Below, one piece after another: positions 1 to 64,000 of a stretch of 64,000 nt of DNA (positions within the stretch are counted from its first letter, which is position 1; the number at the start of each line of letters is the position of its first letter). Origin of the DNA: Octopus vulgaris (Eukaryota); contig OX597837.1 in assembly GCA_951406725.2 (NCBI GenBank), forward strand, positions 45,012,001-45,076,000, written 5' to 3'. A program made the position numbers and the translations under genes. Under the pieces are notes generated by a model. It ran no database searches. It was not told where the DNA came from and worked only from the letters and a program-made list of their open reading frames with translations.

Positions 1-39
1 TTAAATGATTTTTACACTTTGATATGGTTGAAATCACTT

Positions 40-490
40 CCAGCAAGCTTTTAAATCATCAAATGATAAAAAAAGCTGCAAGTGTAATGGATAAGATCCC
101 TGGTGAGCTTGTTAAATATGTATGCGAAGCCACAGAGACATCGCTTATGAAATTTCATTACATGATGTGTTACGATTAGAGATACTAGACCAGTGGAAAA
201 ACATCGGTCGTTTGTAGAGCTGACAGAAATGTTTGATAGTATTATTGATTGCTTAAACTCGAAGAGAATCTCTCTGCTTGTGTTGAACATCAACCGACTT
301 TGTTTAACTAAAAGATATGATTTTCAAAGGCCCAAATGCTTTACAATGTAAAATTATTATCGCCATCGAATGCATATTAAATGCAGTAATTAACTTTGTC
401 GGCTTTTGACATTGTGCACAGCAATGTTATGTTGAAAATCGTTAAAAAGTATGGAATAGATGGAAATTTTGAAACCCTGAAATGGCGTGA
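40..490 (+). pseudogene. Degraded non-LTR retrotransposon (LINE) reverse transcriptase fragment
   Basis: Broken frames give KKAASVMDKIPGELVKY (cf. KAPGPDGIPxELLK) and SAFDIVHSNVMLKIVKKYGIDG (cf. KAFDxVxHxxLLxKLxxYGIxG). Contains stops and frameshifts. Confidence 0.6.
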
Positions 491-679
491 TGCAAAAGAG
501 ATAGTACATCCTTAAAATGTACGCTCAAAGGCATACGTAGTGCGTGTGACTAACGGATGTACAGTAGAAGTACGGGACGAACTGAAGCAAGGGCCCTCGC
601 CTTGGCAATCGTTCGTCCAGTGTCATATTTATTTATGAATAGTATGTATGTATGTATGTATGTATGTATTATATATGTA

Positions 680-880
680 TTATGATAGATCGTTAACCGC
701 TACACACATTTTATTTTCTCTCCTTGTTTCTCTCCTTGTTTTTTCTGTGTCCCTTTCTGTAGAAGAGCGTAGGCTCGAAACGTAAAAGACTTTTTCTATT
801 CCCGAGCGTTATACTAATACATCTGTTTGTTTTGTACACCACCTGTCTTCGTCTTTTGTTTTTTTCGTAAACTCTCCCTA
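680..880 (+). mobile_element. Short dispersed repeat (Penelope pLTR-like) carrying a hammerhead-like motif
   Basis: Related copies at about 13020-13220 (-), 39825-40030 (+) and 40514-40748. Contains CTTT-CTGTAGA-A-GAGC-GTAG-GCTC-GAAACGTA-AAAG at 753-788. Confidence 0.6.
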
Positions 881-1939
881 CATATATATATATATATATA
901 CATGCATACATACGTTCATATATAACTAAATAAGCATGAGCGGGTTTGTACATGTATGTGCTTGTGTGTGTGTGTGCATATGTTTCCATGTAAGTGTGTG
1001 TGTGATTTCGTGTGTGCATGTGTGTTTCCTTGTGTGTCCTTGTGTATGTGTGTGTGTGTGTGAGCGCACGCGTATGTACGTAATAGTATAGTTCTGGTAA
1101 CCAGACACCTGTATCTTTAAGGTTGATGTTAACTGAAGGCGTTTTATATGGTTTTCGAAACTGAAAACATCAGAAGACGAATTCCAACAATGTCTGATGA
1201 TATTTATATCTGATTAAACACAAGCTCAAGAGTATGGCAGTAGTGAAAAATCAAGTGATGCAATTAAGTGGATGATTCACTCTTTCTCTAAAGTTAATTA
1301 TATCACGTTCAGCAAATATCTAATTCTCTGATTATGAAATTAAATTAAGTTTAATTGGGATACAGGGCGATTCTTGATGAAAATCAGATTTTCTCATAAT
1401 ACAGAGTGCTATCATAAAGTAATTGCGCTAATTGTGCGCTTTGGAACCTTTTCAGATTATTAAGAAGTATTTTACGATATTCCTGCATTTACAGAAAATT
1501 CTCGCTTTCTTTATTGGTATTTGTGGTTCTTAAGAATTAAAGGATATTTTTTTCCGAAGTGCACATTTGCCAGTTGTATTTCATTCTGCACTTTGTGAAT
1601 TTCCAGAAAGAATTTTATTATTTGGTTAGGTTTCCCTTCGGTCTATGTTGCAGAAAGAAGAGTTATTTGAGTTTACAATTCAAGGTTCCGACTCGCAGTT
1701 GGAATATTTTTCGCGATCTTTATATTTTGCGCACACGCTCATCATCGTGAATAATTTATAGGAGGATATCAGAATATGAGCAGCGTTCTCTTTTGCAACA
1801 GCGATTTGCAGCTTTTGATTTCTTGTTTGTTTCTGTTTTGTGATCATACATTTGAAAATTGATATACAAAATATAAAACTGTAATTTCATTCTTTATTAA
1901 TAGTTTTTATTAAATAATTCTTTCCCTCTTTCTCTTTTC

Positions 1940-2004
<65 letters not shown>

Positions 2005-2094
2005 TATATATGTATATATATATTCATATATGTATATATACATATATATATATATGTGTGTATATATATCTATATCTATATCTATATCTATATC

Positions 2095-2159
<65 letters not shown>

Positions 2160-2975
2160 GGTTCATATACGCGCGCGAACTTTCAAAGAAATCATTTCAT
2201 ATAGTTTTTTCTTCTTCCAGGTACCATAAATGGATACTTTACATACGGAATCGATGAAGCAGAAAATCTAATAAATAGTAAAAATATAATTAAAATTTTT
2301 AATGAACATATCTTACTCATTGATATACATGTAAATTATTACCAACATAGGGAATTATTAAAAGAAAATACACAAGCACGGTCTAAATGAACGACGTACA
2401 CACAAACATCATATTAGTCCGTACATAAATAAATAATACACACAAACACACACACACACACACATACACACACACACACATACACACACACACACACGTA
2501 TATAAATATATCTACATATTTATGTACTACACAAACATTTCTGATGCTTGTGATCTTAACATAAGATATTTATAACCCAGTGGGTTTTACGTCGTCTTTT
2601 CGAAAGACATCGTTAATAAAGCCATTACTATCGACGCCTTTTGCAAAGACATCATCATCCTCATCTGCACCATCACCATAATCACTATTAAACCAATACT
2701 ACTACCGCAACCACCACAACCCACCACAATCACTACAAACAGAATTAACGCCACCATAACCGCTGCCACCATCATTGCTGTTATCAGAAGCGACCAGACC
2801 AAGAATAAGTACAAGAGAGTTCGATAACCGTGCGGAATATATTCGAATGAAATGATGTTTGAAAACATAAATGAAAATAAAAATAGGATTTTAAAAAATT
2901 GAAATAAAAAATAGTAATATCATAATAAAAGACTTGTTGATCAAGGTATGAACTGTTGCACCTGTCATTCTGCAG

Positions 2976-3137
2976 AATGGTTCACCTTGTAAATTGCACT
3001 TATTACGAGAAAGGTGCGTTACAAAGACGTTTGTGTAAGAACAGCAATGCATTCTGTTGCGGGCCTCTCTCGTCACGTCACTGCTCCAGCGCCGCCTGCG
3101 ACTATGTGGACCAAGGCTCCGTTATCACACCTTCAGT
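2976..3137 (+). CDS. Shisa-like single-pass membrane protein, Cys-rich extracellular-domain exon (phase 2-2)
   Basis: Acceptor ctgtcattctgcAG ends at 2975 and donor GTGAGT starts at 3138. Encodes MVHLVNCTYYEKGALQRRLCKNSNAFCCGPLSSRHCSSAACDYVDQGSVITPS(V), with six Cys and a C..Y...G......C......FCCG....R.C pattern typical of Shisa/Shisa-like domains. The terminal GT joins G at 26207 to form GTG (Val) in frame. Confidence 0.8.
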
Positions 3138-3879
3138 GTGAGTATCAGTTACAATGTTATCGTATTTATAGTATTGGTGGTGGTATCAGTGGTTATGGTG
3201 GATCTGTTGTGTTGTTTTTTTTATGTTGTCTATGTTGTTGTTTATGTTGGTGATATTGATGTCATATTTTTTTTGTTTTGTCTTTTCATGATTGCTCGAT
3301 AAAATAATATTTCAAGGCAGCCGAGTTGGCAGAATCGTGAGGACACTTTTTAGTAAACGTTCCGCTTCTTTACGCTCTAAGTTCAAACTCCTTCAACTTT
3401 TCTTTTCGCACACGATATACCAAATACCAATCCAGAATTTTTTCTCTCTCCCTCTATCTATTTCTTTCTTCTTTCTTGCTCTCTCTTTATCTACCTTCTC
3501 TCTATTTATCTATCTATCTCTTCATTCATCTTCTCTATCTGGAAGAAGTCTGCTGTGTTCAGATTCGAAGAGGGATGAGAACCTTCGAACGCACATGATA
3601 CGCTGTATGTCACGACGGTACCCAACGACTCTATCAGAGTTTGAGTATCCCCAAAATTAAGGAACGAAAAGATTTTGTCAGTAAAAGGGGATAGATTTTT
3701 ATAGGTGGCTTAAACCGGACTCCGAACTTCAAGAGAATTCCACCAACAAAATATACCTTACACAATCAACCCAACCAGGTAGTTAGGGAGCCCCTAATTG
3801 TAATTCAACATGCTAGAAGTTGCAGCCAAATTACACCATACTCACTTAAAATAATGGAATATATTTAAAACCCTCACTT

Positions 3880-4232
3880 CTTATGGATCATAATCCATTG
3901 ACGAATTTTCTTCACTATATTCTGAGCTGTCTTTTCAGTTTCCCTCCAGTTGGACCTATGCTCTTCCTTGCAGCTTCCTTTCGCCGGGGGAAGGCCTTCC
4001 TCCTCCGTGCTTTGAATTGCTATCGATGCTTCTGTTACTTTACTTTTATCTCGGTACAGATGTTGGCCCTTACGCAAACTCATTTTTGCCTCTGGTGAGA
4101 TGTGGGTCGCATTAGTTTAGCCTCCGTATTATGAGTTGTCCAGCAGTAGAAACCCTAGCATAATCTTGTACTCCGCCGATATACCTCTTAGATTCATTGA
4201 GGCATAGAAGCCACCACTCCACCACAAGGACT
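3880..4232 (-). mobile_element. Probable degraded 5' end of an RTE-clade LINE
   Basis: The minus strand reads CCTTGTGGTGGAGTGGTGGCTTCTATGCCTCAATGAATC, which resembles the CCTTGTCGTGG...GGCTTGCGTG..TCAATGA start of RTE 5' UTRs (recalled from memory). Confidence 0.35.
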
Positions 4233-4523
4233 GGACGCACTAGTATAGAAAAGAAAAGTTTGAGTAACATGGGAACAAAAAATAACAAATTATGATACAT
4301 CACATTTTGAGGTGATTTGGTTGTTATTCTTAACAGATCGAGCGTTAGATTCCTTGGAAGAAAGCAGCGAATGTATACAAAAACAAGAACAGAAAAAACG
4401 GAGAATGTTACACAAATACAAATAAGAGGACATAACAACAGGTGTCTTTCGACTAAGGATGATTTAAATTAAGCTGGTGTGTGTGGAAATAAAAACCTGG
4501 AAAACTACAGAACAATAATTCTA

Positions 4524-5872
4524 CAGTAGAATTTGCCTAATTTGTCGCCTCTAAAGGAAACTAAAACGCACATAAAATTAGAATTCTACTGTACTTAAAA
4601 TATGGCAGCCGAGAATAACATTTTAGAAATTTACTATTTTCTATTGAAACAAAAATTATAAAAACATTGCTAGGGTTTTTTCCAAAAATAAGCCCATCCG
4701 ATTTTAAGTTAATGGGCTTATCTTTAGAAACTCTTTTCATGCACAACTCCAGTACTTGTTATTAATTTCAGAAAAAAAAATTATTCAAGCCAAATTATTT
4801 AAGTTTGTATTTAAGTCCATCGGCTTATTTTTGGTAGAAAGCAGTGTTTTAAAAATGAAATAAAATAAAATTAATTTTAAAAAATACAGTAGAATTCGCA
4901 TAATTAGCTATCCAAAGGAGACAACTGGAAGTGACGAATTAGGTAAAGTAACCAATTAGCCAAAGACGAATTAGACTAATTCTCCTGTATTAATGCTAAC
5001 TCTCTTTTACTCTTTTTCAGTCATTTGACTGTGGCCATGCTGGAGCACCGCCTTTAGTCGAGCAAATCGACCCCAGGACTTATTCTTTGTAAGCCTAGTA
5101 CTTATTCTATCGGTCTCTTTTGCCGAACTGCTAAGTTACGGGGACGTACACACACCAGCATCGGTTGTCAAGCGATGTTGGGGGGACAAACACAGACACA
5201 CAAATACACACACACATACATACATATATACATATACATTTATACGACGGGCTTCTTTCAGTTTCCGTCTACCAAATCCACTCACAAGGATTTGGTCAGC
5301 CCGAGGCTATAGAAGAAGGCACTTGCCCAAGGTACCACGCCGCCGTGGGACTGAAACCGGAACCATGTGGTTCGTAAGCAAGCTACTTACCACACAGCCA
5401 CTCCTACGCTTAACTAATAAATTTTACTTATGATTTATTTGTCAGATTAATTTTTTTTTAATGTGAAAGAATTACCTGAGCATATGGCTGATTTGAAAGT
5501 ATATAATGACCATTCCATTGCAATCAATGTTTTTTTTTGTTGTGGGATTTCAATTCAAGTGAAAAAATCTTATTTACAACTTCATATTTTATTATTCCTA
5601 CTTGATACAACTAAATAAAATGACTATATTTTGAAAAGCCTTGATTTAAAAAAACAGTTTTTGTTTAAATTTATTTTTGATTATTTTTGTACTATATTTT
5701 TAACGATTTGCATGTTTTTTTTAAATTCTGTTAATAAATAAAATATATTGTCTCAAATTTACCTAATATAATGTATTTTAATTTTTAAAATGTTATTCTC
5801 GGTACAGTAGAATTTTAATTCTAAATACTTTTAACTTTCCTTTAGAGGTAACGGTTTAGGCAAATTTTCCTG
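4524..5872. mobile_element. Non-autonomous Tc1/mariner/pogo-type DNA transposon with imperfect ~70-bp TIRs and a nested SINE
   Basis: CAGTAGAATTTGCCTAATTTGTCGCCTCTAAAGGAAA...AATTCTACTGTAC (4524-4594) is an imperfect inverse of 5802-5872. TA flanks both ends. Confidence 0.6.
5001..5410 (-). mobile_element. tRNA-derived SINE, family A (full length)
   Basis: The minus strand has a GCGTAGGAGTGGCTGTGTGGTAAG head (A box) and a GGTTTCAGTCCC B box, an internal (TA)/(TG) microsatellite and a CCAGCATGGCCACAGTCAAATGACTGAAA..GTAAAAGAG tail. About 20 further full or partial copies occur, e.g. 8925-9078, 18063-18454, 19016-19368, 21800-22005, 22314-22480, 27155-27283, 37475-37630, 41035-41430, 42138-42490, 50660-51040, 54887-55022, 59020-59170. 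Confidence 0.9.
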
Positions 5873-6129
5873 TAGAATATATATATGTGAATGCATGTAT
5901 GTATGTATGTATGTATCAAATGAACAGAAAGCAAAAGATAGAGACAGGTGAAGTAACAAGCAAGAGTATTAATTTGACCCTCCGGAAAAATGGAATAGTC
6001 TTTGACATTTCGAGTCTATGCTCTTAGACAGAAGGGGATGAGAGCGGAAGAAGTGGAAAAAGAAAGAGAGAGAACGGACAGAGGGAAAACGTGTGGGGTT
6101 TAATGGTTCCACAAATTGAAATATATAAA

Positions 6130-7800
<1,671 letters not shown>

Positions 7801-7931
7801 CGCCGATACCGCAATTAAGATGTACAAAGCCATCATCAACAGGAACGGATCTAACATTAATAGTAACGTCAGCATCGCAGCCAACCCCTCAGCACAACCA
7901 ACACCCTAACCACCGACACCACCACCGTCAT

Positions 7932-8352
7932 AAATACCTATTTCTTTACTGCCCACATGGGGCTAAACACAGAGGGGACAAACAAGGACAGACAAACGGA
8001 TTGAGTCGATTACATCGACCCCAGTGCGTAACTGGTACTTATTTAATCAACCCCGAAAGGATGAAAGGCAAAGTCGACCTCAGCGGAATTTGAACTCAGA
8101 ACGTAGCAGCAAACGAAATACCTATTTCTTTACTACCCACAAGGGGCTAAACACAGAGGGGACAAAGAAGGACAGACAAACGGATTAAGTCGATTACATC
8201 GACCCCAGTGCGTAACTGGTACTTATTTAATCGACCCCGAAAGGATGAAAGGCAAAGTCGACCTCGGCGGAATTTGAACTCAGAACGTAACGGCAGACGA
8301 AATACCGCTAAGCATTTCGCCCGGCGTGCTAACGACTCTGCCAGCTCGCCAC
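7932..8352 (-). mobile_element. tRNA-derived SINE, family B, with a tandemly duplicated 184-bp body
   Basis: Head GGCGAGCTGGCAGAGTCGTTAGCAC, B box GAGTTCAAATTCC and central GCCTTTCATCCTTTCGGGGTCGAT. AAATACC recurs at 7932, 8116 and 8300. Other family B copies at about 25240-25460, 34880-35095, 35149-35560, 51330-51550, 56965-57170 and 61945-62095. Confidence 0.9.
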
Positions 8353-8863
8353 CATCATAAATACCACCACCACAACCAGCAATAACAACAACATACAACC
8401 ACCACCGACACCACCACAACCACCACAACCAACAACTACACAACACCACCACCACCATCTCCACCAAACCACCTCTGACACTGCTACAACCATCATCACT
8501 AAGACCACAACAAACACCACCACCACCACCACCTCTACAACCGTCCAAAGTCTGTGGCCATGCTGGGGCACCGCCGTTATCATCACCTTTCAATGGTCAT
8601 TCTGAAATGGTTGGCTTTTAATATTGTTGCTCTCATTTGAGTTTGCTGCCTTTATATAGCTACACCTCCATCACCAACATGCTATATGCTTACGACATCA
8701 CCTTAGACTCTTTGGCCAAAATTCATGTAACACCTTGTAACACCAAAGCTGGACTGAAGGCAAGCTTTGTTACTATACCAACATTCCAGTTACTTATTGA
8801 TCAGACCACGTAGCCACGAAGACATATACACAGATATATAGATACATACATACACACACACAT

Positions 8864-8918
<55 letters not shown>

Positions 8919-9562
8919 CAACTGGATTCTTTCAGTTTCTCTCTGCCAAATCTACTCGCAAGGCTTTTGTGGACCCCAGGCTATAGTACAAGACACTTGC
9001 ACAAGGTGGCACGCCGTGGAACTGAACCCGGAAACATGTGGTTAGGAAGCAAGCTTCTTAACACACAGTCACGCCTATATATACTACATATTTATAGTAT
9101 TTAATCTTTCCTAAAATGAATATTAAACGAATGTGGCGCCATCTAAAGTATGTTTGTTCCCAAACAACACTTATCTTAGTGCTGTTGACACCGCCGGATT
9201 GTACGGTACTGACCAGGTGTCGAAACCATAATGATGTTCGTGGGGCAGCTGATGATGGAAGCTTGCTGGATTGTTGGTATGGCTGTTATTGTATGTGCGG
9301 AATACTTTTATAAGACATCCATTTGATATATATCCTTTGGAGGTGTTGATAAGTTTACTGCCATATAATATATATAATATAAGTGTTTAGATAAAAGATG
9401 TCGCTTGAAATAGGAGAATATATATTATTATGATATATTATTGTATACGCATTATTGCAGAAAAAATTACTTTAGCCATCACTTTATCGCTGTAACTTAC
9501 CAAGCCCCCGGGTTTGTTTACAAATATTAAATATGCATTTATGTATGTATGTATGTATGTTT

Positions 9563-9797
<235 letters not shown>

Positions 9798-10359
9798 TAC
9801 ACTTACACAAAGACCTAGATACACACATATATAAGCACACACATGCACACGTACGCTAATATACTCTAGACACATACATACAGACTTAATCACAAGCGAG
9901 AATAATCGTACATACAACTCATCCACAATGGTCGTGATGAGAATGTCACGTATACACCTATACACATTCTTGCATACACACATAAATACAATAACTCAAT
10001 CAAACATACATAAATATATGTGGATATATATATATATGCGTACATACGCAGGTATACTCTTACACACGCTCACACATAATGACCATAAGCTCAAATAATC
10101 GTACAAACTCACAGATTTATATATACATACATATATACACACGCAGTGTCAGATATACAAAAATATACACACACACACACACACACACGCACAAACCACA
10201 AACATATTCACACATATAGACCTACTGTCAAGCATTGGTCACTACATATATAGTCACATAACATACTTACACATCTACTGATACACAGACGCACATACAC
10301 ACGTACTGACAATCCCGTGATGTAAACATCTACATATAGAGCGCACGCGTAACAAACAC

Positions 10360-10420
<61 letters not shown>

Positions 10421-10974
10421 TACAAACACACACACACAGAAATAGAAACACACACACACATACGAATACAAGCACACATATAGACGCACGGAAATAATCC
10501 AAGTCTAAACCAAATCATTAAAACGGAGCAAAAAATTATACACAAAACAAAATGAGACGAATTCAAAACAACACAAACAAAGCAAACATCAAGACAAAAC
10601 AACAACAACAACAACATAAGCAGCATCTATAACAACAACAACAACAACAACAAAAACAACAACAACAACTGCATTAGCAAACAAAAGTGAAAAACAACTA
10701 TAAGAACAATAGCGAAAGTACAAGATCAGCAACAACACAATTTCACTTTAGACACGGAGATAACGATGTTCGTAAGAAGAAAATTTAGATTCCAGTACCA
10801 GCAGACCGTTTTATTATTCAACAACTGTCGATTATCGTCAGTATTATATCTCAGCCATTTACATTTCTCCTGTCTTCGGCGCCATTTTATTTACTGTTTG
10901 CAAAGTGAAGGATTGGCGAATCGGCAGCGAATGAAATGCAGTGGAATTGTGACGATCCCATATTATTTTTCTGA

Positions 10975-12512
10975 TATGTATGTATGTATGTGTGTGTGTA
11001 TGTATGTATGTGTGTGTGTATGTATATATGTACGTATTCATGTATGTATGTATGTGTGTATGTATGTATGTATGTATGTATGTATGTATGTATGTATGTA
11101 TGTGTGTATGTTTGTATGTATGTTTGTATGTATGTATGTATGTATGTATGTATGTATGTATGTATGTATGTTTGAATGTATGTATGTGTGTATGTATGTA
11201 TGTATGTATGTATGTATGTTTGAATGTATGTATGTTTGTATGTATGTATGTATGTATGTATGTATGTGTGTATGTTTGTATGTATGTGTGTGTGTATGTA
11301 TGTATGTATGTATGTATGTATGTATGTATGTATGTGTGTATGTTTGTATGTATGTGTGTGTGTATGTATGTATGTATGTATGTATGTATGTATGTTTGTA
11401 TGTATGTGTGTGTGTATGTATGTATGTATGTATGTATGTATGTTTGTATGTATGTATGTATGTATGTATGTATGTATGTATGTATGTATGTATGTATGTA
11501 TGTATGTATGTATGTTTGTATGTGTGTGTATGTATGTATGTATGAATGTATGTATGTATGAATGTATGTATGTATGTATGTATGTATGTATATATGTATG
11601 TATGTATGTATGTTTGTATGTATGTATGTATGTATGTGTGTATGTATATATGTATGTATGTATGTGTATATGTATGTGTATATGTACGTATGTATGTATG
11701 TGTGCATGTATGAATGTATGTATGTATGTATGTCTTTATGTATGTATGAATGTATGTATGTATGTATGTATGTATGAATGTATGTATGTATGTTTGTATG
11801 TAGGTATGTATTTATGTATGTATGTACGTATGTATGTATGTATGTATGTATGTTTGAATGTATGTATGTATGTATGTATGTATGTATGCATGTATGTATG
11901 TATGTATGCATGTATGTATATATGTATGTATGTATGTTTGAATGTATGTATGTATGTATGTATGAATGCATGTATGAATGTATGCAAGCATGCATGTATG
12001 TATGTATGCATGTATGTATGCATGTATGTATGTATGTATGCATGTATGCATGTATGCATGTATGAATGTATGCAAGCATGCATGTATGTATGTATGTATG
12101 TATGAATGTATGTATGTATGTATGCATGTATGTATATATGTATGTATGTATGTTTGAATGTATGTATGTATGTATGTATGTATGCATGTATGAATGTATG
12201 CAAGCATGCATGTATGTATGTATGAATGTATGTATGTATGTATGTATGTATGTATGTATGTATGTATGTATGTATGTATGAATGTATGTATGTATGTATG
12301 TATGCAAGCATGCATGTATGTATGTATGTATGTATGTATGTATGTATGTATGTATGTATGTATGTATGTATGTATGTATGTATGTATGTATGTATGTATG
12401 TATGTATGTATGTATGTATGTATGTATGTATGTATGTATGTATGTATGTGTATGTATGTATGTATGTATGTATGTATGTATGTATGTATGTATGTATGTA
12501 TGTATGCATGCA
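10975..12512. repeat. About 1.5-kb imperfect (TATG)n tetranucleotide tract
   Basis: Directly visible, with recurring GAATG/GCAAGCATGC interruptions. Similar tracts at 32330-32766 and 52570-53035. Confidence 0.95.
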
Positions 12513-12515
12513 TAC

Positions 12516-12712
12516 CAGAGTCCGCCAAAAGGCTATATACACATTTCAGGAAAGGAAAAAGTCTATATAAATATTTTTATTCAGTGTTATCACAATTTGC
12601 TAGAATGTCGAAAGAGGTATTTATATTTATACGGTTACTGATACAAATTAAATATTTATACAGAATTTTCCTTTCCTGAAGTGTGTATACATTTTGTTTT
12701 TGGTGGACTCTG
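12516..12712. mobile_element. MITE with imperfect TIRs
   Basis: CAGAGTCCGCCAAAA..TATACACATTTCAGGAAAGGAAAA..TATAAATATTT is the inverse of AAATATTTATACAGAATTTTCCTTTCCTGAAGTGTGTATAC..TTTTGGTGGACTCTG. Confidence 0.65.
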
Positions 12713-12729
12713 TATATATAAATAAATAA

Positions 12730-12834
<105 letters not shown>

Positions 12835-12850
12835 ATATATAGTTCAAATT

Positions 12851-12971
<121 letters not shown>

Positions 12972-12978
12972 TTATTTA

Positions 12979-13012
<34 letters not shown>

Positions 13013-13522
13013 GTTCAAATTTACAGAAAACAAAAGACGAAGACAGATAAGGGAACAACAAGCAGGTGTATTAGTTTGATGCTTGGGAAGATTGGAAAAG
13101 TTATGGATGTTTCGAGCCTATGCTATTCTACAGAAAGGAATGAGAGGGAAAACAAAGAGAGAACGAAAAAAAAATAACAGAGAGAGAAAATATATGTAGG
13201 GATTAACGGTTAAAACATGACGAAATGACCGGAAGAAAGAAGATAAGTGAAAGGGTGGTAATAACGTTGAACCGGCTGAACTAGGGTGCGCAAGAGCTTG
13301 AATGTGTGTAAGAATGGAGGGCGTACGTGCATATGTGTCAATGGGGGCGAGCTTTGTAATTAAAACAAAATTAGGAGAAACTTTTTCAAATATAAATAAA
13401 GTGGAAGTTTACAGAGTTAAACATTATTTTCCATCTTACTTAAAGTTTTGTTACATTTTGAAAACTAAAAAAATTTTTTAATGTTTATTATTGTTTATAT
13501 TTTGAATTACATGTATATACAC

Positions 13523-13921
13523 TTACTCTTTACTCTTTTACTCTTTTACTTGCTTCAGTCATTTGACTGCGTCCATGCTGGAGCACCACCTTTGGTCGAG
13601 CAAATCGACCCCGGGACTTATCCTTTGTAAGCCCAGTACTTATTCTATCGGTCTCTTTGACCGAACCGCTAGGTGACGGGGGCATAAGCACACCAGCATC
13701 GGTTGTCAGGCAATGCTAGGGGGACAAACACGCACACACACATATATATACATATATACGACGGGCTTCTTTCAGTTTCCGTCTACCAAATCCACTCACA
13801 AGGCTTTGGTCGGCCCGTGGCTATAGTAGAAGACACTTGACCAAGGTGCGACGCAGTGGGACTGAACCTGGAACCATGTGGTTGGTAAACAGGCTACTTA
13901 CCACACAGCCACTCCTGCGCC
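13523..13921 (-). mobile_element. tRNA-derived SINE, family A (full length)
   Basis: Colinear with 5001-5410 and has a (GTAAAAGA)n tail. Confidence 0.9.
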
Positions 13922-14809
13922 TATATAGGGACACCAAAATCTAAAAAAAAATAGGGTCTTAGTCCAGCTCTGTCAACATACGTCAGGTATTTTTCCTTTA
14001 GTTCTCTCTTGCTTCACCCACATTCTTAACTTGTTGGCTAATTCTATAAATGGTATGAGCCCTCTCCTTCTCACACAGTCCCTACTATTATCCTAAAACT
14101 GATTTTTAAGCTTTTAAGTCTTCGCTCAACTTGCTAGAAACAGCGACGAAATCTTCCCTCAAATTACATCACACACACCGAATGACACTTTGGCCTCCCA
14201 TTCAAAAACTGACAATGAAGACACGTCTGCTTCATCATTGATCTTATGTCTGTTTAATCAAGCGTGAAAGGACGATCTAGTACTAAGCAATAACAACGAC
14301 AGCAACAACAAAATAACAAGATTAATACAAATAGCAACAACAACAGCAACAATTAAGATTTCTTCTCATTCCACATTTTCAGTGTATACACCTGTATGTA
14401 TTGTTTAGTATTTTTCAGCCATTTTGGATACGTCCATTCATTTCGTTTCCTTCCTAACGGCAAACTAAAATTTATTCCACTTAGTGAACTGTACGTACTT
14501 ATTATTCACCGTAGCAAACCATTACAAGGTTTTTCAGACTGCACCGATTCCCTTTGATGTGTAATAAATTCCGCTTAGTTTGAATGGAGTTAAAACTTTT
14601 CCGAAGATTGTAACAAAACCAAAACGAGAACCAAAAATTTAGTTTCGAAGAAAATCGAATTTTCCAGAACAAAGATCAATCGATCTCTCCGAGGAATGAT
14701 TCTATGTTTAGTTTTAATTTCCTTTCAAACTACAGCACTGAATAATAAAGCTTCTAAGTATATGTATGCCTATATATACATACATAAATACACATCTACA
14801 TCTACATAC

Positions 14810-14846
<37 letters not shown>

Positions 14847-14942
14847 CAAATATATATACATTTACATACACAGACACACACATATATGTATGTGTATATG
14901 TGTATATACACACATATATATAATATATACATACATGCATAC

Positions 14943-15005
<63 letters not shown>

Positions 15006-15197
15006 CACCTATAGGTTAAAGTATCAGTTGGTTTCTATATCGGTAATGTAATGCATATCTGTATGAATTTTTGTGTGTGTTTGTGTGTGTGCGTGTGTAT
15101 TTATATCTACGCAGATGTTTGTGTGTGTGTGTATAAATATACATACACATACATATATATGTATATATATATGTATGTATAAATATATATATACATA

Positions 15198-15267
<70 letters not shown>

Positions 15268-16048
15268 TATATACATACATTACATATTCAAGAACACATG
15301 AAAACGTACAAATATACATTCATACAATATATATACACCTGTACACGTGTATATATGTGTATTCATACGTATAAAATGCCTATTTCTAATTCACTGTCTG
15401 CTTCGGTAATTACCTCAATGTCTGCACCTATCTCTCCCTACGTCTCTCTCTCTATGCCTACATACACACACACACACAAATATGTATACATACATACAGA
15501 CATACATACATGCATGCATACAAACCAAGTGAAACACCATGGAATTGCTTTTAAATGCGTCCATTGCAATTATTTCCCTCCGTTTTAATTATTTTAAATC
15601 CATTGTTGAAAGCCGTTTTCACTGGTGATTGAATCATAGGATGTTTCTTTAAAACGTCCTCTTAACAGAACACTTGAAGTTCTGTAAAACTCACTCACTC
15701 AGACACAAGTTTTTCAGACTCAAATACACACACGCACACTCACAAACAAATACACACACACAGACACGAACAAAGAAAAACACAAACCCACGCTCGTGCG
15801 TACAGCCTGATGCATGTATGCATATAACAAATTGTATATTTAAGATTATATATAAATATGTTACCTAGCTTTGAACATATAGACGCAAATATATTTCTGA
15901 TATTATAACCTTAACGTTAATATTTAGACGTATGTGTAATATTTGTGTATCTAGGGGCGAGGGGAAATGTATACTAATATATACAAACTCATACATACAT
16001 TTACACTCGAAAAGACATATGTATAGATATACGTATGCATATACAGTC

Positions 16049-16145
<97 letters not shown>

Positions 16146-16320
16146 ATACATATATATATATACCTATAGAGATTTACATATATATACACACACATACATA
16201 CATATATACATTTCCAATATTCATATAAAAGCACAAGCACACAACCACACACATATTCATACACATATATATAGGTAGATATGTAGATATATATGTATAT
16301 GTATATATATGTATATATAC

Positions 16321-16376
<56 letters not shown>

Positions 16377-16745
16377 ATATGTATATATATGTATATATAC
16401 GTATATATATATATATATATGTATATACATGTAGATATTATATACACATACATACACATTCATCTCTCTATCCATTTATCTAACAATCTATATATATATA
16501 TACATGTGTGTGTGACTATCATATTCCTATGTGTGTGCGTGCATATATATATATATACGTAAATATGTATGCATATTTATGTGTGTGAGTGTGTGTGTTT
16601 GTGTAGATACCATATACATACGTATAGATATTTATCTATCAATCAATCTATATATATCTGTGCGACTATCATATATCAATATGTGTGTTTGTGTGTGTAT
16701 ATATATATGTATATATATATATAAATATATATACATATATGTGTG

Positions 16746-16792
<47 letters not shown>

Positions 16793-17286
16793 GCATATGT
16801 ATATCAGTGCTTTTGAATCTTTTTGAATTTGTTTGAATTTGTTGCATATTGCAGATCAAATAGAAATTAGTTCACAGGAATATTATAGTAAAAAAAACCT
16901 TTTTCTAGACTTAAAAATCATTAAAGACGTGTGAGGCTACTTCTTAGCTTGTTTTTGTAATCATGTTTATGTAGAACAGAACTGTGAGTACCATTTATTT
17001 TAAGACGTTCAAATATTAGTATGGATTTTCTAATGGCTAAAGCTATGCTTCAAAGATTTCCCGTGCGTTTAAAGTTCCCTCGGAGCCGACTGTATTAAAA
17101 CCAATAATATATTTGTGTGTGTAGGAGGGGCGTGTGTGTATAAAATTAATATAAACATCTAGAAGGTGCCAAAGCACCTATATTACAAGAAATAAGAGTT
17201 AAGATAAATCTTAACGCTGTCAGAGTGCAGTATATAGACACTGACAGGGAAGATAACCGCCCCGTGAACATGTCTAGGAACACTAG

Positions 17287-17328
17287 ACTAGACCATTTTC
17301 GTTTATCAATCGTAGGCTCGTCAGTAGT
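17287..17328 (-). ncRNA. Minimal type I hammerhead-ribozyme-like motif (canonical core)
   Basis: The minus strand reads ACTA-CTGACGA-G(15 nt)C-GAAA-ATG-GTC-TAGT: CUGANGA and GAAA core, GUC cleavage triplet, ACTA/TAGT stem I. Stem II is decayed. Confidence 0.45.
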
Positions 17329-17625
17329 GATTATTCAAAGGAGTTTCGACGGTTTGCCGAAATAGGGGTATACACATGTTTGTATCATGTGTATATATAT
17401 GTACTGCGTGCTGTTAAGAGTTTTAATTCTTATTTCACACAATATGGGTGCTTCAGCTTTCTCAATCACAATTAATGACAATAAAATTTTTCTATTATGG
17501 TGTCATAATGTCCCTAGCTCTTTATATTAATCGTCCTTTGCCGAACCGCTAGATTATGGGGGAGTAAACATACCAACATCGGTTGTCAAGCGATTGTGGG
17601 AGGACAGACACAGACACACAAATAA

Positions 17626-17705
<80 letters not shown>

Positions 17706-17834
17706 ACAACTTATAAGTAAGGGCTAAAGAAAATTATTTCAAAGCCAATATGCTGATTTCAGACTATTAAATCGTCAAATTTCCTCATATAATCTACTCG
17801 CTACAGCATATGCATATGTGTGTGGGTGTGTACA

Positions 17835-18048
17835 CGAGGTGGGGTCTGCTGAAAAGTTCCTGAAAATACAAGAAAATACAAGAGGATCAGTTAATTATGA
17901 TTTTATTCAACATAATCTCCTCTCAGATTCACACTTATTGCAGAAGTCCTTCAGTTTTTCTAAGCCCTATAAAAGAAATCGGAAAGGTGGGCTTACAACC
18001 AGGCCTTTAGCGATAGCTCTAAGGCCAGAAAGTTTTCAGCACCCCTCG
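17835..18048. mobile_element. Mariner-type MITE
   Basis: Left end CGAGG..GGGTCTGCTGAAAAGTTCCTG matches the reverse complement of the right end CGAGGGGTGCTGAAAACTTTCTG. TA follows the right end. Confidence 0.65.
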
Positions 18049-19190
18049 TATATATATATATATACTCTTTTACTCTTTTACTTGTTTCAGTCATTGGACT
18101 GCGGCCATACTGGAGCATCACCTTTAATCAAGCAACTCGACCCAGGGACTTATTCTTTTGTAAGCCCAGTACTTATTCTATCGGTCTCTTTTGCCGAACC
18201 GCTAAGTAACGAGGACATAAACACACCAGCATCGGTTGTCAAGCGATGCTAGGGGACAAACACAGACACACAAACACACACACACATATATATATATATA
18301 CATATATACGACGGGCTTCTTTCAGTTTCCGTCTACCAAATCCACTCACAAGGCTTTGGTCGACCGAGGCTATAGTAGAAGACACTTGCCCAAGGTGCGA
18401 CGCAGTGGAACTGAACCCGGAACCATGTGGTTGGTAAACAAGCTACTTACCACATATCTTTTTCGTCTTTCAAGCTTCAGTCATTACACTGCGGCCCAGC
18501 TAGAGCGCCACCTTAAAGAATTTTAGTCATTCAAATCGGCCCCAGTATTTATTAGTTCTTTTGTAAAGACAGGAACTACTTATTCTATCGAACACTTATG
18601 CCAAGTCGCTAAGTTAAGGGGACGTAACCAAACCAATATATATGCGGTTGTGTGGTAAGAAGTTTGCTTCGCAATGTCGTGGTTCAATCCCGCTGCCTGG
18701 CACCTAAGGCAAAATTCTTTTATTGTACTATTTGTCTGATCAAAGCCTTGTACGTGGATTTGATAGGAGACTGAATGAAGCCCATCGTATATATGTATAT
18801 TTATGCGTGTGTGTGTGTATGTGTGTGTGTCTTTATGTATGTGTTTATCCTTCTCTACCGCTAGACAACCGTTTTGGCGTGCTTGCGCCACCGTAACTTA
18901 GCGGTTCAGCAAAAGGACCAGCAGAATATGTAACAGGCTTTACTAAAATTCAGTACTGGGACCTAGTGCCACAACATGGCCGCAGTCTAATAACTGAAAC
19001 AAGATATACGAAAAAATTGTGACTTTGTGGTAAGAAACTTGCTTCCCAACCACATGGTTCCGGGTTCAGTCCCACTGCGTGGCAACTTGGGCAAGTATCT
19101 TCTACTATAGCCTCGGGTCGACCAAAGGCTTGTGAGTGGATTTGGTAGACGGAAACTGAAGCAAGCCCGTCGTATATATACATGTATACA

Positions 19191-19225
<35 letters not shown>

Positions 19226-19524
19226 GTGTGTGAGTGTGTTTTTGTCCCTCAGCTATCGCTTGACAACCGATATTGGTGTGTTTACGCCCCCGTAACTTAG
19301 TGGTTCGGCATAAGAGACCTGGGGTCGATTTCTTCGACTAAAATGCGATGCTCCAGCATGGCCGCAGTAACAGAATATGTATATAAGTATGTGTATATAT
19401 ATGTTTAGTTCCTTGAATATATGTGAGTGTATGTGTACCTATTTGTGATGTAGTGCTTTCGCGGGAATCTGTGTATATATATATATATATATTTGTCTAA
19501 CAAAAACATCTTCATACATTAGAA

Positions 19525-19838
19525 TATCACCGTGATCACCGTGACCGACCAGGCTATCATATGTTGCTACACATCGCTGGTCACAATGCGCTTTGCATTG
19601 TTTTAGCCTTCAAATGACGCCACCCCGCTGGCTAAGCGAGCAGGCCAACAGAAGAAAGAGTGAGAGAAAGTTGGGGAGAAAGAGTACAGCAGGGATCGCC
19701 ACCACCCCCTGCAGGAGCCTCGTGGAGCTTTAGGTGTTTTCGCTCAATAAACACTCACAACGCTCGGTCTGGGAATCGAAACCTCGATCCTACGACCGCG
19801 TGTTCGCTGCCCTAACCACTGGGCCATTGCGCCTCCAC
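19525..19838 (-). mobile_element. tRNA-derived SINE, family C, with a LINE-like 3' tail
   Basis: Head GGAGGCGCAATGGCCCAGTGGTTAGGGCAGCG..GGTTTCGATTCCC and tail CTGGTCGGTCACGGTGATCACGGTGATA. Second copy at 29448-29749. Confidence 0.9.
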
Positions 19839-20420
19839 ACATTAGAATACAAATATTTAATATTCCTCAATAGTTCCGTTGCTGAATACGTAGACAGGTA
19901 ATAAAAATATACATGCCTAGACTTTTAACATGTCTTCATGAAATTCTGGATATTTATATCACTATTCCGAGACTCAAAGTTCTTCAGTCTACGGCATTAA
20001 TTAATTTTTGCAAAGAGAAAGCCATTAAGAATAAAACTTCAAGACCAAGTATATTTAGAAATCAAAACACATTTGCGACGTAAATTTTTTGACTTTTATG
20101 AAAATGAAGTCTTTTATATTTGGAAGAATTTTATAGCCTTTCAATGGTTATGGATGTATTTTCTGCTAAAAGTTCTACAAAGATCTGAACTGAAATGAAG
20201 TTTTATATCTTTGACTAATTTGGAAATAAATAATATTCAAGTAGATATATGTATGTATATACAAACATATATATTTATATATATATATGTGTGTGTGAGT
20301 GTGTGTGTGTGTATGTGTGTGTGTGTGTTTCATATATATATATATACATACACACGCGCGCGCACTCATACATTTGTATATACATTTGTATATATAAAAA
20401 TATATATATATTACTAGTAT

Positions 20421-20452
<32 letters not shown>

Positions 20453-21041
20453 GTATATGTATATATATAATACTAGTATATATATATATGTATATATATA
20501 TATTACTAGTATATATATATGTATGCATGTATATGTATATAATATATATATATATTTATATATGTATATATGTATATATATATACACATATATGTTTGTA
20601 TGCATACGTGTATATATGTATATATATATATATGTATATTTGTACATATATCTATGTACACCTGTATGCATATATGTATATATACGTGTATGTATGTATG
20701 TATGTATGTATGTATGTATGTATGTATGTATGTATGTATGTATGTATGTATGTATGTATGTATGTATGTATGTATGTATGTGTGTATGAATGCTTGTATA
20801 TATGTATGTATGTACGTATGTATGAGTTACCCCGTTGCGTATCTGAGAAAGTAATTTGTTTCAGCTATTCAAAATGTTTTCTGTAGATCGCTTTGAAAAG
20901 ACGGAGCAAATTATATTTTAAAAATAAAGAACGAATATTCTAGGTGTTCTAGACGCTTAACTTAATTCTATATTCTTTTGAATTTTTGATTTTCTAACGG
21001 AACTGTTAGGTTCTTAAAATTTCATTTAAGTACACCCGCGT

Positions 21042-21086
<45 letters not shown>

Positions 21087-21196
21087 TATATATGCATAAA
21101 TAAATATATGCATACGTTGGTCCATGCACCCCTGCAAATAATATAACATATATACGTACGTATGTATATGTATATAAACGTACGTATATATACATA

Positions 21197-21574
21197 CTAG
21201 CAGTATAACCCGGCGTTGCTCAGGTTTGTTTTCTTTTCGTCTCTTTAGAATTGGAATTTTTGAAAAGTAAAAGTTTTGCATTATGTAGCTGGTTATTCTC
21301 TTTAAGTGAACATTTTTCTGGTTGAAATACACCGAAAAATGGCGACACAGCAGTCACAAAATCTTTAAAAAATAGGGATTTTCATAGAAAAAACCCCACC
21401 TTTTTGATGTAAATAATTTTTGGTCTTAACATGGTCCGATTTGAATTCTTTCTTCTGTGGAATGAAGAGCAAGACTTCTTCTATCATACTCTCAATTTTG
21501 GTCAACTTGCGCAGCAGGGTTTCGGAGGAGATAATGTTAGTTGAAGGCTACCAAACCTGCCACACAAGCACAAA

Positions 21575-21619
<45 letters not shown>

Positions 21620-21646
21620 ACAACTTCAGCTTTATATATATATAGA
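21197..21646 (-). mobile_element. Non-autonomous Helitron
   Basis: The minus strand starts A|TCTATATATATATAAAGCTGAAGTTGTC and ends CCTGAGCAACGCCGGGTTATACTGCTAG|T. It has 5' TC, 3' CTAG with a subterminal GC-rich element, an A|T insertion site and no TSD. Confidence 0.8.
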
Positions 21647-22477
21647 TATACGTACGTATATACATGTATACACATACAGATGCACACGCACACACACACA
21701 TACACACACACACACATACATACACACAGATAGATGATAGCAAAATGAATAGATAGATGTTATAAAGATACACACACACACACGCGCTCACATAAAAATA
21801 TATACGACAGGCTTCTTTCAGTTTCTGTCTAAAACTACTCACAAAGCTGTGGTCGGGCCGAGGCTAGAGTAGAAATCACTTGCACAATATTAGGGAATAT
21901 TATTCCAAACTTACAGGAGAAAATTCAATTTCAAACTACTGGGACTGAACCCAGAACCATGTGGTTAAGAAGCAAACTTCTTACCACACAGCCACACCTG
22001 CACCTATAATAAGCATAATCTTTATAAAGAAAAAAGCTCAACATATATAATGATAGAGGGATAACAAACTGAAGTGACGTAGAGTCTCTATATTCCTAAT
22101 TGTCGTAACGTAGAGTTCATATGATTACCTTTTTATTAGTACGTTAACCACTGCCGCCACGAAAAGTTTAATGTCAAACTAGATTTTCTTAGAATATAAT
22201 ACTTCCTCCTAACTTTCTTTTCCTATGCGTCCGTCTACTAGAGATGATATTTCCGTGGCTCTCTTTCAATTTAACTAATTTTAGATTGCCTTCATAACGT
22301 TGTGTTAACATGTAGGCGCAGACGTGGATATTTGGTAAGAAACTTACTTTCCCATCCACATGGTTTTAGGTTCAGTTCCACTGCATGGCATCTTGGGTAA
22401 GTATATTCTTCTATAGCCTCGGGCCGACCAAAGTCTTGTAAGTGGATTTGCTAGACGAAAACTGAAAGAAGCCAGTC

Positions 22478-22609
<132 letters not shown>

Positions 22610-22676
22610 TATATATATACACATATATATGTATATGTATATGTATGCATACATACATGCATAAATACTTACATAC

Positions 22677-22743
<67 letters not shown>

Positions 22744-22826
22744 TATACATGTATTATATATTGTGAAATTTGATTTAGTATTTCTAAATTGAATTTTTCC
22801 CTGTAAGTTTGGAATAATATTCCCTC

Positions 22827-22884
<58 letters not shown>

Positions 22885-23539
22885 CATTATAACTAACGTT
22901 TCTGGGTGTATTTACCCTCATTTTCGTCGGTCATGGAACTCACAGGTAAAATGGAACCATTTTTGGAATTCATCTTTGAATGATATTTCTATACCATCTA
23001 GAAAGGGATATATTTTAAAACTTATTAATAATATTAAAGATTTTATAATCATTGGTATATGTTTTATCTTATTTTTAATCTTTCTATACGATGTAATTTT
23101 TCTAAATGGTATAATTTAATTTTTTCATTATTGAATTGATAAAAGGTGGGGATTTTCTAATTTATATATATATTTAAAATAATAAGGGTGAAAAATTGAA
23201 TATTAATTTGATTAATATCAATTTAAAACTAGTGGCCTAGCATATTGAAAACTCTGAAGAGTCAGATAAATTATAATACAAACATATAAGAAGGATGACC
23301 ACTAAGTGGACATCCATTACACTAGAGGTAGACCCCGTATGGTCTGACCACTATTACTGTTCCATTAGTGTAAGATCTACAAAATATGTGCTCCATCCAG
23401 TGAGTGATAAATATCATTTAATGTACACAGTACGAAGATAAGAAATACCAATAGCTCCTTACTCTACAGGCGCGGGTCTAGGCAAGTTTTTATAACATGC
23501 CTTGTGTCTTCAAGCAATCTTTAGGCTCTCTCTCTCTCT

Positions 23540-23586
<47 letters not shown>

Positions 23587-23681
23587 GGAGTAAACACATA
23601 AATGTGAAACAAGGTGGAAAAAAGAGTATTCAAATACCAGTGGTAGAGTAATATGCTTTATTTAAAAGCAGCAGAAAATTC

Positions 23682-23794
23682 AACAAAACCTGTTACTCTG
23701 AGTTTCACGTTCCCGTTCGTCGGACAGTTTTTGCTAGAATCTAGGAAAAACTGTCCGACGAACGGGAACGTGAAACTCAGAGTAACAGGTTTTG

Positions 23795-23796
<2 letters not shown>
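23682..23796. repeat. Perfect 51-bp inverted repeat, each arm a hammerhead-like motif
   Basis: 23682-23732 is the exact reverse complement of 23746-23796. The spacer is GCTAGAATCTAGG. Confidence 0.9.
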
Positions 23797-23833
<37 letters not shown>

Positions 23834-24415
23834 CATACATATAATTTGTGTATATGAGTGCTTGTACGCAAATATTGATATGTGACTATATATATATACG
23901 TGTGTGTATCAGTTTGCGTGCCTGTCTGTATATGCATACAATGTGTAATGTGTGTATGTGCGTGTGGACGTGTATGTTGTGCGTGTATAAACCAGAATAT
24001 ATAGATAAACATGTCCATCTTACTCGTTTCTTGTAGTGTCAAGATGGTTGTTTTTCGCAACACCAGTCCAAGTTAACGGGCATTTTGGGTGAGTTAGTTT
24101 CTTGTATTATCTTCCAGCCCCCCCCCCCCCCCATATCACTTCGCATAAAATCGTACAAACGAGGTAACAACTTGCCCTCAATCTGTTCCCTTCACCTGCT
24201 AGTTGCAGCAGCCAAATATTCATTAATTCATACACCTCTATCTTGTAACAAAAGTCATATTAAATTAAGTAGCACTAAATACTTGTAAGACACCAGGACG
24301 ATAGTTCTTGAATCGCTCTTCTCATAGGCCTGCTTAGTCGGTGGTGGCCTAGGGTTAAAATCAACAATATCCACAACATTAATTACATATCGCATAACAC
24401 AACCCCCTTTAAACA

Positions 24416-24447
<32 letters not shown>

Positions 24448-24525
24448 TTCTTTATCTTCTTCTTCATCTTCTTCTTCATCTTCTTCTTCTTCTTCTTCTT
24501 CGTATTATCATCATCATCATCATCA

Positions 24526-24584
<59 letters not shown>

Positions 24585-25095
24585 GAGTGAGAGAGCAGTG
24601 CATGCCATCAAAGTGACACTGGGGTAAAATATACGAAGCCCAATATACCCATCATGACTACCCGTCTGATAAGGGTACACCAGGCACATGCATCACAACC
24701 ATATATGCGCGACATGGTGATCTCATATCAAGATAAACTGCACATGACCTTGCAGGTGGGGCCCAGTTAGAATTTTCTTCAGATTGAGTAGTCCATCCCG
24801 CTCAAAAGGTCCCTGAATAAGGGTTGTTTAAGGATGTTGAAAGAACCACCCATGTTTCCAGAGGTGAATTATTCAAACCCCAAAGAATCCCTCTCAACAC
24901 ATGGCTATGATGCTCCCCAACTACTTCTGCTCGTGATCAGAGATGCACATATCGTCAGCCACTAAGGGACATGCTCAACTGGTTAAAGTCAAACAACTGA
25001 CAAGCAAATCTGTGGTATTGAGCAGAATATTTACTGTAGCCCATCTTTTATACCAAGACAAAACAACGTACATGATAACAAGACAAAACAATGTA
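24585..25095. mobile_element. Unclassified ~500-bp dispersed repeat (family E) flanked by (ATT)n
   Basis: Starts GAGTGAGAGAGCAGTGCATGCCATCAAAGTG directly after (ATT)n. A near-identical copy at 49692-50100 also follows (ATT)n/(GTT)n. Confidence 0.8.
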
Positions 25096-25115
25096 CATGA
25101 TTACAAGACAAAATA

Positions 25116-25239
<124 letters not shown>

Positions 25240-25455
25240 AGGCGGCGAGCTGGCAGAATCGTTAGCATGCCGGGTGAAATGCTTAGCAGTATTTTGTCTG
25301 TCTTCACATATACTGAGTTCAAATTCCGCCGAGGTCGACTTTGCCTTTTATCCTTTCGGGGTCGACATATTAAGTACCAGTGAAACTCTGGGGTCGATGT
25401 AATCGACTATCTCCTTCCCCCAGATTTCAGCCCTTGTTCCTATTTAGTGGAAAGG

Positions 25456-25493
<38 letters not shown>

Positions 25494-25579
25494 CGAAAAC
25501 GCCCTACTTATATATCTTGATACAGTTAATTTTCGGAATATTGTGTTTCACTCAAGTTACCGTTTGTTATAAACCAAAC

Positions 25580-25638
<59 letters not shown>

Positions 25639-26206
25639 CATGTGAATGTGTATGCGTGTGTGTTTGTGTGTTGTGTGTGTATGTGTGCGTGTGCGTGTAT
25701 GAATGTATGCATGTATGCGTCAATAATAATAAAAATAAAACATATTTCTTACTGCTTAATATCTGTTACATTGTTTTATATGTGATAACTTATTGTTAAT
25801 TTGAGGTTGGAGTTGCTAGGATTGAACGAACAGAAGTTGAATCTTTACTTGGGATTCTAACACGAAATATTTTTGAAGGTACAAGTGTGAATTAAAGAAT
25901 ACAAATATATCTCAAAAATTATTCCGGGTCCTAAATGCAAAGTTGGGCCTACATTAAAAGCGATAATATACTTTTAACGGAATACGCACCGCTCAAATAA
26001 GGGTAAGGCTCATATGCTTATGCACCTTGTAGTCTCTCAAACACGGTTACAAAATTACAAAGAAAAGCACCGCGTTCTTCTTGTTACATTAAAAATACCA
26101 TTTGAGGTTATGTACGTTCTTAAACTTTCCGATGCTTTAATTTGAAAATTTCCAAAATGAAGTACTTTTGACGTGTTTTTTTGTTTCACTTTTTCCATTT
26201 TAATAG

Positions 26207-26301
26207 GTTCTGGAGTATTCTTGGAGTTCTTTCTGGAATTGGTGCCCTCATCATTGGGATTACATACCTGCTTTGTAGATTTAAGAAACCTACAAATCAA
26301 G
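26207..26301 (+). CDS. Shisa-like protein, transmembrane exon (phase 2-1)
   Basis: Acceptor tttcactttttccattttaatAG and donor AAG|GTGAGT. Encodes FWSILGVLSGIGALIIGITYLLCRFKKPTNQ, a hydrophobic helix followed by Cys and basic stop-transfer residues. Confidence 0.85.
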
Positions 26302-26821
26302 GTGAGTCATTATCACTGAAAAATATCACAATAAATTTTATACGAATTTATAACTTAGAAAATTTATGAATAGCGGCAAGTTAGCAGAATGTTGAGGGAG
26401 GCGGACAAAGTGCTGAATGAAATGGAGGCAATAAGTACAAGGCTTTAAAAAAACTAAATCTAGAGTCGATCTGTTCGACTAAAAGACTTTCAAGGCGATG
26501 CCCCAGTATGGCCGCAGTCAAATGACTTAAGCAAGTTTAAAACATAAATGATAGCATCGTATTATCACATGTAAATGATTTCTATCTTTTCTTTTATCGT
26601 TTATCTCGTTTCAGTCATTTGACTGTGGCCATGCTGGGGCACTGCTTTGAATGTCTTTTTTTTTTTTTGTTTTAGTCGAACTTTTTTTAGTCGGGACTTT
26701 TTTAAAGCCTCGTACTTTTTACTGAACCAATAAGTTATGGGGACGTAAACACACCAACACCGGTTGGGTTATCAAACGGTGATGGTGGTGGTGGTGGATT
26801 GAGCACAAACATAGTCACGAA

Positions 26822-26938
<117 letters not shown>

Positions 26939-27283
26939 GTCAGGTACAATAAGCACCTGTTTGCTAGAAAGAAGAGTTAAAACTCCCCAGAGCCACGCAT
27001 CTCTCACTATTTGTAAACAGGCACAGAGAAAGTAACGAATATATTTTTTAAAAAAACAGTCGTCCCCATTTGTAAAACTACAAAGAGGAGGGTAGATATC
27101 TCAGTATCAAATGATTTCGCTTTTTGTGCCGAGAGACACTTAAAACTCATCAGCTACAACGGGCTTTTTTTCGGTTTCCGTCTATCAAATACAAATACGT
27201 CTATCATATCAGGACTATAGTAGAAGACACTTGCTCTGAACCATGTGGTTCAGAGCCTCTTACCACACAGCCACACCTGCGCC

Positions 27284-27314
<31 letters not shown>

Positions 27315-27321
27315 TTTGCAG

Positions 27322-27758
27322 TTGCTGATCAAGACAGAGGAATGTTATCCGACACTTTTACACAGAGAACAGAAATCCGAACGGTTCTATATTCCCTAAA
27401 CCATGCAGAGTACCACTGCATGCAACCAACGCCACTTGTGCAACTGCAAACCCGGAATGAGACCACCACGCCGCCGGACACTGGCCCAAATGCGACCAGT
27501 AGTACGGCCACTGCGAACACTATGTCTTCATTGTTACAACCTCAATCCTCCGATCGCTGGTCGGGTTACGGGTCAGGAGACTCCGTGCCTACCAGAGACA
27601 CGGTCGTCACCAGCGTCAACGCCACTGCAGTCACACCCAACACCATCACTACTACAGACTTAAAGACTGAAAATAGTAGAAGAAATTCTTCTCTAAAGAT
27701 TTCTTTGTGTAGAAATTCCTTGTTTAGGAAACAGGATTTTGAAGAAGTGGTCGTATAA
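27322..27758 (+). CDS. Shisa-like protein, terminal coding exon (cytoplasmic tail)
   Basis: Acceptor (TTAT)nTTGCAG ends at 27321, and the phase 1 join G+TT gives Val. The 145-aa Thr/Ser-rich tail runs VADQDRG...SRRNSS...FRKQDFEEVVV*. The sequence is non-repetitive and richer in GC than its flanks. Confidence 0.85.
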
Positions 27759-28810
27759 GAAATTATTTCATAAAAGAAAATGAAAAAAAAAAAGAAAAAT
27801 AGCAGAAACAAACAAAACGTTTCAATATTTGCTGTTGTTTATTTTTTTCTATTTTTCTTCTGTATTCATACTGAAGGATAAATTGTGATAAATTAATTGA
27901 CTAACTTCTGTAAATGAATCCAAAAGCGCAGCGGAGACATGCAATTACGCACAAACACACGAAACATACAATCAACCTGATCAAATTAGAGATTGCTGGA
28001 TAAAGGAGTCTCTCTCATTTTTCTTCTCCCCAGTTACTAACTCCCTGGCACACGAGTTGCATCTAAACGATACTCCTTGTTTCTCTCCACACGCGTGGGT
28101 TACTGAGCAGTTCGTGCGACTGCATCTGAAGGCCTTCCGATGCACTAGTGGTTGACCTACGGGTAACGAAACTACGTCTACCTTTCGAAATATTAGTGAC
28201 TGACTTACGGGTAAGAAAGCTATTAGCTACCCCATTCAACATCGGAAACACTATATTATATACATGCTTCTCCGATATATATCTAAAGAATATATGCACG
28301 TGTTATCTGCGGAGCTTCGGCTCGACTGTTCGGCGTTAGCTATTGGTTGTTGCTCTGCAGCATTTTGATCTATATATTCGAAGCAACTTTATCTTCAAGG
28401 GATTTCCTATTTCTTACCCCAAAACGTTTTTTTTTTTTTTGTAATAAAAAAATGAGAAAATGATAGTATACATCTCTGCTTTGGCAATTTTTCTTTTTTT
28501 ATTTTTATTTTCCCCCTTTTCTTTCCATTTTTCACTGAATTAAAAATTATTATATTTTAAAAACTTACATTTTAAAAACTGAATGACGCAAATCTTTTGG
28601 AACGAACTTTTACTATTGTGTAAGTGCTTTCACTGCTTGCAGTTTTTCATTTACACGTATTATGGGGGTAATCTGCATAGAGGAAGTTGTTTTTAGCAAC
28701 ACTGTTGACTGCATATGTGTGGATGTTTGTGTGTGCACGTATAAGTATGTATGTATATATTTTAATTGTTCTCCAAGCTTTACAATAAAATCATTTTCCA
28801 CTTTTGTTTT
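27759..28810 (+). other. Probable 3' UTR of the Shisa-like gene with poly(A) signal
   Basis: About 1 kb free of SINEs and long microsatellites. AATAAA at 28443-28448 and 28784-28789, the second followed by a T/GT-rich tract. Confidence 0.5.
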
Positions 28811-29447
28811 GTTAATTTCCCCATGTGGTGCTGTTGGTGCGCTGTGAACCCATTATTTGATTTACACTTTATAACAATATTTTCCATGCCTTCTGAGGTA
28901 TCTACGTTCCTGATGTTGAGTTGATTTTATGTATATGTTTATGCATATATGTATATATGTTTATATGTACGTATATATAATAATTTTTACATTCAAGTAT
29001 ACACCTTGTAGTACGCTGTTTAAAGCCCTTTCGCAGTATTCGGCTACCTGATGTTAAGAGCAGTGTAGAAGTATATGTCACAGGATATACTATGGGAATT
29101 CTTTCGTGTCTATAGAGTTTATAAAAATATGAGGAAAAATGGAATTTACGAGACTTTTTATCATTCACTACGGTTCTTTCGATCCATCGTGCACCGGAAC
29201 CTCCAGGGTAGGATACTGTGCAAGCAGTTGTGATGCATGATAGCTGCAGATATGACTCGTTAGATGTCAAAAGGTGCCTTATTTTTTCATTGCCGTTCAG
29301 CTTATTTCCATCAGAATATATTTTGGTAGAGAAATTGTGTTACAATGTAGAACTCGAAGGGTCGAAACGATCATAGTGAATAATAAAGAGTCTCGTTTAT
29401 TTTATTTTCTTTCCCTCATATTTTTATATGTATATATATATATGTGT

Positions 29448-29743
29448 GTGGAGGCGCAATGGCCCAGTGGTTAGGGCAGCGGACTCGCGGTTGTAAGATC
29501 GCGGTTTCGATTCCCACAGGTGTTTATTGAGTGAAAACACCTAAAGCTCCACGAGGCTCCGGCAGGGGGTGGTGGTGATCTCTGCTGTACTCTTTCGCCC
29601 CAACTTTCTCTCACTCTTTCTTCTGTTGGCCTGCTCGCTTAGCCAGCGGGGTGGCGTTACTTGAAGGCTAAAACAATGCAAAGCGCATTGTGACCAGCTA
29701 TGTGTAGCAACATCTGATAGCCTGGTCGATCACGGTGATCACG

Positions 29744-29749
<6 letters not shown>
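29448..29749 (+). mobile_element. tRNA-derived SINE, family C
   Basis: Reverse complement of 19525-19838 with a small internal deletion. Confidence 0.9.
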
Positions 29750-29807
<58 letters not shown>

Positions 29808-30724
29808 CGTGGAATCCTTTATAATTATATTACATATTTCAAGCAAGTCAGCAAATGAAATTTATATCGTCACAATACTTACACATGTCATACTTGAACA
29901 GACAATCTCCATATTTTACATTAAATTTCTCAGAAATAACTTTCTTGTATTTTCCAACGAATTATCCCGTTCCTGTATTTCCAAGAGACGCCGACACCTG
30001 GAATATCATTGTAAATATTGCAAGACAAACACACTCGGCAGCAGATTCCAGTCATAGAATTTCTCTTCATGTGACAGCGGAATATTCCAGCTTTTTCCGC
30101 TGTGTTTAAGACAATAACTTTCTGATTACAAGGAAATTACATTTACTTGGTGAAACAGTATTCAGAAAATGGCGAAAATGTTATTATTCTACTTCAAACA
30201 GACACGACTTCTTCTAGCCATGTCTCTCTCTCCAATGCATAATTGCTTTGTTGAAGTTATTTCATTTGTGCAAAGCTCGGCTGGAAAGGAAGAATGCCAT
30301 ACGCGTCACTATCATTTCCAACAGTTGCAAAGAACAGTTCTCCTTTCCATTCATTTACCGTTTGTCTTTAATGAAACTCAGCTTCCAATCCTGAAACTGC
30401 GACAAAGCTAAACAAATGTCTTCACAAACAACTATACACAAATCATGCTTCAGTAACATTTCTCTGTCTCCATGATCATATAATAACTTCACAAAAGCGC
30501 TTTTCGCTTTGCCTTCCATGTCTAATTCTGCATACCTTTTACCTTTCATCAGACTGCGACCATGCTGGGGCACCACCTTGAAGAAATTTAGTGGGAAGAA
30601 TCGACTTCAAGACTAGTATTTATTCTATCGGTTTATTTTGTAGACTGCTAAGTTAACGGGACGTAAACATAGCACCGGTTGTCAAGCGGTGGGGACAAAC
30701 AGACACATAGACACTCATATAGAT

Positions 30725-30845
<121 letters not shown>

Positions 30846-31055
30846 TAGGAGAAATAACCTCTAATAAGTAATTCAATAGTGAAATACATTACCTATATTA
30901 TATATAAAAAAATTAAATATACTATTATAAATATTATTTAAAAAATCATTAAATTAAACATTAAATTGACTACGCGCGTTTCGTGACTATATCTTTAAAT
31001 CGATAATTATAAAATCGATACTATTAAAATTAATTCTATTTAACATTAATACGCA

Positions 31056-31130
<75 letters not shown>

Positions 31131-31132
<2 letters not shown>

Positions 31133-31458
31133 AGAGTGCGGTGAATATACTGTCGTCTAAATTACGCAAAAAGGAAAATAACACTGACATCTCATTTTAA
31201 CAGATATATTTATCGAAATTATATAAAAATATTTTGAAATACTAAAGCGTATATCTACTCAATAAAATCGCCATTGGCTTCAACCACGGGCTCCAGACCT
31301 TTCTCGGAATCTTCTGCAACTCTTCTGGATGGTCTTCTTGTTTAAGTTGGTGAATGCTGCCATAATCCTTGTCTTCAGTTTACCTTCAGTGTTACAAGGA
31401 GTTTTGTTGGTGTCCCACACAACTGTGCCCCATGCTACACTCTGTTGGCATATAATCT
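31131..31458 (-). pseudogene. Tc1/mariner-superfamily transposase C-terminal fragment with 3' terminus
   Basis: The minus strand gives WGTVVWDTNKTPCNTEGKLKTRIMAAFTNLNKKTIQKSCRRFR...VEANGDFIE*, a typical DDD/E transposase C-terminus. The element ends in ..CTCTG|TA. Confidence 0.7.
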
Positions 31459-31619
31459 ATATATATATATATATATATATTTATCGTTTTTGGATTTGGT
31501 TTGCAAGATTCTTTATATGAGTTCGTGTGTTGAAGCATATTCCGTTGTGTCTGGGGAGATTCAATTTCTTTTAGTGCCTTATTATTTAACACACTCACCG
31601 GTAAAATTTCCACTTCTTC

Positions 31620-31707
31620 TTTTTTTTTCTAAAATTTTAGTTGCGTCTTGCAACCTTTTCAATAGTGAAAAGGTTGCAAGACGCAACGAAAATTTTAGAA
31701 AAAAAAA
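31620..31707. repeat. 42-bp inverted repeat with one mismatch and a 4-nt spacer
   Basis: TTCTAAAATTTTAGTTGCGTCTTGCAACCTTTTCA-ATAG-TGAAAAGGTTGCAAGACGCAACGAAAATTTTAGAA. Confidence 0.85.
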
Positions 31708-31757
31708 CAGAAATAAGTATGTATGTATGTATGTAGGTATGTATCCATTTATCTATC

Positions 31758-31830
<73 letters not shown>

Positions 31831-31858
31831 CATATGTATATTGTTTATGAATTATAAG

Positions 31859-31956
<98 letters not shown>

Positions 31957-33439
31957 TGTTTCTTTATTAGCCACACAGGGCTGCACACAGATAGAACAAA
32001 TTACAAGGTAGAGCTTTTCTTTTGAAGGTTTAAGAAAAAAAAAAAAAAAAAAAGGAAGGGGGAGTTTCGATCAAAAGGGATCGTAAAAGGAGAGAAAGAG
32101 GACAAAAAAAAGGGGGTTTAAAAAAAAGGGGGAGGAAAAAATTGATCAATAGGGATCGTTATCACAGAAATGTCAATATGAAGTGTAAAGGGGAGGACAG
32201 GTGAGGTTTACCCGTGGAAAGAAAAGCCTACGGAAAAGACCACGGTAACCTCGGTCAATGATATAGATAGATAGATAGATTGATAGATAGATAAATAGAT
32301 AGATAGATAGATTGATAGATAAATGGATACATACATACACACATACATACATACACACATACATACATACATACATACATACATACATACACACATACAT
32401 ACACACATACATACATACATATATACACACATACATACATACATATACATACATACATACATACATACATACATACATACACACATACATACATACATAC
32501 ATACATACATACATACATACACACATACATACACACATACATACATACATACATACACACATACATACATACATACATACATACATACATACATACACAC
32601 ATACATACATACATACATACATACATACATACACACATACATACACACAGACATACATACACACATACATACATACATACATACATACATACATACATAC
32701 ATACATACACACACACATACATACATACATACATACATACATACATACATACATACATACATACATAAAACATGTCTTTGCCCTGATTCGCTTTGCTGTT
32801 TGACAATTTGTTCATAAAAATTAAATTGCAGACATTTTTCACTTGTAACTTTTCAGTTTAATAATCGATATCCAACGACATTAATGTTAAATATTTCAGA
32901 TTTGGCAGAATCAGGAAAGAATTAAAATGAAACTGGAACGCCATTTAGAGACACACGGACAGACAGACACAAACAGAACTAAAAAAAAAAAAACAATACG
33001 ATTGATCGAATGAAGAAAAAATCTGTGTAATGACATATAAAACGAGATGAAGAAAGTTGTTAGAAAATTGTATAAGGCAACATACTGACATCAGCTTTAA
33101 AAAAAAATGTTCAATAAAGACACAGAAGTACATTAAGCAATTAAGCATCAGATCACGTGACTGGAACAAAATAGATGATAATTACAAACGCTTTTAGCTA
33201 TGAACTTTTGAGAAACTGGTTAAACGATTCTATTCTTCACTTACCTACATAAATGCCTACACACAAGGATATATATATACATATATGCTTTGATATAGAA
33301 TAAAAGTACATGTGTGTGTAGAGACATACATATGTACAAGCATGTATATATGTATGTAGATATATTGTTTTGTTTCAGTCATTTGACTGTAGCTATGCTG
33401 TAAGATGTAAGATACCTGCTCGGATTAAAAATCCTCATC

Positions 33440-33532
<93 letters not shown>

Positions 33533-33539
33533 GATATAG

Positions 33540-33748
33540 TTAATCCAAACATGAAAACACAAAGAGAAAATACAACAACGCGAGGACGTGGAACAAGTAT
33601 AGTGTTATTGGACGCTCAGGAAAGGAAAGAAAGGAGGATTTAATGTTTCGAGCGGAGCTCTTCGTCAGAAACATAAGAAAAGGAAAGATCCAAAGAAGGG
33701 AAGACGGAGGAAAAAAAATCGCCAACGGTACACACGCGGTCACATTTT

Positions 33749-33750
<2 letters not shown>
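33540..33750 (-). mobile_element. Short Penelope pLTR-like repeat with a hammerhead-like motif
   Basis: Minus strand 33638-33672 reads GTTT-CTGACGA-A-GAGC-TCC-GCTC-GAAACATT-AAAT. A decayed relative lies at about 60540-60730. Confidence 0.55.
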
Positions 33751-33785
<35 letters not shown>

Positions 33786-34064
33786 GTCCATGCATACATA
33801 CATATGTATGCACGCACACACTCACACACACATGTATTTGCATATGTATGTCTGTGTGTGTGTATGAGACTTTATAAAGAAGAATTGACAATTATACATC
33901 ATCAGAAACTTATTTATTACAGTATTATACAAAATCTCGAGTGAAATAGCGTGATATCGTTTACCTTAAACAATTTCCTGTCCTCGATATCATTCGATGT
34001 GATCTGCCAGAACGTGGATGCTATCGGAGCACTTGTAAAATAACTGCTCGGATTGAAAGTTCTC

Positions 34065-34115
<51 letters not shown>

Positions 34116-34172
34116 GTCATCCCATAAATAATGCGGATTTATATACTTTTATTTTTCAAAATTATATATATA

Positions 34173-34224
<52 letters not shown>

Positions 34225-35148
34225 TATACATATTGTGTGTGTGTGTGTGTGTGAAAATCCACACACTATCAAACACTCACACAAATAAATAGTTGCAAAT
34301 ACGTCTCCACACACAAATACAGCCGTGAAGGAAAGGTGTTATATTCTACCTGTCCACAATTATGAATATCAGGTTTACAATAGAGTAAATATTTATATAT
34401 AATCTAAACACAATCTCGATCATTAAATAAAGTAAAAAAATATTATCATTTATCGACTTGAGTTAATAAAAGTTTGTTATGATTTATTAAAAAAGGTGAT
34501 ATTTGAGAAGCCCCCTGGTGGTGTTGTGTTGTGGATCATATGACCGTGGCATCGATTTCTATACGTTATGTCGTTCAGTATGGCTCTTCATGAAACGTTG
34601 CCGCAGTCTAAATAGCCGAAGAATAATTCTTTCTACTTAGAGTGTCAGCATCATGATCGTAAGATTGTGGTTTCGATTCCTGGACCGGGCGACGCGTTGT
34701 GTTCTTGAGCAAAACACTTCATTTCACGTTGCTTCAGTCCACTCAGCTGGGGAAAATGAGTAACGATGCGATGGACTGGCGTCCGGTCCAGCTGGTGAAC
34801 ACATACGCCATTGAAACCGGGAAACCGGGCCCATGAGCCTGGCTAGGCTTTAAAAAAGGGCGCATTTATTAATTTTTTTTAGAGGCACAAGGCCTGAAAT
34901 TTGGGGTAGGGTTGGGGGGTGGGGGCTAGCCGATTACATCGACCCCAGTGCGTAACTGGTACTTATTTCATCGATCCCTAAAAGATGACAGACAAAGTCG
35001 ACCAAGGCGGAATTTGAACCCAGGTCGTAAAGATGTCCGATATGCCGCTTAGCATTTTCCCCCGGTATGCTAACGATCCTACCCGCACGCCGTCTTAAAC
35101 AATAGAAGAAAGATAATATCAGCTGAATGCTGCTGTACTCCACTGTCT

Positions 35149-35561
35149 TATTTCTTTATTGCCCACAAGGGGCTAAACACAGAGGGGACAAACAAGGACA
35201 GACAAATCGATTAAGTCGATTACATCGACTCCAGTATGTAACTGGTATTTAATTTATCGACCCCGAAAGTATGAAAGGCAAAATCGACATCGGCGGAATT
35301 TGAACTCAGAACGTAGCGGCAGCCGAAATACCTATTTTTTTACTACCCACAAGGGGCTAAACACAGAGGGGACAAACAAGGACAGACAAACGGATTAAGT
35401 CGATTATATCGACCCTAGTGCGTAACTGGTACTTAATTTATCGACCCCCAAAAGGATGAAAGGCGAAGTCGACCTCGGCGGAATTTGAACTCAGAACGTA
35501 GCGGCAGATGAAATACGGCTACGCATTTCGCCCGGCATGCTAACGTTTCTGCCAGCTCGCC
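35149..35561 (-). mobile_element. tRNA-derived SINE, family B, with a tandemly duplicated ~184-bp body
   Basis: Same head-plus-two-bodies layout and the same GAAATACC|TATTT junction as 7932-8352. Confidence 0.9.
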
Positions 35562-36011
35562 TTCACTTTCTGTCGTCCCACCCCACCCTATTCTCTCGCT
35601 CTTTCTCTCTCTCTATTCGTTTCTCCCTCTCCCACCCGACATTACATCTTCAGTGGTATTCTGGGCTCAAGGTGGCAGAGCCGAGAACGTGTCTAGGCTC
35701 AAGACTACATAAGCATCTGAAACAATTAACGAAAGCATGGTACGTGACTCTGGGCAACACCTCACTTGTGGACACAGATACGCTCAGACTACTGTCTTCA
35801 TCTTGTTAGTTACGGTCAACGCTGAAATCCATTTCAACTGCTCTACCATGCGGCCGTCTTCAAATACCTGTCGTATTAGGTAACGTTCTAAGGATTTCAC
35901 ATTACGATCATGATGCTGACACCCTAACCACTAAGCCACGCGCTTCCACAGCAATATAGTAGTAAAAGAATATACAATAGATTTTCTATAAACTTGTAAT
36001 TCGAGTATATG

Positions 36012-36159
<148 letters not shown>

Positions 36160-36807
36160 GTTCTTATCTTAATGATTTTAAAAATCATTTAAGATTTTGG
36201 TATATATTGCAACTACCAAAATATATAGACTAATAATTTAATAATATGATATCTATATATTTTTAAAACAAAAATTATTTCTGAAATAATATTATCAATA
36301 AATATATCATAAATCTTTTTTCTTATCTGAAATCAACATTGACAGGGGAAAATATTGTATAAGTATATAACGATATCACATTTATATTCTAAAATGATTG
36401 CAGTTGAAGAAGTTTTATGTAAGCAGACAATATAATAAGAATTTTTCTATATTATGGAATTATTGTTTGGAATAATGTGTCATATAACTTGCTGATAATG
36501 ATCTGTTTTTGTCTTTTACTAATGATCAGCGAGGAAGAAAATAACGAATAAGTATTTCGTCTTTTGTTTGTAACCTGTTGCAGTCATTTGACTCTGGCCA
36601 TGCTGGGGCACCACCATGAAGGGTTTTATTAAAAAAAAAAATGACTCCAGTACTACTACTTTTTTTTTATTTAGTCAGTTGTACTTTTGTAGTCGGGGAC
36701 TTAATTTATCGGTCTCTTTGTTCAACTGCTAAGTTACGGGGATGTAAACATAGCAACTCAAACGGTGCGGACACAAATATAGACACACATACGCGCGCAG
36801 AAAACAG

Positions 36808-36841
<34 letters not shown>

Positions 36842-37180
36842 GCGCACACTGAGGCGTATATATACATGCATGTATGTATAATATATATATATATATATAT
36901 ATACATACATACGTACACACAGACATATATTTATATACACATGTATACGCACATACGTACAAATATACTGATTCATGTATGCACATATATATGTGTGTGT
37001 GTGCATATATATGTGTCGATATGTATCTTGTGTGTGTGTGTGCGTGTGTGTCTATGTTTATATCTTATTCTACAGGTCGAACTGCTAAGTTACGGGCAGG
37101 TAAACTCGCCAACATCAGTTGTCGAGCGATGATAGGGGTGGGGACAATCACAGACATAAACACACAAATATATATATATA

Positions 37181-37223
<43 letters not shown>

Positions 37224-37286
37224 TATGTATATATATATATATATATATATAACACACTAACACACACACACACATATATATATATA

Positions 37287-37329
<43 letters not shown>

Positions 37330-37408
37330 GTAATAGATTACATATAAATTCCTCTATTTACGTAATATCGAGGTCTCTTTCATTCTTTTGTTGTCTTACC
37401 ATTTTTAT

Positions 37409-37476
<68 letters not shown>

Positions 37477-38027
37477 GACGTGCTTCTTTCAATTTCCGTC
37501 TACCAAATCCGATCGCGAGGCTTTGGTCGGCTATAATATCAGTCACTTGCCCAAGGTGCCGTGCAGTGGGACTGAATACAGAACCATACCATTGGGAAGC
37601 AGCTATTTACCACACAGCCACATATGCACCTATATGTGTATGTGTGCGCGCATGTGATTATACACACACACACACACACATTCTAAGGTGAAACTAGTAG
37701 CATCACACCAAAATGAGATTTCTGGTGAGGAATCGGAAAATGCTCTTTCTGGACAGAGGGCTATAACGAGACATCGTTGTGTATCCCCTTATCCAGTCTA
37801 ATGACTTAGATACGTCCTAAGCCCCACCGTGCTTCATGAAACATAAGGTTGTGCTTGCAACCGTTTCGGTTAACTGAATTACGTTATTCATACTTCACTT
37901 ACAGGATTATGTACACGTTTTCCCCCTCTTCCACGCTGACAAACAAAACACACGTCTACGCGCACACGCGCATATAAATCTTCATGTTAATGTATATGTA
38001 TATACATATGTATTTCTATATGTATAC

Positions 38028-38074
<47 letters not shown>

Positions 38075-38262
38075 TATGTATATATATATTCATGAATAGA
38101 TATGTACATATATTATATCTATTCATATATGTATACATAAACATATACGTACATACATACATACGATACATACGTGCATATTTATATATATATATAAATA
38201 TATTCATATATATATATATATGATATGATGTATATATACAAATATATTCGTGAATAAATACG

Positions 38263-38300
<38 letters not shown>

Positions 38301-38320
38301 CACATACATATATTTATATA

Positions 38321-38397
<77 letters not shown>

Positions 38398-38410
38398 ATA
38401 TGCATATATG

Positions 38411-38468
<58 letters not shown>

Positions 38469-38860
38469 TACACATAAATGTACAGAGAGAGAGAGAGAAT
38501 GAAATGCAGTAAGAAAGTAGATTTCACCCATCCAAAACCAAAAGGATGCAAGATTAACTACAATTCTTTTGATAATCATACCACATCCCAGAACACCAAA
38601 ACTCTTTTTTTTTTTAAAGAAGATAAAAGGAAGAAATCCTCAATACGAAAGAATCAGATTAATCTCCGAGCAGCATATCAAGAACACCAAACATCGTTGC
38701 TATTTAGTATTAGAAGAATTACAAGAGATATTATTTTTCTCGTTCTTGTTCTTAGAGAAGGTTTCGGTATTTCGAAGAATTGCAACCGTGTTTTCATCTT
38801 TCATTTTGGTTTTAATTTCTCTTTATTTTTGTGCGATTTCTTTTTCTATTTCAGTATCAG

Positions 38861-39035
38861 ATGGATTACAAACCCAAAATACCCACCACTACAATAAAAT
38901 TTGTTCTTTTATGAACTATACAGGTTACGTAAATATACACTTCAGCGCGTAAATGCTCTGTTATAGTCTTATGAACACGTATATTTTCATGCAAAAATAT
39001 TGCTATGTGCATAGATACACACACACGTATGTATA

Positions 39036-39070
<35 letters not shown>

Positions 39071-39160
39071 GCAGATAACACGTAGTATAAACATTTGCTT
39101 TCCTTCTAGCTTGCTTGTATAGTTTTACGTTTCACATGGATTAATATAAAAACAAACATT

Positions 39161-39204
<44 letters not shown>

Positions 39205-39360
39205 ACAATCATTATTTGCATATATGTATATATACATGAGTTTTATGTGGATGCATGTATGTATATATGTATTTATGCGCACATACATATATACATATAT
39301 ACATCCACGCAGACACACATACACACACATTGATATATATATACACACACATATATATAA

Positions 39361-39447
<87 letters not shown>

Positions 39448-40027
39448 CATATATGTATGCACGTGGAGGAACGTGGAGGCACGTGGCCTAGTGGTTACGG
39501 TGTTGCACTAATGATCGTAAGATGTAGTTTCGATCCTCTGACAAGGGTGACACGTTTCGCTCTTGGGCAAAACGTGGGTCAAGTCCACTCAACTACCAAA
39601 ATTCAATAATCCTGCGACGGACCGGCGTTCTGAGCAGAGGGTAATATAAGCATGTATACAAAACACATGATCCGGAAACCCCAATTTCTGATCGTATAGC
39701 TCGGGAAAGATCTCTGATGCTTCTATATTGTGTTGGGGGCTCCTTCGTATTGAAGGTCACTTGACCCTGTTATTTCCCTTACTGTGCCTCTCGCGTTTGA
39801 CCATTCTGTCCGAACTCAGATGCCATGATAGATCGTTCGCTACTACACGCATTTTTTTCTCTCCTTGTTTCTCTCCTTGTTTTTTTCTGTGTATCTTTCT
39901 GTGGAAGAGCGCAGGCTCCAAACGTAAAGGACTTGTTCTATTTCTATTCCTGAGCGCCATACTAATACATTTGTTTGTTTGTAATCCACCGGCCTTCGTC
40001 TTTCGTTTATTTTCGTAAACTTTCCCG

Positions 40028-40064
<37 letters not shown>

Positions 40065-40171
40065 TTCAGCAAAAATTTAGATTCAAATGAATATGATACT
40101 TAATTTAGATGCACCAGAATTCTGTATGGTGTTATCCATAAAAATCAAAATAAGCTTGTTGCTTATTTTGA

Positions 40172-40223
<52 letters not shown>

Positions 40224-40272
40224 GACGGGCTTCTCTCAGTTTCACGTATACACTCAGATATACGTGGACATG

Positions 40273-40317
<45 letters not shown>

Positions 40318-40488
40318 TATGGATTACAAACCAAAAATACCCACCACTACAATAAAATTTGTTCTTTTATGAACTATACAGGTTACGTAAATATACACTT
40401 CAGCGCGTAAATACTCTGTTATAGTCTTATGAACACGTATATTTTCATGCAAAAATATAGCTATGTGCATAGATACACACACGTATGT
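38861..40488 (+). repeat. Local direct duplication of about 170 bp (38861-39032 and 40319-40488)
   Basis: ATGGATTACAAACC..ATACCCACCACTACAATAAAATTTG...GCTATGTGCATAGATACACAC occurs twice, 1458 bp apart, with about 3 substitutions. Confidence 0.9.
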
Positions 40489-40513
40489 GTACATGCATAT
40501 ATATATATATGTG

Positions 40514-40748
40514 TAACGGGAAGGTTTACGAAAATAAACAAAAGACGAAGACAGGTGGTGTACAAACAAACAAATGTTTTAGTATAGCGCTCCGGAATAG
40601 AAAACGTTTTTTACGTTTCGAGCCAACGCTCTTCTACAGAAAGGAACGTAAAAGACGTTTTCTATTCCAGAGCGCTATACTAAAACATTTGTTTGTTTGT
40701 ACACCACCTGTCTTCGTCTTTTGTTTATTTTCGTAAACCTTCCCGTTA
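40514..40748. repeat. 104-bp inverted repeat of the pLTR-like element, with a hammerhead-like core in the loop
   Basis: 40514-40617 versus 40645-40748 shows 2 mismatches. The spacer read on the minus strand is CCTTTCTGTAGAAGAGCGTTGGCTCGAAACGTA. Confidence 0.9.
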
Positions 40749-40751
40749 TAT

Positions 40752-41013
<262 letters not shown>

Positions 41014-41794
41014 TGTATATATATATATATATATTCTTTTATTCTTTTACTTGTTTCAGTCAGTTGGCTGCGGTCATGCTGGAGCATCACCTAAAGGGGT
41101 TTTCGTCGAACAAATCTACCCCAGGACTTATTCTTTGTAACCCTAGAACTTATATAAGCGGTATCTTTCGCCGAACCGCTAGCTTACTGGGACGTAAACA
41201 CACCAGCATCGGTTACCAAGTGATTGTGGTTGAGACAACCCGCCCACACACACACACACACCTATATATATAGGCTTCTTTCTGCTTTTGTCTACCAAAT
41301 CCACTCACAAGATTTTAGTCGACCCGAGACTGTAGCAGAAGACACTTGTCCCAAGGTGCTACGCAGTGGAACTGAACCCGGAACCATGTGGTTGGGAGGC
41401 AAGCTACTTACCACACAACCACGTCTGCACCAACGTATTCATTCCTGTACACCTGACGTTTTAGTTAAGGCTACATAAATAAGAGGTCGATATGTTTATT
41501 TGATTGATTTTTTTGGGCTATTACATTTAGTTCAAATGCGTGTATATATCCACATAGCGATATGACTGAAAAAGCATTTATGTGTTTTGAGACAAGCTCA
41601 AAATAAATAAAACAGATACATGTTTGCTTGTAACATAATACATTCTAACACTCGGGTGCCCGTTCTTATCGGGAAAAAGACGAAATCAGAGACGCATAAA
41701 TTTGTTTTATCAAATATTTGTTTCTCTCTATCTTTCTGTTTCTCAAACTACGTATCCGTTTATTCCTCTTTCTCTATCCACAAATGTATGTATA

Positions 41795-41904
<110 letters not shown>

Positions 41905-42027
41905 TAGATATAGCTATAGACACTCATGTGTGTGTATATATGTATAATGTGTATTTACATGTATATATATATATATATATATACATACATATAGATATAC
42001 ACACACATGTGTGTGTATGTGAATGTG

Positions 42028-42100
<73 letters not shown>

Positions 42101-42367
42101 CATGTATGTATGCATCTATCTATCTATCCGTATATATACTCTTTTACTTGTTTCAGTCATTTGACTGCGGTCATGCTGGAGCACCGCCTTTAGTCCAGCA
42201 AATCGATCCCAGAACTTATACTTTGTAAGCCTAGTAGGTATTCTATCGGTCTCTTTTGCCGAACCACTAAGTTACGTGGACATAAACACACCACCATCGG
42301 TTGCCAAGTGATGTTGCAGGGTACAAACACAGACACACAAACATAGACACACGCACACACACACACC

Positions 42368-42450
<83 letters not shown>

Positions 42451-42489
42451 ATATATATACGACGGTCTTCATTCAGTTTCCGTCTACTA

Positions 42490-43660
42490 TAGAGTTTGTA
42501 AATATTCTTTTATTAATCTAGAGATACGTCAAGGGAAATTGACAACCGTCAAATTGGTATCTATTGTTATGCTAAGATCGAATGCTTTCTTAAGATGGAT
42601 AATATCCTTCCTAAACCGATCTTGCGCTGGTCAATTGGTATTCTTAGCTAAACCTAGAGCATCATCCCTATAAATAGCGAAATAGACACCAGGAAAAGAT
42701 TTTCCCAAAGTGTCAAGCAGGAACAGCCCAATGAAATCACATATGCCTGCTCCATCATATGACCCCATGCTCACATCGAAAGAACCGTCTGTGTATGATG
42801 TCTTGACCCGCTCTGTGTTCTCACTGAAGAGTATGGTCTCTCTCTAGAATGGAGGATTATATCCTTACGTTGTTCACTAGTTTCTGTAAAATCGCTTGCG
42901 AAAGTGAGGGCTTTATCTCGCAGTTTTCTAGAAATAGATGCATAGAAATCCACAATATCAAATCGGGTAAATCTTGCTTTATTCTTATCTCTAATTGCAT
43001 TAAACCAGTTAACGACTATGCTATTGGACCATTGTACTAAATTAGTTGCCCTTCTAAATTTAGCATTGATTTTTATTAAAATTTCCTTACTAATTATTCC
43101 AATTTCTGATTTTGCAGGGTCAATTAATCTGCATTTAGGATTAGTTAGGAAGTTCTTTTAATGATTCTTAATAGTTATAAAGGCATCTTTCTTTGGAAGG
43201 ATCTCTATCTTTTATCAAATTTAAACCTAGCGGTGATGATACTAGCTTCTTTATTAATGTATTGATAAACTTGCGGTCTAGCTTTAGTGTAATTATTAAT
43301 AATATTGTTATGTAGGAATTGTGAGTATGTGCTGTTATAAGTTCTTGGTTTTATCATGGGGAAATTTTTTATGATTTTAATGTCTTTTTTTCAGTTTCTG
43401 TTGAAAAGTGTTACGAAATTTGGTCTGTTTCGAAGTCATCTAAGTCATTCATTTTGGGAGGGAATTTCTTTGATTTCATTTCATGGTATATGTTCTCTGT
43501 GATAAACTCTTCATTGTTGTAATGGAAGACCTTCCATCTCATACGTTTAAGATTCGTAATTTTCTCCAGTAGTTTTTTAGAGTATAGTTCCCTGGATGGT
43601 ATAGGCATGTTTTTTTTATTGAGTAATGGATTCTGTAAGGATCCATATTAGATTCTTCTG
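42490..43660 (-). pseudogene. Penelope-like element (PLE) ORF relic, N-terminal region and RT
   Basis: Fragments include PIPSRELYSKKLLEKITNLKRMRWK, KDAFITIKNH*KNFLTNPKCRLIDPAKSEIG, FDIVDFYASIS and FDVSMGSYDGA, plus a decayed YRDD-equivalent. These match PLE RT motifs. Many stops and frameshifts. Confidence 0.8.
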
Positions 43661-43974
43661 TGGAAGAATTCCCTCAACTGATTAATAGCAACTATTCAAC
43701 ATAAGCTGTATTAGCCTCTTAGAGAAAATGCTGTAATGTACGGGATGAAACTTAATAATAATAATAAGTAACAACAAAAGAATGAGACCTCGATATTTGA
43801 TAAATAGAGGATATTATAATTTAGAACAATCAGTAAATTTTGTCATTATAGTACTCGGAGTTTCGAATGTTGGAGCGAAGAGCTACGATACATTCTTGTC
43901 GACTATTAATGGCAACAGACGCTATGAAAAATCGTTGACTAGAAAGGAAGTTACTCTAATAAGTAGAAAAAGGG

Positions 43975-44580
43975 GGGAAATGAGTAAAAAGTAGGCAACG
44001 TTTTGGAACATGAAATTCCTCCCAATTATATTTCATCAATGAGGAAATTTTATTCATCAAATTAAGTACCGTCACAATCAGTACATTTTTTACCAACGAG
44101 TTACAAGTTTGTTAATTCCGGTAAGATAAGAATTTGGGGTTCTTTGGACTGGACGCACTTTCAACATCGATTTGATCTTTAAACTCCTTCTCTCGCAGGA
44201 AACTCTCAAGGTTGCTAGAAAAAGTGGTTGTCGGTAGGCGAAAGGTGTGTGGAATAAGCTGGGTAGGGAAGAACTTCGTAACCAAGTTCTCTCAACTTCT
44301 GGAGCATCATTAGTGAAACGTGTGGTCGAGTATCGTCATGAAGAATGATTGGTCCTCTTCTGTTGACCATTGTGAGACAGAAGAGTAGCAGATTTTCGTT
44401 TATTTTGTCAATTACAGGGCAATATGTTTTTGCAGTAATGGTTTTTCCGAGTTTTAAGAAGTTATGGTGGATGAGTCCAGCAATACACCACTAAACAGTC
44501 ACCATAACCTTCTTTTTGAAGAATTCGGGTTTAGGGAAGTTTTTCGGTACTTCATTTTGGTCCAACCACTACGAATAACG

Positions 44581-44633
<53 letters not shown>

Positions 44634-44634
44634 A

Positions 44635-44689
<55 letters not shown>

Positions 44690-44697
44690 TATCATCA

Positions 44698-44748
<51 letters not shown>

Positions 44749-44756
44749 TATCATCA

Positions 44757-44811
<55 letters not shown>

Positions 44812-44865
44812 TACTATTATTATTATTATTATATTATCATCATCATCATTATTATTATTATTATT

Positions 44866-44902
<37 letters not shown>

Positions 44903-45565
44903 TTGTTGTTGTTGTTGTTGTTGTTAAAGGATCCATTTTCATCGCAAGTTACAATACGGTCGACAAATGGATCGGTGTGGTTACGGAAAAGAAGTGATGG
45001 GCAAATTTCATATCTGATTTTCATTCAAATCGTGTGTTACCCATTTGTCGAGGTTTTGGATCTTCTGGCCACACGCAAATGGATGCAGCCAGTTTTCCAG
45101 CTAACTTGAGGTTCTTTTGCCAGTACTCAAATGGTTTTACGTGGATCTTTCTCAATGACGGTCTTTAATTGACCGTCATTGATGACAGATGGGGGTCCGC
45201 TACGCTCACGATCTTTAAGGCTCAGGTCTCTACTGTGAAATCGTTTAAACCCTTTTCGAGCTGACCACCCACTGGTCATTTCCTCACCAAATGTTTCGTT
45301 GATATCGCGAGCAGTTTCAGCTGCTTTACGTCCCTTTTTTAAGTTAAATAGCAAAATTGCTCGAATATCGCGCTTTGAGAGTTTCATTTCAGATTATTGT
45401 AACAACGGTGAAAACAATATCAATGTATCGATGCCTTTGGGCAAATCTATGTCTTTGTTATCAGATGATTGCCCAAAAAGTATTTTTAAAATATTCAAAA
45501 CCCAGCAAAAATCCGGTACACGTTTTTCATGGTTCAAAACGCTGCTTACTTTTTACTCAACCTGA
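43975..45565 (-). mobile_element. Full-length defective mariner (DD34D) element interrupted by a ~345-bp microsatellite
   Basis: Fragments include the HTH region MKLSKRDIRAILLFNLKKGRKAAETARDINETFG, WVTHDL, RIVTCDE, HDDTRPH and YSTHLSPTDNHFF. The TIR TGAGTAAAAAGTARGCARCGTTTTG..CATGAAA lies at 43981-44015 and inverted at 45525-45559. Confidence 0.9.
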
Positions 45566-45602
<37 letters not shown>

Positions 45603-45630
45603 AGAGAGAGAGAGAGAGAGAGATAGATAG

Positions 45631-45680
<50 letters not shown>

Positions 45681-45693
45681 CTGTATATGTATA

Positions 45694-45736
<43 letters not shown>

Positions 45737-46019
45737 ATATATATATATGTGTGTGTATGTATACCCGCACATTGTCAATGGGGCGTATACACTAGGTATA
45801 TGTAATGATTTTCCTCATTCAAAAAGAAATAAGATAATTCGAATGTAACGAATGCTCCTGTGTATGTGTTTGTATGTCTATGTGAGTGTGTTTGTGCGTG
45901 TATGCATGAGTCTGTATGCGTAGATTGATCGATACAGAGATAAATATTTACACATGCATTTTTAAATGTGTAAATTGAAAAGAGATGAGAAATGATAGAT
46001 TGAAATTGGAGCTGAGACA

Positions 46020-46065
<46 letters not shown>

Positions 46066-46187
46066 GAGAGAAGAAGAAGTTAATTATTAGACAATTAAAT
46101 CATATTTATATTTATGTCTGCACGCGTGTATGTCTGTGTATATCTATAGATAGTGATGGACAGACAGACAGACAGACAGACAGACAG

Positions 46188-46218
<31 letters not shown>

Positions 46219-46236
46219 GATAGATATTGATAGATG

Positions 46237-46288
<52 letters not shown>

Positions 46289-46308
46289 TTGATAGATAGA
46301 TAGATATT

Positions 46309-46441
<133 letters not shown>

Positions 46442-46735
46442 GTCAATGAGCTTTTACACGAAAATGTTTGACAGGTTGGCTGTCAGCTTTTTCCTTGTAA
46501 GACTTAAATAAATATGTACTCTAGTAAAAAAAATATGGAGTAAACATACAATTTCATATGAAATTGTTTTATCTCATTCCGTTTAAAAACAAACAATAAT
46601 GTTATACATATATATATATATATATATATATGCACATATATATATAGCCATATCATATATACATATATATGTATATATTTATACATATATATATATATCC
46701 ATACATACATACATACATACATACATAAATACATG

Positions 46736-46785
<50 letters not shown>

Positions 46786-47178
46786 CACCCATACATACAT
46801 ACATGCATACATACATATATATATATGTGTGTGTGTGTCTATATATACATATATGTGCATATACATATGTATATATGTCTATATATATAAACACGCACAC
46901 ACACACACACGCATATATATATACACACCCATACATACATGCATACATACATATATATATATATGTGTGTGTCTATATATACATATATGTGCATATACAT
47001 ATGTATGTGTGTACCTATCTATAGCTATCTATCTATGCATACAAACACACACACACACACATATATATGTATATATATATATATGTATATATATATATGT
47101 ATATATATTTGCATTACTCTCACACACACACACACGTGGAATGGGTTGTAAGCGAGCGATCAATACTCGTAATGGTTT

Positions 47179-47215
47179 TATAAAATGCATTCTGTCTGGG
47201 AATTCTTCGCCAGTG
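47179..47215 (+). promoter_or_regulatory. Candidate TATA box and initiator of the W/Y/R-rich gene
   Basis: TATAAAA at 47179-47185 and an Inr-like CCAGT with A at 47212, 33 nt downstream of the TATA start. The ATG at 47277 has G at -3. The region is CpG-containing unique sequence next to microsatellites. Confidence 0.55.
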
Positions 47216-47276
47216 TCCACTTGCGACGTGTTTCGCAAGACACGCAGGATATCTGACGCGCACAACCATACTAGAC

Positions 47277-49379
47277 ATGTTGCTTTGCCGCGCATTCCTG
47301 ATATTTGGGCTGAGCTGCTTGCTCTCGTCTAAAACCAACGCGAAACTAGAAAGAACAATTTCCCCAGTCACCGAACATGCGGAAGAGATATTGCACGAGA
47401 TAGCAAGAAGTTCTAAATCTCCGTCTTCGCCGGATTTGGTTAGGAAAGACACAGGGACTTCGTTTACGACTGTTGTCCCTTCGAAGTCGGCAGTAACTCA
47501 AAACAATAGTAGTCACCTAAAGAAGGAAGCAAGAAATGATACTATAAAAACGAAGCAAGAAAACTCAACGAGGAAACCAGAGGCTTCGTCTAATATCATC
47601 GCCAAGCATCCTGCACCAAACTGGGTTACAACTAATTACTGGCCGAGGTACACCACCAACTACCCAAGATGGTGGACAACACAATACAGACCTTGGTACA
47701 CCACCAACTACCCAAGATGGAGGACAACTAAGTACTGGCCTTGGTACACCACCAACTACCCAAGATGGGGTACAACAAACTACTGGCCGTGGTACACTAC
47801 CAACTACCCAAGATGGGGTACTACTCCCAACTGGCCGTGGTACACCACAAGTAATCCTCAATGGTGGACAAATCTATGCAACCCGTGGTACACTACGAGT
47901 TACCCGAGATGGAGAACGAAGCATTACAGACCTTGGTATACCACAAGCTACCCAGGATGGAGGACAAATAGATACAGACCGTGGTATACTACAAGCTACC
48001 CAGGATGGAGGACAAATAGATACAGACCTTGGTATACCACAAGCTACCCAGGATGGAGGACAAATAGATACAGACCGTGGTATACTACAAGCTACCCAGG
48101 ATGGAGGACAAATAGATACAGGCCGTGGTATACTACAAGCTACCCAGGATGGAGGACAACTAGATACAGACCGTGGTATACTACAAGCTACCCAAGATGG
48201 AGGACAAATAGATACAGACCGTGGTATACTACAAGCTACCCAGGATGGAGGACAACTAGATACAGACCCTGGTATACTACAAGCTACCCAAGATGGAGGA
48301 CAAATAGATACAGACCCTGGTATACTACAAGCTACCCAAGATGGAGGACAACTAGATACAGACCTTGGTATACTACAAGCTACCCAGGATGGAGGACAAC
48401 TAGATACAGACCCTGGTATACTACCAGCTACCCAAGATGGAGGACAAATAGATACAGACCGTGGTATACTACAAGCTACCCAAGATGGAGGACAACTAGA
48501 TACAGACCCTGGTATACTACAAGCTACCCAAGATGGAGGACAACTAGATACAGACCCTGGTACACCACCCAGTACCCGAGGTGGTGGGCAACACCTTGCT
48601 ACAATCCATGGTACACCACCCAATACCCAAGATGGTGGACAACACAATACAGACCTTGGTACACCTCCCAGTACCCAAGATGGAGGACAACACAATATAG
48701 ACCTCGGTACACTACATGGCATCCAAGATGGTGGACAACACAATATAGACCTCGGTACACAACCTGGCACCCAAGATGGTGGACAACACAATATAGACCT
48801 CGGTACACTACCTGGCATCCAAGATGGTGGACAACGCAATATAGACCTCGGTACACAACCTGGCATCCAAGATGGTGGACAACACAATATAGACCTCGGT
48901 ACACAACCTGGCATCCAAGATGGTGGACAACACAATATAGACCTCGGTACACAACCTGGCATCCAAGATGGTGGACAACACAATATAGACCTCGGTACAC
49001 AACCTGGCATCCAAGATGGTGGACAACACAATATAGACCTCGGTACACAACCTGGCACCCAAGATGGTGGACAACACAATATAGACCTCGGTACACTACC
49101 TGGCATCCAAGATGGTGGACAACGCAATATAGACCTCGGTACACAACCTGGCATCCAAGATGGTGGACAACACAATATAGACCTCGGTACACAACCTGGC
49201 ATCCAAGATGGTGGACAACACAATATAGACCTCGGTACACTACCTGGCATCCAAGATGGTGGACAACACAATATAGACCTCGGTACACTACCTGGCATCC
49301 AAGATGGTGGACAACACAATATAGACCGTGGTTCACCACCCATAGACCAACACGTGATGAAGGAAGTATTATTGGTTGA
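47277..49379 (+). CDS. Uncharacterised secreted Trp/Tyr/Arg/Thr/Pro-rich tandem-repeat protein, 700 aa
   Basis: A 2.1-kb ORF with a signal-peptide-like N-terminus (MLLCRAFLIFGLSCLLSSKTNA), a ~95-aa S/T/K/E-rich region with N-x-S/T sequons, 8/16-aa repeats at residues 120-688 and a double stop TGATAA. Differences between repeat units fall mostly at synonymous third positions of this frame. Confidence 0.92.
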   Translation: MLLCRAFLIFGLSCLLSSKTNAKLERTISPVTEHAEEILHEIARSSKSPSSPDLVRKDTGTSFTTVVPSKSAVTQNNSSHLKKEARNDTIKTKQENSTRKPEASSNIIAKHPAPNWVTTNYWPRYTTNYPRWWTTQYRPWYTTNYPRWRTTKYWPWYTTNYPRWGTTNYWPWYTTNYPRWGTTPNWPWYTTSNPQWWTNLCNPWYTTSYPRWRTKHYRPWYTTSYPGWRTNRYRPWYTTSYPGWRTNRYRPWYTTSYPGWRTNRYRPWYTTSYPGWRTNRYRPWYTTSYPGWRTTRYRPWYTTSYPRWRTNRYRPWYTTSYPGWRTTRYRPWYTTSYPRWRTNRYRPWYTTSYPRWRTTRYRPWYTTSYPGWRTTRYRPWYTTSYPRWRTNRYRPWYTTSYPRWRTTRYRPWYTTSYPRWRTTRYRPWYTTQYPRWWATPCYNPWYTTQYPRWWTTQYRPWYTSQYPRWRTTQYRPRYTTWHPRWWTTQYRPRYTTWHPRWWTTQYRPRYTTWHPRWWTTQYRPRYTTWHPRWWTTQYRPRYTTWHPRWWTTQYRPRYTTWHPRWWTTQYRPRYTTWHPRWWTTQYRPRYTTWHPRWWTTQYRPRYTTWHPRWWTTQYRPRYTTWHPRWWTTQYRPRYTTWHPRWWTTQYRPRYTTWHPRWWTTQYRPRYTTWHPRWWTTQYRPWFTTHRPTRDEGSIIG
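47634..49340 (+). repeat. Coding minisatellite with a 48-bp unit (two diverged 24-bp halves)
   Basis: Block A (47634-47921) is diverged. Block B (47922-48545) is 13 x (R/H)YRPWYTTSYP(G/R)WRT(N/T). Block C (48693-49316) is 13 x QYRPRYTTWHPRWWTT. Confidence 0.95.
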
Positions 49380-49423
49380 TAAATTACTTTTGACTCATCA
49401 ATACCGATCTCTGTTCTTGGACG

Positions 49424-51832
49424 GTAAGTATATCTTTTATATTGAGAGATTTTATCCGTCATCTTCATCGTCACTATCATCATAATCATTATCATCATCA
49501 TTAACATCGTCATTATCCTCATCATCATCACAATCATTATCATCAGCAGTAGCAGCAGCACCACCACCACCAATAACATAACCGCCGCCACCACCACTAT
49601 TACCACTGCTGGTATTATTGTTGTTATTATTATTATTATTATTATTATTGTTGTTGTTGTTGTTGTTGTTGTTATTATCATTATTATTATTGAGTGAGAG
49701 AGCAGTGCATGCCATCAAAGTGGCACTGGGATAAAATATACGAAGCCCAGTATACCCATCATGACTACCCGTCTGATAAGGGTACACCAGGCACATGCCT
49801 CGCAACCATATGTGCGCGACATAGTGATCTCATATCAGGATAAACAGCACATGACCTTGCAGGTGGGGCCCAGTTAGAATTTTCTTCTGGTCGAGTAACC
49901 CATCCTGCTGAAAAGGTCCCTGAGTAAGGGTTGTTTAAGGATGTTGAACTGAACGAAACACCCATGTTTTCAGAAGTGAATTATTCAAACCCCAAAGTAT
50001 CCCTCTCAACACATGGCTATGATGCCGCCCCCCACTATTTCAGCTCGTTATCAGAGATGCACATTTCGTCAGCCACTAAGGGACATGCTCAACTGGTTAT
50101 GGGGCAGCATCATAGCCGTATGTTGAGAGGATTTCTTTGGAGTTTGAATAATTCACCTTTGGAAACATGGATCTTTTGTTCAACATCCTTAAACAACCTT
50201 ATTCAGGAGCCTTTTGAGCGGGATGGGCTACTCGACCAGAAGAAAATTTTAACTGGGCCCCACCTGCGAGGTCATTATTGTTGTTATTATACTGGTATGC
50301 TTTAAGTAGTTTGTGTTGGGAGTTATGGTTAACCTCTAGAAATCGACATTGCAGTAATACTGCAGGATATTGTGATTTATAAAAATCTCTTCAGGTATGG
50401 CAGAGCAGACAACTAATCCCGTCCTATACGGGTACCGAGTACTTGCTCAATGTCTAAACATTACTGACTTCTGGAATTTAATCGAACAAATTTTGTCACA
50501 TACAAGATGGAGGACCGTGAAGACCGTCCCGCGCCTTTTTTTTTTTGGTGGGGAACGGCAAGCAGTCTCGTATGTTTACCCTAGCGACAGCAGTTCCATG
50601 TTGGACGTTACTGAAAGGACTGAAATTACACTTTCCCCTTGGGTCAAAATCTCCTTTTTAATATTTGTTTCAGTCATTAGATTGCGACCATGGCGGGACA
50701 GCATCTTGGAGATGTGTCAACTAAAGACAAAGTGTGGGGGAAGGTGGAGTGAATCGACTCTCCCTTTTTTTTTAAATCTGGTACTTATCTTATCAGTATC
50801 GGTTTCCGAACCCCTAAATTACGGGCAGGTATAAAACACATCAACACCGGTTTAGAAGCAGTGGTGGGGGACAAATACAGACACACCGTCTACCAAATCC
50901 ACTTACAAAGCTTTGCTCATTTCGGGGCTTTAGTAGAAAACATTTGCCCAATGTGCCACGCAGTGGGACTGAACTCGGAACCATGTGCCTCTAGGTAGTC
51001 TTAGCCTTCTATTATAATACCACACAGCCACTCCTGCTCTTTGAACTCGGAACATAAAAATATTTAACTAAATAGCACAAGCATTTTGTCAATCGCTTTA
51101 ACGATTCTGCGAATACCCCACCTGAATATATTATTTTATTATATGATTTTATTATTAATATTATATGATTTCATTATTAATATAATATATTATATTATTC
51201 AGCGTTTTATTTGAACAAAAGTTAGCAACTTTCAAGGGAGATTACTCACTACTTTTCTATTACAAATCAGTCAGTGTTATTTCCCTTACATCTTCCAGCC
51301 TTTCGTCTAACGTAGATTTCGTCATAACAATGGCGAAGTTGGCAGAGTTGTTAGCGCGTCAGACAAACAGCTAAGCGAGATTTTTCTCCGACTATTTACG
51401 CTCTGAGTTCAAATGTCGCCGGAATCGACTTTTACCTTTCACCCTTTGAAGTCGATAAAATAAGGTACCAGTCAAGTTGTAGGATCGATGTAATCATATT
51501 AATCCACCTCCTAAATTTGTACGCATTCTACCGAATTTTGAAGCCATTATTTTTAGTCTTTTACTTGTTTCAGTCATTAGACTGCGTCCATGCTGGAGCA
51601 ACACCTTGAATAACTCCGGTTGCCTGAATCAATAAGAGAACCTTTTTTTTTTAAACTTAGTACTTATTTTATCGGTGTTCGTTGTCTTTGGCCAAACCGC
51701 TAAGTTACGGGGATGTAAACACACCAACAGTGGTTCTCGAGCTGTGGTGGCGGTGGACACAAACACAAAGACATACAAACACACACACACACACATTATT
51801 GAAAGAAAGAAAGAAAGAAAGAAAGAAAAAAA

Positions 51833-51863
<31 letters not shown>

Positions 51864-52258
51864 GATGAGCTGGCAAAATACCGTGTAGGAGAAAATTGTT
51901 TACGGGTGTTTCAGTGAGGTCAACTTCGTATTTTCATTGTTTTGAAGTTCATAAAATAGTACCAGTCATATACTGGTGTCGATATAATCAACATACTCCC
52001 ATCCCTTCCTCAAATTGCTGGCTTTGTGCCAAAATTCGAAACAGTTATTAAAAGAAGAAAGTTTGCAGGGAAATATCTTGAACGGAATTCAAACCCACAC
52101 CGCAGTCATGGTTACCTCTTGGCAGTTTACCATTCATTTCACAGCACTCATAACATCTAAATAACCCGTAAAGATATTCCGTCAAAATTTAACATACATC
52201 AATATGCTAATTTTTCTATATTTTCTGTATTTCTAGACTAATTTTCTTTCTATTTCAG
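49424..52258 (+). other. Probable 3'-UTR intron of the W/Y/R-rich gene
   Basis: Donor ACG|GTAAGT lies 44 nt after the stop. The acceptor GACTAATTTTCTTTCTATTTCAG ends at 52258 and has a CTAAT branch-point-like motif. The intervening sequence is mostly repeats. Confidence 0.65.
49692..50275. mobile_element. Family E repeat followed by an inverted partial copy
   Basis: 49692-50100 matches 24585-24985. 50101-50275 is a diverged reverse complement of 49851-50031. Confidence 0.85.
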
Positions 52259-52375
52259 ATTGAAATTGGCAGAGTTTCAGAGGAAGGAACGTACATGAAG
52301 ACATTTCTTCCGTATATTATATTATTGCAAAATCCAGAGTAATTCATGTAATAAAATATATCGATTATTGCTCCA
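52259..52375 (+). other. Probable non-coding terminal exon with poly(A) signal
   Basis: Unique sequence follows the acceptor, with AATAAA at 52350-52355 and pyrimidine-rich sequence downstream. Confidence 0.6.
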
Positions 52376-52835
52376 CAAGTCTTCTGGAATATTATTTCTC
52401 CTTCTTTAACTTAAAAACTCAGTATATTATTGGATATATTATTGTAAACGATATTCTGTTACACACATACATACATACATACACAAACACATACATACTT
52501 ACATACATACATAATACATAATATATACATGCATGCCTGTATGAGAGAGTGTGTGTGTGCATGCAAACACGTATGTATGTATGTATGCATGTATTTATGT
52601 ATGTATGCATGTATGTATGCACGTATGTATGCATGTATGTATGTATGTATGTATGTGTGTATGTATGTATGTATGTATGTATGTATTTATGTATGTATGT
52701 ATGTATGTATGTATGTATTTATGTATGTATGTATGTATGTATGCATGTATATATGTATATATGTATGTATGTATGTATATATGTATGTATGTATGTATCT
52801 ATGTATGTATGCATGTATATATGTATGTATGTATG

Positions 52836-52869
<34 letters not shown>

Positions 52870-52987
52870 TGTATGTATGAATGCATGCATGTATATATGC
52901 ATGTATATATGTATGTATGTATGTATATATGCATGCATATATGTATGTATCTATGTATGTATGCATGTATATATGTATGTATGTATG

Positions 52988-53021
<34 letters not shown>

Positions 53022-53230
53022 TGTATGTATGTATTACATACACACTTACATATATATATATATATACATATACGCGCACATATTCTTTTATACATACAGA
53101 TATACTCACATGTAAATACCTACAGAAATTCTGGTGTCCAGTTGTTCGACAAAACCTCTTCAAGGCATTGCTCCAGCATGGCTGCAACAAATGACTGAAA
53201 CAAGTAAAGGATAAAATACATACATACGCG

Positions 53231-53267
<37 letters not shown>

Positions 53268-53762
53268 CATTCACCCACTGACATACGCGCACATCTACTA
53301 CCAGTTGATTCCATATACGCTTATATATTCCAGTTCCAAATTTAAGCTTTAGTCACCGTGTCGATGAGAGTACTCTCCCTTGAACTACACAGAGAGAGTT
53401 GTTTCCCTTGGAAGTTAACACCCGTTATTTCCATTCAAGACTACATTTCAATTACACTGAGCACATATATATGATGTGTGTGTGTGTGTGTGTATACAAG
53501 GTGGCCACAAATTCACGCACCATGGGAGATATCAAGCATGCTTTGTTTGCAATGAACTAGGTAATCCATTACAAATGTGGAGAGGCGGGGGCCGGTATGC
53601 ATGGGCGACTGCTGGTCTTCCATAAACAACCTTGCCCGGAATTGTGCCGCAGAGGTTAACTCTCTAGGTGCAAGCCCATGGTCAGTGTCTGACTGAAAGG
53701 GGTCACACACATACATACACACACTTGAATCTTTTCTTGAATTTTTTTGCTACCCTATATTG

Positions 53763-53843
<81 letters not shown>

Positions 53844-54411
53844 TACTAATATATATAATATATATATATATATTATATACAAATTATTTATATACCTAAA
53901 AGTTTGTTGTAGTCCTTTGATTGCGGCTACGTTGGGGCTCGACTTAAAAAGAATCGATTCCAATACTTAATCTTTTGTTAAGCCTGGTACTTATTCTATT
54001 GGCATCCTTTGCTGAACCCCTTTTTTTTCATGGATGTAAACACAACAACAACGGTTATCAAGTGGTGGTGGGGCACGAACACCCACTCCACACATACGCA
54101 TAAGAAAGAGTGATAACAAAGGAATAAATTATTATCTTATGAACTTCATTAGCTTACAGCTGTTTCCGCTGTACGATGCAATGGACTCAGTTGATTTCCT
54201 GAATAACACCTCATAGCTTCTTCGGTACTTCTCCTGACATAGGTGTAGGCACGGCTCTGTGACAGGAAAGTTGATTCCCAACCACAAGGTTCCGGGTTGC
54301 GTGGCACCTTCGTCAATTTTGGTCTACTATAACCTCGCAAAGCCTTGTGAATGGATTTAGTAGACGGAAACTGAAAGAAGTCCGTCATACATAGTTACAT
54401 ACATGTATGTA

Positions 54412-54455
<44 letters not shown>

Positions 54456-55020
54456 TATATTATATTATATATATATAATATAATATGATATAATATAATA
54501 TAATATAATATAATATAATATAAAGGAAAATGGAGAGTTTGATTACGCCAAAATACATAAATGAATAAGTAAATTAATTAACTAAAATAAACGTATGAAG
54601 AACCCTTAAAGTGAAATACGTACTCACGAAATGAAGGAAACCACCGTTTAAAATCCAGCCATGTACATGTGATGCAAGGAGAATGATACCCACATTAAAT
54701 AGATACAATGAATTTAATAAAAAAAACAGATATTAACCCGTAGCACCAAATATAAAATTAATACACCTTGAAACTAAAATGAAATTATAAATTATGCCAT
54801 AAATTGAAATTCTCATAATTTATTCATATAAATAGAATAAAATTGGTAGATTTGGATACTGAAAAAAAATAATAAATATATAAATAGGCGTAGGAGTGGC
54901 TGTGTGGTAAGTAGCTTGCTTACGAACCACATGGTTCTGGGTTCAGTCCCACTGCGTGGCACCTTGGGCAAGCGTCTTCTACTCTATCATCGGGCCGACG
55001 AAAGCCTTATGAGTGGATTT

Positions 55021-55124
<104 letters not shown>

Positions 55125-55672
55125 TATAAAATCAATACTTTTCATCCGATTTCGTTTATGCTCGGTAAATACATCGCTTATGTTCCACAGATGGCTCTAC
55201 ACTATTTAGATTTTCGCTTATGAAGTGATATGGAGTAATAGGGCTTCTAGGGTCAGAAGGTCTGCACTTTGCAAAGTAACAGTCAGAAATTGATTGTCTC
55301 CTTGACACAGCAATCACCAAAAGGTCACCTACATTTTATAGGCTAACATCATGTAAAGACGGTAATGAAAATCTAAATGATACAGAACTAGGTACACAAT
55401 TCTTGAAAAGAAGACGAGCTAGTCACAGCTGGGCAGATTCTGACCATAGACCAGGACTAAACAGTAACAACACTAACAAAACCTGTTTGATATTATACTC
55501 CTCAGCAGTTAAACCGACAATATCCAGCCCAAAATCTTCAAACTGGCCATATCTGGCCTTTCACACATCATACAACGTCTTTCGAAATATAAATAATCAC
55601 ACCATCAAAGTTACGTGATAACGAATGATTAATGCAAAACAATGTGATTAAATAGGCATTACATTTAACAGT

Positions 55673-56010
55673 GAAGGCACATGGCTCAGTGGTTAGAGCG
55701 TCGAGCTTACGATTGTGAGGTTGTGAGTTGAAATCCCGGATCGTGCTGCGTGTTGTGTTTTTGAGCAAGACACTTTATTTAACGTTGCTCCAGTTCACTC
55801 AGCTGTAGAAATGAGTTGTGACGTCACTGGTGCCAAGCTGTATCGGCCCCTTTGCCTTTCCCTTGGATAACATAGGTGGCGTGGAGAGGGGAGGCCGGTA
55901 TGCATGGGCGACTGTTGGTGTTCCATAAACAACCTTGCCAGGACTTGTGCCTGAGAGGATAACTTTCTAGGTGAAATCTCATGGTCTGTGTCGTGACCGA
56001 AGGGGGACTC
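55673..56010 (+). mobile_element. tRNA-derived SINE, family D (CORE-like segment)
   Basis: Head GAAGGCACATGGCTCAGTGGTTAGAGCG and CORE-like TTGAGCAAGACACTT. The 3' part recurs at 53572-53705, with related heads at 34635-34870 and 39474-39715. Confidence 0.8.
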
Positions 56011-58079
56011 TGATATTTAACGGAATAGTTTTAACGCTAAAGAGTAAGATACTATCATCTTAGAATACTTTACCGGAAAAAGGGAGTTCCATATATTCCA
56101 CTCAAGAGCACCATTCACAGTACTCCTGCTGCACAACCAACTCCTATCTCTATGTTCTACAATACTCTTTCTGTTACAACTATTTCTAACACTATAGCAC
56201 ATAAAATTAACTGTACATAACCATCTCCCAATGTATCATTACACGACTCACTTTCTACGCTCTCATCTCCCACTATTATGGTGATCGACTCTTATATCGT
56301 AAACGGTAGATATGGCTTCCACAACTTAATTGCTGAACAACTTGCACAGAAGATTTGTTTATAGTGATCAAAGGTTTGTGTTGTGCATTAACTCACACCC
56401 TCCGTCAAATTCACATCTTTCCAGGTGCACAGCGTACCACACGCCAGACGTGAAAACAGTCACAGAGCAAAGTTAAATCAAGTGTTTTGCTCAAGAGACA
56501 ACGCACCACCCGATCCGACAATCGAACCCTCCATCCTGCAATCGTGATGCAACACCCTGATCACTAAACCACGCGGTTTCTCTCCAAATTTTATACACAA
56601 ACAAGCATTACACTTTCTACACACTCTTCACAGAATATTACATAAACACACACACACACTACATTTTCAACACATCCATCTCCCAAAGTTATACACAACT
56701 CACTCTATGCCCTTTCCACACCACCCGCTTTCATTGCGATTACACCACGCAAACTAAACTCCACACTTTCTGTACAACCATAACACAAGTCACCCAGCAT
56801 GTAAACAGTGTTACTGCTAATCTTATTAATGGTCATAGATCGATACAATCAGTAGAAGTAATATTATAAATTCTATATAATATAGAATTTATAATACTTG
56901 GAGTAAATTGGTGATCATCTCTTTCAGTAATAAATAATTCAAGATAATGTGTAATGATATTTTGAGCTGGCAGAATCGGTACCGCGCCAGAAAAATGCTG
57001 AACAGCATTTGTTCCGGTTTTACCTTCTCGATTCAAATTCGACCGAAGAGGACTTTTTCTTTCATACTTTTGGGGTTGATAAAATAAGTACCGTTAGAAG
57101 ACTGGGATCGATGTAATCGACTTACCGCCCTTCACCCAAATTGCTGGCCTTGTGTCAGAATTTGAAACCAATGTAAGAAATGACTTTGAGGAAAGAAGAG
57201 CTTCAACGTTTCGGGCAACAGACCTTCTATGAAAGAAGAGAGAATGAGAGGGGGGTACAAAGAGAGAGAAAGAGAGACGGAGAGAGAAAGGGGGAGATAT
57301 ATAAAAGAAGAGAAAGAAAGAGGGGGAGAGAGGAAAACGAGCGGATAAGAGAAGAGACAAAAGGATTGAGGAGAAGAAAGAAAGAGAGAAGGGAAAAGAG
57401 GAGGGCACTAAAAGGTAGCGGCAGAGAAAAAAGAAGAGGAGTGGGGTGGAGGAGGTGGAGAGATTAATGGAAAAAAAAGGAGAGGGTGAGGAGAATGGGA
57501 AGGTAGAAATATCGAAATTGTACGCACGCTGTGGATGAAATGCATCCGGAAGCATTTTAACCACGCTACACAAAACCATCTCTCCTTTCTTGATAAAGAG
57601 CCTGCAGCTCGAAATATCGAAGATATCATTATTTCCACACTACCTACAATGCTTCGACTTACAGGATTTAGTTGTGCATCTTAATGCACCGTGTTCAAGT
57701 CATGCCGAGGACGACTTCACTTTTTAGTGCTTGGAATTATCTGTGAAGTATCAAGTTCAATCTAATCAATTGCACACATTCCAGGAATTTGAGGAATTTG
57801 AGGACGAGTGCCAAATCAGCAAGCAGCAGTAATATTGTTAATTATCTTTTGTTTTATATGTCTGAGTGGTTGTATGTTGTGTGGGATGTTTGTGTGTGTG
57901 TGCACGCGTGCGCGCATGTGTGTGAGTGTATGTGTTTAAATGTATGTGTGTGTATGTGTATGTGTCTGGCGTCATTGTTGTTAATACTATTGAATCCTTT
58001 CTTGGTGGTTCTGATGAATGGTTATCACACGCGCGCGCACACACACACACATATATATATGCATGTATGTGTTTGTATG

Positions 58080-58119
<40 letters not shown>

Positions 58120-58165
58120 CGTACATATACATATATGTGTATATAAGTCTCTCTCTGTGTGAACA

Positions 58166-58235
<70 letters not shown>

Positions 58236-58840
58236 CATGCATGCATATATATATATATATATATATATAGGTATGTATGCATGTATATATAAATATACAG
58301 TACACATATAATTGTATGCAAACGTACAACACATGCACAGACAAAAATCACGCGCAGACTTAAAAATCATGCACAATGCCACTTGTAAACAAGCGCATTT
58401 AATAGATTTAATTAAAAATAATCAAAATGTAAAGAAAATATTTATGAAATTATCGTTATGCGTTTCTGAATAAAATAAAGTCGAAATATTTTAGAATTTC
58501 AAACACAAGAGTCTATATAAATGAGTTCAAAAATTTAATTAAATATCAATATCAATGAAAGGGAAAGAATAATTAAAAATATTTAATTAAACATTAAAAC
58601 ATATTAAACTATAGTATTTAAAGAGTTATAATAAACTCCAAATATAAATTAGACATTTTCTTTAGAAAGAAACCGTAAATTGATTCTTGCAAAATTTTAC
58701 CAACATTTCCGTCAACTGGAATCAATATCATTTTCGATAACACAAATAATTCAAATTATTAAATGAAATATAACATAATGGTTATATTTTCAATATGTGA
58801 TGGCGTAGTTTTCTATTTTGCGTATATAAGTATATGTATA

Positions 58841-58880
<40 letters not shown>

Positions 58881-59269
58881 AACATATGTTTGTGTATGTA
58901 TGTGTGTGTATACATGTATATATGTGTGTATATATATATATGTTCATGTACATATATATGTATATATATATATTTTGCATATTACCAAGCAAGAATTATA
59001 AAATACATAGAACTGTATAGGCGCAAGTGTGGGTGTGTGGAAAAAATTGCTTAACAGCCACATAGTTTCGGGTTCAGTCTAACTGTGTGGCACCTGCCTG
59101 CTACTATAGTCTTTGGCGAACCAAGCCTCGTGGGTGGATTTGGTAGACGGAAACTGAAAGAAGCCGGACAAATGTATATGGTATATATATATATATACAA
59201 AAATAGATAGATAAGTTTGTGCGTGTATATATATATATACATACATACATACATACATACATACATACA

Positions 59270-59300
<31 letters not shown>

Positions 59301-59638
59301 GTGCATGCATACATACACATATATATACAGATTTGGTGAAAAGTCATCCGACAGTAAATCAAAATTCCATAAATACTTAATTTTCAATTTTATTTATTTC
59401 ATTCCAATTATGAATGTTTAATAATTGAATGCTGTGAGTTAAAATCAACGATTATTTATTGTTTTTTCAACATTTGTCTATTTATTAGCAAAGTCTCATA
59501 TAAAATTACTTTGTGTTTTAAACTTGTAATTAAATGGGTTTTGATTTGCTGTCAAGTGACTTTTGGCTGCTATTTCTAAATTTTCGGTATGTGGTGAAGC
59601 AGCTTGTTGCTAAACCCTTAATTATTGTTATAATTATA

Positions 59639-59801
59639 TATCACTTTGATCACTTTGACCGACCAGTCCGTCAGGCGTCCATTTGACACCGCTGGTCACA
59701 GCACGCTGTCCACTCCTCTCTGGATCGCGCCTTTCTCATCCACGTGATCCCAATCGTCCTCCTGAAATCGTCACTCCACCGTCGTGGAGGTCTTCCCGGT
59801 G

Positions 59802-59804
<3 letters not shown>
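59639..59804 (-). mobile_element. 5'-truncated RTE-clade LINE 3' end
   Basis: Encodes PPGRPPRRWSDDFRRTIGITWMRKARSREEWTACCDQRCQMDA* (GRP..RW.D..W...A..R..W C-terminus). The tail is CTGGTCGGTCAAAGTGATCAAAGTGATA. Confidence 0.8.
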
Positions 59805-59851
<47 letters not shown>

Positions 59852-59889
59852 CACACGCACACACACACACTATATATATATATACACAT

Positions 59890-59950
<61 letters not shown>

Positions 59951-60249
59951 AACACACACATATCTATATATATGTGTGTAAGTAATTGTGCACATACCTA
60001 TACAAGTACATTTCTCTATTTGGATTGTGATGACCGGTTATTAGAATATCCATACTTGCTCTCTGATCGTCATTAGTTGTGCTTTTAAGTCCGTCGGTTG
60101 GTAAGAGCTAGTTTAAGGCATGAGCGTATCATATGAGTCGAAATGTTTCAGACTGTCTTTATTCCATTTAAACTACAAAGAAAAATATTTATGTATGTGG
60201 CATCAAATGTAATACATTAAAGATACACCTGCTGCGTGTCTTGCAGTGT

Positions 60250-60287
<38 letters not shown>

Positions 60288-60484
60288 GCATAGCCGAACT
60301 CACCTCATTACAAATTGCTACAGAAGTCTACGTTAATATTTAAGTACCTCAAAATTCCCGAGAACATGTTGCATATATGGAGATACAAAGGTATACATGC
60401 TTAAACGCAGGAGTATACACACAGATGCCCCTGTATGGCCGCAGTCTAAAGACTGAAACAAGTAAAAGAATAAAAAAGAAAAAG

Positions 60485-60524
<40 letters not shown>

Positions 60525-60892
60525 TTATTTTATGCAAATAAAAAATGTAAAAAAAATACAGGGCAACAAAAGTCAATTAGATGCACACCGTGGATATGTT
60601 AGTATGACGCTCAGTGAAACTTTTTTAGATAAATAAATAGGAGTAGAAATGACATTTCGAGCATGGCTCTTTGTCGGAAAGAGGAAAATGTCCAGAGAAG
60701 AGGAAAAGCAGAAAGGATCATAGAGTCCGGGGGTAAGCATGTGTGTCGTTAAATGGCCGCAAAATCTACATGCATTTAAATGAATACACACACACACGCA
60801 CGCACGCGTGCGCACACACATATATTTACATATGTAGCTGTATACGAGTATATACCCAAATGGATGTGTTTAGAGGGGTATCGAAACAAGAA

Positions 60893-61786
60893 CGAGAGGG
60901 TACCCAAAAAGAAACCAGAATTTTGCAATATTATTTTATTCACTTAGTTTTACACATTTACACTTTTATCGCCTTCAGAGTATTCTCCATTTGAAGCAAT
61001 GCATCGGTCCAGACGCGTTTTCCACTGTATGAAGCAGTTCTGGAACTTTTGCGAAATGATGTCTTTTAACGCCTCCGTAGTGTTTTTATTTTCTTCACCT
61101 CTTCCACGCCAGCATTTGTTACCAGTGATAACCTTTGAAAAAAGGTCCGAATCAACTTCCAACTGTTCTTTCAGTTCACGACACACATCCAGTTGTGACT
61201 GCTTTTGATCTTCCGTGAGCAAGTGAGGCACAACATTTTGTTGCAACTCTTTTCATTCGCAAACCTTCGCTCAAAAATTCGTTTGTCAGGAGCTCCAGGA
61301 CGATACTAGTTATATTAACAAGTCCGTTAATTTCTCAGAGACAGTCCTTCAAGATCAGTTCATGAATTTTTATGATCTTTTCATTAGTTCGGGATGTTGA
61401 TGGTTGCTCTGAATGAGATTGGTCTTCAAGCAACAAGTGACCATTCCTAAAGCATGGAAAACACTTGTAAACTTGTGTTTTACTCATGGCATCGCCCTTG
61501 TAAGCTGTTTGAAGCATGACAACTGTTTTGATTTCTGTTTTCTCTTGCAGAAAACAGAATTTCACAGAAGCATGATGCTCTTTCGTTTCAGACATCGCAA
61601 AAATCGACAAACAGAGAAGCACTGTAACACAAAAACGCACCACGTGGCACTATGACCCCAATGGACAACACCGGTCCACATACTGATGCCTGAGGGTCGC
61701 ATCAAGTGGCTTCTAGCGACGGAAGCCTGAACTACAAGAGGCTTGTCCCACAAATAACGTTTCCAGTTACTTTTGGGTACCTCTCG
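60893..61786 (-). mobile_element. Internally deleted mariner element with TIRs
   Basis: Encodes the HTH region MSETKEHHASVKFCFLQEK..SKTQVYKCF, then VPHLLTEDQKQ..SKVITGNKCW fused to the C-terminal FQNCFIQWKTRLDRCIASNGEYSEGD. Termini are CGAGAGG(G)TACCCAAAA in inverted orientation. Confidence 0.88.
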
Positions 61787-62095
61787 TATATTCATATTTG
61801 CCCCTCACCAATTTAAGTACATTAATGTATAATTATATACATAGACGTACATATATTGACACCTAGGTATATACTACCTGCACATAGGTATATGCATATA
61901 TACACATATATACACATATCTATATGTCTTTTATCTTTTATCAAATTCCGCCAAGGTCGAATTTACCTTTCATCCTTTCAGGGTCGATAAAATAAGCACC
62001 AGTTAAGCACAGGGGTCGATGCAATCGACTTAATCCCTTTGTTTGTCCCCTCCGCGTTTAGTCCCTTGTGGGCAATAAAGAAATAAATAGGTATT

Positions 62096-62578
62096 CGTTT
62101 GCGATTTAACTTATATCCTAAACCATTCTTGTGCAAATTCAAAATAATTTTCATCAAATTTTCAGACAATTCTTTTCCATTTGGTGCCATTTTAATCACA
62201 ATGAAGAAGATTTTCACCACGGTACACAAATCAGAATTCCTGCAGATGTAATAACAATGACGGTGCAAAAATGCTAGGAGAAATAATTTATTAGAATTGA
62301 AATTATCAGCAATATCTGAATTTATTAAAAAAAGTGGATAAAATATTGAATATAGCAAATTTCCTTCAGGATGTACATATTTTTGTAACGTTTGAAAATT
62401 AATATTTCGTTCATATCTTTGAAAATGTTTATTATTTTGTGTTGCAAGTTTGTATAATATTTGCATGTATAATGTAATTTATTCAATATAAATTTCGTTT
62501 GATTTCCTTCGATATTATCATAATAACGGAAATTTACTGAAATTTTTTAGGGGTGTACATACTTCTGTGATATAATGT
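62096..62578 (-). mobile_element. Tc1-like element 5' fragment truncated by a SINE
   Basis: Terminus CATTATATCACAGAAGTATGTACACCCC and ORF start MAPNGKELSENLMKIILNLHKNGLGYK (Tc1 HTH). Confidence 0.75.
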
Positions 62579-62598
62579 ATCTCTATCTATCTATCTAA

Positions 62599-62682
<84 letters not shown>

Positions 62683-62684
62683 AA

Positions 62685-62772
<88 letters not shown>

Positions 62773-62798
62773 ATATATGCATATATATATATATATAT

Positions 62799-62873
<75 letters not shown>

Positions 62874-63440
62874 TGCATATATGCATATATATGTATATAT
62901 GTATATACGTATATACATGATGCATGATATATATCATGCATCAGCATGGCCGCAGCTCTGAGCTGAAACTTAAAAATAAAAAATATATATACATACATAT
63001 ATATATACACATATATGTATATATACATATATACATATGAGCGAGAGAGAGAGAGAGAAAGACAGAAAGAAATAGGGAGCATTTGTGTGAATAGAGGCGT
63101 CGTTTGATCACCTGGTACTTAGCAATATATATTTTGGCTCTTTATGCCCCGAGTCCAATCAAGTCCCATTGAGGCGAAATCTACCTTTCATCCTTCCAGG
63201 CCAACGAATATATAGCAATATTGCTGTTGCATCCACTTCTCGCTCCAGTTTCCACATTCTGAATCTTCCATCGAATCAAGGGCCGTAAGGGGGGTCCGTC
63301 CGTATGTGCTAACGATTATTTTTTGGTATTGAAACAATTTGTAAAATAGTGTTACCGATCCCTCTCATAACTCCTATAAACTAACTGCCTAATCCCAGTA
63401 AGACCGCCATCCGTAGAACGGACAGGAAAATATAAACTAA

Positions 63441-63488
63441 ATAACAACAACAACAATAATAATAATAATAGTAATAATAATAATAATG

Positions 63489-63540
<52 letters not shown>

Positions 63541-63563
63541 TGATGATGATAATAATAATAATA

Positions 63564-63599
<36 letters not shown>

Positions 63600-63623
63600 G
63601 TAATAATAATAATAATAATAATA

Positions 63624-63718
<95 letters not shown>

Positions 63719-63752
63719 AATGATGATGATGATGATGATAATGATGATGATG

Positions 63753-63783
<31 letters not shown>

Positions 63784-63841
63784 CAACAACAACAACAACA
63801 ATAATAATAATAATAATAATAATAACAATAACAGCAACAAC

Positions 63842-63927
<86 letters not shown>

Positions 63928-63934
63928 CAACAAC

Positions 63935-64000
<66 letters not shown>
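63441..64000. repeat. (AAT)n/(GAT)n/(AAC)n trinucleotide tract running off the window
   Basis: Directly visible. Confidence 0.97.

Follow-up and report, generated by a model that had tools for sequence, protein, structure and literature searches.

A single-copy Octopus vulgaris gene for a predicted secreted, polycationic Trp/Tyr block-repeat protein, tentatively assigned to a chitin-containing structure

The window, a 64,000-nucleotide stretch of Octopus vulgaris contig OX597837.1 whose own numbering is used here, contains a real, transcribed, single-copy gene at 47277..49379 (+ strand), and the evidence supports selection on the peptide that it encodes. The protein is a polycationic Trp/Tyr block-repeat protein, predicted to be secreted; our tentatively preferred explanation is a structural role in the matrix of a chitin-containing body part, candidate sites being the beak, the radula, the gut or sucker cuticle and the hatchling bristles. 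The sequence type is new, whilst secreted block-repeat material proteins as such are already known.

Transcript and reading frame

The complete coding sequence (700 aa and a TGA stop) lies entirely within exon 1. A TATA box (TATAAAA, 47179..47185, + strand) stands about 33 bases ahead of an initiator-like CCAGT (47210–47214, + strand), suggesting a transcription start near 47212, and no ATG occurs in 47190–47276, between the TATA box and the start of the coding sequence. Downstream, the 3' UTR is interrupted by an intron of 2,835 bases (GTAAGT ... TTTCAG, 49424..52258, + strand), whose splice joint was present in all three transcriptome-sized runs among the public assemblies (X1, X9 and X12, with three organism labels) and was not found in X16, the sole genome-sized run examined. 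The junction is 44 bases 3' of the stop, a distance which we take to be within the range that escapes nonsense-mediated decay. The non-coding last exon (52259..52373, + strand) carries AATAAA at 52350–52355 and a poly(A) site near 52370–52373: run X9 has 24 non-genomic A's behind 52373, the X1 contig departs from the genome at 52369, and the genomic sequence at this site is not A-rich. Spliced contigs had a depth of 374–686; in the same runs, unique intron contigs reached 2–6. A lack of transcripts in any tissue had been named in an earlier, sequence-only reading of this DNA as grounds for abandoning it; spliced and polyadenylated RNA was what the three runs contained. Four further runs, from organism A, held next to no matching words, which was not counted as evidence of tissue specificity.

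An open frame is not itself unusual in a 48-bp array, since one frame remained open in 97.6 % of 20,000 shuffled units, and two further frames are open across all or most of this array. The features above chance are the frame-specific synonymous excess and the spliced, polyadenylated transcript. Differences between repeat units comprised 41 synonymous and 34 non-synonymous changes in frame (pN/pS 0.21, P=4.5e-11), whereas the same test in the other two open frames gave P=0.43 and P=0.12. Within block B there were six synonymous versus three non-synonymous changes (P=0.003), and within block C four versus none (P=0.002); the block C units, described beforehand as identical peptides with silent Thr and His differences, differ at the third base of four codons, three for Thr and one for His, every one synonymous. 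The selection on the peptide that had been suspected from these units is thus borne out.

It is very improbable that the open frame is an accident of a transcribed minisatellite or non-coding RNA, or that the locus codes in another frame: such arrays frequently stay open and the protein was found in no database searched, but all three tests (all units, block B and block C) show the synonymous excess here but in neither of the other open frames, the first ATG past the TATA box begins a non-repetitive frame of 119 codons with a signal-like start, and the GT..AG borders and poly(A) put the transcript on the + strand. The locus illustrates that a real coding exon can resemble a plain minisatellite and be missing from protein databases.

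Repeat architecture and homology searches

Thr (145), Arg (108), Trp (92), Tyr (90) and Pro (81) are the most frequent of the 700 residues; the recount reproduced the earlier hand counts of Trp and Tyr, and also the claimed absence of Asp and Glu between residues 103 and 693, the only acidic residues past residue 102 being D694 and E695. Lys (1.9 %), Gly (1.9 %), Phe (0.6 %) and His (2.7 %) are minor components. The computed pI is 11.0 and the mass 91 kDa. Trp, in general the scarcest and costliest residue of proteins, here makes up 16 % of the repeat region; the repeats contain 32 % W+Y, 18 % K+R and 0 % D+E. A selected repeat that is Trp-rich, cationic and acid-free is uncommon as a natural basis for coacervates under water, chitin binders or high-index films.

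All segments of the protein are encoded on the + strand. A signal peptide is predicted at aa 1–22 (47277..47342), judged by eye from hydropathy and the (-3,-1) pattern, with a basic n-region, hydrophobic residues 6–16 and T-N-A ahead of residue 23. It is followed by a polar leader (aa 23–113, 47343..47615) that lacks Trp and Tyr and has 15 K/R, 11 D/E, 24 S/T and four N-x-S/T sequons. Repeat block A (aa 114–218, 47616..47930) contains the most diverged units (e.g. PWYTTNYPRWGTTNYW) and, in a degenerate unit close to its end, Cys201, one of the two Cys of the mature protein. Block B (aa 219–426, 47931..48554) consists of 13 units PWYTTSYP(R/G)WRT(N/T)RYR, with 22 % K+R. Junction units (aa 427–475, 48555..48701), including the second Cys (Cys441) and the sole 17-residue unit, lead into block C (aa 476–683, 48702..49325), in which 13 identical PRYTTWHPRWWTTQYR units bring Trp to 19 %. 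In runs X1 and X9 the spliced contigs extend over the unique C-terminal tail (aa 684–700 and stop, 49326..49379).

P[WR][YF]T anchors (n=36) are spaced 16 aa apart, with 17 at one gap, giving about 71–72 octapeptides, in line with the previous estimate of about 71. Their profile is (Y/H)-(P/R)-(P/R)-(W/R)-x-T-T-x, with Thr at position 6 in all 68 octapeptides scored, and RPWY and PRWW each occur 16 times in the repeats. A 16-residue coil was found in both structure models, one guided by an alignment of shifted copies of its own repeats (pLDDT 58.6), the other made without an alignment (pLDDT 47.5). These low-confidence models suggest a 16-residue β-solenoid that may align Trp, Tyr, Thr and Arg in rows. 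Comparison with known structures returned generic β-helix matches (best Z 12.5, rmsd 1.9, 128 aligned residues, 3 % identity), and Foldseek gave no match to the low-confidence model at E<=0.001.

The family had not been recognised from the sequence, and a match to a characterised protein, which would have told against the reading, was sought in protein, family, structure and literature searches; none of these yielded a homologue. Among 5.8 billion proteins, none of 6,508 candidates of near length (whole-protein query) and none of 1,435 shorter candidates (residues 1–260) was related, and an exact sequence look-up did not return the protein. This database contains O. bimaculoides, Argonauta and cuttlefish proteins, but a search there with the neighbouring deacetylase (below) likewise turned up no named octopus orthologue, so that a protein's absence says little about lack of annotation. 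HMMER with residues 1–258 against 1.84 billion representatives gave 14 matches (16–44 % identity), which were rejected as homologues: all begin at query residue 108 or later, and the 11 that were inspected are unrelated periodic or low-complexity sequences. The best ESM Atlas scores (0.80 and 0.78) were under the lead level. No significant match was found in Pfam, NCBIfam or PDB sequences, the sole Pfam match being Mucin (E=0.045), below cut-off. Nothing relevant to the protein or its repeat peptides was found in the literature within reach, which excluded most subscription journals and bioRxiv supplements; the peptides were absent from the supplements of ink and salivary-gland proteomes, from which a control term was likewise absent, so that this result carries no weight.

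Genome searches returned a single copy. Candidate paralogues among the weak matches (C6, C19, C21, C24 at 35.6 Mb, C28 and C30) proved on inspection to be unrelated minisatellites or low-complexity frames, the match on C6 lying within a dispersed repeat. No second long coding-type tandem array of this kind occurs in the surrounding 464 kb.

A possible role in a chitin-containing structure

The nearest recognisable gene is a CBM14 chitin deacetylase about 23 kb downstream; measured from the poly(A) site, its polysaccharide deacetylase exon lies at 23.4 kb and its CBM14 exon at 36.4 kb. Across the 121 long ORFs scanned in 464 kb, and 150 of the 333 shorter ones in the nearest 204 kb, these two exons were the only non-transposon Pfam matches above cut-off; they join in frame and show a 67–72 % match to gastropod CBM14-chitin deacetylases. 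The adjacency favours a chitin-containing structure over egg cement or mucus. As lower bounds, positions with a deacetylase-like exon equally near make up 0.02 % of the genome and those with a CBM14 exon equally near 0.17 %, or about 0.4 % on doubling for unscored candidates; such proximity overstates the case, since other types of neighbour would also have counted as support. Adjoining animal genes are mostly unrelated in function. Chitin was one of three ideas recorded before the neighbour was detected.

A 2025 review recognises three cephalopod families of material proteins, namely reflectins, beak proteins and suckerins, and states that, of the beak proteins, those of the Humboldt squid alone have been explored (PMC11931252). 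Neither suckerins nor histidine-rich beak proteins were detected in O. bimaculoides (PMC9068888), so that octopus chitin composites would need other matrix proteins. This gene, whose spliced form is abundant, is a concrete candidate for what stiffens octopus chitin structures. Motif tests agreed with the earlier statement that reflectin, suckerin and beak-protein motifs are absent. The squid beak proteins HBP-1 to -3 are described as having a non-repetitive N-terminus followed by aromatic-bearing repeats, a layout shared with the octopus protein, and their proposed role, as a coacervate infiltrating chitin (PMC11931252), is the model for the preferred explanation. They differ in size (15–18 kDa), pI (about 6) and composition (>50 % Gly/Ala/His, GHGXY), as the octopus protein has 91 kDa, pI 11 and 6 % G+A+H (42/700), with no GHG and no GFA. 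Suckerins, too, are material proteins of cephalopods with a block-copolymer layout, their short β-forming segments being bounded by Pro (PMC11931252), but they are built of Ala/Thr/His M1 and Gly/Leu/Tyr M2 modules; the Gly-poor octopus protein has no GGY/GYG and no AATAVS/HTTHH-like matches.

A further parallel is RTMP1 of chitons, described as a lineage-specific secreted mollusc matrix protein (PMC6351634; 10.1101/2024.11.02.621658) whose Trp-containing region binds colloidal chitin (10.1101/2024.11.02.621658). RTMP1 is Gly/Ser-rich and iron-binding, with one WF-rich and one His-rich region (PMC6351634); the octopus protein does not share this composition, its Trp being spread through about 70 repeats whilst Gly, Phe and His are scarce. 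Pfam detected no known chitin-binding domain, and with two Cys the mature protein does not have the six-Cys CBM14/peritrophin-A domain.

If the chitin-matrix explanation is correct, the signal peptide would be cleaved and the leader, which is polar, in part acidic and probably carries glycans, may keep the protein soluble along the secretory path. On release, salt or pH could trigger coacervation, modelled on polycationic recombinant Mfp-1, with condensation through Arg–aromatic and aromatic–aromatic contacts. Trp and Tyr rings would then stack on chitin, and hardening might follow by dehydration or Tyr oxidation. The Thr-Thr pairs could instead be O-glycosylated, making the product mucin-like rather than a hard material.

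A more specific proposal, that the gene is the octopus counterpart of the squid beak proteins, appears distinctly unlikely to us. A young gene would have amplified a Trp-Trp-Arg-Pro-type motif to about 70 registered copies, folding as an aromatic β-solenoid or a coacervate and hardening chitin; the source of the motif would be the neighbouring deacetylase, where it has been conserved for hundreds of millions of years. The neighbour's linker, otherwise unalignable, retains W-W-[RK]-P in all six aligned sequences, from snails to the octopus genome, and this island resembles the RPWY of the repeat, a resemblance that also counts in favour of the broader chitin-matrix explanation. The likeness is weak, as 6 % of linker shuffles match the repeat equally well, and BLASTP of the leader and block A against the neighbour's exon gave no better than E=0.035 with composition left uncorrected. 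At 20 other CBM14 or deacetylase loci there was no sign of an expanded W/Y/T repeat; one of their linkers has two WW pairs. If the proposal is true, cephalopods would have invented a third hard-tissue chemistry independently, with Trp/Arg in place of His/Gly, and the protein would be among the most Trp-rich natural structural proteins.

Alternative roles

A possible but rather doubtful alternative is a role unrelated to chitin, as a secreted glue, cement, coat or mucus protein, for instance in egg stalk cement, the spermatophore wall or a skin secretion. Such a protein would use cation–π coacervation and cure by Tyr oxidation like the mussel foot proteins; the evidence from composition and architecture is the same. 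In size, pI and Y-P/T-Y content (YP occurs 21 times) the protein is closest to Mfp-1, and the genome has 59 tyrosinase-family matches, many probably haemocyanin units and none on the contig of the gene. Mfp-1 (about 110 kDa, pI 10.5), whose recombinant form self-coacervates at >0.7 M NaCl via cation–π contacts (PMC9999432), is similarly a large, polycationic secreted protein with tandem short Pro/Tyr/Thr/cationic repeats, secretion of the octopus protein being predicted by eye. No sequence similarity was found, however: the octopus protein uses Arg for Lys, carries Trp throughout its repeats, has an 8/16-residue period in three blocks, and gave no match to [AY]KP.YP, representing the AKPSYPPTYK-type decapeptide. 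This alternative also leaves the adjacent chitin deacetylase unexplained. Trp-bearing mussel foot proteins do exist (Mfp-3S and Perna Pvfp-1), and Pvfp-1 has C-mannosylated Trp at W-x-x-W/C sites; by this consensus the octopus protein has none (no W..W, no W..C).

Indolicidin exemplifies short Trp/Arg/Pro peptides with antimicrobial activity, and a defence protein in granules of immune-type or barrier cells, active whole or after proteolysis, was considered; we regard it as unlikely. Precursors of several peptides have units set apart by dibasic or acidic processing spacers, but these repeats lack dibasic or furin-type sites and acidic spacers, the dibasic pairs (56, 82 and 99) all falling in the leader. 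Secreted repeat proteins of immune-type cells are described in a sponge (GranRep) and in the tunicate Ciona (YYD), where they have a signal peptide (predicted in the octopus protein), tandem repeats and neglect by reference annotation in common with the octopus protein (PMC11703226). They were detected through their high sequence diversity and form small families of other composition with diverse repeats (PMC11703226), in contrast to the homogenised units of a single-copy gene under purifying selection.

An optical function, in which the protein would fill skin, eye or egg coverings with material that absorbs UV or has a very high refractive index, seems improbable. Reflectins act inside cells, whereas this protein has a predicted signal peptide. 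Like reflectins, it is rich in Arg, Tyr and other polarisable residues, from which the index of these cephalopod-restricted proteins stems, but reflectins are defined by repeating MDX5(MDX5)nMDX3-4 (PMC11931252); [MF]D.{5}MD had no match in the octopus protein, which has one Met and no Asp in the repeats. The strict 8/16 register would suggest a geometric role. Estimated from per-residue values, dn/dc is 0.2125 (mature protein) and 0.217 (repeats), compared with a mean of 0.196 and a maximum of 0.203 in 97 other proteins, a high index that this composition gives regardless of function; the computed A280 is about 7.2 per mg/ml.

Coding status, structure and transcription of the repeat gene

The ORF at 47277-49379 (+ strand) was translated into a repeat protein of 700 aa with a predicted pI of 11.0 and a mass of 91 kDa. 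It contains 92 Trp, 90 Tyr, 108 Arg, 145 Thr and 81 Pro; the counts given by the sequence-only reading were recovered in full, as was the absence of Asp and Glu from residues 103-693. A hydrophobic start (aa 1-22, by eye) is followed by a polar leader of 91 aa with zero Trp and zero Tyr and by 36 units of 16 residues. Each unit comprises two octapeptides, whose previously described pattern was confirmed and refined to (Y/H)-(P/R)-(P/R)-(W/R)-x-T-T-x. Block A holds diverged units, and blocks B and C, separated by a short junction, have 13 units each; the repeats alone contain 16 % Trp, 16 % Tyr, 18 % Lys+Arg, 26 % Thr+Ser and 13 % Pro. The two Cys residues of the mature protein both lie within degenerate units at block boundaries. 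The DNA variants of block C (48702-49325) occur in the order a,b,c,d,d,d,d,b,c,d,d,e,e, which is a higher-order duplication with a period of six units (288 bp). A unit variant missing from the window was seen in X1, a public sequencing-run assembly (its loose end reads N-H-P-R-W), which suggests allelic variation in the array.

The open frame alone was little proof of a gene, since 97.6 % of 20,000 shuffled 48-bp units kept some frame open and two further frames were open across all or most of the array. Substitutions were counted on a minimum spanning tree of the 22 distinct units among 34 (a 17-mer and the last partial unit being excluded). In the ORF frame there were 41 synonymous and 34 non-synonymous changes, with 20 % of sites synonymous (pN/pS 0.21, P=4.5e-11), compared with P=0.43 and 0.12 for the other two open frames; P=0.0013 was obtained, as expected, for the antisense frame with the same third positions, which is full of stops. 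Synonymous changes made up six of nine in block B alone (P=0.003) and four of four in block C (P=0.002), whose 13 units are identical as peptides, supporting the selection on the peptide proposed earlier.

A stretch of 128 residues was modelled with AlphaFold2 from an alignment built of shifted copies of its own repeats, an input that favours periodic folds; the outcome was a regular two-strand, 16-residue coil (pLDDT 58.6, pTM 0.42). This low-confidence model matched many beta-helices equally (best Z 12.5, at 3 % identity), and Foldseek returned no match with it. When block C was folded without an alignment, each 16-mer formed a single short strand, and the strands were stacked (pLDDT 47.5).

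The first ATG (+ strand) is preceded by an initiator-like site and, further 5', by a TATA box. A 3'-UTR intron on the same strand, predicted from the sequence with a GTAAGT donor at 49424, 44 bases after the stop codon, and an acceptor and AATAAA near 52259-52355, was compared with four public assemblies (X1, X9, X12 and X16) across 49300-52440. The exon-exon joint was present in all three transcriptome-sized runs (X1, X9 and X12; organism labels A, B and C) and was not found in the genome-sized run X16; the X9 contig ends at 52373 with 24 non-genomic A's. The spliced contigs had depths of 686, 374 and 392 and the unique intron contigs depths of 2-6; depth is a poor expression measure, so the transcript is called abundant relative to its own intron only. 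Part of the searched stretch was present in 20 of the 24 runs listed (eight studies, six organism labels). The sequence-only reading had named a lack of transcripts as counting against the protein; transcripts were found, spliced and polyadenylated. Given the frame-specific synonymous excess and the spliced transcript, the gene is almost certainly real, its function being predicted only, and a non-coding accident that left the frame open is very improbable.

Four exon-2 substitutions were common to X12 and X16, and the X16 intron pieces differed from the window at 28 of 479 and 23 of 476 bases. At least two lineages, diverged by about 5 %, therefore use the same junction. X16 (50985-52440) carries the organism code of X1, yet differs by about 5 % from the window in the unique intron, where X1 is identical; to judge from these sequences, the shared label probably covers two lineages.

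Relatives and comparison with known proteins

DNA and protein searches with leader and repeats showed that the gene is single-copy in the 2.8-Gb genome (227 contigs). Weak matches elsewhere were considered as paralogues and rejected as unrelated minisatellites. No homologue was found among 5.8 billion proteins, among 1.84 billion representative proteins, or in ESM Atlas, Pfam, NCBIfam or PDB sequences, the control being imperfect, as the database includes cephalopod proteins and yet returned no named octopus orthologue for the neighbouring gene (below). No description was found in the literature outside subscription journals and bioRxiv supplements, which may bear on novelty. The orphan status claimed from the sequence thus held in protein, family, structure-database and literature searches.

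By proposed mechanism, mussel foot protein 1 (Mfp-1) and the squid beak proteins are closest in their way of working. The defining motifs of Mfp-1, of the squid beak proteins and of reflectins, the modules of suckerins, the features of the chiton matrix protein RTMP1 and the domain of CBM14 proteins are, however, absent; for reflectins, suckerins and beak proteins, motif tests bore out the earlier statement. Among the secreted block-repeat material proteins, a known class, the repeat protein is a new sequence type, its secretion being predicted.

The neighbouring chitin deacetylase gene

The sequence was read for 200 kb on either side of the window. Pfam was searched with 121 long ORFs of low repeat content from these 464 kb and with 150 of the 333 shorter ORFs in the nearest 204 kb, a scan that small exons of further genes may have escaped. 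The only non-transposon matches above the cut-off were to polysaccharide deacetylase (E=6.5e-5) and CBM14 (E=2.5e-8). They lie in two coding exons that join in phase, L019:1801-2799 (G000:C24:45,087,801-45,088,799) and L020:4367-5047 (G000:C24:45,100,367-45,101,047), on the - strand, convergent with the repeat gene and 23.4 and 36.4 kb past its poly(A) site. The product is 67-72 % identical to gastropod CBM14-chitin deacetylases and contains TFDD, HTVSH and RVPF, which we take to be deacetylase motifs.

Genome-wide, CBM14 gave at least 130 matches (50 clusters) and the deacetylase at least 18 (eight clusters); the genome share equally near is 0.02 % for the deacetylase exon and 0.17 % for the CBM14 exon, and a doubling to allow for candidates left unscored would give at most about 0.4 %. 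The neighbour was found only after chitin had been noted as one of three ideas. Adjacent genes in animals are seldom related, and a different neighbour would likewise have been counted as support, so this proximity is not to be over-read.

When this genome is compared with snails, the linker of the neighbouring deacetylase cannot be aligned apart from an invariant W-W-[RK]-P island (six of six sequences), which was not found in the 11 remoter deacetylases whose N-termini are long. The island here reads TTTRRPWWKP, close to TTRYRPWY of the repeat. An equally good match occurred in 6 % of linker shuffles, and BLASTP of leader plus block A against the neighbour's exon gave no better than E=0.035 without composition correction; a shared ancestry or shared ligand is therefore kept as a lead, not a result.

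A cluster of at least eight deacetylase-like exons, 41-44 % identical to the neighbour and some adjoining CBM14 exons, was observed at G000:C4:48.0-48.3 Mb; six have a stop inside the matched stretch. Between the repeat gene and the deacetylase, L018:4551-7422 holds two near-identical reverse-transcriptase/endonuclease-like copies in opposite orientations with no Pfam match, presumably Penelope-like.

Proposed function

A chitin-matrix protein is the reading tentatively preferred. The protein would be secreted, with the leader as its soluble part; a change in salt or pH would condense it through Arg-Trp/Tyr contacts and aromatic stacking, and the aromatic rings would bind chitin. Kölliker organs contain chitin. 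These bristle-like organs are borne by late octopus embryos (excerpt of PMC6899024), and the octopus oesophagus, crop and stomach are lined by cuticle (excerpt of PMC9501996). The proposed condensation is modelled on polycationic recombinant Mfp-1, for which condensation at seawater salt is reported (excerpt of PMC9999432). Precedents for chitin binding by aromatic rings were drawn from RTMP1 and from the squid beak, where coacervates are modelled as infiltrating chitin (excerpt of PMC11931252). According to the available parts of the sources, neither suckerins nor beak proteins were found in O. bimaculoides (PMC9068888), and the radula-specific genes of a snail include many that are novel or chitin-binding (PMC5995198); the available part of PMC12961712 makes no mention of chitin or cuticle.

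A glue or coat independent of chitin is a less likely alternative. A defence role, by analogy with the secreted repeat proteins GranRep/YYD of a sponge and a tunicate (excerpt of PMC11703226), appears rather improbable, and an optical role, for which a dn/dc of 0.2125 was computed from per-residue values, more doubtful still.

Two other CBM14 loci were noted. L065 (G000:C1:155,214,200-155,219,600) encodes CBM14 domains fused to extended Gly-rich repeats that contain GGW/GGY units; to judge by its sequence, the product resembles a structural protein that binds chitin and may be a further octopus cuticle or beak component. L063 (G000:C2:45,954,700-45,957,800) encodes a CBM14 protein whose Thr/Lys/Ser-rich tail contains two WW pairs (TKWWPRKITKWW). 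L079:2691-3383 (- strand) holds an exon for a mucin-like membrane protein of small size, in which PGNHTTPT repeats, a membrane-spanning segment and a DYEQL motif at the C-terminus were seen. Within the window, about 170 bases of unique-looking sequence are present in two copies at a distance of 1.5 kb (38852-39060 and 40319-40490, by eye), and decayed mariner/Mos1-type transposase fragments lie at 44093-45400 and 60950-61650.
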